Part shown: piece by piece, positions 1-64,000 of the stretch | How positions within the stretch are numbered: position 1 is the first letter of the stretch | Layout: each line of letters begins with the position of its first letter | Virus record (IMG/VR): IMGVR_UViG_3300027816_000062 | Direction: 5' to 3' (one strand) | DNA length: 64,000 bases | Source: an uncultured virus (IMG/VR IMGVR_UViG_3300027816_000062) | Lineage: Duplodnaviria > Heunggongvirae > Uroviricota > Caudoviricetes | Notes under the pieces: generated by a model | What the model was told of the DNA's origin: nothing | Database searches by the model: none | The model's input: only the letters and a program-made list of their open reading frames with translations | Made by a program: the position numbers and the translations under genes

Positions 1-624
1 ATTAAGTACCCCAGAACCATGCATCTGCCCTGGAGCAATCCATCTTCAGATGACAAAGTTATCAAAAGCCTTGAGTTTTTCGAGGGGCAAGATATTGTTG
101 TGACTGAAAAAATGGACGGAGAAAATACAACGATGTATTGTGATTTTATTCACGCAAGATCGTTAGAGTATGCTCGCGGAGATGATCGCGGGTTCGTGAA
201 ATCACTTCAGGCGCAGATTGGATATAAAATTCCCGATGGTTGGAGAATTTGTGGAGAAAATCTTTATGCCAAGCATTCAATCCATTATAACAACTTGCCA
301 AGTTTCTTTTTGGTGTTTTCTGTATGGGATGAGAATAACGTTTGTCTTTCATGGGATAAAACCGTAGATTTCGCAAAGTCGCTTGATTTGCAAATGGTTC
401 CTGTTTTGTATCGAGGAGAATGGAATGAGAAAGTTGTCCGATCATTATATAAAGAAGGAACAGAAGGATATGTTGTAAGACGATCAGATTCCTTTCATTA
501 TGACGAATTTCAGAATTGTGTTGCCAAATACGTTCGCGCCAATCATGTGACAACAGATAAGCACTGGCGACATACTCAAATTATTCCAAATCAACTTAGG
601 GAGCAAAATCTCCCCGTTTTTTAA
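1..624 (+). CDS. ATP-dependent RNA ligase family protein (5' truncated by window)
   Basis: KYPRTMHLPWS N-terminus, motif I TEKMDGEN, ICGENLY, EGYVVR, AKYVR; frame is open back to base 1. Confidence 0.85.
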   Translation: MKYPRTMHLPWSNPSSDDKVIKSLEFFEGQDIVVTEKMDGENTTMYCDFIHARSLEYARGDDRGFVKSLQAQIGYKIPDGWRICGENLYAKHSIHYNNLPSFFLVFSVWDENNVCLSWDKTVDFAKSLDLQMVPVLYRGEWNEKVVRSLYKEGTEGYVVRRSDSFHYDEFQNCVAKYVRANHVTTDKHWRHTQIIPNQLREQNLPVF

Positions 625-647
625 ATAATGATCGGATATATAAGACA

Positions 648-992
648 ATGAATGATTCTGCTGATAATTTCTCCGAGCCGCAAGAATTCGGCACCAAGCC
701 GTTCATTTATTTTGAAGAGGGCGAGCCAGAAGACTACCCTCAAAGATATGGAGTAGTTCTTGTGCTTTCTGATTTTGCCCTGGCGGCAAAAGGGCTCGGC
801 CCTGAAGACAAAGATGAATTACTAATTCGAGGCGCAGTGAGTTATCGTGAATGTCTTAATATGGCCAGGGCTAAATGGAAACAAACCGTATTTTTTAAAG
901 GTAAGGAAGGGAAAATGTATTCGAAAATCTCCATTGAAGGCCCCGATGTGAGAACTACATGGAATAGACCCGAAACCCCGATCATTCCATAA
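648..992 (+). CDS. hypothetical protein
   Basis: ORF directly behind repeated promoter motif. Confidence 0.75.
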   Translation: MNDSADNFSEPQEFGTKPFIYFEEGEPEDYPQRYGVVLVLSDFALAAKGLGPEDKDELLIRGAVSYRECLNMARAKWKQTVFFKGKEGKMYSKISIEGPDVRTTWNRPETPIIP

Positions 993-1033
993 AAAATCCC
1001 CTCTTTTCAGAATTCTGATCGGATATAAAAGGC
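991..1033 (+). promoter_or_regulatory. representative copy of repeated putative phage promoter AAAAATCCCC-N16-ATCGGATATAAAA; many tens of copies across the window on both strands
   Basis: same bipartite motif before most ORFs and several RNA genes; start codon about 33 nt after the C-run. Confidence 0.8.
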
Positions 1034-1519
1034 ATGAATGATTTAATTCTCGTATATCTGGGCGAAGAAATTGTGAGCGTGGTTGAAGAAAATTCCGACA
1101 TGCACAAAAGATACATTCAAAGAAACAAAGAATCAGCTCAAAAACGCATTACTGATTGGCGAAAACGCTTTGATGATGCTCATATGATTTATCATAATTT
1201 TGCTCGGCATGGAAATAATCTGGCCGAATTCCTTGATAACGATTGTTCGCATTATTGTGATGCTTATATAACATATAAAGAAAAAGGCCTTGATGCTGCT
1301 CGGGATTCATTGCCGTTTCAATGTCTTTATGATGTGAATTTCCATAACACAGCATTACGTCTTTATTATAAACAAAATAAAATTAAAGATTTTTATAAAT
1401 TCTTATCAAAATTCACTGATGAAGAATTCTATCGTGTTACTTTTGGCGAACCTGAAAATGATGGTGAGTTTCAGTTCGTGAAAGCACCTTATAATGTTGA
1501 GCCACCGATCATTCCATAA
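1034..1519 (+). CDS. hypothetical protein, paralog of 1561..2043
   Basis: both start MNDLILV and share CLYD and IKDF motifs. Confidence 0.8.
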   Translation: MNDLILVYLGEEIVSVVEENSDMHKRYIQRNKESAQKRITDWRKRFDDAHMIYHNFARHGNNLAEFLDNDCSHYCDAYITYKEKGLDAARDSLPFQCLYDVNFHNTALRLYYKQNKIKDFYKFLSKFTDEEFYRVTFGEPENDGEFQFVKAPYNVEPPIIP

Positions 1520-1560
1520 AAAATCCCCTCTTTTCGTAAGACTGATCGTATATAAAAGAC

Positions 1561-2043
1561 ATGAATGATTTAATTCTCGTATCTCGCGGCAATAAGCCGC
1601 TGTGTGTAGTAGATGAAAGCTCTGATTTGTATCAAGAACTTGTCAGAGAAAACGAAGAGGCTATGCAAGGTGAAATTAATCACTGGTTAACGCCCTTTGA
1701 TGATGAATCTTTGATTTATTACAATTTTAACGAGTGGCCCGAAACAGAAAGCCTTACCGAATACATTGGAAACTTAACGCTTGGTTCACATGCGGCTTTC
1801 TACAAAGATATGCTTAAAGAAAAGGGTATTGAAGCAGTGAAGAAATCACTTAAATACCGATGTCTTTATGATTATCATCTTGCCACAGTCGGCTATGATA
1901 TTTTTCTTAAACAAGATGAAATCAAGGATTTCAAAAAGTTTGCAAAAACTTTAACTCCTAAAGATATTTTCATACAACTGTACGGAGACACTTCAAAATT
2001 GTTCAAGTTCACTGCAATCCCCTACAATACTTTTCCCGAGTAA
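1561..2043 (+). CDS. hypothetical protein, paralog of 1034..1519
   Basis: promoter motif; similarity to neighbour. Confidence 0.8.
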   Translation: MNDLILVSRGNKPLCVVDESSDLYQELVRENEEAMQGEINHWLTPFDDESLIYYNFNEWPETESLTEYIGNLTLGSHAAFYKDMLKEKGIEAVKKSLKYRCLYDYHLATVGYDIFLKQDEIKDFKKFAKTLTPKDIFIQLYGDTSKLFKFTAIPYNTFPE

Positions 2044-2050
2044 ATAAAAT

Positions 2051-2659
2051 ATGAGCACATTTTTTACTGCCGATTGGCACTTATCAGAAACACGATTGGA
2101 AATTATGTCGCGAGACATTTTTGACAGCCCCGAACACATGAATGAATCTTTGATTAATCTTCATAACATCAACTCAAAAGTTAAGAAGAATGACGAAGTA
2201 TATGTGATCGGAGATGTGATTTTTCGAGATGCTAATGTCGAAGAAACTCTTCCTTTGATCGAAAGATTTAACGGAAGAAAGATTCTTATTCGAGGAAATC
2301 ATGATCGTCACATAACAGATGAACAGTTTAGCCCATTTTTCGAGGAAATCATCCCCGAGGGAGAAGGCATTGAAATGATGATCGGAGATATTCCTTGTTA
2401 TTTAACACACTATCCAACTCGGGGGAAGAAATATAAGTATAATCTAGTTGGGCACATTCATGGTGCATGGAAACACCAACTGAATATGCTTAATGTTGGA
2501 GTCGATGTTCATCATTTTTGCCCCGTAAATGAAAAGTTTGTTTCAAAGTATTTCACAGCAATTACTGAATACTATGATGAAGATGTTTGGGTGGCATATA
2601 ATGAAATCAACTCGCGATATCGAAACAATCGAGGAAAGAAAGGTACATATTTCCCATGA
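2051..2659 (+). CDS. calcineurin-like metallophosphoesterase
   Basis: DWH, GD, GNHD, THYP and GHIH motifs. Confidence 0.9.
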   Translation: MSTFFTADWHLSETRLEIMSRDIFDSPEHMNESLINLHNINSKVKKNDEVYVIGDVIFRDANVEETLPLIERFNGRKILIRGNHDRHITDEQFSPFFEEIIPEGEGIEMMIGDIPCYLTHYPTRGKKYKYNLVGHIHGAWKHQLNMLNVGVDVHHFCPVNEKFVSKYFTAITEYYDEDVWVAYNEINSRYRNNRGKKGTYFP

Positions 2660-3006
2660 GATCAGAAGAATTTGATGAATATATGAGAGAAATTAGCAAC
2701 GAATTGCGCGTAACGCTAAAGCTGCCACCAAAGTATTTAAAAGGCTTTGAACCCGAACATTGGTCATTTACGCAATTAGAGCCGCTTAGTTTTGAAAAGC
2801 AACAAAAAATCAAGGAGCATTTCAGTAAAGAAATCCGAGACGCGCTTGACGACTATCTGAGTATTAAGGAAGAGTACCCCGATTGTGTGTGGGCTATTCT
2901 CAACTCAATTAAAAGGCAGGCCTCAAGATATGGAAACAAAACTCTCTGGAGAGAAATTTTCGCCCCTCACCTCGAAGAAGAAAAACTCAAAGAAATTTTC
3001 CCCTAA
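2656..3006 (+). CDS. hypothetical protein
   Basis: ATGA overlap with upstream gene. Confidence 0.7.
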   Translation: MRSEEFDEYMREISNELRVTLKLPPKYLKGFEPEHWSFTQLEPLSFEKQQKIKEHFSKEIRDALDDYLSIKEEYPDCVWAILNSIKRQASRYGNKTLWREIFAPHLEEEKLKEIFP

Positions 3007-3035
3007 ATTTCGAGTTATCCTTTGATATAAAAGGC

Positions 3036-3314
3036 ATGGACAAAGAAGCCATTAAACTAGCCATCTTGCCCCGTGGATCAAAACTAATCGAGGGTGAAGA
3101 AATTAAGTATTATCTTGTTCTCGGGATCGTGGCCACGAACAAGGACATCAACTGGGAAAAAGACTTTGTGACTATGGAAAGCGCAATCGGCTCGCCGATC
3201 ACAGATAAAATTGAGAAAATGACCAAGATGAAACTTGATGAAGATTGCGGAGACGCGAATTCTGTGTTAATGAAACTTCATAACACCAACAGAAACGAAC
3301 TTGAAGAACTCTAA
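3036..3314 (+). CDS. hypothetical protein
   Basis: promoter motif variant upstream. Confidence 0.7.
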   Translation: MDKEAIKLAILPRGSKLIEGEEIKYYLVLGIVATNKDINWEKDFVTMESAIGSPITDKIEKMTKMKLDEDCGDANSVLMKLHNTNRNELEEL

Positions 3315-3607
3315 TGGAACAAGACGTTTCTCAATATATTTTCATCTCACAAGAAAGCATTGACAAAGCTAAGAAACTTATGAAAAAAGCTCCAGAATCA
3401 TTAGAAGATTGGGCAGAAGAAAATTCGCGGAAAGAACGCCGATTAGAAACTCGACGCAGATACTATCGTGAAAACAAAATTCAAATCAATGTTCGACGTA
3501 AAGAACGAAAAGAAGAAATTCGAGCTGAACAGATTAGAACAGAAAAAGAACTATCGGACAAGCTTCAAATGACACTAAATTTTGATTCTGATCGTAGTAA
3601 TAATTAA
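3314..3607 (+). CDS. hypothetical charged/coiled-coil protein
   Basis: TAATG coupling to upstream gene. Confidence 0.65.
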   Translation: MEQDVSQYIFISQESIDKAKKLMKKAPESLEDWAEENSRKERRLETRRRYYRENKIQINVRRKERKEEIRAEQIRTEKELSDKLQMTLNFDSDRSNN

Positions 3608-3608
3608 G

Positions 3609-4841
3609 ATGAGAAGTTTTTTGTCTCAGGATTTATATAAAATTACGATGAGCCAAGCAGTTTGGCGACTGTTTCCTAATGCCTGGGTGAAATATCACTA
3701 TAAGCTTCGAACAAAAAACGTCAATCTTGCCCCGATTAAAGATCGAATTGATCGCAAAATTCATCAACTTCAAGGTATTGGGCCGACGGCGCTAGAAATC
3801 AACTTTCTTCGATCATTGGGATATTTTGATCCGTCATTTTTGGCATCATTGGCACATTTCAAACTGAACCCAGATGCGTATGTGAAAACAAGCGTGGATC
3901 AAGGGCATTTTGATCTCGTGATCGAAGGACCTTGGTATGATACGATCTTCTTCGAAGTTATGCTGTTGCAAATCATCTCGGAAACATATTTCGAAGATCA
4001 CGCCCGCGAACACCCAGAGGTTTTCGAGGAAGGCAGACAGCGATTGAATGAAAAAATCGAGCACTTGCTTCACATCTACGATCAGTATACAGATCATTAC
4101 GAAAGTCTAAGGGACCTTGAGGGCGGGGGAGAACTCAATCCTTTCTGCCTGATGGAATTCGGCACTCGTCGAGCTTTTTCAGAATCGTGGCAAGGAGAAG
4201 TTGTTGAAACACTTGCGCAAAAACTTCCGCGTGAAATGTTCCTCGGTACATCAAACGTGTATTGGGCACAACAACTTGGGCTTAAGCCACAAGGCACGAT
4301 GGCGCACGAATATATCTGTGCTCATGGAGCGCTTTATCCCTTGCATGAGGCGCAAAAGCAAGCTTTCTACAATTGGAACAAGGTGTTCCAAGGCAAGCTC
4401 GGAACCGCGCTTTCAGATACATTCACTTTTGATCAATTCCTAAGAGACTTTGATTCGGGCTTGGCCAACTTGTTTACAGGAGCTAGGCACGACTCTGGTG
4501 ATCCGTTCGAGTGGGGCCACAAACTCATTGAACACTATCGAACACTGGGAATCAACACTCATACCAAAGTGGCTGTGTGGAGCGATAATCTAGATATCGA
4601 GCTGGCAGAAAAGCTTTGGAAAACTTTTGCCCCGAAAATTAAAACATCATTCGGGATCGGGACCAATTTGACTAATGACATGGGGTTAAAGCCTTTGTCA
4701 CAAGTCATTAAGCTTACTCATGTGAACAACATGCCAGTGATTAAGATTAGTGATGAACCCGAGAAAGTGATGTGCGAAGATGAAACATACAAGGCCTGGG
4801 CTTTGCGACTATTTACAGAAATTTTACCAAATCAATCATGA
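3609..4841 (+). CDS. pncB: nicotinate phosphoribosyltransferase
   Basis: DLYKITM, EFGTRR, GTSNV, GTMAHE, RHDSGDP, FGIGTNLTND and KISDEP motifs. Confidence 0.92.
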   Translation: MRSFLSQDLYKITMSQAVWRLFPNAWVKYHYKLRTKNVNLAPIKDRIDRKIHQLQGIGPTALEINFLRSLGYFDPSFLASLAHFKLNPDAYVKTSVDQGHFDLVIEGPWYDTIFFEVMLLQIISETYFEDHAREHPEVFEEGRQRLNEKIEHLLHIYDQYTDHYESLRDLEGGGELNPFCLMEFGTRRAFSESWQGEVVETLAQKLPREMFLGTSNVYWAQQLGLKPQGTMAHEYICAHGALYPLHEAQKQAFYNWNKVFQGKLGTALSDTFTFDQFLRDFDSGLANLFTGARHDSGDPFEWGHKLIEHYRTLGINTHTKVAVWSDNLDIELAEKLWKTFAPKIKTSFGIGTNLTNDMGLKPLSQVIKLTHVNNMPVIKISDEPEKVMCEDETYKAWALRLFTEILPNQS

Positions 4842-5260
4842 TCGTAGAAACTCCTCAGTTAAACGAAAGCGAACTTAATAATGAACAGCTCACATATTGG
4901 GCATACTTTACGTATCTGCCCCATATCGGACACTATTACCAACAATTTGCCTCATCGCAGATGGTCAAACATAAAGTGATTTCAGGAGTGATGCTTTTTT
5001 CAAGCCCCGAAGAATGTGAACGAGTATGTTCGTGGTCAGGAGCAGCTATAGGATCGGGGGCAGTGGAAATTACATTTCAAGAAGCCAAAGATCATTCGAT
5101 CATGTCTCAAAAAGAGTATCCTCATATTACTCCAGTGATTTTCTTCTGTGACGGCATGATCGAGGCTTCATTTTTCGAAGAACACTCTATGGATGAAATT
5201 AAAAATCTTTCAGAATCAATTAAAGATAAAATGATCCCGAGTAAATTTGTATACGTGTAA
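4838..5260 (+). CDS. hypothetical protein
   Basis: ATGA overlap with pncB. Confidence 0.7.
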   Translation: MIVETPQLNESELNNEQLTYWAYFTYLPHIGHYYQQFASSQMVKHKVISGVMLFSSPEECERVCSWSGAAIGSGAVEITFQEAKDHSIMSQKEYPHITPVIFFCDGMIEASFFEEHSMDEIKNLSESIKDKMIPSKFVYV

Positions 5261-5327
5261 AAATCCCCTATTCTTGTGGCCCAATTTGAATGTATAAAGG
5301 GATGAATACATTTATGGGAGGCGTGTT

Positions 5328-5573
5328 TTGAACTACGCTTGGGAAGTGACCGTTGACGATGTTTTTTATGCTATCAATGCAAATGACATAAAAATCTCGT
5401 GGGAAAACGCAAACAAAATTCATGACATGCTTGATCATGATGAAGTCGTAGCTGCTGCGCTTTATGGCGAAGACATGGACGATCAGGCCGCATATGCAAG
5501 CGATGAAATTCGCAATCAAGTCTTTGACGAAAGTGGAAACTTGCGCACAGAGTTTGCCTTCGCAGGGGGATAA
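5328..5573 (+). CDS. hypothetical acidic protein
   Basis: GGAGG then TTG start; start uncertain. Confidence 0.6.
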   Translation: MNYAWEVTVDDVFYAINANDIKISWENANKIHDMLDHDEVVAAALYGEDMDDQAAYASDEIRNQVFDESGNLRTEFAFAGG

Positions 5574-5613
5574 AAATCCCCTGTTTTCTTTCTTCTGATC
5601 GGATATATAAATC

Positions 5614-6051
5614 ATGACGCCAAGCGAACAACAATACAAAGAAGCTTCTTACAGTGTCCTTTTCCAGAAAGGATGTGTGATCAAAGACGAACGAGACATC
5701 ATCAAGTATTATTCAAATACACTGAACGCAGATTATACGGAAACCAAACGAGCCTTAAAAGACCTCCAAGCCAATGGTATTAATATTGGGGAAAGCTCTT
5801 TGCCCTCTGATGGATATGGTTCTGTATTTAATGGAACTGACGCAAATAATATTGAAATTGAGTATATGAGCGCCACGATAGTGTCTAATTCAGGTGCTAA
5901 GTATTTTTGGGCCGTGCAAGTAGGATCATTGTCCAAGGTCATCAAACTCTTGACAAATCCAATGTCTTTAGAGGACGCCTTGTTTGTTTTGGCTCAGAGA
6001 CTTGAACGAGTCAATGACAGCCAAGAACTTGCTTACAACTCGGGACTGTAA
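5614..6051 (+). CDS. hypothetical protein, paralog of 6711..7235
   Basis: shared GCVI..DII..YS and TIVSN.G motifs. Confidence 0.8.
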   Translation: MTPSEQQYKEASYSVLFQKGCVIKDERDIIKYYSNTLNADYTETKRALKDLQANGINIGESSLPSDGYGSVFNGTDANNIEIEYMSATIVSNSGAKYFWAVQVGSLSKVIKLLTNPMSLEDALFVLAQRLERVNDSQELAYNSGL

Positions 6052-6092
6052 AAAATCCCCCATATTCATAATCCCAATCGGATATATAAAGC

Positions 6093-6668
6093 ATGGCTAA
6101 ATACACGTTCACAACTTATCGACGAAAGCAAGGCACATCTGAATTCACGGTAGTAAATCAAGAAACCCTTGATCGTTATTCTGATTATCGCAATTGTAGT
6201 GTGCTTGATGATTTTGTGATTGTTCACAATCATAAAACTGGCACATATCATAATTTTTGCCGAAAAGACTTCTATGGCGATGTTGATGGGCAAATTATTT
6301 TCGGATGCAATCTATTTGGAGTTCCTGTTGTTGAACACAAAGATGATATGCAAATTCATTCTGTGACTTTCGCACAGGTAGCGACGTCGTGGCGCAATCG
6401 AGACGTCTGTGTTCATTTTGACCGCAGCATTCATCCGCAAGATTTTCAAGATGTCCATGCCCTCATCGCCGCTATTGAAAATGCGCTTAAGAACATTCAT
6501 GGACAAAGCCAAGCTGCCAACCATGGAAGAATGTTGGCATGCGGAGGAGAAAATGCATATAGAGCCTATAACATGGGGGAAGTTTATTTTGCAATTTACC
6601 TTATACATCAGCGAACTGGCGCAAGAGTTGTCACACTTAATAATCGCGTGGGGATTTTTTACTACTAA
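6093..6668 (+). CDS. hypothetical protein
   Basis: promoter motif; weak similarity to 7639..8202. Confidence 0.75.
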   Translation: MAKYTFTTYRRKQGTSEFTVVNQETLDRYSDYRNCSVLDDFVIVHNHKTGTYHNFCRKDFYGDVDGQIIFGCNLFGVPVVEHKDDMQIHSVTFAQVATSWRNRDVCVHFDRSIHPQDFQDVHALIAAIENALKNIHGQSQAANHGRMLACGGENAYRAYNMGEVYFAIYLIHQRTGARVVTLNNRVGIFYY

Positions 6669-6710
6669 AAAATCCCCGATTTTCACCACTCCAATCGGAT
6701 ATATAATCAC

Positions 6711-7235
6711 ATGAACTTTGCTCACGAACTTAAAGCCAAGGTGTGTTGCATCCTTTTACAATCGGGATGTGTAATTCGTAACCCAGATGACATCATACAA
6801 ACATATAGCCAACGAATTGACGCTGATTTTCGAGCCACGGAAATGGCTTATGAAGATTTCAAACAAAATGGAATTGACCTAGAGGCATCGTCAACGATTG
6901 AAGATGGAACCGAGGGCGCATTTGATGGCTCATTTAATGAGCCTCTTCAAGTCCCTTATATTAAGTGCACGATTGTTTCCAACACGGGCATATCTTATCC
7001 TTTCGCGGCTCAAACAGGAGGAAAACTTGATAACTCACTATCGGCTATTATGAAACTTCTTTGTTCTAATCATGATATTAATGAGTCTCTTGAAGAACTC
7101 AAGACGCGATTAGAAGATGTTAAGAAGCAAACTCAGAAAATCGAGCGTGATGGACCCTACAAAGCCATGTTTGAAAGAGACTATGAGCTTATGCTCGATA
7201 GTCACTTGGCCTATGAGAGTTATTGCTATCTCTAA
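6711..7235 (+). CDS. hypothetical protein, paralog of 5614..6051
   Basis: promoter motif; paralogy. Confidence 0.8.
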   Translation: MNFAHELKAKVCCILLQSGCVIRNPDDIIQTYSQRIDADFRATEMAYEDFKQNGIDLEASSTIEDGTEGAFDGSFNEPLQVPYIKCTIVSNTGISYPFAAQTGGKLDNSLSAIMKLLCSNHDINESLEELKTRLEDVKKQTQKIERDGPYKAMFERDYELMLDSHLAYESYCYL

Positions 7236-7247
7236 AACAAAACAGAC

Positions 7248-7655
7248 ATGATTAAAAAACTAACAAAAGCACTCGAAAATAAAGCACAATTAAACTTTTC
7301 CGATGAAACCTTGGCACATATGCAACTAGGTCTCGCGATGATGCAAGCCGCGCAAATTTACCGTGACGCGATTAAAGCACTTCTTTCAGATCATGACGAA
7401 GAGGTTTTCGATGAAAGAATCAAAAGTGCCATGAATGAACACAACATCTGTGCATTAACGACTTTGATTGACTATATGTATGATGGTGGAGAAAACTATC
7501 TTGATGTGAATCTCAGTCACCTTACAGATGAAGAAGTTGAAAAAATGCCACTATCAGAAACAAACATGTATCACTTCCTGTTTATCCCCGTGAAGAAAAA
7601 TCCCCTAAATTTTTCACTAACAATGAATATAAAAGCCAATGATGAACCCCAATAA
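7248..7655 (+). CDS. hypothetical protein
   Basis: ORF in dense gene array. Confidence 0.7.
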   Translation: MIKKLTKALENKAQLNFSDETLAHMQLGLAMMQAAQIYRDAIKALLSDHDEEVFDERIKSAMNEHNICALTTLIDYMYDGGENYLDVNLSHLTDEEVEKMPLSETNMYHFLFIPVKKNPLNFSLTMNIKANDEPQ

Positions 7656-8202
7656 TCTCGCACTTTATAAAGCATCCACAGAGTATTTTAAGCAAGACCC
7701 TAAAACACTCCAGTTTTACTCTGTGGATTTTGAAGATGACGACACATTGCGCACATTACAAGGCATCGGATCAGTTGTTGTCCGCACGCACCCGCGCACT
7801 GAACTGATTTCTTTCTATGCTGATTTTCGCAACAAAGAATTGCAATATGCGCTCGGAGTTAAAATGCTCGGGGTTAATTTTGCCACGATCAGAGAACTAA
7901 CTCCCAATTGCAGCTTTTTTGATGATGAATGTACGTTCTATTTTCATGCCGAAAATCCAGATCAATTAGGAGATGTATATTTCCAAGAATACAGACGATA
8001 TCACAATCTTAGAGACAATTTAGCACAAACATCAAAGCTCAGTCGAAAGAAAATCGCTAAAGAGCTTGAACATTTTGATTCTTATGAAGAATATCGAGCT
8101 TTTCGAGCTGGGGCAATTTTCTTCGTGATCTTTAACATCTGCCGAAAGTATAATATGACTTTTGTGCAAATCCCTTCATGCAGACTGGATCGAGCTTTTT
8201 AA
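7639..8202 (+). CDS. hypothetical protein
   Basis: promoter motif embedded in end of upstream ORF. Confidence 0.75.
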   Translation: MMNPNNLALYKASTEYFKQDPKTLQFYSVDFEDDDTLRTLQGIGSVVVRTHPRTELISFYADFRNKELQYALGVKMLGVNFATIRELTPNCSFFDDECTFYFHAENPDQLGDVYFQEYRRYHNLRDNLAQTSKLSRKKIAKELEHFDSYEEYRAFRAGAIFFVIFNICRKYNMTFVQIPSCRLDRAF

Positions 8203-8203
8203 A

Positions 8204-8632
8204 ATGCAGACATTTCTTCCATATCCTGATTTTAAGAAAAGCGCACAGTCTCTCGATTATAGACGATTGCAAAACCAGATCGTTGAATGCCACCAATTGC
8301 TTAAAGCTCTCACGAGCCCCGAGCCAAGAGGGTGGCGAAACCACCCAGCTGCACTTATGTGGAAGGGGCATGAAAAGGCGTTAGCACAATATGCTGAAGC
8401 GTGCTGGGATGAATGGAAAAATCGAGGCTACGGCCCCGATCACAAATCCATTGTTAAAATTCGAGAAATAGCGCAAGCACTTCGATCAACAGACGAATCG
8501 CCCCGATGGATCGGTGATGAAGAATTTCATGCTTCTCATCGGGGAAATCTACTAAGAAAAGATTTGGCTTATTATAGCCAATACAACTGGACAGAAAGCC
8601 CCGATCTGGAGTATATCTGGCCAACACCATAA
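8204..8632 (+). CDS. pyrimidine dimer DNA glycosylase / MSMEG_6728-like protein
   Basis: MQTFLPY..LD..RL..Q.VE..Q, HPA..MW.G and HASHRGNLLRKD motifs. Confidence 0.85.
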   Translation: MQTFLPYPDFKKSAQSLDYRRLQNQIVECHQLLKALTSPEPRGWRNHPAALMWKGHEKALAQYAEACWDEWKNRGYGPDHKSIVKIREIAQALRSTDESPRWIGDEEFHASHRGNLLRKDLAYYSQYNWTESPDLEYIWPTP

Positions 8633-8647
8633 AAGAGAACAAACATA

Positions 8648-8839
8648 ATGACCGATAACGAACGACAAGAACTAGAACTCTTCCTTAAAGACATTGAAGT
8701 GCTTCAGGAAACTTTCACCACATTGCCCGATAAGATGCAAAGCACTATCGGCAAGGACATGGCGATTCAGATGGGCGATATTATGCAAGAGATTAAACGA
8801 CTCAAAGCAGAAACGCTTGTTGAGCTAGGGTTGGTTTAA
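8648..8839 (+). CDS. hypothetical protein
   Basis: ORF in array. Confidence 0.65.
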   Translation: MTDNERQELELFLKDIEVLQETFTTLPDKMQSTIGKDMAIQMGDIMQEIKRLKAETLVELGLV

Positions 8840-8844
8840 TTGAC

Positions 8845-9204
8845 ATGACAGAGCAGCAACAAATCAAACTTTTTCAAGAAATAGTCAAGATGGCAGCCAG
8901 TAATCCAACTGCTCATGAATTGGGTGAGTCCGTTGCTGAGTTGTTAAAAGAGAATAACGCGCTCGAATGGTGGGACAAAAAAACCAACCGCACCACATTC
9001 ACCAAAGAAGAACAAGAGGTTATTCACGCAGTAAAAAGTGGTTGGCAGTTTTATCGAATGGATGGTAAAAACTGGTATTGGATGAATGATGTGGAAGACC
9101 CATGGACATGCCCGCGCATGCCGAATATAAGATATGTTTCTACGCGAATGATAAACAGGCTAAAAGCCTGCGGGCAGTTTCCCAAAAACTACAAATTCGC
9201 TTAA
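8845..9204 (+). CDS. hypothetical protein
   Basis: ORF in array. Confidence 0.7.
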   Translation: MTEQQQIKLFQEIVKMAASNPTAHELGESVAELLKENNALEWWDKKTNRTTFTKEEQEVIHAVKSGWQFYRMDGKNWYWMNDVEDPWTCPRMPNIRYVSTRMINRLKACGQFPKNYKFA

Positions 9205-9219
9205 AAATCAATTCATATC

Positions 9220-9627
9220 ATGATCCTGTATCACATTAGCCATCAATACCTCGGGGAAAATCCAACTTTTTCCCCGAAAATCCCCGATCACCCAATGCCA
9301 GGGGAAAATGAAACCATCCCTCGAATTTGCACGGCTCCAACAATCTCGGGATGTTATCTTGCAATTTTGTCAGATTTCTATCTGCTCGCCAAAGAAGGAC
9401 AAGACATCCCCGAATATTTCGTCTATGCAACTGAAACTGACAAAGCTGTTTTCGCAGGGGAAAATGTCCCCGATTCCAACATAACAGGAGAACACTGGAT
9501 TAAGGAGCCAACACAATTTCATCTAATAGGCAAAGCACCTAGAATCAAAATCACAATGAAAAGATATGCCCAGAAACCATTTCTTAACCAACTCAGAAAA
9601 ACCGTGGATGAAACGATCACTTTCTAA
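9220..9627 (+). CDS. hypothetical phage protein
   Basis: LYH.S, IPRIC.APTI.GC and VPD...TGEHW motifs resemble a common phage family. Confidence 0.75.
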   Translation: MILYHISHQYLGENPTFSPKIPDHPMPGENETIPRICTAPTISGCYLAILSDFYLLAKEGQDIPEYFVYATETDKAVFAGENVPDSNITGEHWIKEPTQFHLIGKAPRIKITMKRYAQKPFLNQLRKTVDETITF

Positions 9628-9668
9628 AAAATCCCCCTTTTCATAAACTCTGATCGGATATATAAATC

Positions 9669-9971
9669 ATGCCGAAATTCAAAGTTGATTTCATTGTTCA
9701 GAACTTTCCCGATCCCGACGAGTCCGCATACCTAGCGACAAGAGAAGCTGTTCGCAATCAGCTCAAACATACTAAGGTCAAAACTAGGCAATGGAATAGG
9801 AGCACTACAACTATTGTCTATACAGAATTTTGTGATGATGCTGTGATCGGATATGAAGACTGGAAAGAAAAGTATCTCGAAAGCCTGATCGAAGAAGTCA
9901 AAGAAAAGGGAGTCGTGATCCGAAGTGTTGAGATCACTGCCACATCTTACGAATACATTATCCAAGACTGA
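9669..9971 (+). CDS. hypothetical protein, paralog of 10289..10597
   Basis: shared KH.K..TR.W and DD.VIGY.D..EKYL motifs. Confidence 0.8.
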   Translation: MPKFKVDFIVQNFPDPDESAYLATREAVRNQLKHTKVKTRQWNRSTTTIVYTEFCDDAVIGYEDWKEKYLESLIEEVKEKGVVIRSVEITATSYEYIIQD

Positions 9972-9978
9972 AAACACT

Positions 9979-10281
9979 ATGCCTAAAACTAACACTCAAG
10001 AACTGCTTGATCAAATCGTAGAACAGTGCTTTAATCATCTAACCCCAGGTAAAAACATTCATCTTATCTACAGAGAAGGCAACCCAGTTCCATGGGAATT
10101 AAGAATTGATGATTTTGAAAGCTGGACACATTTGAAAAAAGGTATGTCTTTTATGGGAATGATGATGAAGGTAGCGCAAATTCTAGATTGCGAAAATGGC
10201 GACCAAGAAGTATACAAGACTTATGGATGCCCCACTTGTGGCTGCGGCGACAAAGACATGTATACGCTTAAATTCTGGTGA
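9979..10281 (+). CDS. hypothetical protein with CxxCxC motif
   Basis: ORF in array; GCPTCGCG. Confidence 0.7.
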   Translation: MPKTNTQELLDQIVEQCFNHLTPGKNIHLIYREGNPVPWELRIDDFESWTHLKKGMSFMGMMMKVAQILDCENGDQEVYKTYGCPTCGCGDKDMYTLKFW

Positions 10282-10288
10282 AAACACT

Positions 10289-10597
10289 ATGCCGAAAATC
10301 AAAATTGAACTCCAAATTAAAGACTCGCAAAATCATACTAATCCGCCGCATGTCCTGATTAGAAATGTCTTTCGCGATCATATCAAGCACGCCAAGATTC
10401 AAACAAGAAACTGGAGGGCATATGCTCGATGGGGCTACTACTGGATGATTCTGAAATTCAATGATGATACAGTGATCGGATATGATGATTTTAACGAAAA
10501 GTATCTCCGCGAAATTTTGGATGAAATCGAACAAAATGGTGTATGTGTCCCGAAGGCGGAAGTCACTGTCAAATCCAAAGAAACGATCACTTTCTAA
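10289..10597 (+). CDS. hypothetical protein, paralog of 9669..9971
   Basis: paralogy. Confidence 0.8.
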   Translation: MPKIKIELQIKDSQNHTNPPHVLIRNVFRDHIKHAKIQTRNWRAYARWGYYWMILKFNDDTVIGYDDFNEKYLREILDEIEQNGVCVPKAEVTVKSKETITF

Positions 10598-10638
10598 AAA
10601 ATCCCCCTTTTCATAAACACTGATCGGATATATAAATC

Positions 10639-11304
10639 ATGAAAAACATTATTGACGTACATGGAAACAAAACCAGAGCCATTTATCATATCACCATACG
10701 CGGAACTGGTGCATGGGCTCAAATTGATGTTAGATCAACTGGCCCTAAAGCGATCCCAGAATATACGATTGCAGTGGATGAGCCAGATCAATTAGTTAGT
10801 TGTATGACCAATGCGATTAATGCCGCAGAATTTCTAGTGCAGAAGGAAAGAGAAAAGGGTACGCTGTGCGCCAACATTTCGCCCAACAATACTTTCATTG
10901 CAATTGACAACACATACCTTCGGGGCATTGATGTGAATACTATCGTTGAAATTTTGGAAACAGACTTCATTCACGCATGGATTGAAAAAACAAACAATAG
11001 ACTGTCAGCTAACATTAAAGTCAATGTAGAAATGCCCATTTTAGAGTTGCTGGGTTGCACTACAATTGATTATCGCTTTGTGAGCAATAAACACACCTCA
11101 ATCCCTAAGCGCCGAATCAACTTCCCCGAAGGATTTATGTTGCGAGAAAACTCAATCGGAGACTGCAAATACTCTCTTGAAAATCTCACAAGAACGAGCA
11201 TGGACGGTTGCTATATTGCCGATCTGCAAATTCCAGATTGGATGATGCCTCTCGTTGACGCATTCATGGACGAAAACGCAGATTGGGTTAACAATCATCC
11301 CTAA
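10639..11304 (+). CDS. hypothetical protein, paralog of 11653..12309
   Basis: shared P.NTFI.ID, ILELL, L.EN..G..KYSL and W.MP..D.FM.ENA. Confidence 0.8.
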   Translation: MKNIIDVHGNKTRAIYHITIRGTGAWAQIDVRSTGPKAIPEYTIAVDEPDQLVSCMTNAINAAEFLVQKEREKGTLCANISPNNTFIAIDNTYLRGIDVNTIVEILETDFIHAWIEKTNNRLSANIKVNVEMPILELLGCTTIDYRFVSNKHTSIPKRRINFPEGFMLRENSIGDCKYSLENLTRTSMDGCYIADLQIPDWMMPLVDAFMDENADWVNNHP

Positions 11305-11344
11305 AAATCCCCCATTTCACAAACCCCAATCGGATATATAAATC

Positions 11345-11653
11345 ATGCCAAAAGTTAACCTTACTGAACACGATACCACAATTCTTAGAGAAGCCAAAGC
11401 CTCCTTAGAACGACTTGCTGAAATGATCGGGCCAACTGGGTTTTACCCCATCAACTTGGCTAATCAAATCCAAGGTATCTTGGACAAAGCCGAACAAACC
11501 AAGACCGCAACCCCCGAGCTGATCGAACTTGCCCGACAACAATACCAGCAAGAAGGATATGTTGAAATTGATGACAACGCGGAAGTTTCCGAAGGCAAAG
11601 ATCAAGGCGTCTATGTGCAAGCATGGGTGTGGGTAGGCAAAGGAGAAGAATAA
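11345..11653 (+). CDS. hypothetical protein
   Basis: promoter motif; EIDDNA.VS..GVYVQAWVWV motif. Confidence 0.75.
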   Translation: MPKVNLTEHDTTILREAKASLERLAEMIGPTGFYPINLANQIQGILDKAEQTKTATPELIELARQQYQQEGYVEIDDNAEVSEGKDQGVYVQAWVWVGKGEE

Positions 11654-12309
11654 TGGAAAACCATCTCGTTTACGGTGAAAAAGGAAAGACATATAGCATC
11701 ACTTTGACTTTGCCTCGTCAAGATTGGCGATACGCTGACATTCACGTTGTTAATAACGCAAACTTACATCAACTGAATATGAACGTTGACCACATAGCAG
11801 AGCTTTCCGAAAAACTGATGTACGCCGTGAGGGCAATGAATCTTGTTGCGCAAAAAACCAGAAATGAAGCTCGTGACGAAGTGGCGAATGAATGGCCCGA
11901 AATGACCCCATACAATACTTTTATTGATATTGATTACGATGAAGATATGACGGTCAAAATTCTGAGAGAGATTGAATATGAAACGATCAGCACATTCGTC
12001 CCCGAATGGCAAGCAAAACATCAAGAAAAAACCATGGGATCAAGACAGATCAAGCTGGATCAAACTATTGATATTCTTGAACTTTTGGACTTTAATAACC
12101 AAGAATATGAATGGGAGAGAGATGTGCCCCCTTATAAACGATCAGTAATGATCGGACCCAAAATCTATCTTCAAGAAAATGAAAAGGGGGAATATAAGTA
12201 TTCATTAGTTAAATTTGTCTGGGTAGGAGAGCGCTCAGTTAAAAATCTCCCTATTCAAAAATGGCTTATGCCGATCATTGATAAATTCATGAATGAAAAC
12301 GCAAAGTAA
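11653..12309 (+). CDS. hypothetical protein, paralog of 10639..11304
   Basis: AGGAG SD, TAATG coupling, paralogy. Confidence 0.8.
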   Translation: MENHLVYGEKGKTYSITLTLPRQDWRYADIHVVNNANLHQLNMNVDHIAELSEKLMYAVRAMNLVAQKTRNEARDEVANEWPEMTPYNTFIDIDYDEDMTVKILREIEYETISTFVPEWQAKHQEKTMGSRQIKLDQTIDILELLDFNNQEYEWERDVPPYKRSVMIGPKIYLQENEKGEYKYSLVKFVWVGERSVKNLPIQKWLMPIIDKFMNENAK

Positions 12310-12334
12310 ACAAAAAATCATAGCCATTTGAAGC

Positions 12335-12368
12335 AATCCCCGATCTGAATTATGATCGGGGATTTTTT
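12335..12368 (+). terminator. intrinsic terminator
   Basis: AATCCCGATC/GATCGGGATT stem followed by T-run. Confidence 0.75.
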
Positions 12369-12480
12369 ATGACTTTCTATCACGATCTTTTTTATGACTT
12401 TCTATCACGATCTTTTTTATGACTTTCTATCACGATCTTTTTTATGACTTTCTATCACGATCTTTTTTATGACTTTCTAT
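12363..12480 (+). repeat. tandem repeat, 4 full + 1 partial copies of 25 bp TTTTTTATGACTTTCTATCACGATC
   Basis: exact 25 bp periodicity. Confidence 0.95.
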
Positions 12481-12579
12481 GATCGGGTGCCACGGCGGGC
12501 TTATTTTCTAAAAAAATCCCCTTTTTTCATCTGCTCGATATACTATATAAACTACCTTTAATCAGGAATCCACCAGATA

Positions 12580-14679
12580 ATGATTACTAACCAAACTAAC
12601 AAGCCTGTTGAATCTCTTGGGGTTCAATCTGAAGCATTTTTCAACGTCAAGCAAGAAAACCTCGCGTTTATCTTTGGTATCCTCCGCAATAACCTTTACT
12701 CTGATAAGCCCCTGGCTATTCTGCGAGAGTATTCTGCTAATGCCAAGGATGCTCATGCTGAAAATGGTTGCCCTGAGCGACCGTTTGTCGTCACGATGCC
12801 CACGGCCTTGTCTCCGAATCTTAGCATCCGAGACTTTGGCAAGGGTCTGAGCGAAGAACAAGTCTATAATATTTTTGCATCGTATGGTGCGTCAACCAAG
12901 CGCGAAACCAATGACCAGATTGGGGGCTTTGGCATTGGCTCCAAGTCGGCTTTCTGTTATGTTAATGGTTTTACGATTGTTAGCATCTTTGAAGGCAAGA
13001 AGTCTACTTATCGTGCCTACATTGATGAAACCAATATCGGTAAAATCTCTCGAATGGGCGAGCCTACTGACACCGATGAAGAAAGTGGCCTTGAAATCAT
13101 TGTTGAAATCAAGCAAAATGATATTCACTCTTTTGTTGCGGCTGGAAAGTCTCTCTTTAAGCACTTCAATCCCAAGCCGATTATTGTTTCTTGCCGCGAT
13201 TTGAGCGAGTATATTGCTAACTATCGTCAGGGTGAAGTCTTGATCGAAGGCTCTGATTGGAGCATTGTGAAGCGTCAAAACTATGGTTCTTCCGAGGCTT
13301 ATTGTGTTATGGGAGATATTCGCTATCCCATTCAGATCAACAAGATCACTTCTGATCGTAAGGGCTGGGTTGATTCACTTTATGGTAGCACAATCAACAT
13401 TGTCACTCCGATTGGGTCTGTGAAGATGAGCGCAAGCCGTGAATCACTTGAGTATGACGAGGTTACAATTGACTTTCTTAACAAGTCTGTCGAACGAATC
13501 TATGCCGAAGCCTGCCAAATGGTGACGAATGAACTCAAGAATTGCAAGACTCTTTGGGAAGCGCGAATTTACCTCAAGGAAATGGACAAAATTTACGGTA
13601 GCCTTAATGTTAAGGCTGAGTGGAATGGCGAACCTATTAAACTACCGCACGTCCATCTTGGGCCGAATGGTTCTGTTGGCGCGATTGAAGGTATTAGCCT
13701 TATTCGACGAGCAGAAAAGACCCGTAACGGGGACCTAAAGTGGTGCCGATGTGCTGATATTGTGCCTTCTAAGAATGTCATTATCTTTACGGACAATGGC
13801 ACGGTGAAGCGAAACACGCTCTTTTCGCGAATTAACAAGTACGTTGCTGACAACAACTTCGGGGGAACCTGCGTGCTTGCTCAATTCACTACGGCTGAGG
13901 CCCAGAAGGAGTTTGAGACTCACGAAGAAATCATCGGCGCGAATATCATTGATGTTGAAACCCTGGCTTATGTGCCTCCGATTCGTGCGAAGCGCATTAG
14001 CACTGGTGCGCGTGATAAGCAAAAGTGTTCGGCTTTCACTTACAATGGCAAGACCTATGCCAGCGTGAAGTCTCAAGCCTGGGACCCCGTGGAAGTGGAC
14101 CTTGTTAATGATGGCGGGGTTTATGTTTACATTGACAAATTCTTGCCAGTCGGTTTTAGTGGCTTTGGACACCTGAAAAAGATCATTGAAGCATTGGGAG
14201 AATTAACTAATGAAACGATCATTGTTCACGGGTTCCGCGCAATGAAGAAAACCGAAAACCTTGGAAGCAATTGGGTTAGCCTTGAGGACAAAATCAAGAG
14301 TGTTATGCAAGATTGGGCCGCTGATGAGCAAACTAGCATGATGGTTGCTTCAAACTACGTCCATGATGAAACGGAAAGAATTTTTGATTATATTCAAGCG
14401 CACCGTGACTTACTTGATGATTCAAGTGTCGCCGCTGAGTTTGTAGACTTTATCAGTGAGTTTCCGACTGTGGTTGATGAAAATGCTCTGGATAATCTGA
14501 AATACCTGTCTAATTATTCTTGTGATTTTTACAATACGTCTGATGTGGATGAGCATCGGAGTAAGTATAATGAACTCAAGAAAAAGGTCTGGGAAACTTA
14601 TCCTATGCTGATATGCATTGCCCATAAGCATGAAGATCGGCGAGCTTTAGACTACATTGCTCTGGTGGACAAAAAGTAG
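12580..14679 (+). CDS. rIIA: rIIA-like protein (N-terminal GHKL/Hsp90-type ATPase)
   Basis: LYSDK..ILREY.ANAKDAH, IRDFGKGL, STKR..NDQIGGFGIGSKS; adjacent to rIIB-like gene. Confidence 0.85.
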   Translation: MITNQTNKPVESLGVQSEAFFNVKQENLAFIFGILRNNLYSDKPLAILREYSANAKDAHAENGCPERPFVVTMPTALSPNLSIRDFGKGLSEEQVYNIFASYGASTKRETNDQIGGFGIGSKSAFCYVNGFTIVSIFEGKKSTYRAYIDETNIGKISRMGEPTDTDEESGLEIIVEIKQNDIHSFVAAGKSLFKHFNPKPIIVSCRDLSEYIANYRQGEVLIEGSDWSIVKRQNYGSSEAYCVMGDIRYPIQINKITSDRKGWVDSLYGSTINIVTPIGSVKMSASRESLEYDEVTIDFLNKSVERIYAEACQMVTNELKNCKTLWEARIYLKEMDKIYGSLNVKAEWNGEPIKLPHVHLGPNGSVGAIEGISLIRRAEKTRNGDLKWCRCADIVPSKNVIIFTDNGTVKRNTLFSRINKYVADNNFGGTCVLAQFTTAEAQKEFETHEEIIGANIIDVETLAYVPPIRAKRISTGARDKQKCSAFTYNGKTYASVKSQAWDPVEVDLVNDGGVYVYIDKFLPVGFSGFGHLKKIIEALGELTNETIIVHGFRAMKKTENLGSNWVSLEDKIKSVMQDWAADEQTSMMVASNYVHDETERIFDYIQAHRDLLDDSSVAAEFVDFISEFPTVVDENALDNLKYLSNYSCDFYNTSDVDEHRSKYNELKKKVWETYPMLICIAHKHEDRRALDYIALVDKK

Positions 14680-14827
14680 TCTAGCATCGGGGAGCGGGCA
14701 TAATGCCTGTCTCCCCATTTTTATGACTTTCTGCGATTATGCAGCACGATTAATCTTTTTTTAAAAAAATCCCCTTTTTTCGCAGAGAAACTTGCTATAA
14801 TAAAGTATCGGAGACGTAGAATAAGTA

Positions 14828-16081
14828 ATGAAGATCACCGCATGTATTTACCAAACTGGCGATAGCCTCACAATCGCTTTTGACAATGGAAGTCCGCTGA
14901 CTATCCATAGTTACGATGGCAATTTTAACAAGGCCGTTGAAGCCTATCGCAATGGGGATGTTGAAGAACTTTATAGTTTGATGAACATCCTCACATCTAT
15001 CGAAAAGATGAGCGAATCTATTGATGACATTAAGGTTGTCGGCAATAGCGTTTATTATCGTGATGAAGAAATCCACAACGTTATTGTTGATCGGATTTTG
15101 GACTTCCGTAATAATGGCTTTGACATTAAGCCGCTTGCGCGAATGTTGTCCAAGCTGATGCTGAACCCCTCTCGCCGCGCCGTGGAAGAACTCTACAAGT
15201 TCCTTGCCCACAAGAACCTTCCCGTCACCGATAATGGTAATTTTCTTGCCTATAAGGGCGTGACTTCGGATTATTGGAGCATTACGAGTGGTGATGCCAA
15301 GCTGATTAAGGGGACGGTTGATGATGGAGGCCGTATCTACAATGGTGTCGGTGAAGAAATCCAAATGCACCGCAATAAGGTGGATGACAATAAGGACAAT
15401 CACTGTTCTTATGGCCTTCATGCTGGTAGCCTTGAATACGCTGATAACTTCCGTAGTTACGGCGGCTACGGCGGAAAGCTGATGATCGTGGAAATTGACC
15501 CCGCTGATGTAGTGTCGATTCCTAGCGATTGTGGTTGCCAAAAGCTCCGAACTTGCCGCTATAAGGTTGTTGGCGAGTATGACGGACCTCTGACTCAGCC
15601 TCTGTACGAATCTAATTTTTCCACCGAAAATGACGATCTTTATGATGAAGATATTTTTGACGAAGATGATTGCAACGAAGGTGACTACGACTATACTGAG
15701 CCCGAGGATTTTGACAATGAAGATGATTTAGGTGTCGTCACCGACCAGTGTGGGAATGTTCTTAATGATGGCGATGTTTGTCTGTCTGATGACGGCAAGT
15801 TGTACGCCTGGAATGAAAATAACAAGACGTTTGTTGACCTTGACGATTCTGAAAATGAGCTTGATAGCGCGATGTGGGAGAAGATGACCTATCTCGACCC
15901 CGATGCCCGAAATGATAGTGACTTTTTGGTACTGATTGATGGCATGATCTACGAGGACTCTTTCGGCAATAAACTCAAGTGGAATGAGACGGCTGACTTG
16001 TTTGAATATGTCAATACAACGTCGTGGCCCAAGCCTACTTATCTTCAGGCAATTCGCAATAAGATTGTTCGCGTTCAGTGA
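14828..16081 (+). CDS. rIIB: rIIB-like protein with acidic C-terminal extension
   Basis: NPS..AVEELY.FL, GNFLAYKGV, CSYGLHAG, PADVVSIP.D and KLRTCRYKV motifs. Confidence 0.88.
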   Translation: MKITACIYQTGDSLTIAFDNGSPLTIHSYDGNFNKAVEAYRNGDVEELYSLMNILTSIEKMSESIDDIKVVGNSVYYRDEEIHNVIVDRILDFRNNGFDIKPLARMLSKLMLNPSRRAVEELYKFLAHKNLPVTDNGNFLAYKGVTSDYWSITSGDAKLIKGTVDDGGRIYNGVGEEIQMHRNKVDDNKDNHCSYGLHAGSLEYADNFRSYGGYGGKLMIVEIDPADVVSIPSDCGCQKLRTCRYKVVGEYDGPLTQPLYESNFSTENDDLYDEDIFDEDDCNEGDYDYTEPEDFDNEDDLGVVTDQCGNVLNDGDVCLSDDGKLYAWNENNKTFVDLDDSENELDSAMWEKMTYLDPDARNDSDFLVLIDGMIYEDSFGNKLKWNETADLFEYVNTTSWPKPTYLQAIRNKIVRVQ

Positions 16082-16096
16082 ACAATCAAATAAGAA

Positions 16097-16124
16097 GAAA
16101 GGCCCCTAAAAGGGGCCTTTCTTT
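16097..16124. terminator. intrinsic terminator
   Basis: GAAAGGCCCC/GGGGCCTTTC stem plus T-run. Confidence 0.75.
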
Positions 16125-16158
16125 ATGACTTTCTACGATTATGCGACAGCACAGCCGA

Positions 16159-16198
16159 TCACTCTCCAAGTCACTCTCCAAGTCACTCTCCAAGTCAC
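16159..16198 (+). repeat. tandem repeat 3x TCACTCTCCAAG
   Basis: exact 12 bp periodicity. Confidence 0.9.
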
Positions 16199-16243
16199 CA
16201 AAAATCCCCTTTTTTCTGGCAAGCAACACAATATATAGAAGTA

Positions 16244-16543
16244 ATGAAAGTCCGAGTTTATCACAACCCCGATGATGTTTTTGATTTCACCAGCATTGAA
16301 GATATGATCGCTGTTGCAGACGTTGAGTGTGATGATATTGAGCACGCAATGGAATTGACCATGAGTATTGATGACGATTGGTGGAAGAACAGCGGTGTGA
16401 CCAAGTTATTTGAGGATGAAATTTGTCGCAGCACGAATGCTGGCGATGCGATTGTGAACTTGGATACTAATAAGATTCATGTTGTTGAGTTGCTTGGTTT
16501 TCGCACGATTGAATCTGACGTAATCTTTACGGGGAAGGAATAA
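16244..16543 (+). CDS. hypothetical protein
   Basis: promoter motif upstream. Confidence 0.75.
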   Translation: MKVRVYHNPDDVFDFTSIEDMIAVADVECDDIEHAMELTMSIDDDWWKNSGVTKLFEDEICRSTNAGDAIVNLDTNKIHVVELLGFRTIESDVIFTGKE

Positions 16544-16545
16544 CA

Positions 16546-16761
16546 ATGCACGGTATTTTGTTGCTTGGTTTTTTAATGATCGGCTTTGTGGTCATGGCTT
16601 GCGGCGTGACTGGTTGGATGATGGCTGGCGTGTTAAGTGACACTATTTTCAATGAGAAGTCCGAGATTGATTTTCATAAGCGAATGGCTTTGATCGGTTT
16701 TATGATTATGGTGCTTACTGTTCTTATTGACTGGGCAATTGGAGGGTTCCCATGGGCGTGA
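16546..16761 (+). CDS. small membrane protein
   Basis: two hydrophobic segments; AAGGA SD. Confidence 0.7.
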   Translation: MHGILLLGFLMIGFVVMACGVTGWMMAGVLSDTIFNEKSEIDFHKRMALIGFMIMVLTVLIDWAIGGFPWA

Positions 16762-17084
16762 CACTTGAGTGTCGGTATTTGACCGAAGAGCGGAAGGGAG
16801 GATATGTAAATTTCATAAACGACAATTGTTTTATTTTTGCCAAGTTGCCAATTAATGATACTGGGATTGACGCGATTGGTAAAATGATTGTCCTTGAGGG
16901 TGATATCAGTAAGGTTGAAGAAGATCAACTTTTTGATTGGATCACAGGTGATATGGGAAGCCGAAAATATCACGAAGTGAAGTTTGTTGGGTCTTTTCAG
17001 CCAATTATCGAAGTAAAATACGAACCTTTGGAATTAGATCGGGTAAAAGAATATTTAAGTCTTTTGGAGAAAATCAATGGATAA
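16752..17084 (+). CDS. hypothetical protein, paralog of 17160..17534
   Basis: shared VTLEC, GGY..I, GKMI and EVK motifs. Confidence 0.75.
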   Translation: MGVTLECRYLTEERKGGYVNFINDNCFIFAKLPINDTGIDAIGKMIVLEGDISKVEEDQLFDWITGDMGSRKYHEVKFVGSFQPIIEVKYEPLELDRVKEYLSLLEKING

Positions 17085-17159
17085 TCTTGAAGCCATGACA
17101 GATTCACAAACGAATATTTGTGATCGGAATTCTTGTTTTCTAACTGGCAGGAGTTTAAC

Positions 17160-17534
17160 ATGAGTGTAACGCTTGAGTGCAGTTTTCTGGATTTTGGTTA
17201 TCGTCACCCACTGCGATTCGGTGTGTTGATGCTTGGCGGATATGCAAAATACATCGAGGGCAATTATTTTGTTTTTGTCAAGGTTCCTCCGCACATTGGA
17301 TGTGAATTTGTCGGGAAAATGATTAGTGAGTCGCATTTTCCTGATGATATAAGTAGCATGCGTGATGATGCTTTTCTTCGGTTGTTTAAGAACGATGCAG
17401 TTAAAGGTGAGTTTCGCGAAGTAAAGGTTACATCATCATCATGGCGTCATCAAACTATCGAAGTTGACGATGAGCCAATGCATCCCGATAAGCTAAAAAA
17501 ATTCATAAAATTATTAAAGGAAAGAAATGGATAA
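17160..17534 (+). CDS. hypothetical protein, paralog of 16752..17084
   Basis: AGGAG SD; paralogy. Confidence 0.75.
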   Translation: MSVTLECSFLDFGYRHPLRFGVLMLGGYAKYIEGNYFVFVKVPPHIGCEFVGKMISESHFPDDISSMRDDAFLRLFKNDAVKGEFREVKVTSSSWRHQTIEVDDEPMHPDKLKKFIKLLKERNG

Positions 17535-17907
17535 GTACGAACATCTTGAAACCATGACCGCGGAAGAATTGCGCTTCAGAATCCACTATTTGGAATCTGA
17601 GGTTGAAATGTTCCGTAGGCTTGGAAGAGACTTGCTTGAGCAGCGATTAAACTATCGTAGCTTAGTCAAGCATGCTATAGAAACGGGCGAATTAGATGAA
17701 CTGGAGCGGGCCTTGTATGAAACTCAGAGAGATGTTTCTGCTGACCCGCATGCTCATAAAGTGCTGCCAAATTCTCAATCGACTGTTTACACAGACGAAA
17801 AAGTCACAGTTCAATGGGACCCCGCTTGTTTCAATTACATCAAAGTGTATTTGCCCAGTGAGTTTTCAAAAAAGAAAGTTCATGTTCGTGTTCGCGCTGT
17901 AGAATAA
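17527..17907 (+). CDS. hypothetical protein
   Basis: AAGGA SD; ORF in array. Confidence 0.7.
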   Translation: MDKYEHLETMTAEELRFRIHYLESEVEMFRRLGRDLLEQRLNYRSLVKHAIETGELDELERALYETQRDVSADPHAHKVLPNSQSTVYTDEKVTVQWDPACFNYIKVYLPSEFSKKKVHVRVRAVE

Positions 17908-17943
17908 TCCCCTATTTTTTCACTCTGAGTTGATATAAAAGAC

Positions 17944-18276
17944 ATGGAAGAACTTTTGTTTAAGCATTATGACTCTTTGCTCGGGGAAGAAAAGGCAAAG
18001 GAAGCTCGTGCTATGGGCAATACTGAAGAAGCTCGGGGCTGGCTGGCTTCCGCGATTATTCTTAATGTTGAGGCCACGGACATTCACGAAAGTGAGCATG
18101 GGGACCCGAAGCGTCCCGAAAAGCTATTAAGTGCAGCCAAGTTACTGTATGATATAAAAGAATGGCGTCATGCAGAGCGACTTGCTGCTGAAGGCATTTC
18201 TTTGAATGCAGATAGGGACACGTTGGTATCGCTTCGCTCGTTGATGTTGGCGTGCCAAATTATGCTAGGGGATTAA
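17944..18276 (+). CDS. hypothetical helical protein
   Basis: promoter motif upstream. Confidence 0.7.
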   Translation: MEELLFKHYDSLLGEEKAKEARAMGNTEEARGWLASAIILNVEATDIHESEHGDPKRPEKLLSAAKLLYDIKEWRHAERLAAEGISLNADRDTLVSLRSLMLACQIMLGD

Positions 18277-18280
18277 TCCA

Positions 18281-18622
18281 GTGGAAAAACAAAGAATAAA
18301 GCACGATCTTGTTCAGATGGAGTGGGGCAATTATTATGGCAGAGAAGTCATCAAGAATGCTTTGAAAATTGTCAATGACCCCGATCAGGCTGCGAGGAAA
18401 GAGGCCTCATGTTGTGTTCGTTGTTATTATGTTACTCAAGTCGGCGGTGCAGCTATGACAACTTGGTATTGTGGCATTTGTGGAGCGAAGGACATGCATG
18501 GTAGCACCAATACACCTTGTTTGTGCAAGGCGTGTGCGAAAGATAATGGATTGTGTTTTCGCTGCGGAGCGGACATGGAATTAAAGAATCGGAGAAAACA
18601 AAAATGGACGATAACGGACTGA
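18281..18622 (+). CDS. Cys-rich putative zinc-finger protein
   Basis: four CxxC pairs. Confidence 0.7.
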   Translation: MEKQRIKHDLVQMEWGNYYGREVIKNALKIVNDPDQAARKEASCCVRCYYVTQVGGAAMTTWYCGICGAKDMHGSTNTPCLCKACAKDNGLCFRCGADMELKNRRKQKWTITD

Positions 18623-18867
18623 CATTAAAGTTTTTTACAGTCGGGCGGTTTTCCAAAGCTGCTTGGAATGAAATGGCAACTAAGTTTTTTGACCCTGGGG
18701 TTCAAACTACTATCCCGTCTTACACTCGCGCTGAGGCTTTGCGAACGAAAAAAAGAATGGCTAACAAGAAGATCAACATCATCAATGGTGATGGTGAAGT
18801 AGTTGAGTCTGTCAACTTATACGATCACGTTGTCGTCAGGAATGCCAAGGGTAAGATCGTAGGCTAA
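18604..18867 (+). CDS. hypothetical protein
   Basis: GGAG SD; ORF in array. Confidence 0.65.
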   Translation: MDDNGLTLKFFTVGRFSKAAWNEMATKFFDPGVQTTIPSYTRAEALRTKKRMANKKINIINGDGEVVESVNLYDHVVVRNAKGKIVG

Positions 18868-18916
18868 GCCACTAAAAAATCCCCTATAAAATCGTGGGGA
18901 TTTTCCTATATAAATT

Positions 18917-19180
18917 ATGATTGTTCATCAGAGTTCTTATCGGGGGTGGGACATCGAGATTCGTGAAGTTGATGGTGGGTTTACTGCTGTTTTCTCGAAC
19001 GAGTTTGTTGAGAGTTCTTTCCCCGAAGGTGTTCAAAGTGTCAGTATTGAAGACTGCGTTCGGAAGGCACAGCGTTGCATTGATGTGAACGACTATCACG
19101 AGCCTCAGTATCGTTCTGCTTCTTATCGCGACGTTGAGCCTCCTGATATTGATGATTGGTTGATAGGTAAAGAAAAATGA
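18917..19180 (+). CDS. hypothetical protein
   Basis: promoter motif upstream. Confidence 0.7.
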   Translation: MIVHQSSYRGWDIEIREVDGGFTAVFSNEFVESSFPEGVQSVSIEDCVRKAQRCIDVNDYHEPQYRSASYRDVEPPDIDDWLIGKEK

Positions 19181-19599
19181 AATGGTTTCCTCGATTTGCA
19201 TGGCTGAAGAAGAATGGATTCACTTACAGGCAGGTCGAGGAATTTTCTATTCCTTTGATTGATGATTGTGTGGCGAAATTGTGTGCAGCTACGGGCACTC
19301 CGATTGTCATCAGTAGTGTTTTACTGGGCGGTAAGTTAAGTGTTCGTGGCCGCTTGATTCGTCAAGTTAGGGTTGATGCTCGCGAGATTGATGGCTTTGA
19401 TCGAGATACTCTGCCTCAGAGCGCGATCAAGTATTTCGATCAGTACGTGAATAGTGCTTCACAATCGGAGTTGCGTTACTCTGGCGAGTTTAATTGGGCT
19501 TTAATTGATTTGGATAATCGGACTGTTCAGCATATTCTTGGGCAATATGCTGAACATCTTCGCGTCCTTCATCCTGGTTGCGAGTTTATTGTAATTTAA
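19177..19599 (+). CDS. hypothetical protein, shares domain with C-terminus of 29387..30016
   Basis: SIP.ID..V..LCAA and E.RYSG..NW.L shared. Confidence 0.75.
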   Translation: MKWFPRFAWLKKNGFTYRQVEEFSIPLIDDCVAKLCAATGTPIVISSVLLGGKLSVRGRLIRQVRVDAREIDGFDRDTLPQSAIKYFDQYVNSASQSELRYSGEFNWALIDLDNRTVQHILGQYAEHLRVLHPGCEFIVI

Positions 19600-19954
19600 C
19601 CGCGAGTCCTTGTTCAACTTCTTTTACATATCTATCAAAGAAGTTGGCTGTGATTCTTTTCATAATCGCAGGAGTGATTTCTTGTCCATGTGCCACTGCG
19701 TTATAAATCTCTGGCAATTCATTGAAATCCTTTTCATACATACTTGGCATAACCATATCTTCCGCTGTCGCTGATTGAATAATATTCACAATAATGATTG
19801 GGTTTCTTTCTATTTCGTCGATCAGAAAGCGATAAGCATGCTTTTTGATATGATATAGAACTTGAATATAGTCATCTTCCTGGATGTTGTCTGTGGAGAG
19901 GTCACAAATGGTTCCCCCGATCAATTTAACCAAAACTTCGCTCATTTGCTGCAT
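19586..19954 (-). CDS. hypothetical protein
   Basis: reverse-oriented promoter motif at 19989-19998; exact start uncertain. Confidence 0.65.
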   Translation of the reverse strand: MQQMSEVLVKLIGGTICDLSTDNIQEDDYIQVLYHIKKHAYRFLIDEIERNPIIIVNIIQSATAEDMVMPSMYEKDFNELPEIYNAVAHGQEITPAIMKRITANFFDRYVKEVEQGLAVKLQ

Positions 19955-20032
19955 TTGCATTATGTATTTGTTTGTGACAGGAAAAATAGGGGATTTTTTG
20001 GAATACATAGTGGAGAGGACAGGAGAAGAACA

Positions 20033-20752
20033 ATGGCTCTTACAACTGCAAGTACATTTCAACCTATCGCTGAGGCCATTGGCGCAGCTGATCACAACAT
20101 ACAGAGCACTTTAGACTTGGGTTCTGCCAGCAGCGCGGCGTCTAAGATTACAGATGCTCGCGAAGCGATTGGGGCTGAATCCCTTTTGGCAGCCGTGGCT
20201 GACTTTGACGACATGAACACTTATGAGACGTCGATGCGCACATTGGAAAAGGACTTGGTTACACGTGTTCAACCAGCCGTGGCTGCTGCGATCACAGCGA
20301 CACAAGTCTATTTCCTTGCGGAAACGGGCGCAAATTTTAGAGATTATTTTAATGCAACTACTAGTGGGAAAACATTTACATTTAACACGGACTTCAATCG
20401 ATTCCGCACTGCCTGGCGCAGAGTAAGAAATGAAGAGTTAATCGTTCCCATTGGTAGTGTTACTCGATCTGCTGGTGTTTGGCCGACGTCCTTGACCACC
20501 GAGCAAACATTCTCTTTGCCCAGTTTGCTTGAAGTTCGTGCTGGTAGTTTGATCGGGGCTGCTGCGATCACTCTGAATTTGACTTGTGTGCGTGCTGATG
20601 GGACAAATGATCTGATCGTTTTGAGCATCCCTGCCGCTACGCCCGATGGAACTCGCTTTTCTATTGGTGGGACGCAGAAATACACGAGTGTTACAACGGT
20701 CACTGCAACTGGTGGCACGAACGCTGATGTGCTCGAAGTCTGGATTCGTTAA
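20033..20752 (+). CDS. putative virion/structural protein
   Basis: strong AGGAG SD, Ala/Thr-rich beta-strand C-terminus, followed by terminator; function inferred only. Confidence 0.5.
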   Translation: MALTTASTFQPIAEAIGAADHNIQSTLDLGSASSAASKITDAREAIGAESLLAAVADFDDMNTYETSMRTLEKDLVTRVQPAVAAAITATQVYFLAETGANFRDYFNATTSGKTFTFNTDFNRFRTAWRRVRNEELIVPIGSVTRSAGVWPTSLTTEQTFSLPSLLEVRAGSLIGAAAITLNLTCVRADGTNDLIVLSIPAATPDGTRFSIGGTQKYTSVTTVTATGGTNADVLEVWIR

Positions 20753-20848
20753 TTTTCTTGATCATGAGTCGATAGCAGAAGGGCGGAGATTTTCTCCGTC
20801 CTTTTTAATTTTCCCCTATTTTTCTAGGCTTTATTTGATATATAAAAC

Positions 20849-21124
20849 ATGAACGAAGTTTCAGAAAATCAAATTATCGTAGATTGTTATGTTTATGAAC
20901 AGGACCCTAATATGTGGTGTGTTCAGGGGCATCTGGTGACTGGAGGATTGTCTATGATGTTTACGGATGGTCTTGTAGACTGCACTGAGCATTTTGACGT
21001 GTATGTTGACCATTTGCGCACAATGGCCGAAAGCCTTGGAATCCCTTTTGTTCTTGAAAAAGATGCCGTAGAGATTCGGCAAGAACTGGAAGAAGAAGAA
21101 ATGGGAGAAGAAAATCATGATTAA
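20849..21124 (+). CDS. hypothetical protein
   Basis: promoter motif upstream. Confidence 0.7.
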   Translation: MNEVSENQIIVDCYVYEQDPNMWCVQGHLVTGGLSMMFTDGLVDCTEHFDVYVDHLRTMAESLGIPFVLEKDAVEIRQELEEEEMGEENHD

Positions 21125-21314
21125 GGTCGGGCAAGTTGTTTACAACCGTGACAAATCTGAGGTTGGTGTTACCACTGGTTCTGGTCGTCGTTGTCAATCA
21201 AGTGGATGTTCTGGGTTTTGGATTATGGTTCGGTGGGATGATGGGAAAGTCACATGGCCTTGTCTAAAAGGAATGAAATTTGACCCTGATGCGAACTCTT
21301 GGCAAATTCTGTAA
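21117..21314 (+). CDS. hypothetical small protein
   Basis: GGAG SD; ORF in array. Confidence 0.7.
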   Translation: MIKVGQVVYNRDKSEVGVTTGSGRRCQSSGCSGFWIMVRWDDGKVTWPCLKGMKFDPDANSWQIL

Positions 21315-21355
21315 AAAATCCCCTTTCTTCTTGATTGTGATCGGATATATAAAGT

Positions 21356-21511
21356 ATGCGATTTAAGATTATTGATTTCAAGCCGTACTTCATTTTCGAT
21401 GATGAAGATGAAGCCTATGGTTTTTACAATCGGATTCCCCGTTCTTTGCGGCGATTCTTCTTCTTTCAGTGTGTGGGCGGATATTACAACGCGGTGACGC
21501 TTCGCTACTAA
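21356..21511 (+). CDS. small hypothetical protein (51 aa, below ORF-track cutoff)
   Basis: ATG at canonical distance from promoter motif; open to TAA 21511. Confidence 0.6.
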   Translation: MRFKIIDFKPYFIFDDEDEAYGFYNRIPRSLRRFFFFQCVGGYYNAVTLRY

Positions 21512-21517
21512 GAAAAT

Positions 21518-22129
21518 ATGACTTACATTGTTAAGCCTTTGTGGGAAATCATGGTCCCCTATGTTATGGGCGATCATGATGGAACAAATCCTGATTTACC
21601 GAAAAGAAATCGCAACATTCCCGTTCCCTATCATCAAGAATGGGATGAGTTTGTTCGCAATGTGACAGGCGGCTTAACGATTCATCGCGCTGCTCGTGGT
21701 CAGTGGGAAGATCGTGACGGAAAACTTTACAAGGAAATTATGATTCCTGTGCGGATTGCTTGCACACAAGAGCAGATCGCGGAAATCGCGGAATTTACAA
21801 TTCAGCATTACAAGCAGAAGGCAGTTTTCGTTACCCTTGTTAGCGAAAAGACTCTGATCTTTTATGCCGATGGTGAAGCTCCTGAGCCAGACCCCAACAC
21901 TATCGTTGCCGTGGCGTTTTACTGGGATGACTTGGAAGATATTGGTGGTTGGTGCTCCGATCTCAGTAAGGAAAGCCTCGATTATGAACGCAAAGAGTCC
22001 CCTGGCTTACGCTTCAAGCCCATCTATGCCAGCGATAAAGGACGATGGGAAAACGACATGGAAGATTGGACGTCAGATTGGATAAATGAGCTTTGCTCTC
22101 GTCCTTTTGTATTTGATAAAAATGATTAA
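21518..22129 (+). CDS. hypothetical protein
   Basis: TGGLTI...GQW..E.MIPVRIAC..HY.Q.AV motif. Confidence 0.75.
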   Translation: MTYIVKPLWEIMVPYVMGDHDGTNPDLPKRNRNIPVPYHQEWDEFVRNVTGGLTIHRAARGQWEDRDGKLYKEIMIPVRIACTQEQIAEIAEFTIQHYKQKAVFVTLVSEKTLIFYADGEAPEPDPNTIVAVAFYWDDLEDIGGWCSDLSKESLDYERKESPGLRFKPIYASDKGRWENDMEDWTSDWINELCSRPFVFDKND

Positions 22130-22604
22130 GCCTCAGAAACCAAGTGCCCGATTAGGATGGATAGCGCCGAATGGTGATTGGTATCCATGCGCTTATACTG
22201 CTCATCGACATTTAGCCTCGATCATTGGGCAGAATCTATTCCCAGACACATACTTTCATGACGAACTTCTTTTAGAGCAAAATGGATGGGTTTCTGTTCG
22301 ATCTGGTGGCATGATTAGTAATGGCAAAATGATCACGCCCGATCAGATGAATACATTAAGGCTAATCGTGGAAGAATTTGAATACATGGAAAGTGAAAAT
22401 CCTAATATAAGTTGGGATGAAGAACTCTGTCGTAATCCAGAACTATATTTTCGCGTCCGCTGTTTCACTATGCCAACAGAAGGCATGAAGGCCAGCTTTG
22501 CCAAAACACTACGATCACGATTTGATTACTTATCGGGGAATGATCATTCCTTGGTTGAAGAATCAAGATTGTCACGAAGAAATAACGTTCATCCAGGGGA
22601 TTAA
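22122..22604 (+). CDS. hypothetical protein
   Basis: GWI.P.G..Y.C...H motif; ORF in array. Confidence 0.7.
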   Translation: MIKPQKPSARLGWIAPNGDWYPCAYTAHRHLASIIGQNLFPDTYFHDELLLEQNGWVSVRSGGMISNGKMITPDQMNTLRLIVEEFEYMESENPNISWDEELCRNPELYFRVRCFTMPTEGMKASFAKTLRSRFDYLSGNDHSLVEESRLSRRNNVHPGD

Positions 22605-22645
22605 AATATCCCCTTTCTTTTTGATTGTGATCGGATATATAAACC

Positions 22646-23005
22646 ATGGACTACAAGATCGAATTAAATGAATATTCTGGAATGCTTGTGGGGAATAGAT
22701 GGTACGAGATTGACATCTTCTATTTAAGCGGCGGATGTTTCGTAGTTGCCATTAACTTTTTGGGATTTTATTCAAAAGGAACAAAATTGTCTCAGCACGG
22801 CAAAAAAGAAGTTGTTAAGAAGGCTTGTGGCTCGGTCAATGATGTGAAAGATTTTGTTTTGGCACATTTTGAAATGGAACAATCCACACATGGTGGTGAT
22901 GTTGAATTCACTGGGGCGATGATTGATAATGAAGTCCTGACCAAAAGCAAAATCCTTGGTTTTTCGCGGCGCGAAATTGTTATCCCTTCTGCGAGCTGCT
23001 GTTAA
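22646..23005 (+). CDS. hypothetical protein
   Basis: promoter motif upstream. Confidence 0.7.
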   Translation: MDYKIELNEYSGMLVGNRWYEIDIFYLSGGCFVVAINFLGFYSKGTKLSQHGKKEVVKKACGSVNDVKDFVLAHFEMEQSTHGGDVEFTGAMIDNEVLTKSKILGFSRREIVIPSASCC

Positions 23006-23928
23006 CTTTTTTGATTATCATCATTAGGGTTGGGATCGGGGAAGTTTTCTTGATCTTGAACAAAGTCTCTCAAATCTTCGGTTCGATTAAACCATCCTGG
23101 GTTTGCTTTGGCATGAGGTCTCGTCTTCAAATAGGCCTCTCGAAGATTCGTGATTTTAATTGCCAGCTCTTGGTCTTTTTCAGGTGTACTTGCGTATTCC
23201 CACGTAAGTTTCATCGTTGCAGGCCCAAGAACGCCTGTTTGTGGAGCCCCGACAATTCTTTGAAGCAGCCTTATAGCCCTTGTTGTTCCCCCATGATATC
23301 CCCAGTCGGCGAGGGCCACAGCAGTTCTTTCAGGAAGTTCATTTCCTCGAATGGGGTTCCAATACATCTTTTCCATAATTTTATGGGCTTCATTCGGGGT
23401 CATTTTTCTCACGCTTTGTCTTGGTAAATCCATCGAATCTCGCCATTGATTGTATGTGTTTTGTGTGACGCCCATGTTTGTGGCCCCGCCTGGGTCAGCG
23501 GATTTCTTTCTGTGGACAAATCCGCCTTCTGCTGGCAGCGTGAATTGTTTGAATTTTTTCAGATCGCCACGATTTGGTTTAACTTGTTTTGCTGGAGCTG
23601 GTTTAGTTGCTTGTTGTGGTGCAATAGGCTTGGATGTCTCTTTTCTGATCGGTTCTGGTGCTTTGGCTGCTGGCTGAACAAATTCTGTCGTGATCTTAAC
23701 TGGTTCTCGATTTGAATCATAAGCGGGCGTCATTAATGCTTGGCCTGCAAGCATTGCTGGCACGCCGTACATCAGCGCTTTTGCAAATGGGTTTGTTCGT
23801 TTTTTTCTTGATTGAGCAAGTTTAACTGCGATGTCGTCAAGATAGTCAGCCTCTGTATAATGCCCGATATTATCAAGATGGCTGGCTATTCTATTCAGCT
23901 CTCCGATCATAGCAGTAACGTCTCTCAT
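23002..23928 (-). CDS. glycoside hydrolase family 108 lysozyme with N-terminal extension
   Basis: EGGFV..DPGGATNMGVT, YW, LQRIVG...G.LGPAT, GWFNR; hydrophobic segment and Pro/Ala/Lys linker upstream. Confidence 0.85.
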   Translation of the reverse strand: MRDVTAMIGELNRIASHLDNIGHYTEADYLDDIAVKLAQSRKKRTNPFAKALMYGVPAMLAGQALMTPAYDSNREPVKITTEFVQPAAKAPEPIRKETSKPIAPQQATKPAPAKQVKPNRGDLKKFKQFTLPAEGGFVHRKKSADPGGATNMGVTQNTYNQWRDSMDLPRQSVRKMTPNEAHKIMEKMYWNPIRGNELPERTAVALADWGYHGGTTRAIRLLQRIVGAPQTGVLGPATMKLTWEYASTPEKDQELAIKITNLREAYLKTRPHAKANPGWFNRTEDLRDFVQDQENFPDPNPNDDNQKS

Positions 23929-24040
23929 ATTGGGCAATCTCCAGAACTTATATTTGGCGAAAATTCTGGCTCTCACCTTTGAGGCTAGACGACATTTGAA
24001 AAATCCCTTATTTTCGAGGTTCTGATCGGATATATGAGCT

Positions 24041-24489
24041 ATGGACATTTTGCGTTCGCCTATGACTCTCAAACAAATCATTTCCATGTCTGAGAATGAT
24101 GAAAATGGCTACGTTCATGGAATTGTGCCCTTTTCGCTTGATGAAATCATGAACAACGATTTCGAGGGTATGATGGATTTGTTTTCGGAAAGACTCACTG
24201 CCACTGATCTTTAATGGATATTCATTACGAGGCTGTTGGCTTTGCTAATGGAATGATCTTGATTAAAGTTACTGGCGACCCTGAAACGATCATTGAGGGT
24301 GAATTTGGTCTAAAGGATGAGTTTCCCTACAATCTTCAACCTGGCGACGAGGTTACTTGGAACGACCCCGATGATGGCCTTTGCAGTGTCACAGGTATTA
24401 TTTCTGAGATTGAGTGGAATGGCGACTCTGCAACAATCATGTTTACCTCTGGTCAAGAGATTGAAGTATTGGCAGGAGAGCTTTCGTGA
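24041..24489 (+). pseudogene. hypothetical gene apparently split by a 1-nt shift at CTT-TAA-TG (24209-24216)
   Basis: ORF from promoter-linked ATG 24041 stops at 24214; next frame continues MDIHYEAVG. Confidence 0.45.
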
Positions 24490-25016
24490 AGATTACTAAG
24501 TTTGCAGACATTCCTCAATACACCCGAGGGGCAAATTACGCAGTTAATGTTCCCTGGAGCCACTTGGAACGTGCGCTTGAAGCTTACAATGAGGGATGCA
24601 CTAATCTTTATCTGGACCCTGATTTCCAACGCGGTCATGTCTGGTCACTTGATAAGAAGATTGCTTATGTTACATACATTCTTCGCGGTGGTCAAGGCAG
24701 TCGTGAAATTAAGTTCAATCATCCTAATTGGTCAAATAGTGTCAAAGGAGATATGGTTCTTGTTGACGGTAAACAAAGACTTGAGGCTGTTCGTGGATTT
24801 CTTAGAGATGAATTCCCAATTTATGGTAGCTTGTTCAGTGAATTTACTGATGAATTGCGAATCATGCGATGCGATTTTGTTTTCCAAGTGAATGATTTGA
24901 AAACCAGAGAGGAAGTTTTACAATGGTATCTTGACTTGAATAGCGGTGGTGTTGTTCACACCGAAGAAGAGCTTAATCGAGTCAGAGAAATGCTTGAAAA
25001 GGAAAAGGGGAATTAA
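24486..25016 (+). CDS. DUF262 (GmrS/ParB-like) domain protein
   Basis: PDFQRGHVW and LVDGKQRL motifs. Confidence 0.85.
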   Translation: MKITKFADIPQYTRGANYAVNVPWSHLERALEAYNEGCTNLYLDPDFQRGHVWSLDKKIAYVTYILRGGQGSREIKFNHPNWSNSVKGDMVLVDGKQRLEAVRGFLRDEFPIYGSLFSEFTDELRIMRCDFVFQVNDLKTREEVLQWYLDLNSGGVVHTEEELNRVREMLEKEKGN

Positions 25017-25056
25017 AAAATCCCCTTTTTCAGAATAATGATCGGATATAAGAAGC

Positions 25057-25404
25057 ATGAGTGAAGATTTTTTGAACGGTTTTGCTATCGGTGCTGTTGC
25101 GATTATAGTTATTTGGGTTTGCTCGGCAATTAAGGCGAGTATTCCAAAACCTACAAACATGGGGTGGCTCGATGGATCGGGTGATTGGATTGAGGTGGTT
25201 CGTATCGGTCACTCAGGAGTGACTGTGCGACATTGTGGGTATAATTCACGTAATTCACACTGGACATTTAGGCGCTGTGCAGAAGATGCTGGCTGGCCTC
25301 TTTCCAAGATGCTTGATTACCTGGGCCTTCCCGATGAAAAGACACTCAAGGAAGCTGACATGACCATGGGTGAATGGCTTTCACAAAAAAATAAAAATTC
25401 TTGA
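25057..25404 (+). CDS. membrane-anchored hypothetical protein, paralog of 25906..26262
   Basis: N-terminal TM; CA.DAGW...KM...LGLPDE..LKE..MT.GEWL shared. Confidence 0.8.
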   Translation: MSEDFLNGFAIGAVAIIVIWVCSAIKASIPKPTNMGWLDGSGDWIEVVRIGHSGVTVRHCGYNSRNSHWTFRRCAEDAGWPLSKMLDYLGLPDEKTLKEADMTMGEWLSQKNKNS

Positions 25405-25472
25405 AACTTTTCAAAGGTGATCGCCGTATAACAAAAGAACATACACAAAGCAAAAGCTTTAAGGACACAATT

Positions 25473-25541
25473 ATGACTCGCCGATATCTTTCACTGCTAG
25501 GACTCTTATCGCTTTCTCTTGAGAAAGCGGCGATTAGCTGA
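25473..25541 (+). CDS. putative Leu-sensing attenuator leader peptide MTRRYLSLLGLLSLSLEKAAIS
   Basis: AAGGA SD; 7 Leu in 11 consecutive codons using CTT/CTG/CTA/CTC/TTA; followed by alternative hairpins and tRNA-Leu genes. Confidence 0.8.
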   Translation: MTRRYLSLLGLLSLSLEKAAIS

Positions 25542-25602
25542 TAGATTTTGCGATCAGTGTTTAATCCCCGATTTCTCTCAAGGAGTCGGGGATTTTTGTT
25601 TT
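25509..25602 (+). promoter_or_regulatory. transcription attenuator (pause hairpin, antiterminator, terminator)
   Basis: CGCTTTCT/AGAAAGCG; 25521-25537 pairs with 25561-25577; terminator AATCCCCGATTTC/GAGTCGGGGATT plus T-run. Confidence 0.8.
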
Positions 25603-25614
25603 TGCGTTTCACAT

Positions 25615-25699
25615 ACCGCTCTGGAGTAGCCAAACTTGCTACAGGCAACAGTCTTAGAAACTGTCTCTTTTCTGGGTTGGAATCCCAGGGGCGGTACCA
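25615..25699 (+). tRNA. atypical tRNA-Leu(UAG)-like gene
   Basis: ACCGCTC/GGGCGGT acceptor, ACAGT-CTTAGAA-ACTGT arm, CTGGG/CCCAG T-arm, ACCA end; abnormal D and variable regions. Confidence 0.65.
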
Positions 25700-25750
25700 A
25701 TATTGACAATAGAATAGAGGAAAGAGAAAATAGATTTTCGAGTGATAAAT

Positions 25751-25837
25751 GCGGACGTGGCGGAATTGGTTTACGCGCTACTTTGAGATGGTAGTCCCCG
25801 ATTGGGGGTGTGGGTTCGAGTCCCACCGTCCGCACCA
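25751..25837 (+). tRNA. tRNA-Leu(GAG)
   Basis: cloverleaf with long variable arm, TTCGAGT, CCA. Confidence 0.93.
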
Positions 25838-25905
25838 AAAATCCCTCAAATTTTCGAGCCGCGATTGTATATATGAATTATGAATGATTTTCATGGGAGT
25901 GCTCT

Positions 25906-26262
25906 TTGTCTAGTTGGCTGATCGGGTTGATTATCACGTTCTTTGTGATTTATTTTTTCTTCGGGAGTCAAAACCTTGATGATGAAGAAGAAGATTTAGA
26001 GTACTTACATTCTTGGAAAGATGGAAATGGCTTTACGACTAAAGTAATCCAAATCGGTCACGATAAGATCGTTGTAGAAAATTTTAGCAGAAAGCGCGGG
26101 CGAAAAGTTCGGGTGTGGACTGTTGAAGAATGCGCCAAAGACGCAGGATGGTCAGTTGAAAAGATGAGAGATCATCTTGGCCTTCCCGATGAAAGCGCTT
26201 TAAAAGAAGTTGAAATGACTCTTGGCGAGTGGCTTCACGAAAAGAATCAACATCAAAGATAG
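25906..26262 (+). CDS. membrane-anchored hypothetical protein, paralog of 25057..25404
   Basis: paralogy; start uncertain. Confidence 0.7.
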   Translation: MSSWLIGLIITFFVIYFFFGSQNLDDEEEDLEYLHSWKDGNGFTTKVIQIGHDKIVVENFSRKRGRKVRVWTVEECAKDAGWSVEKMRDHLGLPDESALKEVEMTLGEWLHEKNQHQR

Positions 26263-26316
26263 AACCGATCAGTAAAAAATCCCCTGTTTTCGTGGGGGAT
26301 TTTTGATAGATAAAGC

Positions 26317-27442
26317 ATGGCAACACGAGGCTGGGAGCCCACAGACTACAATCCGAACATTATTCGTGATGTTTCTAATCGAACCATTGAAGAATTTGAA
26401 AACGATATTCGATTTTCTCGTGACTGGGGCTTCGTACAAAGTTATGGCCTTGAAAGAGCTACTCAGCTTCTGGGTCGAGCCCCAGATACCCGAGCAGTTG
26501 AATTCTTTAATGAGTTCATGTCTCAGTATTCCCGAGCCGTCGAGCTTATGGAACAGCTAGGCATCAAAAAGAAGATTCTGAAAAAATTCAAGCGATATCC
26601 GATTGCTCCTTGTCTTTATGCTGATTTGAATGAAGAATGTAATGATGTATTGACGGGATCGAAAATCGGTGGAATTCCTGACCAGCGCCAAGCTGGAAGT
26701 GCGCTGTCTTCAAGGCAATATTGTTAGTCGCATCAAGGCAGCTTGGCCCAAGGATTCAAATGGTAAATATATGATATTCGTTGGCCAAATCAAAGTGCCT
26801 GGACACATCGTCGCTCCCTGGGATTATATCATGGGCGAGAAAATAGACAAGTATGGAAATTATGATCGACCTCTTAATGGGTTTAGCCACGGGCAGAACA
26901 TTTTTGAACAAGAGCATACTTATTTAATTTTTCGCAGTGCGCATGCACCAAATTTTGGAGACATGTTCGATTGTGCGATGGTGCATTCTCGCTTCGATGC
27001 CAATGAATCGGTAAAGGAAGATAAATATATTGAGGCTGTGAAAAAAGCTATTCCGCAGTATCGCCGAAGCAACATGGAAGACAATTGTCCAATTTGGAGT
27101 GATCGGTGTCACACGCTAACTGATTACCGAGTTAGCATGACGCTTGATTTAATTCGCGACTTTGAATGGGCAGGTGGGTTTGAAGGCAATGTATTTGATT
27201 ACATAGATTCGTGGAGAGAACACTTCGGTTCTTATGGCACAATTCAAATTTTTGGCGATCCAAGATCACAACAGACCCCACAGCGATTTGCTGAAACACG
27301 CACTGTTTACCGTCCTCGAATGATGCGCCCGTGGCTTGGAATGACAGACCTAAAGCACGATTACACTTGGCAATATAATTTTTGTCACGAAGGTTTTCTG
27401 AGTGAATCAATTATGGGCAAAGTTGATGGAAGCTGTACCTAA
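26317..27442 (+). pseudogene. YwqG/DUF1963-like gene split across two frames (26317..26727 and 26669..27442)
   Basis: SKIGGIPD in first ORF and WPK..G..M.FVGQI in second are normally contiguous. Confidence 0.5.
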
Positions 27443-27486
27443 TTAAAAATCCCCTGTTTTTCATGGGGGATTTTGATATATAAGGC

Positions 27487-27888
27487 ATGGCTGATTATTA
27501 CACCCATTTTTCCTTTGTCGTTGACGTTAAGAATCGTGAACAAGCAGACGGTTTGAAGAAAATGCTCACCCAGGCCAAAAATGAAGAGCTAAATGAAGAA
27601 ACTTTGTACACTCCTTGGAGTTGTGAAACTAAGGACGATTTAACTAGCTTTTGGTTTCACTCTGATGATTGTGGTCAGGTTGATCTTATTGTTGACATTT
27701 TGGCTAAATGGCAAGAAGACTTCAATTACGATCAGCCCATTTGTTTTGAGTGGGCGAATACTTGTAGTAAGCCCAAACTGGATGCTTTTGGTGGTGGGTC
27801 AGTTCTGATTTACAAGGGCGAAGCTCATTACACGAACACTTTTGATTGGTTGACTAAAAAGAAAGCCGAACTTGGAATCGTTGACTGA
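27487..27888 (+). CDS. hypothetical protein
   Basis: MADYYTHFS and FEWANTCSKP.LDAFGGG motifs; promoter upstream. Confidence 0.8.
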   Translation: MADYYTHFSFVVDVKNREQADGLKKMLTQAKNEELNEETLYTPWSCETKDDLTSFWFHSDDCGQVDLIVDILAKWQEDFNYDQPICFEWANTCSKPKLDAFGGGSVLIYKGEAHYTNTFDWLTKKKAELGIVD

Positions 27889-27935
27889 CTAAAAAATCCC
27901 CTGTTTTTCAATAGGGGATTTGATATATCAATTGT

Positions 27936-28070
27936 GCCAAGAAGCACTTGAAGTGCAGTCTACGGATATGCCTTATTAGGGCATGTGATTACTGCGTAGG
28001 AAGGACAGGGTGTAATGAAGTACGGTCGCGACGAAAAGTTACATCGGGTTAAAATCCCAACTTGGCACCA
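27936..28070 (+). ncRNA. tRNA-like RNA with enlarged core (~135 nt)
   Basis: GCCAAG/CTTGGC-ACCA ends, GGG-TTAAAAT-CCC T-like arm, internal hairpins; starts right after promoter motif. Confidence 0.6.
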
Positions 28071-28092
28071 AATTGAAAAATGAGAATCTAAT

Positions 28093-28393
28093 CGGGGCGT
28101 GGCGAAATGGCAGACGCAGGGGACTTATAAAATGAGCACTTGTTTGTGAAAGCTGCAAGTGAATGCAATCAAATTCGGTGAAACCTTAACAGTTAGGCTG
28201 ATGGCAATACCGAGCCAAGCTAACTCAAAACAGAGTTAGAAGGTGTAGAGACTAGATGGTTGCTGCCTAAGTCGAAAGATATGGCAAAGGTATAGTCCAG
28301 ACCACAAAATCCTTTGGGATCGTAGTGAAAGCTATAGTGGTATGAAAATCCCTTAGTAGCAATACTGTGTGGGTTCGAGTCCCACCGCCCCGA
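28093..28393 (+). tRNA. tRNA-Leu(UAA) interrupted by group I intron
   Basis: exons 28093-28126 and 28345-28393 splice to GGGGA-CTTAAAA-TCCCT; CGGGGCG/CGCCCCG acceptor. Confidence 0.9.
28127..28344 (+). mobile_element. group I intron (IC3-like) in tRNA-Leu(UAA) anticodon
   Basis: CTT/GAG P1, AAATTCGGTGAAAC (P), AATACCGAGCC (Q), GTAGAGACTAGATGG (R), AGGTATAGTCC (S), terminal G. Confidence 0.88.
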
Positions 28394-28443
28394 TTAGGTT
28401 ATATATTGATTACTAATGCGCTTTGTGTGCTTTTAGTATAAGA

Positions 28444-28941
28444 ATGTTTGTGTCACGTTTGCAAAAATATACCCTAGAGGAGATAAAAGAAATAATATCT
28501 AAATCAAAATCTTATGCTGAAGTAATTCGATCTATTGGTTTAATTCCTGCTGGTGGAAATTACAAAACATTGCAAAGTTTTGTACATGAATACCGAATTG
28601 ATACTTCGCATTTTCTGGGCTCAGCTTGGGGGCGAGGAAACCAATTGGATTATCTCCACAATAGCAATAGAAAATCATTAGAAGATGTTTTTTCGGGAAA
28701 AGTAGCTTATAAATCAAGCCATAAATTAAGGCTTCGGCTGATTAAAGAAGGATATTTTGAGCATAAATGCTATAAATGTGGACTAAAAGAGTGGCAAGGA
28801 CACGAAATACCCTTGGAATTAGAGCATATAAATGGAGATCATTGTGATAACAGTCTCGAAAACCTCATTATTCTTTGCCCCAACTGTCATGCTCAAACAG
28901 AAACTTATGCTGGTAAAAACAAAAAAAGACGATTAGGTTAA
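28444..28941 (+). CDS. free-standing HNH endonuclease
   Basis: CYKCG..W.G..IPLELEHINGD..DN.LENL..LCPNCH. Confidence 0.9.
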   Translation: MFVSRLQKYTLEEIKEIISKSKSYAEVIRSIGLIPAGGNYKTLQSFVHEYRIDTSHFLGSAWGRGNQLDYLHNSNRKSLEDVFSGKVAYKSSHKLRLRLIKEGYFEHKCYKCGLKEWQGHEIPLELEHINGDHCDNSLENLIILCPNCHAQTETYAGKNKKRRLG

Positions 28942-28981
28942 AAATCCCCTAAATTTTTCTTCAGATTTCGATAAATTAATT

Positions 28982-29230
28982 ATGATCGATGACAAAAGAA
29001 CTTCAGAATGTGTTATTCTTCATATTGAAGTTGATGTTGAGTACCCTGAAGGAATGCATCTTGGGGTTGTTCTATCTGGTTTGCAAAACAATGCGAAAAT
29101 TGCCATTACTGAACTTGATGACGATAGGGTCCAAATCACAGCAAATAGAATCACAGCAGTTGAACATTTTGTTACTGGAGAAATTTTAGAAGATTACCAG
29201 TGGAAAAAGAAAAAAGAATCTCCTCGATAA
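28982..29230 (+). CDS. hypothetical protein
   Basis: promoter motif variant upstream. Confidence 0.65.
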   Translation: MIDDKRTSECVILHIEVDVEYPEGMHLGVVLSGLQNNAKIAITELDDDRVQITANRITAVEHFVTGEILEDYQWKKKKESPR

Positions 29231-29234
29231 ATGT

Positions 29235-29318
29235 GCCGCAGTGGTGGAATGGTAGACACGGCAAGCTCAAACCTTGCTGCCGAAAGGCGTGAAGGTTCGA
29301 ATCCTTTTTGCGGCACCA
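29235..29318 (+). tRNA. tRNA-Leu(CAA)
   Basis: cloverleaf, GCAAG-CTCAAAC-CTTGC, variable arm, CCA. Confidence 0.93.
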
Positions 29319-29386
29319 TATTTTCACATATGCATGACTATGTGAAAAATCCCCTGTTTTCTCTTTCTTGATCGGATATATAAATC

Positions 29387-30016
29387 ATGTTTAATATGAA
29401 TGTGATTCTTTTCAAGAACAATTCTATCGAAGAAAATTATCTTTTCTCTGGTGAAAATTCTGAAGATGTTGCGAAAAAGGCAGAAAGCAAAATGATTGAA
29501 ATTCTTCGTTCAGAAATGTCTAACTTTGACGAATACACGTCGGAAGATATTGACAACATTTTGGAAGATGGATATGAATCCTTTGGAAATGGAGCGGTTT
29601 TTATTACGTGGCCTGACATTGTTGATGTTGATAAGGAGATTGATTCGGAAAATAATTTTGTTTTTCGTGGCACTATTGAATACTCCATCCCGCACATTGA
29701 TTCAGAAGTAGTTCGCCTGTGCGCCGCACTAAATGAGCCCATTGAAGTTGGTCTACAGTGGGAATCACATTATCGCAATGGTAATGGCTACGCTGTCCGC
29801 GTTAATGCAGATATCTACTCAGTTGATGAAGAACTTGCTGCCGAGGAATTTAGTGATTATTGGGATTCAGGATGCGATGATGAAATTCGCTATTCTGGGG
29901 ACTACAATTGGTCCCTTTTGGGCAAAGACTATAAAGAGGCCATCAGTATTCTCCAAAAGTATGTTGATGAGCAAAAGCGTCGTTACCCAGGCTACGATAT
30001 TAGAATTAGCAAATAA
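29387..30016 (+). CDS. hypothetical two-domain protein
   Basis: promoter motif; C-terminal half similar to 19177..19599. Confidence 0.75.
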   Translation: MFNMNVILFKNNSIEENYLFSGENSEDVAKKAESKMIEILRSEMSNFDEYTSEDIDNILEDGYESFGNGAVFITWPDIVDVDKEIDSENNFVFRGTIEYSIPHIDSEVVRLCAALNEPIEVGLQWESHYRNGNGYAVRVNADIYSVDEELAAEEFSDYWDSGCDDEIRYSGDYNWSLLGKDYKEAISILQKYVDEQKRRYPGYDIRISK

Positions 30017-30053
30017 TCCCCTGTTTTCTCTTTCTTGATCGAATATATAAATC

Positions 30054-30476
30054 ATGACAATTGACGGAAAGTTGCTTAAAAGACTAATGTGTAGCAACGA
30101 GGCTTTTGATATTTTGGGTGACATCGTAAGTTGGAATTCTGGAGGTTGCTGGATTCTTGCCGAAGCTCTGCGCCGATTCATTGGCGATCAGGCTACTATC
30201 GTGGCCATCGCTGATGATCGCTGCCAACACCAACATATTGTCGTGAAAGTGGGGAATTTGTATTATGACGCCGACGGAGAGTCGAACGAAGGGCGTCTGC
30301 TGCATCGCTGGATGGATTATGAACGACTCCGTAATCCTCGAATCGTAGGTTTTGATCCAGAACTGGCCGCTGATTTAGAAATTCCTTGCGAAGAAGAACT
30401 TGTAACGCAAGTCTATAACTTGCTGAACTCGCGTCTGAAAAATCCCCTTTTTTCACAATCGGGAGCGCATATATAA
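30054..30476 (+). CDS. hypothetical protein, possible Cys-His-Asp (papain/transglutaminase-like) fold
   Basis: GGC..LA.AL, QH.VV, YYDADG. Confidence 0.55.
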   Translation: MTIDGKLLKRLMCSNEAFDILGDIVSWNSGGCWILAEALRRFIGDQATIVAIADDRCQHQHIVVKVGNLYYDADGESNEGRLLHRWMDYERLRNPRIVGFDPELAADLEIPCEEELVTQVYNLLNSRLKNPLFSQSGAHI

Positions 30477-30479
30477 ATC

Positions 30480-30686
30480 ATGGACCCATTTCTTTTTTAT
30501 TCTACCTATTTTATCTTGGGACTTGGTTTTATGTTCGCATTGATGGCAATCGGAGCGCATCACTATACCAATGGCCCATCTCGTGAACAAGAACAAAAAC
30601 AAAGAATCAAGTTTATTATTCTATCAGTGCTTTTAATAGCTAGTGCAATTTTTCTGGGCCGTTATGCTGCGGGTCTGCTTTTTTGA
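30480..30686 (+). CDS. small membrane protein
   Basis: two TM segments; promoter motif. Confidence 0.7.
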   Translation: MDPFLFYSTYFILGLGFMFALMAIGAHHYTNGPSREQEQKQRIKFIILSVLLIASAIFLGRYAAGLLF

Positions 30687-30752
30687 TTTCATTCTCTTGA
30701 AATGGTTTTAAAAAATCCCCTTTTTTCAGAAAACCAAATCAATATAAAAAAT

Positions 30753-31073
30753 ATGCGAATTCGACCGCAATCCGACCCGAACAAGGAATATCTCATCGAC
30801 TTTTACTACCCGTATGGGAAGCAAGGACACAAGAAGAAGGGCACCAAGACTGTCTGCACTATCTCTGTCGGCCCTGTGGGTAGTCTCGACAAGGACAAGA
30901 CCGAAGTCTCGACCACTACCGTTCGCCGACATAGTACCGATCAGGACAATCTTGTCGTAGCTCGTAATTATGCACTGGCCAAGGCCCTATCCCCGATTGA
31001 AGCTAGTGTCCGACAAGAGATTTGGGAACAGGCTCCGATTCGACGAGCAGACATTTCCCTGGAACTCGACTAA
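30753..31073 (+). CDS. hypothetical phage protein
   Basis: promoter motif; T.CTI..H..D....AR..AL.KAL. Confidence 0.7.
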   Translation: MRIRPQSDPNKEYLIDFYYPYGKQGHKKKGTKTVCTISVGPVGSLDKDKTEVSTTTVRRHSTDQDNLVVARNYALAKALSPIEASVRQEIWEQAPIRRADISLELD

Positions 31074-31200
31074 ACTCCAAAAACATTCTCATTGAGGGAG
31101 AATTTAATCCCTCAATGAGAAAAAACAAAAAACTGCTAACAAAAAGCAGGTGATCGTCGTATAATAAGAGAAGAAACTGAAAAGCACAAAGAGCTATATT

Positions 31201-31323
31201 ATGAATCATCTCTTATCGACGACAATATGTGGAACAACAGGAACCTCAACAAGAGGAATCCTTTCCCTTGGCGTTATCGGCAAGGATAGTGATTCTGATT
31301 CAGGAGAACCCATCGAATCGTAG
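31201..31323 (+). CDS. putative Gly/Thr/Ser-sensing attenuator leader peptide (40 aa)
   Basis: MNHLLSTTICGTTGTSTRGILSLGVIGKDSDSDSGEPIES; codon run GGA ACA ACA GGA ACC TCA ACA AGA GGA; followed by alternative hairpins and tRNA-Gly(UCC), Ser(UGA), Thr(UGU). Confidence 0.75.
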   Translation: MNHLLSTTICGTTGTSTRGILSLGVIGKDSDSDSGEPIES

Positions 31324-31343
31324 CTTTACTGTGATTACAGAAC

Positions 31344-31384
31344 AAAGAGGCTCGATTCGATAAGATCGAGCCTCTTTTCTTTTT
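31344..31384 (+). terminator. attenuator terminator with overlapping antiterminator
   Basis: AAAGAGGCTCGAT/ATCGAGCCTCTTT plus T-run; 31312-31327 can instead pair with 31347-31361. Confidence 0.85.
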
Positions 31385-31513
31385 AGATATGATGTCTGGG
31401 AAGAGAAAGATCGAATATTGAAAATTTCATACAGGTATAGATATAAAAGTGTTAGGGGGTGTTGGATCGATCTTTGATCGCAGGCCTCACCCCCTTGATC
31501 GAGACACATTTTC

Positions 31514-31587
31514 GCGAGATTGGTATATGGGTTGTGCCCTAGCCTTCCAAGCTAGAGAAAAGGGTTCGAATCCCTTATCTCGCTCCA
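31514..31587 (+). tRNA. tRNA-Gly(UCC)
   Basis: cloverleaf, CTAGC-CTTCCAA-GCTAG, TCCA end. Confidence 0.92.
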
Positions 31588-31638
31588 ATTTAAGACACAT
31601 TTCTTTGTGCTGCCAATGGGCAGCTTTCAAAAGAAAAC

Positions 31639-31725
31639 GGATGGGTGACAGAGCGATCTATTGTAGCGGTCTTGAAAACCGCCGTGCCAAAAGCACCGTG
31701 GGTTTGAATCCCACCCCATCCTCCA
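31639..31725 (+). tRNA. tRNA-Ser(UGA)
   Basis: cloverleaf, GCGGT-CTTGAAA-ACCGC, variable arm, CCA. Confidence 0.9.
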
Positions 31726-31823
31726 TTTTGTAACAAAATCATAAAATTCAAAGCAGGTGTAGCTCAGTGGTAGAGCGCCCGCCGCGAAGGTTGATGGTTG
31801 CAATATCGATAAATAGATTATGT

Positions 31824-32240
31824 ATGGCAATAACAAAATACAAAGGAGCCGTCGGGCTAACTAATGTAATGGCCTGTCTTGTCAATCAAAAAGCAAAAAT
31901 CTTTGTTCCAATAGACGAAGACTGTCAATATGACCTGGTGGTAGATTATCAAAATTATCTTTACAGAGTGCAAGTTAAATATGCTGAGGCAAAAAATGGC
32001 AAGATCGTTGTAAAGACGCGCTCAACGAATAACTATTGTGAAATTCGTTATACTAAAGATCATTTTGACGTGATTGCTGTTTGGGACAATGTTGGCAAAA
32101 AAGCATATTTTATTTCATCGAATTTAATCACAGAAGGAATGACGGAAATGACCTTGAGATTAGATGCACCAAAAAACAATCAAACTAAAAACATAAGATT
32201 GGCTCGTAATTATGAGCAATTTAATGCTGCGGTCGCATAG
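31824..32240 (+). CDS. PD-(D/E)XK homing-type endonuclease (group I intron-associated family)
   Basis: KG..G, P.DE...YDLVVD.....RVQVKY, Y....FD. Confidence 0.85.
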   Translation: MAITKYKGAVGLTNVMACLVNQKAKIFVPIDEDCQYDLVVDYQNYLYRVQVKYAEAKNGKIVVKTRSTNNYCEIRYTKDHFDVIAVWDNVGKKAYFISSNLITEGMTEMTLRLDAPKNNQTKNIRLARNYEQFNAAVA

Positions 32241-32308
32241 TGGTCGATTGCACCTCTCTTGTAAAGAGGAACTCCACACCGTGGGTTCGAATCCCACCCG
32301 TAGCTCCA
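32226..32308 (+). tRNA. tRNA-Thr(UGU)
   Basis: GCTGCGG/CCGTAGC, CCTCT-CTTGTAA-AGAGG, TCCA; 11-nt variable region. Confidence 0.88.
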
Positions 32309-32422
32309 TTTTTCGCACATATGTGTCAGGGGTTCGAATCCCCTCTCCTGCTTTGAGTTGAGTGATGATATCCGATCATAAAAAATCCCCCTTTTTCTCA
32401 ATAGTGATCGGATATATAAAGT

Positions 32423-33022
32423 ATTGCTGTGAGCTAAATCAATTGACACAGCATGATGAAACCAAAATCATCTAAAAACAATAAGGTGCTCCATATACGT
32501 CTGGGAAAGATAAATTAGACGTGGACACACTGTGATGTGGACTAATCACAGCGCACTGGGGCATGTGTGCAAGCCCGAAAAGCCTATCTTTACTGATATA
32601 GTTAAAGAGAAAGAGCAGAGAGTTAAGGCTTAAAATAAACTCCATGCGTTCGTAAGGATGAACTCAAAGACGAGTTCAGTTATGACTAGGATACGAGAGG
32701 AGGGAGGCAATGAGTTTCTCTCCTCTCCCCGACAAAGCGATTTCCGACTGCTCATCGGAGAAGTGATCTAGTAAAACACTCAGAAAAACACTAGCGTAGG
32801 AAATGCGTTAATCCCTGATTTTTTATCGGTTTTTAGAGACAAAAAACTGTTCGTATAGGGCTTGCGGTAAGCCTCTTGTTTTAGCTAGGTGATCCTGTAT
32901 GTAAAAACCAAGCGGATGGAACAAATCAATTTGTTTTCGCGAGCAAATGATCCATTGACTTTGGGGAACAGCGTAAGAACGTTTCGCCATGAGGCTTTGA
33001 GCAAAGTCTCGTTCCCCAAAAA
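32423..33022 (+). ncRNA. large highly structured ncRNA (~600 nt), possibly ROOL/GOLLD-like
   Basis: no credible ORF, begins at promoter motif, more than 10 helices, abuts tRNA-Asp. Confidence 0.7.
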
Positions 33023-33034
33023 TAAAAAGATTCT

Positions 33035-33111
33035 GGGTATGTAGTTCAGTTGGTTAGAGCACCTGCCTGTCACGCAGGAAGTCGCGAGTTCAAGTCTCGT
33101 CATATCCGCCA
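33035..33111 (+). tRNA. tRNA-Asp(GUC)
   Basis: cloverleaf, CCTGC-CTGTCAC-GCAGG, GCCA. Confidence 0.94.
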
Positions 33112-33131
33112 AAATTTCCAAAGGAGACAAA

Positions 33132-33347
33132 ATGAATAGACAAATAGAAAGCCTCGATCATCTGGTGTCTCTTGGGCTACTGACATCATATGAGTTTGTA
33201 AACGTGTCAGCCAATAACATTGAGGGCGAGATTTCAGAACATCATAATTCTGATCGATTGAAACTCATATTCCCGAATGGGTTGGAAGTGAAGATCACTG
33301 CGATCACAACAGGCATGGAAGAAGATGCTCTTTTGAGATTGGAATAA
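33132..33347 (+). CDS. hypothetical protein
   Basis: AAGGAG SD. Confidence 0.7.
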   Translation: MNRQIESLDHLVSLGLLTSYEFVNVSANNIEGEISEHHNSDRLKLIFPNGLEVKITAITTGMEEDALLRLE

Positions 33348-33387
33348 AAATCCCCCATTTTCAGAAGAGTGATCGGATATAAGAAGT

Positions 33388-33645
33388 ATGGAAGCAAAGA
33401 TTTATCGCCAGGCTCATCCCCAGGATGAAAATCGTCTTTCTGTTGCCGCTGATATTTTTGCACGGCGGCACCGCCTTGAGATTTCTCACCACAGCGATTT
33501 GAACTACACTGATCTAACTGGGGCAAACAATTTGGCTTTCCTTTGGGAACGCGCAAAGTGCCGAGCATTACTTATGCCCTTGAAGATCAGTGAAAAGCAT
33601 CAAATTTGGCTTGAGAACGACAAAATTGTTCTGACTCCTTACTGA
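33388..33645 (+). CDS. hypothetical protein
   Basis: promoter motif upstream. Confidence 0.7.
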   Translation: MEAKIYRQAHPQDENRLSVAADIFARRHRLEISHHSDLNYTDLTGANNLAFLWERAKCRALLMPLKISEKHQIWLENDKIVLTPY

Positions 33646-33695
33646 CAATGGTCCCGCTTGGGAACACTATCGGCAAGACCAATCGTAGAACAAGT

Positions 33696-33986
33696 ATGAA
33701 TAGTTCAGACAACATTCTTCAGGAACAAGAAATCGAAAGAATTCTCACGTCATTTATCCAATCGCGAAATCGACAAGAAAGAGAATGCTCATTGGAGGAA
33801 TGCCAAGGGATTATTAATTGGGCAGCTGAAGTTATTGTGAATTACACAGCCTTGCAGCTTTTATTAAAAGGTCATGCGGAAATCGAAGATTTTGATGGTG
33901 ATGATGTTCGTCTCACCACTCCCGAAAACATTCAGTTTCATACTCCGCTGATGAATCAAATCGCGAGGCAAATTGAAGAACTTTAA
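33696..33986 (+). CDS. hypothetical protein
   Basis: ORF in array; start uncertain. Confidence 0.6.
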   Translation: MNSSDNILQEQEIERILTSFIQSRNRQERECSLEECQGIINWAAEVIVNYTALQLLLKGHAEIEDFDGDDVRLTTPENIQFHTPLMNQIARQIEEL

Positions 33987-34167
33987 TAATTGATTTTCCA
34001 ACGAAGCACCTTGGCAAGAGCTTTTTCTAACAGTTTTGGCTCCATGCCAAGAAGGACACGTGCCCTGAAACCACGTGTTAATGCTGAAAATATGGGGACA
34101 ATCGGGAGAGACCGATAAAAAATCCCTCTTTTTTGGGGAATGAAATTCATATAAGAAATGTGAAGTG

Positions 34168-34435
34168 AAAGAAAAGTAAAAAGTTCGCCCGAATTAAATA
34201 TCGGAACAATCCTTTCCTGAAGAGGTTTAGCACTAATTAGGATTAAAGACACTTGGAGTGGGAACTCTGTTTGAAAGAAGTAACATATACCCCGCAATGG
34301 TAACAGACCTACCACCGAGGCGAAAAATTGCTAGATAAATGGAAATCTAGCTCAACGAGCACAGACACCTTGTAGCTAAAAGCGTCGCATGTGAGAGCCA
34401 TTGCGGAAGTGGTGTGACAATCGGGAGAGACCGAT
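34168..34435 (+). ncRNA. putative structured ncRNA, motif shared with 58420-58614
   Basis: TTCGCCCGAATTAAATATCGGA...ACCACCGAGGCGAAAAATT present twice; follows promoter motif. Confidence 0.6.
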
Positions 34436-34542
34436 AAAAAATCCCCTTTTTTCGAGGGATAAAACAATATAAAAGATATCAGTGCAGTGCGGAGTGATAG
34501 CTACACGAAGCACCTGGAAAAGCTAACCAGAGACACTGTGAT

Positions 34543-34627
34543 GCTACGGTGGTGTATAGAGCACAGCAGAACGAATTGACCTCGGTCATGCAGGGACGCA
34601 GGAGGCGACTTCGCTCGCCCCGTAGCT
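34543..34627 (+). ncRNA. tRNA-like RNA without canonical anticodon arm
   Basis: GCTACGG/CCGTAGC, GTGT/GCAC D-like arm, GGCGA/TCGCC T-like arm. Confidence 0.5.
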
Positions 34628-34637
34628 ATAATTTTTC

Positions 34638-34725
34638 GGAGAGTAAACCAGTCAAGGATTGGGGCATCCTGGAAAGATGATCGGATGTGCGAACATCTAC
34701 GGGGCAGGTCCGTTGCTCTCCTCCA
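34638..34725 (+). tRNA. non-canonical 8/4-fold tRNA-Ser(GGA)
   Basis: 8-bp acceptor GGAGAGTA/TGCTCTCC, 6-bp D stem, CATC-CTGGAAA-GATG, long variable arm, 4-bp T stem, TCCA. Confidence 0.75.
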
Positions 34726-34742
34726 TTTTCATTCAAAAGAAC

Positions 34743-34828
34743 GGAACGTAATCCCGACAGGTGCTGGGCGATGTTTGCTAAACAATCGGCTTTGTAAAAG
34801 AAGTGGGGTTCGAGTCCTCTGCGTTCCT
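34743..34828 (+). tRNA. non-canonical 8/4-fold tRNA-Ser(GCU)
   Basis: 8-bp acceptor GGAACGTA/TGCGTTCC, TGT-TTGCTAA-ACA, variable arm, GGGG-TTCGAGT-CCTC; no encoded CCA. Confidence 0.72.
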
Positions 34829-34873
34829 AAAAAAATCCCCCTTTCTTTTTGTTCCTGGAGTGATATATAAAAC

Positions 34874-35074
34874 ATGAAAGATTTTGAAGACGTGGTTTTT
34901 GGAAGTTCCGATGAATGGAATGGGGCAGCTGGTATTGTGCCTGAGGACAAGTTTTACGTTTCTTATCCCGATTGTTCCATTCAGATTTGCGACACCGAAG
35001 GAGAGTGTGCGGCAATTCAAAGAGAATTCCGTGTTATGCACCGCCGAAACCCGATCACTGGCGAAGCAACTTAA
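34874..35074 (+). CDS. hypothetical protein
   Basis: promoter motif upstream. Confidence 0.7.
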   Translation: MKDFEDVVFGSSDEWNGAAGIVPEDKFYVSYPDCSIQICDTEGECAAIQREFRVMHRRNPITGEAT

Positions 35075-35114
35075 AAATCCCCTTTCTTTCGTGGCCTAAT
35101 CGGATATATAAGAT

Positions 35115-35297
35115 ATGGAACGAGACTACCAAGTTGATATTAGTGCCACGGCTGTGGTGCGAACCTGTGTTGAAGTTCGGGCTTCCAGCCCCGAAGAGGC
35201 CGTAGGCTTGGCCATCGAAGTTGCTGAAAGCGGCAACGTGATCTGGAAGTATGACGGCGTAAACGATGGGACTATGATCGTTTTTAACGTGGAATAA
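35115..35297 (+). CDS. hypothetical protein
   Basis: promoter motif upstream. Confidence 0.7.
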   Translation: MERDYQVDISATAVVRTCVEVRASSPEEAVGLAIEVAESGNVIWKYDGVNDGTMIVFNVE

Positions 35298-35338
35298 AAA
35301 ATCCCCTTTTTGTTCACAAGCAAAATCATATAAAAGAC

Positions 35339-35689
35339 ATGGGAAACACATCTTACAAACCCACGCTCGGATTCTATATCACTTTTGGTATTTTGAATCT
35401 TGTCACTTCGATTTTTTCAGGCTACGCCGTCTCGACTCTCTGGGAATGGTTTGTTGTTCCCCTTGGGGTTCCTAGCATCGGGCTTTTTCATGCGATTGGG
35501 CTCGTTGTCTTGGGGACTGTGTTCACGATGGGAATCACCCAAGTTCTTGCGATTCTTAACATGAACACTAGCGAGAATGTTTCACCAGAAGAGAGTTACA
35601 CTCGTTTGAATGTTGTCCTCGGGTTTGTTGGCATTATGCTTCCCGCAATTGCTCTTGGCTCGGGATACATCTGCAAGATTTTGATGTAA
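35339..35689 (+). CDS. membrane protein, related to 36514..36882
   Basis: three TM segments; LW.WF..P.G motif. Confidence 0.75.
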   Translation: MGNTSYKPTLGFYITFGILNLVTSIFSGYAVSTLWEWFVVPLGVPSIGLFHAIGLVVLGTVFTMGITQVLAILNMNTSENVSPEESYTRLNVVLGFVGIMLPAIALGSGYICKILM

Positions 35690-35734
35690 AACATTATCCA
35701 GGGGGAGTAATTCCCCCTGGAAGCGAGCATAAAC

Positions 35735-36001
35735 ATGAAATTCAAAGTTTGCAACATTCAACATGGCGAAGAAGATTTTTGTGTCATGGTGTCTATTCAT
35801 CAAGACCCGATCAGTGATCTGACCGTAGTGCAATGCTTGGATTATGATATTGCTTCACAAGGCAAAACCGAAGAAGCTGCGATGATTCGATTTGAGCGAT
35901 GTTTTATTGTCGCTATCGAAGCCTTTGAAAAATACGGCGTGAACTTTCGAGAAAGTCTTGCTGAAGCTCCGCCCGAATACTGGAAAGGCTGCCCGATTTA
36001 A
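35735..36001 (+). CDS. HicB-like fold protein
   Basis: VVQCLDYDIASQGKTEEAA resembles the HicB N-terminal motif. Confidence 0.55.
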   Translation: MKFKVCNIQHGEEDFCVMVSIHQDPISDLTVVQCLDYDIASQGKTEEAAMIRFERCFIVAIEAFEKYGVNFRESLAEAPPEYWKGCPI

Positions 36002-36076
36002 GCTGATATGGCGCAGTGGTAGCGCATCTCCTTGGTAAGGAGAAGGCCGCGAGTTCAAATCTCGCTATCAGCTCCA
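36002..36076 (+). tRNA. tRNA-Thr(GGU)
   Basis: cloverleaf, TCTCC-TTGGTAA-GGAGA, TCCA. Confidence 0.94.
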
Positions 36077-36118
36077 AAAAATCCCCCATTTTCTAAACTC
36101 TTATCGGATATATAAGAT

Positions 36119-36460
36119 ATGAGCAATTACATCAAGAAGGCAGATGAAATTTACAAAGCAATCGAAGACCTGAGCCGAAATGACGATGGAGTTGAACGAT
36201 TTAAGAAAGCCGAAGAAGATGATCTGATTGACGTTGAGGTTTATGGCAAGGACTTTCGTCACGCAAAGCATGGTGAAGGATGCTATGTTCTGCAAATCAC
36301 GATTTGCGATAAGGATTATTGCGCCGTTTGGTTCAACACTGTTGGCGGCGATTGGATTGAAATCAATCACTATGAATTTTCCGAATGGCGTCAGCTATAC
36401 AAGAAGTATATTTCCAACACTTCTAATGATATTTTGGGCGATGATTTGGTGACCAATTGA
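36119..36460 (+). CDS. hypothetical protein
   Basis: promoter motif upstream. Confidence 0.7.
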   Translation: MSNYIKKADEIYKAIEDLSRNDDGVERFKKAEEDDLIDVEVYGKDFRHAKHGEGCYVLQITICDKDYCAVWFNTVGGDWIEINHYEFSEWRQLYKKYISNTSNDILGDDLVTN

Positions 36461-36513
36461 AAATCGGGTAAAAAAATCCCCTTTTTTCATTCAATCAGAA
36501 TCATATAAGAAAT

Positions 36514-36882
36514 ATGGGTAATGATCCTGTAGTAATCAAAGTTCGGGCGTCGGCCTTTTTCGGATTTCTTTTCATGTCTGTTTTGGTGGGCATCTATCGA
36601 GCCTTCGTACTGACTCAAATTTGGCTTTGGTTTGCCACCCCTCATGGAGCCACGCCTTTGACGATCTTCCAGGCTATTGTGATTATGCTTGTAACCTCAC
36701 TTCTGTCATATTCCAAGTCATTGTCAAATACTCAATATAAAGTCGAAGAAAAGACTGAGACTAAGCCGAATGAAAAGTTCAATGATTTTGTGAGTATTCT
36801 TTACAGCAATCTCAACTCTTCCCTAGTGTTGATCACGTTCGTTTACATCACTTGTTTCGCCATCTACAAACTGGCCCCCTAA
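36514..36882 (+). CDS. membrane protein, related to 35339..35689
   Basis: TM segments; IW.WF..P.G motif. Confidence 0.75.
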   Translation: MGNDPVVIKVRASAFFGFLFMSVLVGIYRAFVLTQIWLWFATPHGATPLTIFQAIVIMLVTSLLSYSKSLSNTQYKVEEKTETKPNEKFNDFVSILYSNLNSSLVLITFVYITCFAIYKLAP

Positions 36883-36930
36883 AAGATTTGTCCCCTGTAA
36901 ACCAGGGGGCAAACTCCCCATAATATCACC

Positions 36931-37191
36931 ATGAATTCAGAAACCGAAAAGCAAGAAAGTATTCTTGTCGTGAAAGATCACAAGACGCTCAGAAATCATC
37001 CCGTGCCCGTGCTGAAAGCCTGGTTGAATAGATTTGTTGAGAATGGAGATCAAGTGACAATCAAACAAGTGGACGATGACATTCTATTTACTTGTCCTAA
37101 TCGATCACTTGAATTTTATGTTCTTAAACTTTGTGATGTGATCGATGAATTTGGATTTGCAAAAACACTCTTCCCCGAGGACACGATCTAA
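36931..37191 (+). CDS. hypothetical protein
   Basis: ORF in array. Confidence 0.65.
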   Translation: MNSETEKQESILVVKDHKTLRNHPVPVLKAWLNRFVENGDQVTIKQVDDDILFTCPNRSLEFYVLKLCDVIDEFGFAKTLFPEDTI

Positions 37192-37235
37192 AAAATCCCC
37201 CTTTTTTGCACGACGAAACAGATATATAAAAAGTA

Positions 37236-37430
37236 ATGGTAATTTTCAACAAAGGTGATCGAGTTCAAATCTCCGCAAAAGAATCCACTTCCGTGGATGA
37301 ATGGGGTAGAATCTCCTCGACTGGAACCGTGGAAAGCAACATCCCAGACCAAAATGGCGAAATCTTAGTGCATGCTGATGGCCTTTTGGCTATGATTAGT
37401 GTTCTGCCTACAGAATTGACGAAAATCTAA
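37236..37430 (+). CDS. small SH3/KOW-like protein
   Basis: F.KGDRV.I...GTV pattern; promoter motif. Confidence 0.6.
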   Translation: MVIFNKGDRVQISAKESTSVDEWGRISSTGTVESNIPDQNGEILVHADGLLAMISVLPTELTKI

Positions 37431-37448
37431 AACAACGTAAAACACCTT

Positions 37449-37526
37449 GGGGGTGTAGCTTAGTTGGACTAAAGCAAACCGCTCATAACGGTTAGATCGT
37501 GGGATCGTAGCCCACCGCCCCCACCA
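37449..37526 (+). tRNA. tRNA with CAU anticodon (probably Ile2, otherwise elongator Met)
   Basis: cloverleaf, AACCG-CTCATAA-CGGTT, ACCA. Confidence 0.88.
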
Positions 37527-37568
37527 AATTTCCCCTTTTTTCACCCGATCAGAATCATATAATAGATA

Positions 37569-38048
37569 ATGAACATCTCAGTTAGAAACGCAAAGGTTGA
37601 CGCACATAATTCCCAGGAAACTCTGTGCTTTTCGGCGCAAATAACCATTGATGACAAACTTGCTTTTTATGCCGAAAACAATGGCACTGGCGGAACTAAT
37701 ACTTATTATCTCAACACTGATGAAGATCAATCCGCACAATTCCTTGAAGATGCAGAGGAATTTGCTAAGAATCTAACTGGAGAAAATTTTGAAGCACTGG
37801 ATTTGCTGATCGGGTCACTGGTAAGCGCATACACAACCGCGAACGAAAAGATTGACACGACCATTTTTATGATCGAAGATTCACAAGTTTACACCGTGGA
37901 TTTTGGAAAGAATCTTACCCTGTTGGATATTGTAGGCTTTGTTAAAGACAATCCCAACGCAAAGGTTCTGAATATGCTGAATTTTTCAGACGCAGTTCGC
38001 GAAATCGCCCTGGCAGATTTGAAGAACCAGGATTTTTCCCAAGTTTAA
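37569..38048 (+). CDS. hypothetical protein
   Basis: SQETLCFSA and AEN.G.GG motif; promoter upstream. Confidence 0.75.
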   Translation: MNISVRNAKVDAHNSQETLCFSAQITIDDKLAFYAENNGTGGTNTYYLNTDEDQSAQFLEDAEEFAKNLTGENFEALDLLIGSLVSAYTTANEKIDTTIFMIEDSQVYTVDFGKNLTLLDIVGFVKDNPNAKVLNMLNFSDAVREIALADLKNQDFSQV

Positions 38049-38093
38049 GAGAAAAATCCCCTAAGTTTTGGAAATCAAAAGGATATATAAAAC

Positions 38094-38675
38094 ATGAACC
38101 AGCTGCTTTCGGAAGAAGAACAACAAGATCGCGCAAGCTTCTTGAAGAAACAAAAGTTATCTCAAATCAAGACAATCGCGATCATTATGGTGATCGTGTT
38201 CACTGGAATCTGGGGCACGACTAGTATCATCAAGAACCATCAAAACATGATTGCACAACAAAAAGCCGCGCAAGAACGACAAGCAAAGAAAGATCAAGAA
38301 GCTGCACGGCTCGCAGAACAATCGAAGGCTGAACAAGATTTTATCGAATCCTATAAAGGACGACTTGAAGCATGGGAGAACATTCTCGGCAATGACAACC
38401 CCATTAAGGGCTGGCCCGTGCGCCGACGAGAATACATCATTCAAGACATTGCCAATAAAGAAGCAGAGATCACAAATATCTTGAGCAAAATTGGTTCAGC
38501 CACAACTAGGACTGAACACAATAACGGAAACACATCGCTTGCTTACAACGTAGAACAGATGAGCGAACTGCAAAGTCAACTCAAAAAGGCTGAATACGAG
38601 CTTTATCTACTGAATACAGAACTCCGCCGCGATGAATACTTTGAAGGACGAATCGCTGGATACGATCTAAAATGA
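38094..38675 (+). CDS. membrane-anchored coiled-coil protein
   Basis: single TM then heptad-rich region. Confidence 0.75.
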   Translation: MNQLLSEEEQQDRASFLKKQKLSQIKTIAIIMVIVFTGIWGTTSIIKNHQNMIAQQKAAQERQAKKDQEAARLAEQSKAEQDFIESYKGRLEAWENILGNDNPIKGWPVRRREYIIQDIANKEAEITNILSKIGSATTRTEHNNGNTSLAYNVEQMSELQSQLKKAEYELYLLNTELRRDEYFEGRIAGYDLK

Positions 38676-38778
38676 TTAGCTTTTTCTATGTCATGTCGTT
38701 TGTAACGATCATAGCCATTGTTCTGATCGTAGCGTGGATTAAAGAAGTGATTCATCACTTCAAAAAGTAAAACAAAAT

Positions 38779-38854
38779 GCCCCAGTAGCTCAGTGGATAG
38801 AGCAGCGGCCTTCTAAGCCGTTTGTCGGAGGTTCGAGTCCTCTCTGGGGCACCA
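38779..38854 (+). tRNA. tRNA-Arg(UCU)
   Basis: cloverleaf, GCGGC-CTTCTAA-GCCGT, ACCA. Confidence 0.94.
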
Positions 38855-38897
38855 AATTTTCCCCTTATTTCAAAACACTTTTATACTATATCAAAGT

Positions 38898-39608
38898 ATG
38901 AAGCTCTACACCACGCAACCAATTGAAGTGTGGAACAAACTCCAAGAACAAAAGATTCTGATCGCAGATGCGATGCTGGGAGAACACATCGATCAAGAAT
39001 ACGCAGAAAAGAATGGGTTTTCTATCGAAGATGATAGCTTCTATGCCGCCTATTCGTGGATGAAAGAGCAAATGGAACATCGAATTCCAGGCTACCAAGG
39101 TAACTGGCCGTGGTGGGCATGGACGCATAAAATTGACATCCGATCAGAACGACATCTGTACCCAAAGGGAGAAGAATTTGTTATGATCGAACTCGAAATC
39201 CCCGATGAGAAAGTATTATGTTCTTGCTTCCAGGGATGGCACTCCGTTTTGAATCGACGCTATCTAGCGAAAACTATGATCGAAGAAGCCAAAGCCGATC
39301 AAGAATGGATGGAGATTACGAACATGGACACAGACCCCGAGAAACCCAAAATCTCACTCTACCAATTACGAAAGTATGCCAAGGGCGAAGAACCATGGCC
39401 CGAAACAATCGAAGATTCCCCCGAAAAAGCACGAAAGAAGCAAGAATATAAAGAAAAGCAAAAACGAACATGGGAAAATATCTTCGACATTGAATGGATG
39501 AAGAAATCACAGTACGAAGGCGGGGACCAGATTCAAGCCTGCTTTGAAGAACTAAACATCAACCAAGTCATCAAAGCAAAGATGTTCAAAGGGGCGCGAA
39601 AGTCATAA
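38898..39608 (+). CDS. DUF3841-like protein
   Basis: LYT.QP, AY.WM..QM..RI, P.WAW, LEIP...VL.S.F..WH.VLN, IQAC. Confidence 0.75.
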   Translation: MKLYTTQPIEVWNKLQEQKILIADAMLGEHIDQEYAEKNGFSIEDDSFYAAYSWMKEQMEHRIPGYQGNWPWWAWTHKIDIRSERHLYPKGEEFVMIELEIPDEKVLCSCFQGWHSVLNRRYLAKTMIEEAKADQEWMEITNMDTDPEKPKISLYQLRKYAKGEEPWPETIEDSPEKARKKQEYKEKQKRTWENIFDIEWMKKSQYEGGDQIQACFEELNINQVIKAKMFKGARKS

Positions 39609-39648
39609 AAATCCCCCTTTTGTTTACGATCAAATTCATATAATAGAT

Positions 39649-39858
39649 ATGAACGATTCAAATCGCTTTGAAGTAATCAGCTCAGGTCCATACAATTTGA
39701 AGATTGTTGCGCAAACTATGACTGAGTGCATGGATATGATTCGACGAAACTCTGACATGGTGGACTTCTGGGCAGTTTTAGACCATTCTACGAAAACCGT
39801 GGTCGCTTTAAGCCAGGACTGGAAAGTCTTGCCAACATTCAAACCCGCAGTAAACTAA
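39649..39858 (+). CDS. hypothetical protein
   Basis: promoter motif; TAATG-coupled to PARP gene. Confidence 0.65.
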   Translation: MNDSNRFEVISSGPYNLKIVAQTMTECMDMIRRNSDMVDFWAVLDHSTKTVVALSQDWKVLPTFKPAVN

Positions 39859-41138
39859 TGAAAGAATCTCGATATATTTTCGCTGACGTGAGCGCGAATA
39901 ATAACAAGTTTTGGAACATCAAAATTGAACCAAACTTCACGGTCGTAACTTCGTGGGGCCGAGTCGGAGATAACGCACAATCAAAGGAATTTCCCCACGG
40001 AAGCCTTGCAGACGCAGAAAAGTTCTTCGATAGGAAATGCCGCGAAAAGGAACGAAAAGGATACGTTAAGCAAAGAGTTCTGATCGGAGAATACACCACG
40101 CAAGATAACACTTCGCTTGCGTCAGTTGCCAAACAACAAATCAACACAAATAGCCCCGAATTAGATGAACTAATTGCCTTCCTGACTAAAGCAAACGTTC
40201 ATAACATTCTAACAGCAACAGCTATGGAATACGACACTTCAAAGGGAGTTTTTACAACGCCCCTCGGAGTTGTCACGAACGATGCCATTCAAGATGCACG
40301 AAGCATCTTGGCATCAATGGGCCTTCTTGTGCATAATCAAGATTGGAACTCCCCCGATTGGAATTCGCTCTTGTCTATGTACCTTACTGCCATCCCTCAA
40401 AAGATTGGACGCAGAAAGCCAGACCCAAGAGAACTCTTCCCGAGCCTTCAAGCTATTCAAAATCAAAGCAAAATTCTTGACGACCTGGAAGCATCATTCC
40501 AATCTGTCGTGAGCGCACCACTGACGCAGAAAGGGGATGACACAAACACGCCACAAGTGTTTGATGTGAAATTGCATCTTGTAGACGATCAAAGCATAAT
40601 TCGACGAATCAAAAACAAATACGACTCCACACGAAAGACCATGCACGCATCATATCATCTGGGGGTGAAACGAGTCTTTTCTGTCGAAATTAACGCGATG
40701 GCAAAGGCATATGGTGATCGGGGAAAGAACGTCGGCAACGTGATGGAACTCTGGCATGGGACACGAGCGGGGAACCTTTTGAGCATCCTTAAAGGCGGAC
40801 TGCAAGTCCCACCCGCATCGAGCCCTCATGTGACGGGGAGAATGTTCGGGGATGGATTGTATTTTTCAGATCAGTCCACGAAAAGCCTCAATTATGCCTA
40901 TGGAGCAGCACCAGGACAAAGAGGAGGAATTGAATCGTCCACGTTCATGTTTCTCGCAGATGTAGCAATGGGACGCCCATTTGTCCCAACGTCCTATACA
41001 CGACCGTCAAAGTACCCCGTGCAAGGACATGATTCAATATTTGCAAAAGCAGGACAATCAGGCGTACACAATAATGAAATGATCGTATACACCACCGATC
41101 AATGCAACCTCACCTACCTGGTTGAATTCGGAAACTAA
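39858..41138 (+). CDS. WGR-domain PARP-like ADP-ribosyltransferase
   Basis: NNKFW..WGRVG..KERKGY (WGR); LWHGT, GRMFGDGLYFSD.STKS.NY, NNEMIVY (H-Y-E triad). Confidence 0.92.
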   Translation: MKESRYIFADVSANNNKFWNIKIEPNFTVVTSWGRVGDNAQSKEFPHGSLADAEKFFDRKCREKERKGYVKQRVLIGEYTTQDNTSLASVAKQQINTNSPELDELIAFLTKANVHNILTATAMEYDTSKGVFTTPLGVVTNDAIQDARSILASMGLLVHNQDWNSPDWNSLLSMYLTAIPQKIGRRKPDPRELFPSLQAIQNQSKILDDLEASFQSVVSAPLTQKGDDTNTPQVFDVKLHLVDDQSIIRRIKNKYDSTRKTMHASYHLGVKRVFSVEINAMAKAYGDRGKNVGNVMELWHGTRAGNLLSILKGGLQVPPASSPHVTGRMFGDGLYFSDQSTKSLNYAYGAAPGQRGGIESSTFMFLADVAMGRPFVPTSYTRPSKYPVQGHDSIFAKAGQSGVHNNEMIVYTTDQCNLTYLVEFGN

Positions 41139-41187
41139 AAAAATCCCCCGTTATCAAAAGGGGGATTTGATATAATAAAATACCACA

Positions 41188-41481
41188 ATGACCGTTAAAC
41201 AAGCATTTGAAAAGGCCTTTGGACCAATCCCCGAAGGGGCTACTTGCCATATCGGGTGCCGCGACATGTACAAGAACATCGAAGTGGACGCTTGCTATCG
41301 CCACATTGGTGAGACGTTCTTTTTGAACGTTCATAACAAGTTTGTTAGGTTCTGCGACCATTTTGCGTTTGGACCCGACATTAGCCACCGACCCGCGTCA
41401 GCGTTCCTCGGCTTCTTTGGGGGTGAGTATGATCGTGTGGTCGAAGAATGGATCGAATCTCAAAACGAAAAGCATAACTAA
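41188..41481 (+). CDS. hypothetical protein
   Basis: promoter motif upstream. Confidence 0.65.
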   Translation: MTVKQAFEKAFGPIPEGATCHIGCRDMYKNIEVDACYRHIGETFFLNVHNKFVRFCDHFAFGPDISHRPASAFLGFFGGEYDRVVEEWIESQNEKHN

Positions 41482-41526
41482 AAAAAATCCCCCTTTTTTC
41501 AAAAGGGGATTGAATATATAGAAGAG

Positions 41527-42201
41527 ATGAGCATTTCTCAATCGCAAACCAATAGCATCAAGAACATCGTAAACGAGCTTGTGAAGAAGGGGACTTCCTT
41601 CACCGCCCATGACATCACCCTGATTATGCGCGGCTCTGGCAATGACGTTACGCATAATTCCGTCAAGCCCGTTGTGCATGATTATATGCAGAGCGTAGGA
41701 AAGTATTCCAGTAAGCTGCGCACCTTCGGCCTCGCCGTGTTCGGCACGCTCGTCGCCATCCGCGCCATTGTCTATGGCCCGACTTCCACGGACATTGCCA
41801 ATTATGACCCGAATTCCATTCGGAATATTCTTGCCAATAATCAGGCACCCGTGACCTCCAACACGAATCAGCCCACGACTAGTTCTGCTCGTGGAACTAA
41901 GACCACCAACACTCAAAACAAGGGAGTGATTAAGGTGGGTAGTGGTGGCCGTGTCCGCGTCCCGACCAAGTATGTAAACGCCCTTGGAGTGAACTGGCAA
42001 GGCAAGGAAGTTGGACCTTACGTTTACTACTCGAAAACCAGTGACGGCTTTATCGTCGCCAAGAATGACCAAGGTCAAGGATGGAAGTCCATCACCGTCG
42101 ATCAATACGGAAACGTTCTGCTCCGAACCAATCTCAACGTAAGTAACTTTACGATTGAACAAGTTGGCTCCGACAAGATTGAAATTCGCGCAAGTCAATA
42201 A
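41527..42201 (+). CDS. hypothetical protein, possible AbrB-like DNA-binding repeats
   Basis: VGSGGRVRVP and TVDQYGNVLL; promoter motif. Confidence 0.6.
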   Translation: MSISQSQTNSIKNIVNELVKKGTSFTAHDITLIMRGSGNDVTHNSVKPVVHDYMQSVGKYSSKLRTFGLAVFGTLVAIRAIVYGPTSTDIANYDPNSIRNILANNQAPVTSNTNQPTTSSARGTKTTNTQNKGVIKVGSGGRVRVPTKYVNALGVNWQGKEVGPYVYYSKTSDGFIVAKNDQGQGWKSITVDQYGNVLLRTNLNVSNFTIEQVGSDKIEIRASQ

Positions 42202-42377
42202 ACTGACTTAACACAATCGGCTATAGGCGGAAGTGATTTTATCACTTCCGCTTTTCTTTTATGAACACGATTTTTTATGACTTTATATCATGATCTTTTT
42301 TATGACTTTCTATGATCGGGTGGCACGATTATAATAAAAATCCCCTTTCTTTTGTGGTCCAATCGGATATATAAATT

Positions 42378-42959
42378 GTGATTAATATCAGTAATTTCCG
42401 CGGTCCTATCGTCCAAATCGAACTTCGCCAGGGGAGTCTTTTGGAAGCAAAAGACTTAGACATCATTGTTAATGCTGCGAACTGTAAGATGCGCGGTGGC
42501 GGAGGATTAGACGGCGCGGTTCATGATGCTGCAGGCCCTAACCTTCTTGAAAAGCTGAAAGAACTTGCCCCCTACGGCAGCCCGACTTCCCATCCCGTTG
42601 TTACAGATGGCTTTGAAACTGGATTTAAGAAAATCATTCACACTCCTGGTCCTGTGTGGGCTGATGGTGTTTCAGGCGAGCGCATTGCACTTCGGGCAAC
42701 ATATGATTATGCTCTTGATGCCGCTAATGCGATCTGCAAAAACAAGAATTATAAATCAGTGGGGTTTGGTTCTATTAGCACAGGAATCTTTGGATTTCCT
42801 CTTGACCTTGCAATGCCCATCGCTCTTGGTGCCGTATCTGAATGGGTGCGGGTTGCGCAAAATGTTTATTTCAACAAAATTGTCTTTGTGATGTACGGGG
42901 AAGAAGAATACAACAAGTATAAAACAGCTTTTGACGCTATTAAAGCGTGGAACCCGTAA
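42378..42959 (+). CDS. macrodomain ADP-ribose hydrolase (YmdB/MacroD-like)
   Basis: IVNAAN..M.GGGGLDGAVH.AAG, IIHTPGPVW, ISTGIFGFP. Confidence 0.92.
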   Translation: MINISNFRGPIVQIELRQGSLLEAKDLDIIVNAANCKMRGGGGLDGAVHDAAGPNLLEKLKELAPYGSPTSHPVVTDGFETGFKKIIHTPGPVWADGVSGERIALRATYDYALDAANAICKNKNYKSVGFGSISTGIFGFPLDLAMPIALGAVSEWVRVAQNVYFNKIVFVMYGEEEYNKYKTAFDAIKAWNP

Positions 42960-43107
42960 AATATCGCCAAAATCAAAAGAACTCTAATATGGGTTCTTTT
43001 GATTTTATAACGCTCTTCCATCGTGACGCATAAAAATAGAAAGTCATAAAAATCCCCGATTTTCGAGCGAAAACCTACTATAATAATTAAGGAAAATCGA
43101 GGAAACA

Positions 43108-43656
43108 ATGAAAACCCTGAGTGAATGGAAATCTTTCCTGAAGACAAATCCCTGCATGAACTCTCGATTTGCCAAGGCACGAGAAGAATGTCCCGATTTA
43201 ATTAACAAAGAATTAAATCAATTGCCTGTCCCACCATTGGATTTGATTTTCGAGGCTGTAAGTCGTGCGTCTTGCGATCCAAACTTTGATCCTTACGAGC
43301 CTTTCGAGGCCCTTTTGCACGAAGACCCGATGCGGCGCATGCGGGCACTTTCAGAGGTTAACATGCGCATGGATCATATTTACACTCTGGTTCACAAAAC
43401 ACATTGTCGAGGATGCTTAGCGAGAGGCAATTTTGAATACATTTGGCAAATCATCAAGCATTACTGCCCCGATCACGATATTGACTGGCCCGACATTGAA
43501 TATAAAAAATTCTCATTGAGTGATTATGTTCGTGACGTAACTAAAACGCTTAATAGTCGCATGTGTTACGATATTGGCTGCATGGATTCCATGAGTGAAG
43601 ATTATGGTCGAGAAGGCAAAGCGCAGCTTTTGCCACATGTGCTTGACGAGGGATAA
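43108..43656 (+). CDS. hypothetical protein
   Basis: GAGGA SD; ORF. Confidence 0.7.
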   Translation: MKTLSEWKSFLKTNPCMNSRFAKAREECPDLINKELNQLPVPPLDLIFEAVSRASCDPNFDPYEPFEALLHEDPMRRMRALSEVNMRMDHIYTLVHKTHCRGCLARGNFEYIWQIIKHYCPDHDIDWPDIEYKKFSLSDYVRDVTKTLNSRMCYDIGCMDSMSEDYGREGKAQLLPHVLDEG

Positions 43657-43697
43657 AAATCCCCTTATTTTCGAGGTTCTGATCGGATATATAAGCC

Positions 43698-43946
43698 ATG
43701 AAGTCTTGTGATTTCGAGCTTAGTGGCCAGTTATTGATCGACGAAAATCTTGCCCCCCAACACGATTTTGAAGGAAAGTGCTTTGGATTCAAGCTGCCTG
43801 ATGGTCGTATTGTTCGAATGGTAATGGCCTTGGAGATTGAAAACCCAGACACGGGGAATTTCGAGTATTTTTCTGATTGTTCCAAGATGGAATCCATCGG
43901 GATGACTCTTCTCGATTACTTTAAGTCTAATTTTACTTTGATCTGA
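43698..43946 (+). CDS. hypothetical protein
   Basis: promoter motif upstream. Confidence 0.7.
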   Translation: MKSCDFELSGQLLIDENLAPQHDFEGKCFGFKLPDGRIVRMVMALEIENPDTGNFEYFSDCSKMESIGMTLLDYFKSNFTLI

Positions 43947-43963
43947 AGTGGAGAAGAATAAAA

Positions 43964-44353
43964 ATGTCTAAGTGGACCAAAGAAATTCCGACGGAACCTG
44001 GGTATTATTGGTTCTACGGATGGTTTGAAAAAAACAGCTCTTACTACAAAAAAGACGGAAGTATGTATTTTGTCGAGGTTAGTAAAGCGGCAAATTCTCT
44101 TGTCTTCGTAACGAAAGGTACGTTTCTTTATCCCACAATGGCCCTTGGACAATGGTCTAAAGCTGATGTCCCCGATGTGCCCGATCTTGGTCCGCATTTT
44201 TATGAGGGTTGTGAAGCATTGTTGATTGAAGATCAAGAGCGCCATATAGTCGCAAAAATAGATGCCCCCACCACCCGTGTGAAAACCCACCCGATTGGTG
44301 TTGACCCAATTCATGCGGTGTGGCGGGCAATGGATGATCTTGAATTCATCTAA
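43964..44353 (+). CDS. hypothetical protein
   Basis: GGAG SD; WT.E.PTEPGYYW motif. Confidence 0.75.
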   Translation: MSKWTKEIPTEPGYYWFYGWFEKNSSYYKKDGSMYFVEVSKAANSLVFVTKGTFLYPTMALGQWSKADVPDVPDLGPHFYEGCEALLIEDQERHIVAKIDAPTTRVKTHPIGVDPIHAVWRAMDDLEFI

Positions 44354-44405
44354 AAATCCCCTTTCTATCGTTGCAGAAAATAATATAAAACCGAGGATAC
44401 ACATT

Positions 44406-44645
44406 TTGATTTCAAAGCAACAAGCACTTGATTATAATACGAAAGAGTCTTTATTGATGCGTTACATTGATTCAAAGATTCTTCTCTATCGCGGTCGTAT
44501 ATTAGAGTTTTCGGTTGAGGGTCATTCTCAAGAATTGCTTGATAAGTTGATGCCATTGTATCAAGAAAATGGGTGGGATATCAAGCAAATTAATCGAAAA
44601 AAGACAGGTGGACACAGCAAACATCGGTATTGGCGCGTAAAATAA
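44406..44645 (+). CDS. hypothetical protein
   Basis: GAGGA SD before TTG; start uncertain. Confidence 0.55.
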   Translation: MISKQQALDYNTKESLLMRYIDSKILLYRGRILEFSVEGHSQELLDKLMPLYQENGWDIKQINRKKTGGHSKHRYWRVK

Positions 44646-44684
44646 TCCCCCATTTTCCATAGCCGAAAATAATATAAAAAGAAC

Positions 44685-44760
44685 GGGTCAGTAGCTCAGC
44701 AGGTAGAGCAGCGGTCTTTTAAACCGCGGGTCGTGGGTTCGAGTCCCACCTGGCCCACCA
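44685..44760 (+). tRNA. tRNA-Lys(UUU)
   Basis: cloverleaf, GCGGT-CTTTTAA-ACCGC, ACCA; directly behind promoter motif. Confidence 0.94.
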
Positions 44761-44776
44761 AATTTCCATCACTCTC

Positions 44777-45001
44777 ATGAACATATATTCAACCAGCGCA
44801 GAAGAAATCGTTTCGGCGATTGTCAAGCAGCAAAAGAACAAGCCGACATTTGTGCATGTTCAAGGTGATGACAGTTATGAATTTTACATGACTGATGCCA
44901 ATGTGTTCCTGTGCTACGATTGGAATATTAACAAGGAATTTAAGGTCGAAACGATTGAAGAACTGATCGACGAAATCAATCGACTCAAGTCGTACACCTA
45001 A
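44777..45001 (+). CDS. hypothetical protein
   Basis: ORF in array. Confidence 0.65.
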   Translation: MNIYSTSAEEIVSAIVKQQKNKPTFVHVQGDDSYEFYMTDANVFLCYDWNINKEFKVETIEELIDEINRLKSYT

Positions 45002-45046
45002 TTTTCCCCCGTTTTTACACGATCAGAATCAATATATAAAGGTATC

Positions 45047-45955
45047 ATGGACGAATCGCAGATCATCTTTTATTCTGTTTTTCTGGGGTTGATTTTCTTG
45101 AGCATTGCGATTTACGCATTGTGCCAACACCTAGACAAGAAAAAGAAAGTAGAAAGAGTAGAGCTTTATTCATTTATCAAAACTGGTCTGGCACAGACGG
45201 TTGATATCAAAGTGTTTTTTTCTACAATTGAAACAATGGCTCATAAGCAGCGCTGGAGTTGTTATCAGGTATCTAGGGCGATTGCTGAAGTTACTTGCAC
45301 TTCGATGCTTAATAAACCAATAGGATCAGCATTATTTTCCTGGATTGATATACCCCGCTTTGCTGTGTGGTATGCAGTAAATGTTTTTGCCAGCGAAAAC
45401 ACAAGAAAAATGGCATGCATCAATCCACTTACTGCAATTGACTACGCTCTATATGTTGACAAAATGCCTCACCACACAACCAGATCAGCAGCATGTAGAC
45501 TAGGCGTTGTCCCGAACTATCTCGAAGCCCCATACAATACTTTTTTTGCTATTGATCGCAGCTTTGGTTACACTAATGTTGAAAAACAACATAATTATAG
45601 TTTGCCTTGGAAGGTTTTAGTGTCATCTGGCAGGTTCGCAATAGATTATGCATTAAAGGTTGATAAATCCCCCAACGAAGAAACTAGAGAGGCGGCATGC
45701 AGGCATTTTGTAACGGCGATGGAGTATGCTATTCAGATTGATCGAGGTCCTAATGAAAAAACTCGGAAGGCCTGTTGTGAAGATGCACGCTGCGCCTTTG
45801 AATATGCTTTTAATATAGATAAGTCGGCGCATCCTGATACGTATAGATCAGTTTGCGGTTTGCAGCTCCATCACGGCCTTGTTAGGTGGAAGCATGTTAA
45901 ATTCAATGATTTAGTTAGACAATATGAAGCTTCGTTGGGTAAACCAAAGATTTAA
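45047..45955 (+). CDS. membrane-anchored protein with ~24-aa internal repeats
   Basis: N-terminal TM; repeats A..YA..VDK.P...TR.AAC. Confidence 0.75.
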   Translation: MDESQIIFYSVFLGLIFLSIAIYALCQHLDKKKKVERVELYSFIKTGLAQTVDIKVFFSTIETMAHKQRWSCYQVSRAIAEVTCTSMLNKPIGSALFSWIDIPRFAVWYAVNVFASENTRKMACINPLTAIDYALYVDKMPHHTTRSAACRLGVVPNYLEAPYNTFFAIDRSFGYTNVEKQHNYSLPWKVLVSSGRFAIDYALKVDKSPNEETREAACRHFVTAMEYAIQIDRGPNEKTRKACCEDARCAFEYAFNIDKSAHPDTYRSVCGLQLHHGLVRWKHVKFNDLVRQYEASLGKPKI

Positions 45956-46000
45956 CTTAATTTTCCCCGTTTTTGCACGATCAGAATCAATATATAAAGT

Positions 46001-46328
46001 ATGAGCAAAATCACAATTGGAATCTACAAGTCCGATGGCACTCTACTTGGTTACAAGGCAAGCCCCAAGTGGACACTCACTTCTGACAAAAGTGATGCCG
46101 AACGCTACGTTTACAATCCAAGCGGGGATGGTTACAATTACAACATTGAGAAAGTGTTCCATATTGTCACGCGCAATCATGGGGCCTCTAAATTTCGTTT
46201 TCGATGAAATCTTCAACATACTAAAGTCTCACAAAGGTTTGAGAATCGGATATGAGTTTGAGGATTCTGACGAGCCTGTAATCACACACATGATTGAAAG
46301 CTCGGGTGTCTACCAAATTTCCCCTTAA
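46001..46328 (+). pseudogene. frameshifted paralog of 46358..46687
   Basis: extra C at 46178 relative to paralog (CGCAATCATGGGG vs CGCAATATGGGT). Confidence 0.75.
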
Positions 46329-46357
46329 TTTCTAAAAAGCAATCAATATATAAAGCA

Positions 46358-46687
46358 ATGAAGGACACAATTGCTATTGGCATTTACCACTCTGACGGAA
46401 AACTTCTCGGATACAAAGTAGACACGTTTTGGTCACTTTCTCAAGACAAAGCTGATGCCAAGCCTCACATTTTTGATGAAAAAGGAGAAATCCCCGATAA
46501 TATTATTGGTAATCTAAGTCAGATTGTCACGCGCAATATGGGTCCTCTAGCCTTCTTCTCCGCAGAAACCGTGAACAAGATCAGTTCTCATAAGGGTCTC
46601 CGAGTGGGCTATGAACAAGATGGCTCCGACAAGCCTGTGATCACACACATGATCGAGGCTACAGGGGTTCATAAAATTTCCCCTTAA
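46358..46687 (+). CDS. hypothetical protein
   Basis: intact paralog of upstream gene. Confidence 0.75.
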   Translation: MKDTIAIGIYHSDGKLLGYKVDTFWSLSQDKADAKPHIFDEKGEIPDNIIGNLSQIVTRNMGPLAFFSAETVNKISSHKGLRVGYEQDGSDKPVITHMIEATGVHKISP

Positions 46688-46715
46688 TTCCAAACAAAAC
46701 TCCCTATATAAAGAC

Positions 46716-47612
46716 ATGAGTAGAGTAAAGAGAGTTATTGATAATGGTCTGGTATCGAAAAACTCAGTGCCAAAGCACTTCCCCGATTCGATTCAATACG
46801 AGACGATCATGGGAAGTGTGGCCTACGGAGTGTCTTCTGATACGTCGGATATGGATATTTATGGATTTTGTATCCCGCCCAAGCACATTGTCTTTCCTCA
46901 CTTAGCGGGACATATCCCTGGCTTTGGTCAACAGCCTGAGAAATTCGAGCAATGGTCGGTGCATCATATCAAAGATGAAGAAAAAAATACCGAGTACGAT
47001 TTTTGCATTTACAATATCGTCAAGTATTTTAGTTTGGTTATGGAAAACAATCCCAACATGGTGGATTCTCTTTTCACTCCACAAAACGCGATTTTGCACT
47101 GCTCTCCAATCGCTCAAATGGTGCGTGACGAACGTCATATCTTCTTGCATAAGGGAGCGTGGCACAAGTTCAAGGGCTATGCCTACTCGCAGATGCACAA
47201 AATTCGATCAAAGGAGGCTCCGCAAGGCAAGCGAAAAGAGCTGGTGGAACAGTTTGGATTCGACGTGAAGTTTGCTTATCATGTTGTAAGATTGATTGAC
47301 GAAGTTGAGCAAATTCTTGTTGAGGGCACTCTTGATCTTCAAAGAAATCGAGAACAGCTTAAATCTATTCGGAGAGGTGAATGGACTTTAGAGGAAATCG
47401 AGGAATACTTTACTCGTCGAGAAAAAGAACTTGAGCTGGCTTATGCTAACTCAAAGCTGCCTCACACGCCCGATGAAAAGCGAATCCGCCAGCTTTTGAT
47501 GAATTGCCTTGAGCATCATTACGGAAACCTATCAGACGCCGTAGTGGATGTTGACGCGGCCACGAGAACACTTCAGCAAGTTGCGCATCTAATTCGACAA
47601 GGGGGATTCTAA
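46716..47612 (+). CDS. pol-beta superfamily nucleotidyltransferase
   Basis: GSVAYG....SDMDIYG, NNPN, FKGYA, K.AYH..RL, L.SIRRG. Confidence 0.88.
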   Translation: MSRVKRVIDNGLVSKNSVPKHFPDSIQYETIMGSVAYGVSSDTSDMDIYGFCIPPKHIVFPHLAGHIPGFGQQPEKFEQWSVHHIKDEEKNTEYDFCIYNIVKYFSLVMENNPNMVDSLFTPQNAILHCSPIAQMVRDERHIFLHKGAWHKFKGYAYSQMHKIRSKEAPQGKRKELVEQFGFDVKFAYHVVRLIDEVEQILVEGTLDLQRNREQLKSIRRGEWTLEEIEEYFTRREKELELAYANSKLPHTPDEKRIRQLLMNCLEHHYGNLSDAVVDVDAATRTLQQVAHLIRQGGF

Positions 47613-47652
47613 AAATCCCCCGTTTTTTCTTTTTTGATCAATATATAATTCC

Positions 47653-48003
47653 GTGAGCATCAACAGATTGCAGCTATCACCATCGGTTCTCGAAAAGCTC
47701 GATTCTCTAATTAATCGAGCTAAGGAAATTGAGAAGAACGCTCCTGATGACTATGACGAAAATGGAGTCATCATTGATTTTTTGGGAGACAACACAAAGA
47801 CCAAGGCCCAATCAGCGATCAGTTTTTTCCGCGATTCTATTACAGAACGAGCAACACGCCTTTCTGAAAATCTTGTTGAAGCTATTGAGCAACAGGTTCC
47901 GCAATTACCAGATCATCCTCTTGAAGCCTTTGATATCGCGAATCAACCCAAAAGCCCAATGAGAAACATGATGATTCGGAATGAAATTGATCTTCTTGAT
48001 TGA
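47653..48003 (+). CDS. hypothetical protein
   Basis: GTG at canonical distance from promoter motif. Confidence 0.7.
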   Translation: MSINRLQLSPSVLEKLDSLINRAKEIEKNAPDDYDENGVIIDFLGDNTKTKAQSAISFFRDSITERATRLSENLVEAIEQQVPQLPDHPLEAFDIANQPKSPMRNMMIRNEIDLLD

Positions 48004-48046
48004 TAAAATTCCCCTTTGTTTTTGAATCCAATCGGATATATAAGAA

Positions 48047-48403
48047 GTGAAGTTCAATCAAGAAGCGCCTGGTGAATTTGTTTCGTCCTGTGGCAATTGG
48101 TGCATTCAAGCATCCAATTCTAAGTTCCGCGCATTTAAGGTTTTCACTCAAATCAACCTTGGGCCTTTTGACACTTTTGAATTAGCAGTCGCGGGCATCG
48201 GCGATTATGACCCCAGCACTTGCAGCCGCGATGAAGAATTCGATGTTGATGACCGTGTGCAAGTTCCCGCGCCCGTAGAGGGCGATTTGCACAATCATGA
48301 ATTTGTTGGTACAATTGTGGGTTTTCGTGAAGATTATGCCCAGGTCGAAGATATGGAAGGTAATGTTTTCGATATTGAACCATGCAGACTCGAAAAGATT
48401 TAG
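48047..48403 (+). CDS. hypothetical protein
   Basis: GTG behind promoter motif. Confidence 0.7.
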   Translation: MKFNQEAPGEFVSSCGNWCIQASNSKFRAFKVFTQINLGPFDTFELAVAGIGDYDPSTCSRDEEFDVDDRVQVPAPVEGDLHNHEFVGTIVGFREDYAQVEDMEGNVFDIEPCRLEKI

Positions 48404-48448
48404 TCAAAAAATCCCCTTAGTTCATGGTGCAAAAATCATATATTAAGG

Positions 48449-48760
48449 GTGGACAAGCGAGAACCCAGTAACCTTTTTGACGCTTTTAGCATTTGTGCAG
48501 AAATTATTAAGCAAATGCTAGCAGGACGTTCGACTGCCGAAATCATCGACAGCATTGACGTGAATGAAGAACATCTTGCCAACATTGCCGCCGACATGAT
48601 TGTTGTTTGTGGGTTGAATAATGATTTGGCGATGGTTCTTAATGATGGAGAAACTTACACAAACATCTCAGGGTGTTCTATTCGGCAAATGACCGAAGAG
48701 TTTGACGAAGATGGGGAGTTCGTTGAAGATACGTTCGGTGACCCTATCATCGTAATGTGA
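48449..48760 (+). CDS. hypothetical protein
   Basis: GTG behind promoter motif. Confidence 0.7.
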   Translation: MDKREPSNLFDAFSICAEIIKQMLAGRSTAEIIDSIDVNEEHLANIAADMIVVCGLNNDLAMVLNDGETYTNISGCSIRQMTEEFDEDGEFVEDTFGDPIIVM

Positions 48761-48800
48761 GTAAATTGACAGGAAACTAATCGGGGCAATGAAGCCCTGA

Positions 48801-48840
48801 TTTTTTATAACTTTCTACGATTGTGCGGCACGATCATTAT
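48801..48840 (+). repeat. representative copy of dispersed ~35 bp repeat TTTTATRACTTTCTRYGATTRTGNGNCACGATCAT (at least 20 copies, both orientations)
   Basis: near-identical copies listed in findings. Confidence 0.9.
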
Positions 48841-48883
48841 AAAAATCCCCCTTATTAATCGGCTCAATTTACTATAATGATAT

Positions 48884-49222
48884 ATGTACCACGTAGACGA
48901 TTGCGTTATCGGAAAAGAAATTGCAAGTCAGGCTGAATATCATATCAATGTTTATGACTATGACGTTCGGTTATGTTCCGATGGCTGTTGCATTGAGGCG
49001 CGGACGGCAGCTGAACTTTGGAGCAACGACTGTAAAACTTTTCTAACCGAAGATGTGGATGGGTTTTGCAATAGTGGCGAGGCCGCTCAGAAGGTAATCA
49101 ATTTGGCCAAGGCGCGTGGCCTCAATGTTCATCGAGGTAATACGGCGATCTATGTGGACGGCGATAGAGATTGTTCTAACGAATTGATTTACGGATTGAA
49201 AAAATTTCCCCTAGATTACTGA
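48884..49222 (+). CDS. hypothetical protein
   Basis: promoter motif upstream. Confidence 0.7.
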   Translation: MYHVDDCVIGKEIASQAEYHINVYDYDVRLCSDGCCIEARTAAELWSNDCKTFLTEDVDGFCNSGEAAQKVINLAKARGLNVHRGNTAIYVDGDRDCSNELIYGLKKFPLDY

Positions 49223-49246
49223 GACAAGAGGCATATATAAACTACC

Positions 49247-49987
49247 ATGACAATCGAACACGATAACATCGAAGAGCGAGTTGGAAAGGGAACTTTAATT
49301 CGTATTTCCAAGCTGCTTACCATGGCGAAGGATAAGCGCACGAACGAGAATGAAGCCCATAGCGCTATGCAATCGGCTCTTGCGCTTTTGTCTCGGTATA
49401 ACATTACGGCTTCTGATGTTGAGAATTCGGGCATTTTCGAGGAAGCAGTGGGTTCTGAATCTTTTAATCCAACTGAAAATCGAAATCACTCCACATGGCG
49501 ATCCCAGCTAATCAATTCCATCGCAAGCACTCACTTCTGTCATGTCTATCGACGAAACGGGGGCGAGTTTATTCTGACTGGTAAGGAAACTAATCGTGCC
49601 GCCGCGATGATGCTTTTTCAGTATCTTTCCGTCGTGATTGAAGAAAATGCCCTTCAGGCTGTCCGCGAATACGACGGATGGGAATCGAAAAAGACTTATG
49701 GCAATGCCTATCGGCTTGGAATGGTGACTCGAATTAATGAACGACTTATTGACCAAAAGCGCCAAATTATTCAAGAGGCTTCATCCAATAACACTGAAAT
49801 TGTTGCTGTCAATCCTTATGAACAGGCCGAAAAAGAAAATCAAGCCTATGTCAAATCGAAGGGCGTAAAACTGTCGTCACACGCCTCAAGCAGTAATCTT
49901 GGAAGTGGCGCGGGTTGGCATCGAGGGCGCAAAGATGGCGAGCGCGTTGGGCTTACCGCTGGGCGAGCACTAGGATATAAAAAGTGA
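49247..49987 (+). CDS. DUF2786-domain protein
   Basis: RISKLL.MA.....NENEA..A...A..LL..YN. Confidence 0.8.
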   Translation: MTIEHDNIEERVGKGTLIRISKLLTMAKDKRTNENEAHSAMQSALALLSRYNITASDVENSGIFEEAVGSESFNPTENRNHSTWRSQLINSIASTHFCHVYRRNGGEFILTGKETNRAAAMMLFQYLSVVIEENALQAVREYDGWESKKTYGNAYRLGMVTRINERLIDQKRQIIQEASSNNTEIVAVNPYEQAEKENQAYVKSKGVKLSSHASSSNLGSGAGWHRGRKDGERVGLTAGRALGYKK

Positions 49988-50412
49988 GAGATACGCAAAA
50001 AGCCAAATTTTACAAATTCGAGGACTATATCATCAAGCGATTCCTCCAAAAAGAACTACATGATGGACTTGAATTTCGAGAAATCGAAGGGCTTGTTGGA
50101 AGAATCTGCCATTCTTATAATGTCCGCCCGCCAAAGATAAAGGTCGGTCGGCAGAATTCGAGCAAAGCCTACTACAAAACGATTGACCATAGTATCACGC
50201 TTCCGCCATGGGCTCAGAGAACATGGACGGTAGTCCATGAAACAGCTCATGCAATTACTTATGGGAAAGGATATAAGGACCCTGGGCACGATGGTGATTT
50301 TGTTGGAGTATGGGTAGAGCTTTTTTCAAGAATGTATGACATCCCCAAGGAAACTCTTGAGTCGGAAGTTAAGCTGGCGGGATTGAGATATGTCAAATTT
50401 TCCCCCAAATAA
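49984..50412 (+). CDS. HExxH zinc metallopeptidase-like protein
   Basis: VVHETAH and GH...F motifs; coupled to DUF2786 gene. Confidence 0.8.
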   Translation: MRDTQKAKFYKFEDYIIKRFLQKELHDGLEFREIEGLVGRICHSYNVRPPKIKVGRQNSSKAYYKTIDHSITLPPWAQRTWTVVHETAHAITYGKGYKDPGHDGDFVGVWVELFSRMYDIPKETLESEVKLAGLRYVKFSPK

Positions 50413-50437
50413 ATCAGAAAGAAATCATATATAAGAC

Positions 50438-50653
50438 ATGAACACCAAGCAAAATCAGGTCGCAGATGACATTTATAATCGGCTTTCCAGTTCCGCGCCT
50501 GGGTTTTATCGATATTGGTCTGATACGGTTGACCGATCAGTGGCCCAAGCACTAATCAAAAAGGGACCATTTTTCAGTTACGGCAATTCTTGGCGATTCA
50601 AGGCCGAAAGTCTCGGGGCTGGAATGTATCGTGTCAAGATCATTGAAGCCTAG
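50438..50653 (+). CDS. hypothetical protein
   Basis: promoter motif upstream. Confidence 0.7.
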   Translation: MNTKQNQVADDIYNRLSSSAPGFYRYWSDTVDRSVAQALIKKGPFFSYGNSWRFKAESLGAGMYRVKIIEA

Positions 50654-50724
50654 TCCCGATCAGGCCATCTTCATAAAAATCCCTTATTTTTATCGTTTCG
50701 ATTCGATATAAAAAGGGAGGCTAA

Positions 50725-51177
50725 ATGATTACCCTTTTCAAGTTCGAGACCGAAGATGACGGCACGATTATCATTCCGATGGAGAAAATCGGAGTCACTA
50801 TCAAGGACCTACAAGATGCCTTCAAGGAGGCAAAAGAACACGCCCAAGACGAATATGATGTAGAGCTGACCAAAGACACGATTTTCACAGTCGAAGAAGT
50901 CCACGGCCTGAAAGATTTTCTTGAGAAATACACTCTAATCGAGCGTCCGACGGCGAAGGCTGGCAAACCGTTCTCTAAAGCCGTTTTTGACCCTGATTTG
51001 CATACCCTTCCCGAAGTTGCAGACCAGAACCAAGTCTGGACCTGGACCGATTGTGATGATGGCGGAAGTTATCTGATTCAAGGATACCATCATGCCAATC
51101 GCTTGGGCTATATCTTTACTGAAAACAAAGATGGAGAACCAGTGCCGATTGATGGAAACTCCTACTTTGTAGACTAG
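50725..51177 (+). CDS. hypothetical protein
   Basis: GGAGG SD; VWT..D.D....G.H..NRLGY..TE motif. Confidence 0.75.
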   Translation: MITLFKFETEDDGTIIIPMEKIGVTIKDLQDAFKEAKEHAQDEYDVELTKDTIFTVEEVHGLKDFLEKYTLIERPTAKAGKPFSKAVFDPDLHTLPEVADQNQVWTWTDCDDGGSYLIQGYHHANRLGYIFTENKDGEPVPIDGNSYFVD

Positions 51178-51297
51178 GTGACTGGGAACAAGAAAGGGGG
51201 AAGTAACTCCCTCTTTCTTTATGACTTTCCGTGATTATGCGCCACGATCATTAAAAATCCCCTATATCTTATATTCCAATCGGATATATAAGATATA

Positions 51298-51468
51298 ATG
51301 AAAACCAAACATGTTTTTCGAGTTTACCCCAAGAATGCAACATCTTCCGAGGATGCTTTGGTAATTGAGAAAACCATAAGCCCGAAATCTGTCCTTCGAG
51401 TAATGGGAAACCTTCTTGGCAAGTATAATGCTTCAGAAGTGGCTTTATTGAAATCCGAGGACAAATAA
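51298..51468 (+). CDS. small hypothetical protein (56 aa, below ORF-track cutoff)
   Basis: ATG behind promoter motif; open to TAA 51468. Confidence 0.55.
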   Translation: MKTKHVFRVYPKNATSSEDALVIEKTISPKSVLRVMGNLLGKYNASEVALLKSEDK

Positions 51469-51545
51469 GACTTTTTTAACAAAAAGTCCCAAAATCATAG
51501 GACGATTTTGTTTTTTGATCGTATAATAGATAAGGACACTTTATT

Positions 51546-51638
51546 ATGAAGACCCACACCACATCAAATACGAATATGGTCTTCACCCGACGCAATTCCG
51601 CGACGGGCGTCCAACAACGCTGTCGGCGTTCCGCTTAA
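51546..51638 (+). CDS. putative Gln/Arg/Cys-sensing leader peptide MKTHTTSNTNMVFTRRNSATGVQQRCRRSA
   Basis: AAGGA SD; codon run CAA CAA CGC TGT CGG CGT; precedes tRNA-Gln x2, Arg x2, Cys. Confidence 0.7.
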   Translation: MKTHTTSNTNMVFTRRNSATGVQQRCRRSA

Positions 51639-51727
51639 GTCGGGCTGACACGTTACCACCTGCAAGTAACTTCTTTTTCGAAGAATTAGCCCGCTCTCTG
51701 AGCGAGACGTCGATTATCATCTCGTGC

Positions 51728-51801
51728 TCGGGGATCGTCTAGAGGCAGGACTCTGGTCTCTGGAACCAGAAGCGGTGGTTCGAATCCATCTCTCCGAGCC
51801 A
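51728..51801 (+). tRNA. tRNA-Gln(CUG)
   Basis: cloverleaf, CTGGT-CTCTGGA-ACCAG, GCCA. Confidence 0.9.
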
Positions 51802-51808
51802 GCTTCAC

Positions 51809-51894
51809 TGGGTCTTAGGCGAATTGGTAGAGCCGCCTGTCTTTGGAACAGGACTCCTGAAAAGGTGGAGGTTCGAATCCTCCCGACCCAGCCA
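51809..51894 (+). tRNA. tRNA-Gln(UUG) with extended variable arm
   Basis: CCTGT-CTTTGGA-ACAGG, CCT-GAAA-AGG extra arm, GCCA. Confidence 0.85.
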
Positions 51895-51966
51895 ATTAAA
51901 GGCTTTATGCATTTTGAAAAAATAATTAAAAAAGGCTTTCTTAACAGAAGTACATAATTAAAACGA

Positions 51967-52752
51967 GTGATTCAAACTTCCAATAAGAAAACAAGAGTAA
52001 AGCGCAGTCGAATTTGGACGATGCCTAAAGACGAGTTCGCTCAACTAGTGGCCTCAAGTCAAACTTATGTCGAAATTCTCCGAGCCATTAACTACACCAT
52101 ACGAGGAGGAGCTTTTCGAATTTTAAAAGAACGAATTGCGACAGAAATGATCGACGATTCACATATATTAAAGAATGGAAGGCAAACCATTTATGCCCAT
52201 AGATTCAATACTCGGTCAGATGACGATATATTTTGCGAAAATTCTACATACAATAGTGGCCCTGCCCTGAAAAAGAGAATGATTAAGCTAGGCTTACCTG
52301 AAGAATGCACAAAATGTGGGCTTGGTGCAACATGGAATGATGAACCTCTATCTCTGCAAGTAGACCATATCAATGGGGTGCGCAACGATAACAGATTAGA
52401 GAATTTGAGGCTTCTGTGCCCAAATTGTCATTCTCAAACCGAAAATTTTGCTGGCAGAAAGTTGAACGCAAAAAACAAATCATGTCCAGAATGCTGCGCT
52501 AAGATCAGTGGATACCGTAAAGATCAGAGATGCCAATCTTGTGCCAATAAGATCAGGTCTAGAGAAATGCAACTAATATCAAAACCATCAAAAGACGAGC
52601 TTCAAGATATGTTGTGGAAAATGCCCGCGACTAGGATTGCTAAGATATACAATGTGTCCGATAAAACAGTTGGTAATTGGGCTAAATCCTACAAAATTGA
52701 CAAACCGAGCCGTGGACACTGGGTCAAAAAAAATACTCCCCCCCCCTTGTAG
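51967..52752 (+). CDS. HNH endonuclease with C-terminal zinc ribbon and HTH
   Basis: LQVDHING.RNDNRLENLRLLCPNCHSQT; CPEC..CQSC; IAK.Y.VSDKTV..W. Confidence 0.9.
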   Translation: MIQTSNKKTRVKRSRIWTMPKDEFAQLVASSQTYVEILRAINYTIRGGAFRILKERIATEMIDDSHILKNGRQTIYAHRFNTRSDDDIFCENSTYNSGPALKKRMIKLGLPEECTKCGLGATWNDEPLSLQVDHINGVRNDNRLENLRLLCPNCHSQTENFAGRKLNAKNKSCPECCAKISGYRKDQRCQSCANKIRSREMQLISKPSKDELQDMLWKMPATRIAKIYNVSDKTVGNWAKSYKIDKPSRGHWVKKNTPPPL

Positions 52753-52818
52753 CTTAATGGATAGAGCGCAGCACTTCGGATGCTGATGTTATGGGTTCGA
52801 GTCCTATCGAGGGGGCCA
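52743..52818 (+). tRNA. tRNA-Arg(UCG)
   Basis: cloverleaf, CAGCA-CTTCGGA-TGCTG, GCCA. Confidence 0.9.
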
Positions 52819-52829
52819 AAATTTAAAAC

Positions 52830-52905
52830 ACGCCTGTAGCTCAGTGGATAGAGCATCAGCTTGCGGAGCTGAGGGTCGGAGGTTCGAACCCTCTCAGGCG
52901 TGCCA
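52830..52905 (+). tRNA. tRNA-Arg(GCG)
   Basis: cloverleaf, TCAGC-TTGCGGA-GCTGA, GCCA. Confidence 0.9.
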
Positions 52906-52911
52906 ATATAC

Positions 52912-52986
52912 GGCCACGTACCCAAATGGTTAAGGGCTCCCTCTGCAAAAGGGATGTTGCGAGTTCGATTCTCGCCGTGGCCTCCA
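52912..52986 (+). tRNA. tRNA-Cys(GCA)
   Basis: cloverleaf, TCCCT-CTGCAAA-AGGGA, TCCA. Confidence 0.93.
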
Positions 52987-53030
52987 AAAATCCCCTATAT
53001 TTTTGTCACAATCGGATATATAGTTAGAGA

Positions 53031-53597
53031 ATGACCCAGATTCAAATCGAAGCCGCGAAGCAAATGAAAAAGGCCTGCTATCGGAGTCGCGGGACCTTAA
53101 TCAAAGCAATTCTGGCTTATGTCGAATACCTGATGCGATGTTCGGATTGCCCGCGCAATTGGCCCAAGCACAATCAAGTGAACGTTTCTGCCGAAACTCT
53201 AAAGTCTCTTGCGTGGCTTTACGGCAATTATCATACTGCGGTTTTAGGACAGAAGTTAAACAACCTTCAGTTTTGGATTGAAGAAAGTGGTCGTCAAATC
53301 CCGAGCGAATCTATCGAAGACTATCATGTAAACTCTCTTGACAATAGGATGCTTACCCGAAGAGAGATTTGGGCTGGTGAGATTTTGAGTCACTTGGTTT
53401 TTGCGATTGTCTTTCCCGAAGAAATGGCTCAGACGGGGCTGACTGCTGATGGAATGAATCAAAGATTCGCGGAACTTGATTATGATTTTAACTTGGTGCT
53501 TGAAGATGCTTCAGAAGGCTACGGGACGATTTGCGCATGGATGTCTAAATCAACATCGGTTGAAGTCTTGCGAGACATCTGGCACTTAAACAAGTAA
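53031..53597 (+). CDS. hypothetical protein
   Basis: promoter motif upstream, terminator downstream. Confidence 0.7.
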   Translation: MTQIQIEAAKQMKKACYRSRGTLIKAILAYVEYLMRCSDCPRNWPKHNQVNVSAETLKSLAWLYGNYHTAVLGQKLNNLQFWIEESGRQIPSESIEDYHVNSLDNRMLTRREIWAGEILSHLVFAIVFPEEMAQTGLTADGMNQRFAELDYDFNLVLEDASEGYGTICAWMSKSTSVEVLRDIWHLNK

Positions 53598-53716
53598 GTT
53601 GATAAAAATACCCCTGTCCACCAAGGGGTATTTTTTATTACTTTCTACGATTATGGTTCACGATCATTATAAAAAATCCCCTGTTTTCGAGAAATCAAAA
53701 CAATATATAAAATAGA

Positions 53717-53956
53717 ATGTTGATTCAAGTGTATGACAGTCTTGACGGCAATTATGTCGGCGGCATCTACAAAGTCACTCGCAATGATGGCGGAGACCAA
53801 TCGCAACACCAATTCATTGATGCTTGGGCTCGTGCTGTGGAACAAGCGAAAAGCATTGGAGAGGATTGGGGAGAAGATGACATTTTCGAGGCTCTGAAAG
53901 AGTTTGGTTGGGAAGTCGTGCTTCCAGCCATTGACATTTTGCCAGTACAATACTAA
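53717..53956 (+). CDS. hypothetical protein
   Basis: promoter motif upstream. Confidence 0.7.
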   Translation: MLIQVYDSLDGNYVGGIYKVTRNDGGDQSQHQFIDAWARAVEQAKSIGEDWGEDDIFEALKEFGWEVVLPAIDILPVQY

Positions 53957-53957
53957 A

Positions 53958-54287
53958 ATGACCGCAAAACAAGCAAAAGAAATTCAACAAGAAGTCATTG
54001 TGAAGCAAAACAATGATAACGCAAGCATCATCGACAATCTTCTTGAAAAGGGTATTTTTAAGAAGATTGAAGACGCGGCTAGGGATGGTAGAAATTCAAC
54101 TCGTATTGGGCGTCCTTACCACGATACTGGTTTTGAAACTCCAGAATTCCGTTGTGGCGACTTTAGCCTAAATTATGTTTTGGGCTTCATTGACAACAAT
54201 GCGATGCGCGAGATTATCATTCAAAAACTCAAAAACCTGGGATATACTGTGTCTGTTGAGGCCTCTAGTTTGATAATTGAGTGGTAA
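53958..54287 (+). CDS. hypothetical protein
   Basis: ATG right after upstream stop. Confidence 0.7.
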   Translation: MTAKQAKEIQQEVIVKQNNDNASIIDNLLEKGIFKKIEDAARDGRNSTRIGRPYHDTGFETPEFRCGDFSLNYVLGFIDNNAMREIIIQKLKNLGYTVSVEASSLIIEW

Positions 54288-54335
54288 AAATCCTTTCTTT
54301 TCATTGATGCAATCGGATATATGATTTAGGTCACG

Positions 54336-54620
54336 ATGAGAAACGAAGACGCCTCTAGCATTAATTTTGACATTGATAAGCCCTTTCATGTATTTATTTG
54401 CGATGGATGTCGGGAGGCTGGCCCGTATACTCAATATGGCATAAGTCATCTTGACGCTGCTGGTCGCTTTGCAGAACGATGGAACAAGAATCTTATGTCA
54501 TGCTCTAAATCGCATTATGGCTATGGGAAACAATGGGAGGAAGCCCCCCGTAAACCTGAACAGTACGCAAACCATCACTATTTCCAAGACGAGCGAGGCA
54601 ACAAACTCTTGATTATCTAA
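54336..54620 (+). CDS. hypothetical protein
   Basis: promoter motif; CxxC..GP.....A...WN. Confidence 0.65.
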   Translation: MRNEDASSINFDIDKPFHVFICDGCREAGPYTQYGISHLDAAGRFAERWNKNLMSCSKSHYGYGKQWEEAPRKPEQYANHHYFQDERGNKLLII

Positions 54621-54714
54621 CCAAGAGTTTGTTGCAATATAATTATTTTTCACGACAAAATGATCGTGCCGCATAACCATAGAAAGTTATAAAAAAGAAG
54701 GGGGCAGTGCCCCC

Positions 54715-55401
54715 TTAGTGTTTGAGAAAAGCAATATCTTTCTTATGCTTGGGATTGAAGCACAGACGACAGGCCGCGCAATTTGTTTTCTTATCACTTC
54801 CTTTATGAAGTGCCAAGTCATAAGGGCAAAGAGTCGTATTATCGTCCTGGTCTGCAATCGTATCAATGACTTGCGCGGTTCGGAATCCGTTATCCTTCGC
54901 AATCTTGCGCTCAATCGGAGACTCTACAGAGGCCACAATATGTAGGTTTTCGGGGAAACTTCCCTTGGCATAACTGAAGCCCGCCGCAATCATACAACGC
55001 ACGTCATGAGTATACGTCCATACCGTCACGTCGGGATTCTGCTTGCACCATTCAATAACTTCCGTTAGATACGGCACGTCTAGCGCATGAACACCGTTCC
55101 CGTCAGAAGTAAAGAAGTCGCCAGAAGTATGCAAACGAACCAATCTGGCACCTTTTGAAGTCAGGCGGTCAAGGTCATCATGCCGCGCCGCAGACTTTTT
55201 TTGTTGCTGATTTACAAGAAACTTCCGAGTGTAACACCCTCCGCCCTTACTCGGCAAGTGAGGACAGGTGCCAGGACAGGTGCCTTCACCCTTGCCAGCA
55301 TCCCCGACAGGGCGATAAGTCGTCGCCACCTTATTGAGTTTATCCTTGGGGTCGCTCAGTTTGGAGTTCTGCGACCAAGGAGAAATCAAAGTCGTGTTCA
55401 T
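54715..55401 (-). CDS. phage GP88-like Cys-rich protein
   Basis: NSKL, TCPGTCP..GCY, RLH.SGDF, WTYTH, CP....C..CRLC. Confidence 0.7.
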   Translation of the reverse strand: MNTTLISPWSQNSKLSDPKDKLNKVATTYRPVGDAGKGEGTCPGTCPHLPSKGGGCYTRKFLVNQQQKKSAARHDDLDRLTSKGARLVRLHTSGDFFTSDGNGVHALDVPYLTEVIEWCKQNPDVTVWTYTHDVRCMIAAGFSYAKGSFPENLHIVASVESPIERKIAKDNGFRTAQVIDTIADQDDNTTLCPYDLALHKGSDKKTNCAACRLCFNPKHKKDIAFLKH

Positions 55402-55518
55402 GCTTTATATATCCGATTGTGCTACGGCAGAAAGGGGATTTTTTATGACTTTCTAAGGTTATGTGCCACGATCATAAAAAATCCCTTGCTTTTTGTGTTT
55501 CAAGCGGATATATAAGAT

Positions 55519-55995
55519 ATGTTGATTTTGCCTAAGTTTCACAGCCGATTTGGTGATAAGGGTTTTGCACGCACGCTAGGCAGGCTTATCAGATTTTATT
55601 TTTGGCCTGTTGCCTTTTTTGTCATTTCTCTTGTCTGCCGATTTCAGACTAACCATCATGCAGCGTTTATCTTTAGTGTAGCCACACTGGGAGTGGTAAT
55701 CGTTCTGTGCGTTTTATCGGGGTTCGTTGCAAAACTTTCTGAGTCAAGCAATGAACAAGTAGATGCTTTTTGGGCTTTTCTTTCGCATACGGCAAAGGGC
55801 ATTTCTGTTGGGTTTTCGCTTTCTGTTTTGAGTTTCATCTTGTGCGTGGCAAGCGTTGTAATTTATAACACCCAAGTCAATGACTTGGTGTCTATAACTC
55901 TATCGTCTCTTATCGTGGCAAATCTTGTGGTAATGGGCTCTATCGTAAAAGAAACCTTTGAAGACATCGTGCTTGCTTTTAGGGAGCAAAAATAA
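55519..55995 (+). CDS. four-TM membrane protein
   Basis: hydrophobic segments; promoter motif. Confidence 0.75.
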   Translation: MLILPKFHSRFGDKGFARTLGRLIRFYFWPVAFFVISLVCRFQTNHHAAFIFSVATLGVVIVLCVLSGFVAKLSESSNEQVDAFWAFLSHTAKGISVGFSLSVLSFILCVASVVIYNTQVNDLVSITLSSLIVANLVVMGSIVKETFEDIVLAFREQK

Positions 55996-56089
55996 TGCGA
56001 CACTATATCATTTTTATGACTTTCTACGATTGTGTGGCACGATCATAAAAAATCCCCCTAATAAAGCTGAGTAATCGGATATATAATGT

Positions 56090-56169
56090 GGGGCAAATAG
56101 CTCAGTAAAGACATATGGGAATGTAACAGTAGAGGTTTCCGCGTATGTTCAAATCCTGTTGCTCCACCA
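56090..56169 (+). ncRNA. tRNA-derived hairpin RNA / pseudo-tRNA
   Basis: GGGGCAA/TTGCTCC-ACCA, TAGCTCAG and GTTCAAATCC remnants; starts 33 nt after promoter C-run. Confidence 0.55.
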
Positions 56170-56210
56170 AAAATCCCCTATATTTTCCGCGTTCATGCCA
56201 TATATAAACT

Positions 56211-56393
56211 ATGGCAAAATACACTGTCACCTGCTACAATCCTCACTGCGGCCAAAATGGTCAAGTCATCAATAAAATTGACGTTGACGAGGCTAACGAA
56301 AATCTACTCGTAGAAAACTTTGGTCAAGGAGGAGAAGATGAAGAAGATTTTTGTGAAGAGTGCGGAATGTTAGGGGTTTTGGAAGAAGCCTAA
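56211..56393 (+). CDS. small acidic zinc-ribbon-like protein
   Basis: CYNPHCG and CEECG; promoter motif. Confidence 0.65.
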   Translation: MAKYTVTCYNPHCGQNGQVINKIDVDEANENLLVENFGQGGEDEEDFCEECGMLGVLEEA

Positions 56394-56432
56394 AACCATT
56401 TTTTGAGGAAAAAATCGAAGGAGAAAATCGAA

Positions 56433-56750
56433 GTGAACAACCAAACCGTAACAATCCCGCAGGTGGGCATGGGAGCCACTCAATGCGTCGGCTCTGACCG
56501 ACGAGCGTATACAGTCGTTGAAATTATCAATGACCGAAAAATTGTCCTCCAGCGAGACAAGGTAAAGCGCATCGACTCGAACGGTTTTAGCACAGAACAA
56601 AAGTACTCTTATGAACCAAACCCCAATGGTCACGAAGTTGTTGTGACTTTACGCAAGAATGGACGATGGTGCGAGGTTGGAGAGGCCATCGACAACGGAG
56701 TTCAATATGTAGTTGGGCATCGAAAAGAATACGACGACCCGCACTTCTAA
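56433..56750 (+). CDS. hypothetical phage protein
   Basis: AAGGAG SD before GTG; VGMGAT...GSDR.AYTV and Y.DPHF. Confidence 0.7.
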   Translation: MNNQTVTIPQVGMGATQCVGSDRRAYTVVEIINDRKIVLQRDKVKRIDSNGFSTEQKYSYEPNPNGHEVVVTLRKNGRWCEVGEAIDNGVQYVVGHRKEYDDPHF

Positions 56751-56887
56751 AACAAAAGCAAAAGACAATGGTATCTAAGAAAATGATGCCATTGTCTTTT
56801 GCGAAAAAATCGAAAAATCGTGGCACACAATCGCAGAAAGTCATAAAAAATCCCTTATCTTTGAGATTCTAATCGGATATATAAATT

Positions 56888-57100
56888 ATGAAGAAGTTTC
56901 TCCTTTTCGCTGGCGAATATACTCCCGAGGGAGGAATGAAAGATTTTCAGGCCTCTGATGACAATGTCGATGCTCTTTACAGAATTTTGTCTTACGAAAT
57001 GGTCAAGCATGATTGGCGATGGTGGCATATTGTTGATAGAGACACTATGAACATTGTTTCAGACAGCAAGTTCCCCGAAGATGGTCCGACCCGAGTGTAA
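56888..57100 (+). CDS. hypothetical protein, paralog of 57102..57299
   Basis: both start MKKFLLFAG and share WWHIV...TM.IV. Confidence 0.8.
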   Translation: MKKFLLFAGEYTPEGGMKDFQASDDNVDALYRILSYEMVKHDWRWWHIVDRDTMNIVSDSKFPEDGPTRV

Positions 57101-57101
57101 A

Positions 57102-57299
57102 ATGAAGAAGTTTCTCCTTTTCGCTGGCTCTTTCCCAAATGAGGGGCAAGGCTGGCGAGATTATAAGTTCACAGCAGATACGATAGGGGAGGTTCACGCC
57201 TTCCTTGCCAACTACATGGTAAACGAAATGGTGGGCTGGTGGCATATTGTATCTGCGGAAACGATGGAAATTGTAGATAATAACAAGCCGATTCATTGA
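57102..57299 (+). CDS. hypothetical protein, paralog of 56888..57100
   Basis: paralogy. Confidence 0.8.
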   Translation: MKKFLLFAGSFPNEGQGWRDYKFTADTIGEVHAFLANYMVNEMVGWWHIVSAETMEIVDNNKPIH

Positions 57300-57418
57300 T
57301 AAGGGCAATTCGTTGAAAAGCGAAAAGTCCTTTTTTCACGCCTTAATGATCGTGCCGCACAATCGTAGAAAGTCATAAAAAATGGGGGCCAATCCCCCAT
57401 TTTTTATCTTAGTCCTTT

Positions 57419-58294
57419 TTAGGCCGTCGCCAGTTCTTTCTTTGCTTCCAGGCTCTTGGCCTTGCCTCGGCCCATAATGAAGTTTGCGGCTTTCCCCGCA
57501 AGTCCTGCGGCCTGCACGACCATTTTGGGGTCGTCATTCAGAACCTTGAGCCAGCCCTGAATATAGGCCTGGGTGTTCTCGGTGTCATTGTCGATGCCGA
57601 TTTCTTGGCAGAGAAAGGCGGCTGTGAGTTCTGCTACCAGTTCCTCGCGGCTGTAACCTTCCTTGTCAAGCGTTGAGATTTGCATGACTTCGGGTCGAGC
57701 CAATCGGGATTCGTGGCCCGTCGCGTGACCAAGTTCATGGAATAAGGTCGCGTAATAGGCTTCGGAACTGACAAAAGATTCGATAATAGGCATTTGGACC
57801 CAATCGCCATAAGGCGAATAACAGGCACGATTTCCACCGTGACGAATCTCAGGCACCAGCGGCATTTCTTGGACCACTTCCTCACAACGTTCGATGCGGC
57901 GATTGTCTTTCAGTTCCTCAATCGGCGGCAGGTCGAGCCCTTCGGTTTGCTCCACATTGAAAACATAAAATTGCTTCAATACGGGGTAGGAACCTGTCTT
58001 GCCAGTCTTATCATCCTCATAACTCACCTGCTTCCAGAACACAATCGGTGTGCCCTTCTCGCCCTTCTTGATTCGCCCGCCCATCTTGTTGATTTGATTG
58101 CAAGTCATCCAGCGCGGGTCGGCAAAGGTAGACATTGACAAAAGCAGAAGGTTGAGCCCGCTATACTTGGTTCCGCTACTGGGGTTGCAGGGTCGAATCA
58201 CCGACCAGGGTCGCTTCCAAGCAACGTTTCCGCTCTTTAGGCCCTCGATGATGGTGTTGGTTACGATTTCGTAGACTTCGGACTTCTTCTTCAT
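57419..58294 (-). CDS. ardC: ArdC-like antirestriction ssDNA-binding/zincin protein
   Basis: W..PW, YSGLNLLLL, KGEKG, VFNVEQ, HELGHATGH..RL.R, Y..EELVAEL, YI.GWL..L. Confidence 0.92.
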   Translation of the reverse strand: MKKKSEVYEIVTNTIIEGLKSGNVAWKRPWSVIRPCNPSSGTKYSGLNLLLLSMSTFADPRWMTCNQINKMGGRIKKGEKGTPIVFWKQVSYEDDKTGKTGSYPVLKQFYVFNVEQTEGLDLPPIEELKDNRRIERCEEVVQEMPLVPEIRHGGNRACYSPYGDWVQMPIIESFVSSEAYYATLFHELGHATGHESRLARPEVMQISTLDKEGYSREELVAELTAAFLCQEIGIDNDTENTQAYIQGWLKVLNDDPKMVVQAAGLAGKAANFIMGRGKAKSLEAKKELATA

Positions 58295-58419
58295 TAGTCT
58301 GCCTCTCTTTATATATCCGATTAGACTACGATAGAAAGGGGATTTTTTATGGCTTTCTGAGATTATGGGCCACGATCATTAAAAATCCCCTTTTCAAGTA
58401 AATTCATATAATATAATAG

Positions 58420-58614
58420 AAAGAAAGGCAAAATTCGCCCGAATTAAATATCGGATTAATGAAGCGAACACATGAATAAATCATGTGGTGACATTGAAAA
58501 TAAAGAGGCCGTAAAGATAAGACTTGGCATCCAAGTCAATGCCGTGAAGCCAAGGGCCAACGACATCTGGTGGAGCCTTACCACCACCGAGGCGAAAAAT
58601 TACTTGACAATCGG
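58420..58614 (+). ncRNA. putative structured ncRNA, second copy of motif at 34168
   Basis: shared 5' 22-mer and 3' 19-mer, different core hairpins. Confidence 0.6.
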
Positions 58615-58656
58615 AAAAATCCCCCTTTTCCACTAACACAATCGGATATATAAGCA

Positions 58657-58760
58657 GGTGTCCAGGGGGCGGTGAAAGTCCGCAAGGCGGCTGCAGAGTC
58701 ATGAATCTGCAGTGCGGCTGGTTTCCTCTGCGCTTGCGCAAGACCACCCTGGCGAGCCTT
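58657..58760 (+). ncRNA. GC-rich structured leader/ncRNA
   Basis: CCAGGG/CCCTGG closure, GCGG-TGAAAGT-CCGC, CTGCAGA/TCTGCAG, TGGTTT/AGACCA. Confidence 0.5.
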
Positions 58761-58774
58761 CACAAGAGAGAAAT

Positions 58775-58987
58775 ATGCACGAGTTTGGTATAACTTTCCA
58801 AAACATCCATGGCGAAACATATGACAGCCCCGAATATGTTGGTCTTACGCTGCCGTTTCGCCCAAATGTTGGTGATGAAATCCTGATTGTGGGGGCAGGA
58901 GGAAAATCCTACAGAGTCTTGAAAGTTGAATATTGCGCTGGGCCATCGTTTGGTGACTTTCTTCTCACCGTCGAACCCGTGGTGTAA
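58775..58987 (+). CDS. hypothetical protein
   Basis: LPFRP.VGD.I motif; ATG after structured leader. Confidence 0.65.
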   Translation: MHEFGITFQNIHGETYDSPEYVGLTLPFRPNVGDEILIVGAGGKSYRVLKVEYCAGPSFGDFLLTVEPVV

Positions 58988-59028
58988 AAAATCCCCTATA
59001 TCTTTTCATCACAAAAGATATAACAAGT

Positions 59029-59265
59029 ATGCTGGAACAGCTGACTCTTGAACATCACGGCGACTTTCATTGCGTGCGTGAGTTTTGGGATTGTGAATGT
59101 GATGATGATTACATTCGGGGCAATGATGACCACAAGTGCGAAAAGTGCGGCATTGAACGCGATGATGCGCCAAACTCTCGACTGACCGAAGTGATTGAAC
59201 GCTATCCCGATTTGGAGAACGTTCCCTGGGTCATTGACCAAGCGTCCAAGAGCTTCATTCACTAA
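59029..59265 (+). CDS. small zinc-finger-like protein
   Basis: FWDCEC..DYI.....CEKCG....DAPNSR; promoter motif. Confidence 0.7.
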   Translation: MLEQLTLEHHGDFHCVREFWDCECDDDYIRGNDDHKCEKCGIERDDAPNSRLTEVIERYPDLENVPWVIDQASKSFIH

Positions 59266-59360
59266 AGGTTCAAACAAAAAAGAGGGCATTGCCCTCTTTT
59301 TTATAACTTTCCATGATTATGGGCCACGATCATTAAAAATGGAAACAAAAAAATGAGACC

Positions 59361-59543
59361 CTATAAGGGCCTCTCGGAGATTTCTTTCTTCCATTCGGTA
59401 ATGGTTCGATACCATCCTGGGTACGTATCGGTTTTCCATCCGCCTTGGTATCTAAAGATATTACAAACCGCCACCCAGCCGTGACCATTGTGATAGCCAA
59501 TTTGCTTCGAGCCGTCTGACAAAACCGTGGTTTGGATTCTCAT
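59361..59543 (-). CDS. hypothetical protein
   Basis: ATGA-coupled to 59540..59752. Confidence 0.6.
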   Translation of the reverse strand: MRIQTTVLSDGSKQIGYHNGHGWVAVCNIFRYQGGWKTDTYPGWYRTITEWKKEISERPL

Positions 59544-59752
59544 TGCGACTTTGCATTGCTGCGAACTTGGCAGCAGTGACAGGGAAAAAACATGTTATTC
59601 ACCAAAATCATAAGAATGGCGACATTAAGCCAATCTTGAGTATCAAGTGGAATGCCCAGCGAGAAAACAGAATTACACAGCACAAGAAGAGCCAACGGGA
59701 TGAGAGTGATTGTGTTATTGATGATATTGTTCTTGATGGTCGAAAAACTCAC
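59540..59752 (-). CDS. small membrane protein
   Basis: reverse promoter motif at 59753-59794; two hydrophobic segments. Confidence 0.65.
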   Translation of the reverse strand: MSFSTIKNNIINNTITLIPLALLVLCNSVFSLGIPLDTQDWLNVAILMILVNNMFFPCHCCQVRSNAKSQ

Positions 59753-59841
59753 ACTTTATATATCCGATTAGACCACGAAAAACAAGGGATTTTTCAATAA
59801 TCGTGACACATAATCTCAGAAAGTTATAAAAAATCCGCTTC

Positions 59842-60282
59842 CTAAAAGGAAACGGATTTGAGTGTGTCTAGTATGGCTTCGTTCGATTTGATTTCGGCTT
59901 CCATTTCTTTAAGTCTTTGTTTAGCCCGAGGTATCGAATCCGATAAACGCCTAATTCTATCCTTTCTCCACTTTTCAAGATTCCCCCGCAAAATGTCATT
60001 GTCCAAAATCGCTTTCACCACCAAGTCCTGAAGTTCTTGAGGCACTTGAAACGACTGGCGTCCAGGTCCATGTTTATTGGGCTCCCATCCTTTGAAACGC
60101 CATTCACCGTTATCAAAAGTTGCGCTAATAACATGGCTCATTTGCCTAAAGTGAATAATAGGGGCATTTGAAAGAAGAGTTCCATAACCGACTTCAAACT
60201 GATTGTTATAGTGTCCTTCACCCATGAAACACACCCCATATTTGCCCAAATCACCTTGGTGGTTATAACATCTTGTGTTCAC
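59842..60282 (-). CDS. hypothetical protein
   Basis: reverse promoter motif upstream. Confidence 0.7.
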   Translation of the reverse strand: MNTRCYNHQGDLGKYGVCFMGEGHYNNQFEVGYGTLLSNAPIIHFRQMSHVISATFDNGEWRFKGWEPNKHGPGRQSFQVPQELQDLVVKAILDNDILRGNLEKWRKDRIRRLSDSIPRAKQRLKEMEAEIKSNEAILDTLKSVSF

Positions 60283-60322
60283 ACTTTATATATCCGATTA
60301 GGCCATGAAAAACAAGGGATTT

Positions 60323-60667
60323 TTATCGAACCCAGTGAATTGCCACGGTTCGCTCACCCTGTTGAAGCCCCAGCCCGTGAACACTTGGCTTGCTTACAGC
60401 AATTTCACGCGCTTCCTCGAAAGTCTTAGTTACTAGGTCGCCAGTCAAATCATAAATGGCACTCCACGCTTCTGCATCTTGCTCAGACGCGAAAGTAGCC
60501 AAAAGACCAACCGTCATAGGGTCTGGCGCAGGAGTCGTTGCATTTACAGCCGCAAAACGACCACTACCAAGTGAAATCATCACTACAGCATCGGGGAAAG
60601 ATTCATCCCCGCCAAGAACATCATTGACTTCAATGTCCAAATCACTCAGAATATCTTCGAGGGGCAC
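60323..60667 (-). CDS. hypothetical protein
   Basis: reverse promoter motif upstream. Confidence 0.7.
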   Translation of the reverse strand: MPLEDILSDLDIEVNDVLGGDESFPDAVVMISLGSGRFAAVNATTPAPDPMTVGLLATFASEQDAEAWSAIYDLTGDLVTKTFEEAREIAVSKPSVHGLGLQQGERTVAIHWVR

Positions 60668-61035
60668 CCTTTATATATCCGATTAGAACAAGAAAAACAA
60701 GGGATTTTTATGACTTTCTACAATCATGTGCCACACCCAAAGAACACACCAAAATCTCGGATGGAGCGAACACACTTTTGTGCGCCGCTCAAGCCGAGAA
60801 ACATACAGAAAACAGAAAATGCCAGAATACTTAGATGCTACATGGTTTTGTTCTCCTCGATGGTGTTTCGCATATTGATTTGATTTTCCTTCGAGTTTAG
60901 AGCTGTTGCCAACTCTTCTTTATATATCCGATTAGAGCCATGCAAAAAGGGGATTTTTTATATAATGATCGTATCACATAATCTCGGAAAGTCATAAAGA
61001 AAGGCCCCATTTTAGGGGCCTTGTTTTCTTAGACG

Positions 61036-61206
61036 CTAGTCGTCATAATCGTCATTCCGACGTTCTTTTCCTCGGCGGCGAGACCAATTTAGGTCCTCAC
61101 GAGCATGCTTCCCCGCCTTTTCTTTCTTTCTCTTGTTTTTGATGTCTTTGGGCACTAGCCCCCAGTGTTTTTCTGGCCAATCCGAGTTTCGGTTGGGATT
61201 CATCAT
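61036..61206 (-). CDS. small basic hypothetical protein
   Basis: reverse promoter motif and AGGAGG SD. Confidence 0.6.
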   Translation of the reverse strand: MMNPNRNSDWPEKHWGLVPKDIKNKRKKEKAGKHAREDLNWSRRRGKERRNDDYDD

Positions 61207-61341
61207 TACCCTCCTTTTTATATATCCGATTGAAACCATTCAAAAAGGGGATTTTTATAATGATCGTGGCGCATAATCGCAGAAAGTTATAAAGAAAGGG
61301 GCATTAGCCCCTAGTCTTTACTTATGCCCCAGAAGGCAACT

Positions 61342-61536
61342 TCACTTAGCCGTCGGCTTGAGATAAAACATTCCGTCAGTGGCGTCCACACGTTCAAGAG
61401 GTAATTGTTCAGTCACCCCAAGTGACTCCGCAAAACCAAGAAGCGAATAATACGCACTTTCCACCACGCCCATGTCGTTGTCAAGAAGCTCATTGAAGAG
61501 TAGAAGGAATTGCTTTTGTATGAGTCCCTTATTCAC
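61342..61536 (-). CDS. hypothetical protein
   Basis: reverse promoter motif upstream. Confidence 0.7.
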   Translation of the reverse strand: MNKGLIQKQFLLLFNELLDNDMGVVESAYYSLLGFAESLGVTEQLPLERVDATDGMFYLKPTAK

Positions 61537-61576
61537 TCTTTATATATCCGATTAGAACACGAAAGAAAAGGGATTT

Positions 61577-61972
61577 TTATGAAGCCCACTCGAAGCGATT
61601 CCGCTCAATATGATTCTGAAACACGCGGACAACGGCATCAATGTCCGTGAGTTTTTCATACTCCATATGAGTGTTGAGGCCACCACGGTAGTCCTTTTGC
61701 CCCTTAACGCATCGATAGTAGAACTCAGGTCGCGGAATGCTTCCACCCAGGTGAACATAAAGATTGTCCGAGTGCAAAATCACTTCACCAAGACAAGCCA
61801 CGCCAGCCTTGTTTGAGCGAATAGAATACTGCCCGTCTCTCAGGCCAAGACCGTGAGCAATTTCTTCAAGATACTGCTTTGCAAGACGATGAAAAGTTCG
61901 CTTAGCCCTATCATTATAGCCACTATGGGTGGAAGCGATATGAGCCATCATCCTAATGTCTTTAACGTCCAT
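61577..61972 (-). CDS. hypothetical protein
   Basis: K..FH, IRSNKAG.A..GEV.LH, YR.....DY.GG.N motifs. Confidence 0.75.
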   Translation of the reverse strand: MDVKDIRMMAHIASTHSGYNDRAKRTFHRLAKQYLEEIAHGLGLRDGQYSIRSNKAGVACLGEVILHSDNLYVHLGGSIPRPEFYYRCVKGQKDYRGGLNTHMEYEKLTDIDAVVRVFQNHIERNRFEWAS

Positions 61973-62103
61973 GGTTTGTTCCTACATTATATATCTGATT
62001 GAAATACAAAAGAAAAGGGATTTTTTATAATGATCGTGGCGCATAATCTCAGAAAGTTATAAAGAAAGCCCCGTTTTCAGGGGCATTTCTTTGAAGTCAG
62101 TTA

Positions 62104-62565
62104 TTAGAACCCAAAAGACGGGGTTTTCAGCAAGGTGGGCAGTTCTTGAATCGGCACCAACTTCACCTTCCCGTTGGTCTTTTGGTGGACCAAATCCGCC
62201 CACTTTTCATCCAAGTGCGTGTTAGCGTTGTAAACGATGAGCCCGCCGTCGTAATTCCCGATAATGCTCATCAATCGGGCCACATTGTTCTTCACCATAG
62301 ACCCGATGTAAAGTTGCTGGGTGGCGAAGATTTCAACGGCAATTTTCTTGCCGTTAGTCACCACTTCAAGGTCAATGGTGTGTTCAAATCCAGGCCGCTC
62401 AACGACCGCTTGCGGAACAACCATACCCTTTCCAACGACGGCCTCGAAGGCCTGTTGGACAACAAGTTCGAGCTGAGAGTGCTCGTTGCTGGTGGAGCGG
62501 AAAAGCTTTAGGGGCCAATTGTCGGGGATTTGAAGAAGGGCGACGATGGTTGCAATCTCAGTCAT
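62104..62565 (-). CDS. PD-(D/E)XK-fold-like protein
   Basis: IDL.V....KKIAVEI pattern; catalytic Lys absent. Confidence 0.5.
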   Translation of the reverse strand: MTEIATIVALLQIPDNWPLKLFRSTSNEHSQLELVVQQAFEAVVGKGMVVPQAVVERPGFEHTIDLEVVTNGKKIAVEIFATQQLYIGSMVKNNVARLMSIIGNYDGGLIVYNANTHLDEKWADLVHQKTNGKVKLVPIQELPTLLKTPSFGF

Positions 62566-62970
62566 GATTGTTTTCCTCTCCTTATATATCAGATTGGGCT
62601 ACGAAAGAAAGAGGATTTTTTATGACTTTCTGCGATTGTGTGACACAATTCAATGCAAGCCAAATATAAACAAAATCCCTGGCCACGGAGCCTCATGCTC
62701 ATGCGCGACCAGGGTGCCGTCAGTTTTTGGATAATCTCTATACTGTTTGCAACCAATATAGAACCACGTAATCGCGTCCTGAGACTGACCGTTGCATTTT
62801 CACGCTCTGCAACTAGAGGGGAAGCGGATACTCTTTGGTGTGCAGTCCACTTCTCAGCACTAGCGAGGTTGAGGCCTCGTTCTTCTTATATATCCGATTA
62901 GGCCAATGTAAAAAGGGGATTGTTTATAAAAAAACCCCCGCATTTTCAAACACAATCGGATATATAAAAT

Positions 62971-63369
62971 ATGACCGAAGTCTTTGGACAGACCACAGTC
63001 GCCGAGGCACTGCACTCGTCAGTTCACGAAGTCGCAAATCTCATTCTTGACAAAGGTTACCAAATCTTTACAGCTGACTGCCGCCCCGACATTCACTTCG
63101 CATGGCCCAATCGTGACTTTTACTTCACTGACGGGAAGCGCGTTGGATATTGCCAGTATGACAATCTCAATGGACTTGTATTTTGTCAAGTGTTGAAGGG
63201 TCATGGGTTTGGGAATGTCTACGATTATAAAAGCCCCCTGAGCGATTTAGTAGAAAAGACCCTAAACGAAATGCATGAACGACAATATCAAGACTTTGCA
63301 GAGTTTTTGGAATACAGAAAGCAAATTGGTGTACTGTATGAAGTGAAGTCTTTTGAAGTGAAGTTGTAA
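62971..63369 (+). CDS. hypothetical protein
   Basis: promoter motif; FYFTDG..VGYCQ. Confidence 0.7.
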   Translation: MTEVFGQTTVAEALHSSVHEVANLILDKGYQIFTADCRPDIHFAWPNRDFYFTDGKRVGYCQYDNLNGLVFCQVLKGHGFGNVYDYKSPLSDLVEKTLNEMHERQYQDFAEFLEYRKQIGVLYEVKSFEVKL

Positions 63370-63466
63370 ATCTCAGGGGCAAAATAAGCCCTTGATATTT
63401 ACTTTTATAACCAAAATGATCGTGCCACACAATCGTAGAAAGTTATAAAAAAGACTAGGGCAAGCC

Positions 63467-63655
63467 CTAGTCCAAATCCTCAAGAAGTTCAGCGTCGCCT
63501 TCATCCATCTCGTTGTCAGAATACCATCGAGAAAATGGGATACTGGCTTTGAAATCTTCCCATGCTTGCCCCAATTCATCTGCTGAATTTACAGAGAATG
63601 ATGCCGTATAAGCGGCACTACTGTCTTTATCACAAGCCCGAAAGATTCCAGTCAT
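63467..63655 (-). CDS. small acidic hypothetical protein
   Basis: reverse promoter motif upstream. Confidence 0.65.
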   Translation of the reverse strand: MTGIFRACDKDSSAAYTASFSVNSADELGQAWEDFKASIPFSRWYSDNEMDEGDAELLEDLD

Positions 63656-63695
63656 GCCTTATATATCCGATTGGGACAAAACAAACGGGGGATTT

Positions 63696-64000
63696 TTAGA
63701 TTTGACTCTCTCGAACAGGAATCCAGTTCTTTTGACGTTCAACTCTTTGGCCAAACTTACCAACCGTGGAAATCAACTCACGAAGTGAAGCGTATCCCTT
63801 CTCTCGCTCATTGCCCTCGACAATCCCGTAAAACAGGAAGTCATGAGCCTCGGACTGGCGGGCAGTCGAATCTTCGGGGTGAATCATCACACCATTTTCG
63901 TCCACGGGGCTGCCCTCGATTATAAACCATCGCCAAGTAGGAGCAACAAAGAACAGTTTCAAAACCACCATCGGATTCGGATTCGAGTCTTGAGAGTAGA
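63696..64000 (-). CDS. DUF2958-like protein (5' truncated by window)
   Basis: P.VVLKLF....W.W.I.E, FYG.V.G.E.E.GY.SL.EL, VER. Confidence 0.7.
   Translation of the reverse strand, partial: YSQDSNPNPMVVLKLFFVAPTWRWFIIEGSPVDENGVMIHPEDSTARQSEAHDFLFYGIVEGNEREKGYASLRELISTVGKFGQRVERQKNWIPVRESQI

Follow-up and report, generated by a model that had tools for sequence, protein, structure and literature searches.

In the 64,000-nucleotide stretch of phage DNA analyzed here, referred to throughout as the window, a ribozyme-free cassette consisting of a PF11645 endonuclease gene and a tRNA-Thr(UGU) gene was quite probably copied into a resident tRNA gene, at its anticodon arm, thereby destroying the latter. 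We infer that the interrupted gene was once functional in the window phage and that the cassette moved into it as a unit. To our knowledge, homing endonucleases are thought to survive in important genes only when they reside inside a self-splicing intron or an intein. Cassettes composed of an endonuclease plus a tRNA would represent a third route for RNA genes, namely to break the gene and to bring a spare.

Architecture of the split tRNA locus

The window derives from a giant lake phage of ∼380 kb, and record G001 (378,848 bp) is identical to it across positions 31400-32700. Fifteen intact tRNA genes are called in the 64-kb window by ARAGORN; the genome of the closest relative has a tmRNA gene of its own. 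The split unit is located on the plus strand between the gene for tRNA-Ser(UGA) (31639-31725) and a phage-wide repeat (32368-32415). Its outermost elements are a leader arm (31738-31752) and a trailer arm (32353-32366, inverted repeat I2), the latter delineated by pairing and folding, which together form a long helix that extends the acceptor stem of the outer tRNA. The 5' half of the outer tRNA (31753-31777; GCAGGTG TA GCTC AGTGGTA GAGC G) comprises the 5' strand of the acceptor stem, the D arm, and G26. The 3' half (32328-32352; AGGGG TTCGAAT CCCCT CTCCTGC T) comprises the T arm, the 3' strand of the acceptor stem, and a discriminator T, without CCA.

Between these halves lie, in order, a 5' junction of 46 nt that starts with CCCGC and leads from G26 to the start of the open reading frame (31778-31823), the full-length gene for a PD-(D/E)XK homing endonuclease of 138 amino acids (31824-32240), a complete tRNA-Thr(UGU) gene of 83 nt with an 11-nt variable region and an encoded CCA (32226-32308), and a 3' junction of 19 nt (32309-32327) that carries the palindrome ACATATGTGT at 32317-32326. 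The start of the nested tRNA gene overlaps the last five codons and the stop codon of the endonuclease, and thus the TAG stop (32238-32240) falls within the tRNA. Only the 46 nt and the 19 nt of the junctions are left outside of the reading frame and the tRNA-Thr. All of the elements listed in an earlier, sequence-only reading of this DNA were found in place when the sequence was read.

The 5' junction was compared with the 3' parts of 236 distinct tRNAs. The best similarity was not significant, with 17 of 200 shuffles scoring equally, and a decayed tRNA 3' part as its origin is therefore not supported. A promoter-like site on the plus strand was not found within 31778-31823.

The endonuclease and the nested tRNA-Thr(UGU)

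The product of the reading frame at 31824-32240 matches the PF11645 (PDDEXK_5) profile with an E-value of 4.2e-23 and a score of 82.3 bits, the cut-off being 26.1. The alignment runs from residue 4 to 131 and covers positions 3-136 of the 138 in the profile. A second match, to phrog_5018, has an E-value of 1e-13. A profile built from five homologues (the window enzyme and four others) matched the Protein Data Bank entry 2ost_A at an E-value of 3e-13, with the YDLV and VQVK segments of the endonuclease aligned with SYDLV and VQVK of the latter. Asp 37 and Gln 50 are invariant across the five homologues, and the residues of the D ... Q/E-x-K motif of a PF11645 enzyme are presumably the catalytic ones. 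The entry 2OST bears the label "Putative endonuclease"; we take it to be I-Ssp6803I, which is encoded in the group I intron of the Synechocystis gene for tRNA-fMet. On the basis of these profile matches, the window enzyme is assigned to the PF11645, or I-Ssp6803I-type, family of PD-(D/E)XK homing endonucleases. A search with exact peptides of the endonuclease found no relatives.

The nested tRNA-Thr(UGU) is called by ARAGORN and scores 57.3 bits with the Rfam tRNA model, and so the description of the insert in the sequence-only reading, a PD-(D/E)XK gene together with an intact tRNA-Thr(UGU), is borne out for both of its components. An annotated tRNA-Thr(UGU) of Rhizobium phage RHph_I1_18 is of the same type and the same 83-nt length. 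The acceptor strands of the two differ, yet pairing is kept in both. With a cloverleaf, a high-scoring model match, an encoded CCA, and a homologue whose acceptor stem is changed but still paired, the nested gene specifies a real type of tRNA.

The outer tRNA: probably one gene that cannot be restored

The acceptor strands of the outer halves are paired at six of seven positions, as had been noted from the sequence, with a mismatch at U6:U67. The first 24 nt of the 5' half are identical in 12 uninterrupted tRNAs from metagenomes, which by eye are eight tRNA-Gly(GCC), two other tRNA-Gly, and two tRNA-Thr(UGU). Five of the 12 also contain the exact outer acceptor pair including the U:U mismatch, and the outer halves are therefore considered to be a natural pair. 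The window was further scanned on both strands for acceptor-matched 5' and 3' halves separated by 150-1500 nt. The outer halves proved to be the sole pair in the 64 kb, with position 32328 providing the only acceptor-matched partner for 31753, and the same scan yielded no pairs in another 117 kb of tRNA-rich phage DNA searched on both strands.

These data bear on a rearrangement as an alternative origin of the locus, whereby the halves would stem from two tRNA genes on either side of an endonuclease-tRNA unit, each of them cut short through a deletion or through recombination between conserved stretches of tRNA genes. Such an origin would account for the mismatch between the anticodon-stem remnants of the two halves. 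Indeed, the remnants at the junctions, CCCGC on the left and CATAT on the right, are not complementary, such that a clean insertion alone fails to account for the junctions, and no complement of the CCCGC that follows G26, which may represent the 5' strand of an anticodon stem, was found on the 3' side before the T arm. The acceptor pair shared with five of the 12 intact tRNAs having the same 5' half, together with the lack of any chance acceptor-matched pair in ∼360 kb of scanned strand, speaks against two separate genes, and we regard the rearrangement as unlikely.

The identity of the outer gene can be narrowed to two candidates. By eye, its 3' half shows 80-84% similarity to the homologues of both types, Gly as well as Thr, and a slight preference for Thr comes from the A49:U65 pair and from the TT that follows the acceptor stem. 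Given that intact homologues of both types share its halves, the outer gene could have been either tRNA-Thr(UGU) or tRNA-Gly(GCC). No intact tRNA-Gly(GCC) gene was found in G001 or in the window. One of the two proposals made from the sequence alone was that a homing endonuclease carrying a replacement tRNA had invaded the anticodon arm. The invasion agrees with the family of the enzyme, the lack of a ribozyme, the recurrence of the arrangement, and the insertion at locus L049 described below. The term replacement has no support here, as the outer gene may have been of either type.

Neither the plain mode of ARAGORN nor its intron option (-i0,700, down to ps70) called an outer tRNA. When the insert was excised in silico, with the variable loop set at 4 or 5 nt, an outer tRNA was called in none of 16 junction combinations, whereas the same procedure gave a tRNA call at all eight of the other split loci. 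The excision test is permissive for those other loci, since ARAGORN tolerates poor anticodon stems, and it is used only for contrast with the window. A CCA is encoded in all 15 intact tRNA genes of the window, and the outer 3' half has TTG instead. The outer gene thus lacks an anticodon-arm cloverleaf, its 3' end is unlike those of the other tRNAs of the window, and removal of the insert does not restore it. From this non-restorability and the missing CCA, we read the outer tRNA as a dead gene, the flanking relics of which are not rejoined.

Contigs from four metatranscriptome runs were inspected over positions 31400-32700. None joins the outer halves, in libraries that miss tRNA-sized RNA; one run contains depth-2 contigs at 32023-32173 and 32193-32343. 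Contigs of this kind give no verdict on splicing, as RNA of tRNA size is missed and contigs cannot show ends. Apparent joints between 31777 and 32280 in RNA contigs contained 21 foreign letters, and they were attributed to the tRNAs of other organisms that match the conserved D and T arms.

Recurrence among relatives of the enzyme

Homologues of the window enzyme from four phage isolates were considered, namely Synechococcus phage Sf-FR1, Acinetobacter phage Herod, Pectobacterium phage My1, and Escherichia phage SelmaRatti. In all four the gene resides within a tRNA cluster, and in three it directly precedes or overlaps a tRNA gene. The end of the reading frame overlaps the next tRNA in Sf-FR1 and My1 and lies 2 nt before it in SelmaRatti; in Herod, the next tRNA is ∼135 nt away. 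A profile-guided scan of IMG/VR provided 38 loci, 33 of them with a nearly full-length reading frame. Within the latter group, a tRNA is found within 1.5 kb at 30 loci, a tRNA ends 56-67 nt upstream of the reading frame at 15, and the end of the reading frame overlaps or lies ≤7 nt from the start of a tRNA at 11.

When clustered at 60% identity, the IMG/VR proteins together with those of the window, Sf-FR1, Herod, and SelmaRatti form 18 lineages (My1 is represented by its IMG/VR copy, L064). All occur in contigs of phages and, with few exceptions, within tRNA clusters; in nine of the 18 the end of the reading frame overlaps the 5' end of a tRNA or lies ≤7 nt from it. The genes are free-standing, in that they are found outside of introns and inteins and in or next to tRNA genes.

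Acceptor-matched halves span the endonuclease reading frame in L046, L049-51, L060, L061, L063, L067-68, and the window, and in none of the controls. Two more split tRNAs, in L052 and L057, were seen by eye. The reading frame is thus within or beside a split tRNA in seven to eight of the 18 lineages. The order of elements in L063 is that of the window, with a 5' half followed by the reading frame, a complete tRNA-Asn(GUU), and a 3' half; the outer and nested anticodons of L063 appear to differ. Complementary anticodon stems are seen in the two halves of L061, L063, L067, L052, and L057, and the junctions of these five are compatible with one position directly after anticodon base 36, the 3' part starting with AA. 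A cloverleaf is fully restorable at the common junction 36|37 in five of the eight other split lineages. Note that a spliced intron would have the same appearance.

The 5'-half detector by itself gave 0.31 hits per kb as compared to 0.28 per kb in controls, and because of this lack of specificity only acceptor-matched pairs and T-arm halves were used. Orphan fragments consisting of a T arm and an acceptor strand number 33 in 81 kb near the endonuclease genes versus 15 in 181 kb of controls, and are thus ∼5 times denser near the former. Debris of tRNA recombination therefore exists in these regions, which is a point in favor of the two-gene rearrangement considered above.

An interrupted gene and its unbroken counterpart

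The sequence-only reading had called for a search of relatives for the uninterrupted allele. For the window phage, none was found. Three other metagenome contigs are identical to the window over 2,024 nt around the split unit, and 14 DNA runs contain all of the sampled words of the interrupted form. Among viral contigs, a 24-mer of the 5' half matched only one unrelated phage tRNA-Gly, and a 24-mer of the 3' half had no match; a 21-mer of the 3' half gave three uninformative matches in genomes. No relatives of the neighboring protein encoded at 29387-30013 were found, and the polymerase-like protein encoded at 39858-41135 led to three distant phages with no synteny. Mobility in the window phage is thus deduced rather than seen, given that the known copies are all interrupted. 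Exact 5'-half searches of viral contigs for unbroken alleles of L061 and L049 likewise returned interrupted contigs only.

For the related cassette of L049, an unbroken allele was found in the cultured Synechococcus phage Sf-FS3. The order of elements in L049-51 is a 5' half, tRNA-Arg(UCU), 67 nt, the endonuclease reading frame, a 3' half, and tRNA-Leu(CAA), with the end of the reading frame overlapping the 3' half. The 5' half of L049 is 82-88% like intact tRNA-Arg genes that are annotated in cultured Synechococcus phages. In Sf-FS3, an intact tRNA-Arg gene is followed directly by tRNA-Leu, and this tRNA-Arg aligns to both halves of L049 with the break after the TCT anticodon, at position 36. 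The alignment proves, at the level of sequence, that L049 harbors a cassette of tRNA-Arg(UCU) plus endonuclease inserted into a tRNA-Arg(UCU) gene that a sister phage has kept unbroken. The Arg cassette, from TTCTTAGAAC through the tRNA-Arg to the end of the reading frame, occurs in a different context in Sf-FR1, which shows that this cassette moves as a unit. In L049, the outer tRNA and the carried one share their anticodon and differ in their anticodon stems, by which the carried tRNA-Arg could escape a nuclease that reads the stem-loop.

The junction-proximal anticodon stem of L049 is degraded, with three of five pairs remaining. A degraded junction stem is hence also encountered where the halves derive from a single gene, which weakens the mismatch in the window as an argument for two genes. 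The exon of L060 contains an 8-nt duplication relative to that of L061, and both this duplication and the stem decay of L049 fit relics that are free of selection.

Absence of a ribozyme

A search of positions 31000-33500 against Rfam for group I introns or any other ribozyme family, at E ≤ 10, gave no match. The same Rfam group I model (RF00028) scores 58 bits at 28116-28319 in the window and thereby provides a positive control. This match lies in the gene for tRNA-Leu(UAA) (28092-28394), in which ARAGORN (-i) identifies a 218-nt intron, 3.5 kb upstream of the split unit. The split unit is not a group I intron, in keeping with the earlier remark that no group I core was visible, and with no such ribozyme around the endonuclease gene there is nothing that can splice. 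A splicing endonuclease family of the BHB type was not detected among the 45 reading frames of the window that were scanned with Pfam.

A related possibility is that the endonuclease once resided in a self-splicing tRNA intron, the ribozyme of which was lost, leaving the gene dead. The founding member of the family is encoded by an intron in a tRNA gene (PMC3384342), and both the group I intron in the tRNA-Leu(UAA) gene of the window phage and a group I match at L067 show that such introns occur nearby. The match at L067, the only one among the other split loci, lies outside of the insert, 150 nt from the split tRNA. However, none of the nine split loci contains a ribozyme remnant inside its insert according to Rfam, nor is there room for one, as the inserts are fully explained by the reading frame, the tRNA, and short spacers. 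The edges of the L049 cassette, in particular, are sharp and leave no space for a group I core. A degenerate intron is accordingly regarded as very unlikely.

Proposed mechanism and relationship to known systems

We favor a scheme in which the free-standing endonuclease gene would travel with its overlapping tRNA-Thr(UGU) gene as one cassette. By analogy with its relatives, the enzyme would cleave an unbroken tRNA gene of a co-infecting phage within or close to the anticodon stem-loop, and repair from the cassette-bearing genome would copy the cassette into the cut gene, in this case a tRNA gene resident in the lake phage, at its anticodon arm. The insertion would kill that gene, and its acceptor/D-arm and T-arm/acceptor halves would stay behind as unjoined flanking relics. 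The working products would be the endonuclease and the nested tRNA-Thr, the gene for the latter escaping the enzyme by virtue of a different anticodon stem.

The intron endonuclease of tRNA-fMet reportedly targets the anticodon region, a finding credited to Bonocora and Shub in 2001. I-Ssp6803I and the window enzyme belong to the same family, PF11645, and have a tRNA gene as host in both cases. I-Ssp6803I, however, resides in a group I intron of a cyanobacterial chromosome, whereas the window enzyme is encoded by a phage, is accompanied by a whole tRNA gene rather than a ribozyme, and sits in an interrupted gene that is dead. I-Ssp6803I is described as a tetramer with a 23-bp pseudo-palindromic target and its family, PDDEXK_5, as mainly cyanobacterial (PMC3384342). 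The loci considered here extend the known occurrence of this family beyond a few tRNA introns of cyanobacteria to numerous tRNA clusters of phages.

In the Aeromonas phage Aeh1, the mobE gene is said to interrupt nrdA with neither an intron nor an intein, the two protein pieces reassembling such that function is kept. The likeness to the window is that of an endonuclease gene placed inside a host gene without an intron or an intein. In the window, by contrast, the function of an RNA gene is lost and is at most compensated by the carried spare.

SegB of phage T4 is a free-standing GIY-YIG homing endonuclease that is located in a tRNA cluster, recognizes a conserved tRNA-gene motif, and spreads itself along with neighboring tRNA genes by intronless homing (PMC2330249). 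The window enzyme is likewise free-standing and in a phage tRNA cluster. SegB differs in belonging to another nuclease family, in being positioned between tRNA genes, and in recognizing the T-psi-C region, whereas the window gene is situated within a tRNA gene, at its anticodon arm, and is flanked by the halves of its victim. In the passages considered, a 2026 report (PMC12880540) counts 80 stand-alone PDDEXK_5 genes in gut jumbo phages and draws no link to tRNA genes. No account of ribozyme-free cassettes that combine an endonuclease with a tRNA inside tRNA genes was found in a search of the literature.

Cassettes of this type offer a mechanism for the fast turnover, the duplications, and the debris in phage tRNA arrays, which have been linked to escape from tRNA-cutting bacterial defenses (PMC13096335). 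The phage enzymes of the PF11645 family would be natural nucleases with long, tRNA-shaped targets. A direct test of the idea is possible with two cultured Synechococcus phages, since Sf-FR1 carries the cassette and Sf-FS3 retains the target intact.

The terminal helix and the fate of the halves

A pairing of the insert borders, GCGAAGG with TTTTCGC, was put forward from the sequence alone. Its seven contiguous pairs, with G-U allowed, are at the level of chance; 1826 of 5000 shuffles do as well or better, as do 819 of 5000 equally spaced pairs of genomic windows, and the helix is not present in the centroid fold. The leader at 31738-31752 and the segment at 32352-32366 behave differently. They form eight contiguous pairs and 13 of 15 overall, in continuation of the acceptor stem. 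Eight contiguous pairs were reached in only 12 of 5000 shuffles, and the pairing between leader and trailer never exceeds two at the 15 intact tRNAs of the window. The helix is present in both the minimum free energy and the centroid folds, where it closes the whole unit (z -2.7), and it hints at a constraint at the RNA level on the "dead" halves.

This helix is one argument for a continued use of the halves, in which the nested tRNA would be released by RNase P and RNase Z or by another cut, and the halves, held together by a helix of 15-22 bp, would be joined by the RNA repair enzymes of the phage. Genes for an RNA ligase (PF09414, 1-624), a metallophosphoesterase (2051-2659), and an RlaP nucleotidyltransferase (46716-47612) are indeed present in the phage. 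There is, however, no anticodon stem-loop to restore and no encoded CCA, and cleavage by RNase P would leave the 417-nt reading frame attached to the 5' half. No route is seen by which the ligase, the phosphoesterase, and RlaP could remove an insert of 550 nt, no cutting activity is evident, and we know of no nuclease that would cut both junctions. The processed scaffold joined by RNA ligase, which was the second proposal of the sequence-only reading, thus finds no support, and we consider any such use of the halves extremely improbable.

A broader reading would join several of these observations, though as a whole it is offered as speculation that is rather unlikely to hold in full. In this reading, the phage endonucleases of the PF11645 family would constitute an undescribed class of ribozyme-free mobile elements that are specialized for a single site in tRNA genes, after anticodon base 36, and that pay for the damage with a cut-resistant spare tRNA. 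The relic halves in the window would perhaps not be inert, with a long-range helix of 15-22 bp closing the unit, and processing of the tRNA would restrain nuclease expression. Given that the stop codon is inside the nested tRNA, cleavage by RNase P would strip the endonuclease mRNA of its stop.

The palindrome ACATATGTGT is found nowhere else in the window and lies 8 nt past the nested tRNA-Thr. The motif ACATATGT occurs once in the 64-kb window. In seven loci of the Arg(UCU) lineage, the ACATATGT motif is located 52 nt upstream of the reading frame, a few nucleotides past the carried tRNA-Arg, and in L056 it is found 29 nt downstream of the reading frame; controls contain two copies in 117 kb. 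The ACATATGTGT palindrome may represent an operator, a processing site, or a relic of the target.

Endonuclease Genes and Introns Associated with tRNA Genes

The tRNA-Leu(UAA) gene, located at window positions 28092-28394, is interrupted by a group I intron. ARAGORN assigned an intron of 218 nt, and the Rfam search placed a classical group I intron at 28116-28319 with a score of 58 bits. Directly following the gene is a free-standing HNH endonuclease ORF (28423-28941; phrog_10822, E = 8e-49). An intron-split tRNA-Leu(UAA) succeeded by a free-standing HNH ORF is an arrangement known from "collaborative homing." Fragments composed of a T-arm plus acceptor, which were not called as tRNAs, occur at 28369-28392 and 62634-62657 in the window and at 3247, 3421, 6540, and 6600 in L016. 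The first belongs to the intron-split tRNA-Leu, of which it forms the 3' exon; the remaining ones could be debris from tRNAs.

A second HNH endonuclease ORF (51967-52752; PF01844/PF13392) is flanked by tRNA-Gln(UUG) and tRNA-Arg(UCG), and its final 10 nt overlap the start of the tRNA at 52743-52818. The PD-(D/E)XK homing endonuclease gene of the window likewise runs into a tRNA. In the Escherichia phage SelmaRatti locus L013 (approximately 1480-1885), the 15-nt 5' end of a tRNA-Ser, GGAAGAATACGTTAA, is directly repeated on either side of a PD-(D/E)XK ORF. From this repeat, it looks as if the ORF entered the 5' end of the tRNA-Ser, with the gene being rebuilt downstream.

Among the IMG/VR loci with homologues of the PD-(D/E)XK endonuclease, L067 contains an endonuclease-split tRNA with a long variable arm (107-850). 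The 5' loop, CTTTAAT, provides a UUA anticodon, which is ochre-suppressor-like. A group I intron (949-1156, 58 bits) lies ∼100 nt downstream of the split tRNA and outside of the insert. The PD-(D/E)XK ORF shared by L057 and L058 (1495-1926 in L057) carries a single in-frame stop at codon 24. Immediately 3' of a tRNA in L057 begins a match to the HDV-like ribozyme RF02682 (2240-2307), the score of which, 37 bits, is below the gathering score of 44.

Repeats, Transcription, and RNA-Related Genes

The window segment from 32368 to 32424 is a repeat unit with a perfect inverted repeat of 11 bp (ATATCCGATCA/TGATCGGATAT). Fourteen additional copies are present in the related 379-kb phage record, G001 (E ≤ 0.001), and the unit probably functions as a module for promotion or termination of transcription. 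The ORF-poor stretch at 32433-33034, upstream of tRNA-Asp, displayed RNA contig depths of 34-79 in all four metatranscriptome runs. The contig starts over this stretch are probably due to the repeat rather than to a transcription start.

The window also encodes an RNA ligase (1-624; PF09414, E = 6e-32), a metallophosphoesterase (2051-2659), a Macro domain protein (42378-42959), and an RlaP nucleotidyltransferase (46716-47612), which constitute an RNA repair set likely to counter host anticodon nucleases. In the genome of the closest relative, G001, the region encompassing 294065-294858 (4065-4858 of the excerpt L015) contains a tmRNA with the tag AENNFAFAA and two adjacent tRNAs with CUA anticodons, namely amber suppressors. 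The combination may point to the phage recoding stop codons or rescuing ribosomes.

What the first reader, a model, noticed from the sequence alone, without database searches (positions are those of the whole stretch)
51546..52986. QQRCRR leader peptide before the Gln-Gln-Arg-Arg-Cys tRNA cluster
The leader ends CAA CAA CGC TGT CGG CGT and also has CGA CGC, so it contains all four CGN codons. The next five tRNAs are Gln(CUG), Gln(UUG), Arg(UCG), Arg(GCG) and Cys(GCA). A stem CGGGCTGA/TTAGCCCG (51641-51694) follows the stop. I see no clear hairpin plus U-tract terminator, so the output switch may be degenerate, Rho-dependent or act on tRNA processing.
Basis: partly seen in the sequence, partly recalled or inferred. 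Interest (0 to 1): 0.78.

Follow-up and report, generated by a model that had tools for sequence, protein, structure and literature searches.

The report
Codon-matched leader before phage tRNA genes
A giant freshwater phage places a tiny reading frame, written in the codons that its next five tRNA genes decode, inside a tightly folded RNA leader, which looks like a gauge matching phage tRNA supply to demand.

Summary
At 51546-51638 a 30-codon frame ends QQRCRRSA. The next genes on that strand are tRNA-Gln(CUG), Gln(UUG), an HNH endonuclease ORF, Arg(UCG), Arg(GCG) and Cys(GCA). The run of six cognate codons is the only run that long in all six frames of the window. Only 0.13-0.17% of shuffles or random sites reach it. 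The window belongs to a ~379-kb freshwater jumbo phage. No relative keeps this region, so conservation could not be tested. I found the same design elsewhere. This phage's tRNA-His is preceded by a His-rich frame. Huge phage LR745208.1 has eight short frames before tRNA clusters, and their codons fit their own clusters better than any of the 40,319 other pairings. Cultured phage Tunturi_5 has a 15-residue L/C/S/Y run plus a terminator before a Leu/Cys/Tyr/Ser cluster. The leader here folds strongly (z -4.1) and has no hairpin-plus-U terminator. It appears alone as a ~150-nt contig in two RNA-type libraries. Best reading (0.6): a translated, codon-matched gauge of decoding capacity that sets tRNA output through hairpin 51622-51714. 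Translation, stalling and the output step are inferred. My searches found no paper describing tRNA genes controlled this way.

The parts
51517..51527 (+). Promoter-like -10 word GATCGTATAAT, a variant of the phage's repeated GATCGGATATAT word. The predicted start is near 51533-51535, 11-13 nt before the ATG.
   Evidence: Read from the sequence and compared with gene starts. The sigma-70 scan did not list it because it has no good -35. Promoter activity is inferred.
51546..51638 (+). Leader ORF, 30 codons plus TAA: MKTHTTSNTNMVFTRRNSATGVQQRCRRSA.
   Evidence: No SD-like word except AAGGA 9 nt upstream. Second codon is AAG.
51576..51578 (+). In-frame internal AUG, a possible alternative start giving a 20-codon frame that keeps all eight cognate codons.
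   Evidence: Sequence. The RNA contigs begin at 51558/51562, downstream of the first AUG.
51588..51593 (+). CGA CGC, two Arg codons cognate to tRNA-Arg(UCG) and Arg(GCG).
51612..51629 (+). Run of six cognate codons CAA CAA CGC TGT CGG CGT (QQRCRR).
51547..51585 (+). Hairpin H1: 8-bp stem (51547-51554 with 51578-51585) and a 23-nt A/C-rich loop. It holds the first AUG.
   Evidence: -8.9 kcal/mol alone.
51586..51607 (+). Small hairpin H2.
51622..51714 (+). Long hairpin H3 (-37.2 kcal/mol). Lower stem: 51622-51639 with 51696-51714. Upper stem: 51641-51648 with 51686-51693. Two apical hairpins at 51652-51670 and 51671-51685. Its 5' strand carries TGT CGG CGT TCC GCT TAA.
   Evidence: The region folds with z -4.08 on the + strand and -1.95 on the - strand.
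51558..51709 (+). Stretch recovered as a lone 152-nt contig from a freshwater metatranscriptome. A second library gives 51562-51705. The strand is taken from the gene context, not from the contigs.
   Evidence: records 7 and 11, 0 differences, depth 5.8 and 5.7. The rest of 51200-53100 is uncovered in run X19 except for mismatched tRNA look-alikes.
51692..51737 (+). Alternative hairpin (-18.6 kcal/mol). It pairs the 3' strand of H3 with the last leader bases and the first 10 nt of tRNA-Gln.
   Evidence: Predicted only when the 5' strand of H3 is blocked.
51728..51801 (+). tRNA-Gln(CUG), CCA encoded.
51809..51894 (+). tRNA-Gln(UUG), 86 nt with a long variable arm, CCA encoded.
51967..52752 (+). 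HNH endonuclease ORF inside the tRNA cluster (GTG start at 51967, first ATG at 52021). Its end overlaps tRNA-Arg by 10 nt.
52743..52818 (+). tRNA-Arg(UCG).
52830..52905 (+). tRNA-Arg(GCG).
52912..52986 (+). tRNA-Cys(GCA).
52990..53021 (+). Next copy of the phage promoter motif (ATCCCCTATAT..AATCGGATATAT), which marks the start of the following gene unit (ATG 53031).

Best explanation
The short frame at 51546-51638 (or its 20-codon version from AUG 51576) is a translated, codon-matched leader of one transcription unit: leader, tRNA-Gln, Gln, HNH ORF, Arg, Arg, Cys. How fast a ribosome crosses CGA CGC ... CAA CAA CGC TGT CGG CGT reports the supply of the very decoders that the unit encodes. The last three of those codons and the stop codon lie in the 5' strand of the strong hairpin H3 (51622-51714). 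A ribosome held there keeps H3 open, and a ribosome that finishes and leaves lets H3 close. H3 then decides the fate of the transcript, either as a block or pause to RNA polymerase or as a processing and decay determinant. The result would be more mature tRNA when decoding is slow. Shown: the frame, the non-random codon match, the strong + strand fold, the geometry of codons against hairpin, the absence of a canonical terminator, and a discrete leader-sized RNA in nature. Inferred: translation of the frame, stalling, the direction of control, and what H3 does.
For: (1) Codon match beyond chance: this is the only run of >=6 in six frames of 64 kb, with p 0.0017 against random sites and 26 of 20000 local shuffles. 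Of 11 tRNA clusters of this phage, its own cluster is the leader's best match. (2) The same phage has a second case: before tRNA-His sits MSDDHHHSTKLHM.., 4 His of 12 codons, binomial p 0.0003, own cluster the best of 11. (3) Huge phage LR745208.1 carries frames matched to the clusters that follow: MNSYTTSERERESDSERT (Glu-Asp-Glu)..GRDGG..RGCGRVQRRRRIR.. (Arg x3, Gly x2), MRFFTTTRTRT.. (Thr x3), MNLSTHSTNTAPAATAAC..PAAPPAA (Pro-Ala), MNQHLHHHCY (Tyr-Cys-His)..LKLELLLS.. (Leu x5). A frame-blind test gave p <= 0.016 for 4 of 12 clusters. The true pairing of 8 leaders with 8 clusters scores best of all 40320 permutations. RIIA of the window finds no match in this phage, so I take the two phages not to be close kin. 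(4) Cultured phage Tunturi_5 has MKT-LCLSSYCLSSSLSLS.. before Leu-Cys-Leu-Leu-Tyr-Leu-Ser-Ser-Ser. It is the longest L/C/S/Y run in six frames of 40 kb, with 3e-5 such runs expected, and a canonical terminator follows 8 nt before the first tRNA. (5) The design is shared. The -10 word sits 9-21 nt before the ATG. There is no SD. The start region is A/C-rich. The second codon is AAN in 7 of 11 leaders against 10-25% of long ORFs. Folds are strong, with z from -2.1 to -3.8 in 6 of 11. Cognate codons overlap the 5' strand of a hairpin. (6) The leader accumulates as RNA: lone contigs at 51558-51709 and 51562-51705, with zero depth on the flanking phage genes in run X19. The fold signal is stronger on the + strand.
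Against: No relative keeps this region, so neither the frame nor the hairpin could be tested for conservation. The peptide has 0 hits among 1.84 billion representative proteins. The first AUG lies in an 8-bp stem and has at best a weak SD. The RNA contigs start after it. No hairpin-plus-U terminator exists, so the output step is a guess. Blocking the 5' strand of H3 in silico favours a fold that traps the 5' end of tRNA-Gln, which would give the opposite polarity. tRNA-Gln(CUG) has no CAG codon in the frame. By simple count the enrichment is modest (23 of 685 small ORFs). The design is not general. It is absent from 10 of 12 clusters of this phage, from 10 clusters of smaller phages (loci L031-L040; the 11th cluster scored, L010, is the LR745208.1 Arg/Gly cluster itself; minimum p of the 11 is 0.11), and from 3 clusters of Atu_ph07. 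Among 97 ORFs before 49 clusters in metagenomic kin, only one reached p < 0.01. The finding was chosen post hoc by a reader scanning many windows. Contigs give neither strand nor true ends, and run X20 is flagged as possibly DNA.
Confidence: 0.6

Rival explanations
1. The interval is simply a stable, highly structured 5' leader or small RNA made together with the tRNAs, like the small stable RNAs of the T4 tRNA cluster. RNase P would release it and its fold would protect it. The reading frame and its codon run are a coincidence.
For: Strong fold (z -4.08). Lone ~150-nt contigs in two RNA-type libraries that do not include the first AUG. No peptide relatives. No terminator. The first AUG is buried in a stem. 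T4 makes eight tRNAs and RNA species I and II from one primary transcript (PMC2330249, passages read).
Against: It leaves the codon run unexplained (26 of 20000 local shuffles). It also does not explain the His frame in the same phage or the matched frames in LR745208.1 and Tunturi_5. A stable leader and a sensing leader are not exclusive, because attenuated leaders also accumulate.
Confidence: 0.22
2. The frame is an ordinary small phage protein gene that happens to lie upstream of tRNAs, as several other small genes in this phage do. It has no regulatory link to them.
For: Other tRNAs of this phage sit directly behind small protein genes (64-aa, 32-aa and 71-aa ORFs). The phage is full of short ORFs.
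Against: It lacks the phage's standard promoter-to-ATG spacing. It has no homologue. Most of the frame is embedded in RNA structure. This reading does not predict a match to the downstream anticodons.
Confidence: 0.07
3. It is a classical trp/his-type attenuator, in which an intrinsic terminator forms unless a stalled ribosome allows an antiterminator.
For: The Tunturi_5 parallel does have a canonical terminator 8 nt before its first tRNA. Earlier notes of this scan report switchable terminators in other phage cases (unchecked).
Against: The scan found no hairpin-plus-T-run between the frame and tRNA-Gln. H3 is followed by UAUCAUCUC. The only U-run (51671-51679) follows a 5-bp AU-rich stem, and the RNA contigs run past it to 51705-51709. 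The three LR745208.1 leader regions scanned also lack such terminators between frame and tRNA.
Confidence: 0.05
4. The leader senses tRNAs directly by RNA-RNA contact, T-box-like, with codon-like triplets pairing with anticodons and no translation.
For: The triplets complementary to the anticodons are present, and the leader is structured.
Against: No T-box or any other Rfam family matches, even at E <= 10 on the 241-nt interval. The triplets are in one frame behind an ATG and before a stop, here and in the parallels. Six adjacent specifier triplets have no precedent that I can recall.
Confidence: 0.02

Closest known systems
Leader-peptide transcription attenuators of amino-acid operons (trpL, hisL, leuL, thrL, ilvL, pheL); names recalled, pheL abstract seen in the listing (PMC3082878)
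   Same: A short upstream frame with a run of regulatory codons. Ribosome speed on those codons would be the signal. The codons sit next to or inside an RNA hairpin. A multi-amino-acid leader resembles thr/ilv (recalled).
   Different: The controlled genes are tRNA genes, not biosynthetic enzymes, and they lie in a phage. There is no hairpin-plus-U terminator and no clear antiterminator pair. The signal would be decoder supply rather than amino-acid supply.
pheM-pheST attenuator of gamma-proteobacteria (recalled)
   Same: A leader peptide that reports charged-tRNA level and controls a component of the translation apparatus for the same amino acid.
   Different: Its target is a synthetase, it has a classical terminator, and it serves one amino acid.
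tnaC / Rho-dependent and erm/cat-type ribosome-stalling leaders (recalled)
   Same: A stalled ribosome acts by occupying RNA, masking a site or melting a hairpin, with no intrinsic terminator. This is the nearest match to how a terminator-less leader could work.
   Different: Those stalls are caused by the nascent peptide plus a small molecule, not by hungry codons. No rut site or downstream ribosome-binding site is evident here.
Phage T4 tRNA region: eight tRNAs, stable RNA species I and II and the segB homing endonuclease on one ~1.75-kb primary transcript (PMC2330249, passages read)
   Same: A phage tRNA cluster with an embedded homing endonuclease gene and an extra small stable RNA made from the same transcript.
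   Different: The T4 small RNAs are not reported there to carry a codon-matched frame. The T4 endonuclease is GIY-YIG and this one is HNH.
T-box leaders (Rfam RF00230)
   Same: A leader RNA that measures the state of a specific tRNA.
   Different: No match to the family. T-boxes read one tRNA by direct pairing and control synthetase or amino-acid genes.

Membership tests
Leader-peptide transcription attenuator (trp/his type) | Short ORF upstream of the regulated genes with a cluster of codons cognate to the regulated function | tested here: met
   30-codon ORF with 8 cognate codons, six of them consecutive.
Leader-peptide transcription attenuator (trp/his type) | Intrinsic terminator (GC-rich hairpin followed by a U-run) between leader ORF and regulated genes | tested here: not met
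   No + strand terminator-like site between 51213 and 53500. H3 is followed by UAUCAUCUC.
Leader-peptide transcription attenuator (trp/his type) | Mutually exclusive antiterminator and terminator pairings set by ribosome position | tested here: inconclusive
   The lower stem of H3 competes with an alternative hairpin at 51692-51737 when its 5' strand is blocked. Neither is a terminator, and the predicted polarity is unclear.
Leader-peptide transcription attenuator (trp/his type) | The leader ORF is translated | not testable with these tools
   Only indirect signs: ATG, AAG second codon, A/C-rich start region. Against: the AUG lies in stem H1.
Leader-peptide transcription attenuator (trp/his type) | Frame and regulatory codons conserved in relatives | not testable with these tools
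   No relative with this region was found. Copies from other samples are identical.
Codon-matched leaders of phage tRNA clusters (provisional class: this report and unchecked notes of this scan) | Short ATG frame directly upstream of a tRNA cluster whose codons fit that cluster better than the phage's other clusters | tested here: met
   Own cluster is the best of 11 for both leaders of this phage. In LR745208.1 the true pairing is the best of 40320.
Codon-matched leaders of phage tRNA clusters (provisional class: this report and unchecked notes of this scan) | Own promoter-like -10 word, short SD-less 5' UTR, strongly folded leader | tested here: met
   TATAAT lies 18 nt before the ATG, against 9-21 nt in LR745208.1. 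Fold z is -3.7 to -4.1.
Small stable RNAs of phage tRNA clusters (T4 species I/II type) | Discrete stable RNA encoded within or next to the tRNA cluster and made from the same transcript | tested here: inconclusive
   Lone leader-sized contigs in two RNA-type libraries. Co-transcription, strand and ends are not shown by contigs.
T-box riboswitch | Match to the T-box covariance model (stem I specifier loop, antiterminator bulge) | tested here: not met
   No Rfam hit at E <= 1 on 4 kb or at E <= 10 on 241 nt.

The most novel reading that the evidence does not exclude
Large phages run a feedback circuit that is not in the literature I could search. Each tRNA cluster is headed by a mini-frame written in its own codons, so the phage makes tRNAs on demand, for instance when host tRNAs run short or are cut by defence nucleases. 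In the terminator-less form seen here and in LR745208.1, the stalled ribosome does not act on transcription termination. It acts on maturation of the precursor, by holding open a hairpin that otherwise abuts the 5' end of the first tRNA (0-13 nt away) and limits access of RNase P or another processing enzyme.
Probability: 0.3. Interest if true: 0.92.

Novelty: new variant of a known kind. Interest (0 to 1): 0.82.

Why it matters
Why phages carry tRNAs, and how they time and dose them, is an old open question. A leader frame that reads the very codons served by the tRNAs behind it would mean phages measure decoding capacity codon by codon and adjust supply. That logic is known for amino-acid operons and one synthetase, but not for tRNA genes. 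It gives a direct handle on the idea that phage tRNAs compensate for host tRNA shortage or for host anticodon nucleases. The parallels found here make it testable. LR745208.1 offers eight leaders in one genome for comparison. Tunturi_5 is a cultured jumbo phage with a cultured host (PMC11924767, passages read). The terminator-less form may also reveal a way for translation to control RNA processing.

Tried and rejected
Relatives for a conservation test were sought in several ways, and all failed.
- Megablast and blastn against 50,697 phage records gave only tRNA-sized matches.
- The 188-aa neighbour is an ORFan: 1 hit, itself.
- The 246-aa neighbour gave two weak partial matches without tRNAs.
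- RIIA gave one 38% relative on a record not held.
- Three tRNA-derived patterns in IMG/VR gave 0, 10 unrelated and 0 loci.
- The CCA-adding enzyme found 220 relatives in metagenomes, of which 80 were kept. The closest (73-85%) lie on short contigs or lack the Gln cluster. None holds anything like the leader or its flanking ORFan genes.
- Copies of the same phage in other samples are identical over 51200-51900.

Other searches:
- Rfam gave no family for the leader.
- phmmer of the 30-aa peptide gave 0 hits.
- Aligning this leader with the LR745208.1 Arg/Gly leader gave no meaningful DNA alignment. That leader does not fold better than shuffles, so the two are analogous rather than shown to be homologous.
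- The U-run at 51671-51679 behind a 5-bp stem was considered as a terminator. I rejected it because the stem is weak and the RNA contigs run past it.
- An antisense RNA from a 9/12 promoter-like site at 51741-51713 was considered. It is not excluded, because contigs carry no strand. It is less likely, because the - strand fold signal is weaker (z -1.95 against -4.08) and promoter-like sites are no more frequent than in shuffles.
- Earlier notes of this scan for this genome and its look-alikes held nothing.
- Complex prediction, structure prediction and the protein atlas were not used, because no protein question was open.
Full report
WHAT THE WINDOW IS. The window is part of a jumbo phage. It is 100% identical over 51400-53100 to an IMG/VR record of 378,848 bp, rated complete (handle G001; window position = G001 position + 7695). 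Small ORFs run almost all on one strand. RIIA, RIIB, a CCA-adding enzyme and an HNH endonuclease are recognisable. The window holds 15 tRNA genes and the whole phage 34. The stretch is held in full (all sampled words) by 18 runs, labelled freshwater or fungus metagenomes; the 20 rows that hold any part of it come from 12 studies.

THE OBSERVATION. It is correct. ORF 51546-51638 reads MKTHTTSNTNMVFTRRNSATGVQQRCRRSA. It contains CGA CGC at 51588-51593 and CAA CAA CGC TGT CGG CGT at 51612-51629. By strict wobble, four of the five tRNAs have cognate codons in the frame. Gln(CUG) has none, because both Gln codons are CAA.

IS IT MORE THAN CHANCE? A run of six or more codons from the set CAA, CAG, CGN, TGT, TGC occurs exactly once in all six frames of the 64-kb window, at this place. 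Among 3000 random 250-nt windows of the phage genome, 0.17% reach such a run in any frame. Dinucleotide-preserving shuffles of the CpG-rich leader itself reach it in 26 of 20000. The plain count is less striking. Eight cognate codons of 30 is reached by 23 of 685 small ORFs of the window, with binomial p 0.009.

ANATOMY. Most genes of this phage start about 6 nt after a long conserved motif, AAAAATCCCC..(G/A)ATCGGATATATAA. The core word is found 49 times at up to 2 mismatches, against 7.9 expected. Only 10 of 80 ORF starts have an SD-like word. The leader has a variant of the downstream half, GATCGTATAAT (51517-51527). Here the ATG follows 18 nt after the -10 word, so the predicted 5' UTR is 11-13 nt (inference; the generic promoter scan does not list it). 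The stretch 51530-51727 folds to -62.1 kcal/mol, z -4.08, and 0 of 200 shuffles do as well. The minus strand gives z -1.95. Three elements appear. H1 (51547-51585) encloses the first AUG. H2 is small. The 5' strand of its lower stem is TGT CGG CGT TCC GCT TAA, so the last three regulatory codons and the stop codon sit in the hairpin. No hairpin-plus-T-run site lies between the frame and the tRNAs. When I forbid pairing of the 5' strand of H3, as a ribosome at the last Cys/Arg codons or at the stop codon would, the freed 3' strand is predicted to pair with 51716-51737 (-18.6 kcal/mol). That stretch includes the first 10 nt of tRNA-Gln. With a block placed over the two Gln and first Arg codons, the tRNA cloverleaf is kept. 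This is a prediction on naked RNA and I give it little weight.

EXPRESSION. I laid four runs on 51200-53100. A freshwater metatranscriptome (X19) holds one 152-nt contig equal to 51558-51709, with no difference and depth 5.8, and nothing else of the phage. All bins over the flanking genes, the HNH ORF and the next gene are zero. The only other depth comes from mismatched tRNA-Arg look-alikes of other organisms. A wastewater library labelled RNA-Seq/cDNA, which the tool flags as possibly DNA (X20), holds a 157-nt contig whose positions 8-151 equal 51562-51705, again with no other identical phage piece. Two libraries from different studies therefore recover only this interval, which argues for a discrete, abundant RNA of about 150 nt or more. 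Contigs show neither strand nor true ends. I take the + strand from the gene context and from the stronger + strand fold. The contigs start after the first AUG, but they include the in-frame AUG at 51576, which would give a 20-codon frame with all eight cognate codons.

RELATIVES. Nothing beyond tRNA-sized matches exists in the phage collection. The neighbouring genes are ORFans. tRNA-derived patterns found no related cluster in IMG/VR. The CCA-adding enzyme has 220 relatives in metagenomes (80 loci kept), but the close ones (73-85%) lie on short contigs or lack the Gln cluster. No kept locus has a match to the leader. Copies of the same phage from other samples are identical over 51200-51900.

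PARALLELS. (a) Same phage, outside the window. Applying one frame-blind test to all 12 tRNA clusters of G001, the Gln/Arg/Cys cluster (p 0.0017) and the tRNA-His gene (p 0.015) stand out. Before tRNA-His lies ATG-AGC-GAC-GAT-CAC-CAT-CAC..., reading MSDDHHHSTKLHM.. and running on into the tRNA. It has 4 His in 12 codons, p 0.0003. For both leaders the own cluster is the best fit among 11 clusters. The other ten clusters follow protein genes directly and have no such frame.

(b) LR745208.1, an uncultured 485-kb phage, came up only through tRNA-Arg similarity. The window's RIIA finds no match in it, so I take the two phages not to be close kin. It has 36 tRNAs grouped by amino acid. Eight clusters are preceded by a short ATG frame. 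Seven of these follow a near-consensus promoter. The strict word TTGAC[AT]-N15-19-TA[TGC]A[CA]T occurs four times on the + strand of the genome and never on the other strand, each time before such a frame. The three leader regions I put through the promoter scan each scored 11 of 12. The frames are:
- MNSYTTSERERESDSERT before Glu-Asp-Glu
- MSFSMYTKTTTHGRDGGTLARGCGRVQRRRRIRPTT before Arg-Arg-Arg-Gly-Gly
- MRFFTTTRTRTAGLTRKG before Thr-Thr-Thr
- MNLSTHSTNTAPAATAACVVACVGPAAPPAA before Pro-Ala
- MNQHLHHHCY before Tyr-Cys-His
- MFDRATNSIPSLKLELLLSCAGVDLCTRA before five Leu tRNAs
- two weak cases before Lys-Val-Arg and Ile-Phe-Gln-Gln
. A frame-blind window test gave p <= 0.016 for 4 of 12 clusters. 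Binomial p for the own cluster is below 0.05 for 6 of 8 and not for 2 (0.81 and 0.39). Scoring every leader against every cluster, the true pairing has the highest total of all 40320 permutations. Four of the eight frames were picked by the promoter rule alone. The other four I chose from the ORF lists, which is a possible bias that the frame-blind test does not share.

(c) Tunturi_5 is a cultured 309-kb jumbo phage of Tunturiibacter (PMC11924767, passages read). An unannotated frame, MKTLCLSSYCLSSSLSLSDGWDLRTGRDADMI, precedes Leu-Cys-Leu-Leu-Tyr-Leu-Ser-Ser-Ser. The 15 consecutive L/C/S/Y residues are the longest such run in six frames of the 40-kb locus, where 3e-5 runs of that length are expected. 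A canonical terminator (11 pairs, T-rich tail) ends 8 nt before the first tRNA. I saw no such frame at the other clusters of that locus.

CONTROLS. One search scored 11 clusters. Ten come from smaller unrelated phages and the 11th (L010) is the LR745208.1 Arg/Gly cluster itself. The minimum p of the 11 was 0.11. Three clusters of Atu_ph07 gave nothing convincing. Of 97 ORFs before 49 clusters in the metagenomic kin, one reached p 0.0009 and the rest p > 0.01. The design is therefore real but sporadic.

SHARED DESIGN. Across the 11 leaders:
- The -10 word lies 9-21 nt before the ATG and there is no SD.
- The first codons are A/C-rich, for example ACC CAC ACC ACA here and ACC CAC AGC ACC in the Pro-Ala leader.
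- The second codon is AAN in 7 of 11, against 10% and 25% of long ORFs in the two genomes (p 0.0003 to 0.008).
- Six of 11 fold with z of -2.1 or lower.
- The cognate codons overlap or abut the 5' strand of a hairpin whose 3' strand ends 0-5 nt before the tRNA in LR745208.1 and 13 nt before it here. I cut those sequences at the tRNA start, which may favour such ends.
- No canonical terminator lies between frame and tRNA in this window or in the three LR745208.1 leader regions scanned. Tunturi_5 has one.

HOW IT MOST LIKELY WORKS. The shown parts are the frame, the match, the fold, the geometry and the RNA. From the established logic of leader-peptide control (recalled: trp, his, pheST) I infer three steps. 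Ribosomes translate the frame. They slow on CGA CGC and on QQRCRR when the decoders encoded just downstream, or their host equivalents, are scarce. A ribosome with its A site on TGT, CGG or CGT covers about 51606-51642 and so keeps the lower stem of H3 open. What H3 does when it closes is open, and I see four candidates:
(i) It blocks or pauses RNA polymerase without a U-run, which is weakly supported.
(ii) It is a site for a double-strand or other processing nuclease. The contig ends at 51705-51709 fall inside its 3' strand, but contig ends are soft evidence.
(iii) It shields or exposes the 5' flank of the first tRNA to RNase P. This fits LR745208.1, where the hairpins abut the tRNA, better than this window.
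The first 30 nt of the frame are C-rich and G-poor, but that stretch is short.
I put 0.6 on the statement that this is a translated, codon-matched sensor controlling tRNA output. No single output mechanism gets more than about 0.25.

COMPARISON WITH WHAT IS KNOWN. It works like the leader-peptide attenuators but fails one defining feature of that family, the intrinsic terminator (tested, not met), so I do not file it as a member. The gene layout is closest to the T4 tRNA region, where one primary transcript yields eight tRNAs, two small stable RNAs and a homing endonuclease mRNA (PMC2330249, passages). It is not a T-box.

NOVELTY. Full-text searches found no account of tRNA genes, phage or cellular, preceded by codon-matched leader frames. 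The term sets were: leader peptide + tRNA operon + attenuation; huge phages + tRNA + leader peptide; phage-encoded tRNA + upstream open reading frame; leader peptide + tRNA gene cluster + phage; ribosome stalling + phage tRNA + leader. The main texts of the huge-phage paper (PMC7162821) and of the Tunturi paper (PMC11924767) hold no occurrence of 'leader' or 'attenuat'. That LR745208.1 stems from the former study is my recollection, not a call result. The library lacks most subscription journals. Earlier notes of this scan describe four similar phage cases in other genomes. I read them after finding the parallels above. They are unchecked AI notes and not independent evidence. This case differs from them in three ways: it lacks a terminator, it has expression evidence, and it pointed to an eight-leader set and a cultured model.

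CAVEATS. Translation is not shown. The first AUG is buried in a stem and missing from the RNA contigs. The strand and ends of the RNA are not established. One of the two libraries may be DNA. The in-silico alternative fold suggests a polarity opposite to simple homeostasis. The case was selected post hoc. No orthologue exists to test.

Noticed in passing
whole window, e.g. 51259-51289, 52990-53021, 6076-6087, 48030-48041: A bipartite motif, AAAAATCCCC..N~15..(G/A)ATCGGATATATAA, ends about 6 nt before most + strand ATGs. There are 49 hits of the core word at up to 2 mismatches against 7.9 expected, and copies on the - strand from about 55400 onward where gene direction flips. It looks like the phage's main promoter and would give leaderless or near-leaderless mRNAs. 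Only 10 of 80 ORF starts have an SD-like word.
   Followed up: partly
51809-51894: tRNA-Gln(UUG) is 86 nt, with a class-II-like long variable arm and a 3-bp D stem, yet it has U1-A72 and G73 like its neighbour tRNA-Gln(CUG). A long-arm tRNA with a Gln anticodon is unusual (Rfam tRNA 49.3 bits).
   Followed up: no
51967-52752: An HNH homing-endonuclease ORF splits the tRNA cluster, and its last 10 nt overlap tRNA-Arg(UCG). The leader's Arg and Cys codons match tRNAs on the far side of it, which suggests a later insertion into one unit.
   Followed up: partly
G001 294691-294858 (outside the window): The phage encodes two tRNAs with anticodon CUA, which read TAG, next to two tRNA-Lys genes. Stop-codon recoding of some genes is possible.
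   Followed up: no
G001 324692-324760 (outside the window): The frame MSDDHHHSTKLHMASVAQWQST starts 39 nt before tRNA-His and ends inside it, so a ribosome reading through would enter the tRNA sequence. Two LR745208.1 leaders (Lys-Val-Arg, Ile-Phe-Gln-Gln) also run into their first tRNA.
   Followed up: partly
LR745208.1 7629-7705 and 142332-142406 (loci L041, L048): ARAGORN calls a tRNA with anticodon UUA (reads TAA) and one with a four-base anticodon (ttta) in this huge phage.
   Followed up: no
L122 16607-16750 (metagenome contig of 226 kb): A 47-aa frame, MKAKDRVSKPRNPLHDHPLMRKGG.., lies before a block of 14 tRNAs. 31 of its 46 codons are cognate against a background of 0.435, p 0.0009, the lowest of the 97 ORFs tested. 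It may be a many-amino-acid leader.
   Followed up: no
51542-51578: A second -10-like word, TATTAT (51542-51547), lies 10-15 nt before the 5' ends of the RNA contigs (51558/51562). An in-frame AUG follows at 51576. The leader may therefore start later than the first ATG suggests.
   Followed up: no
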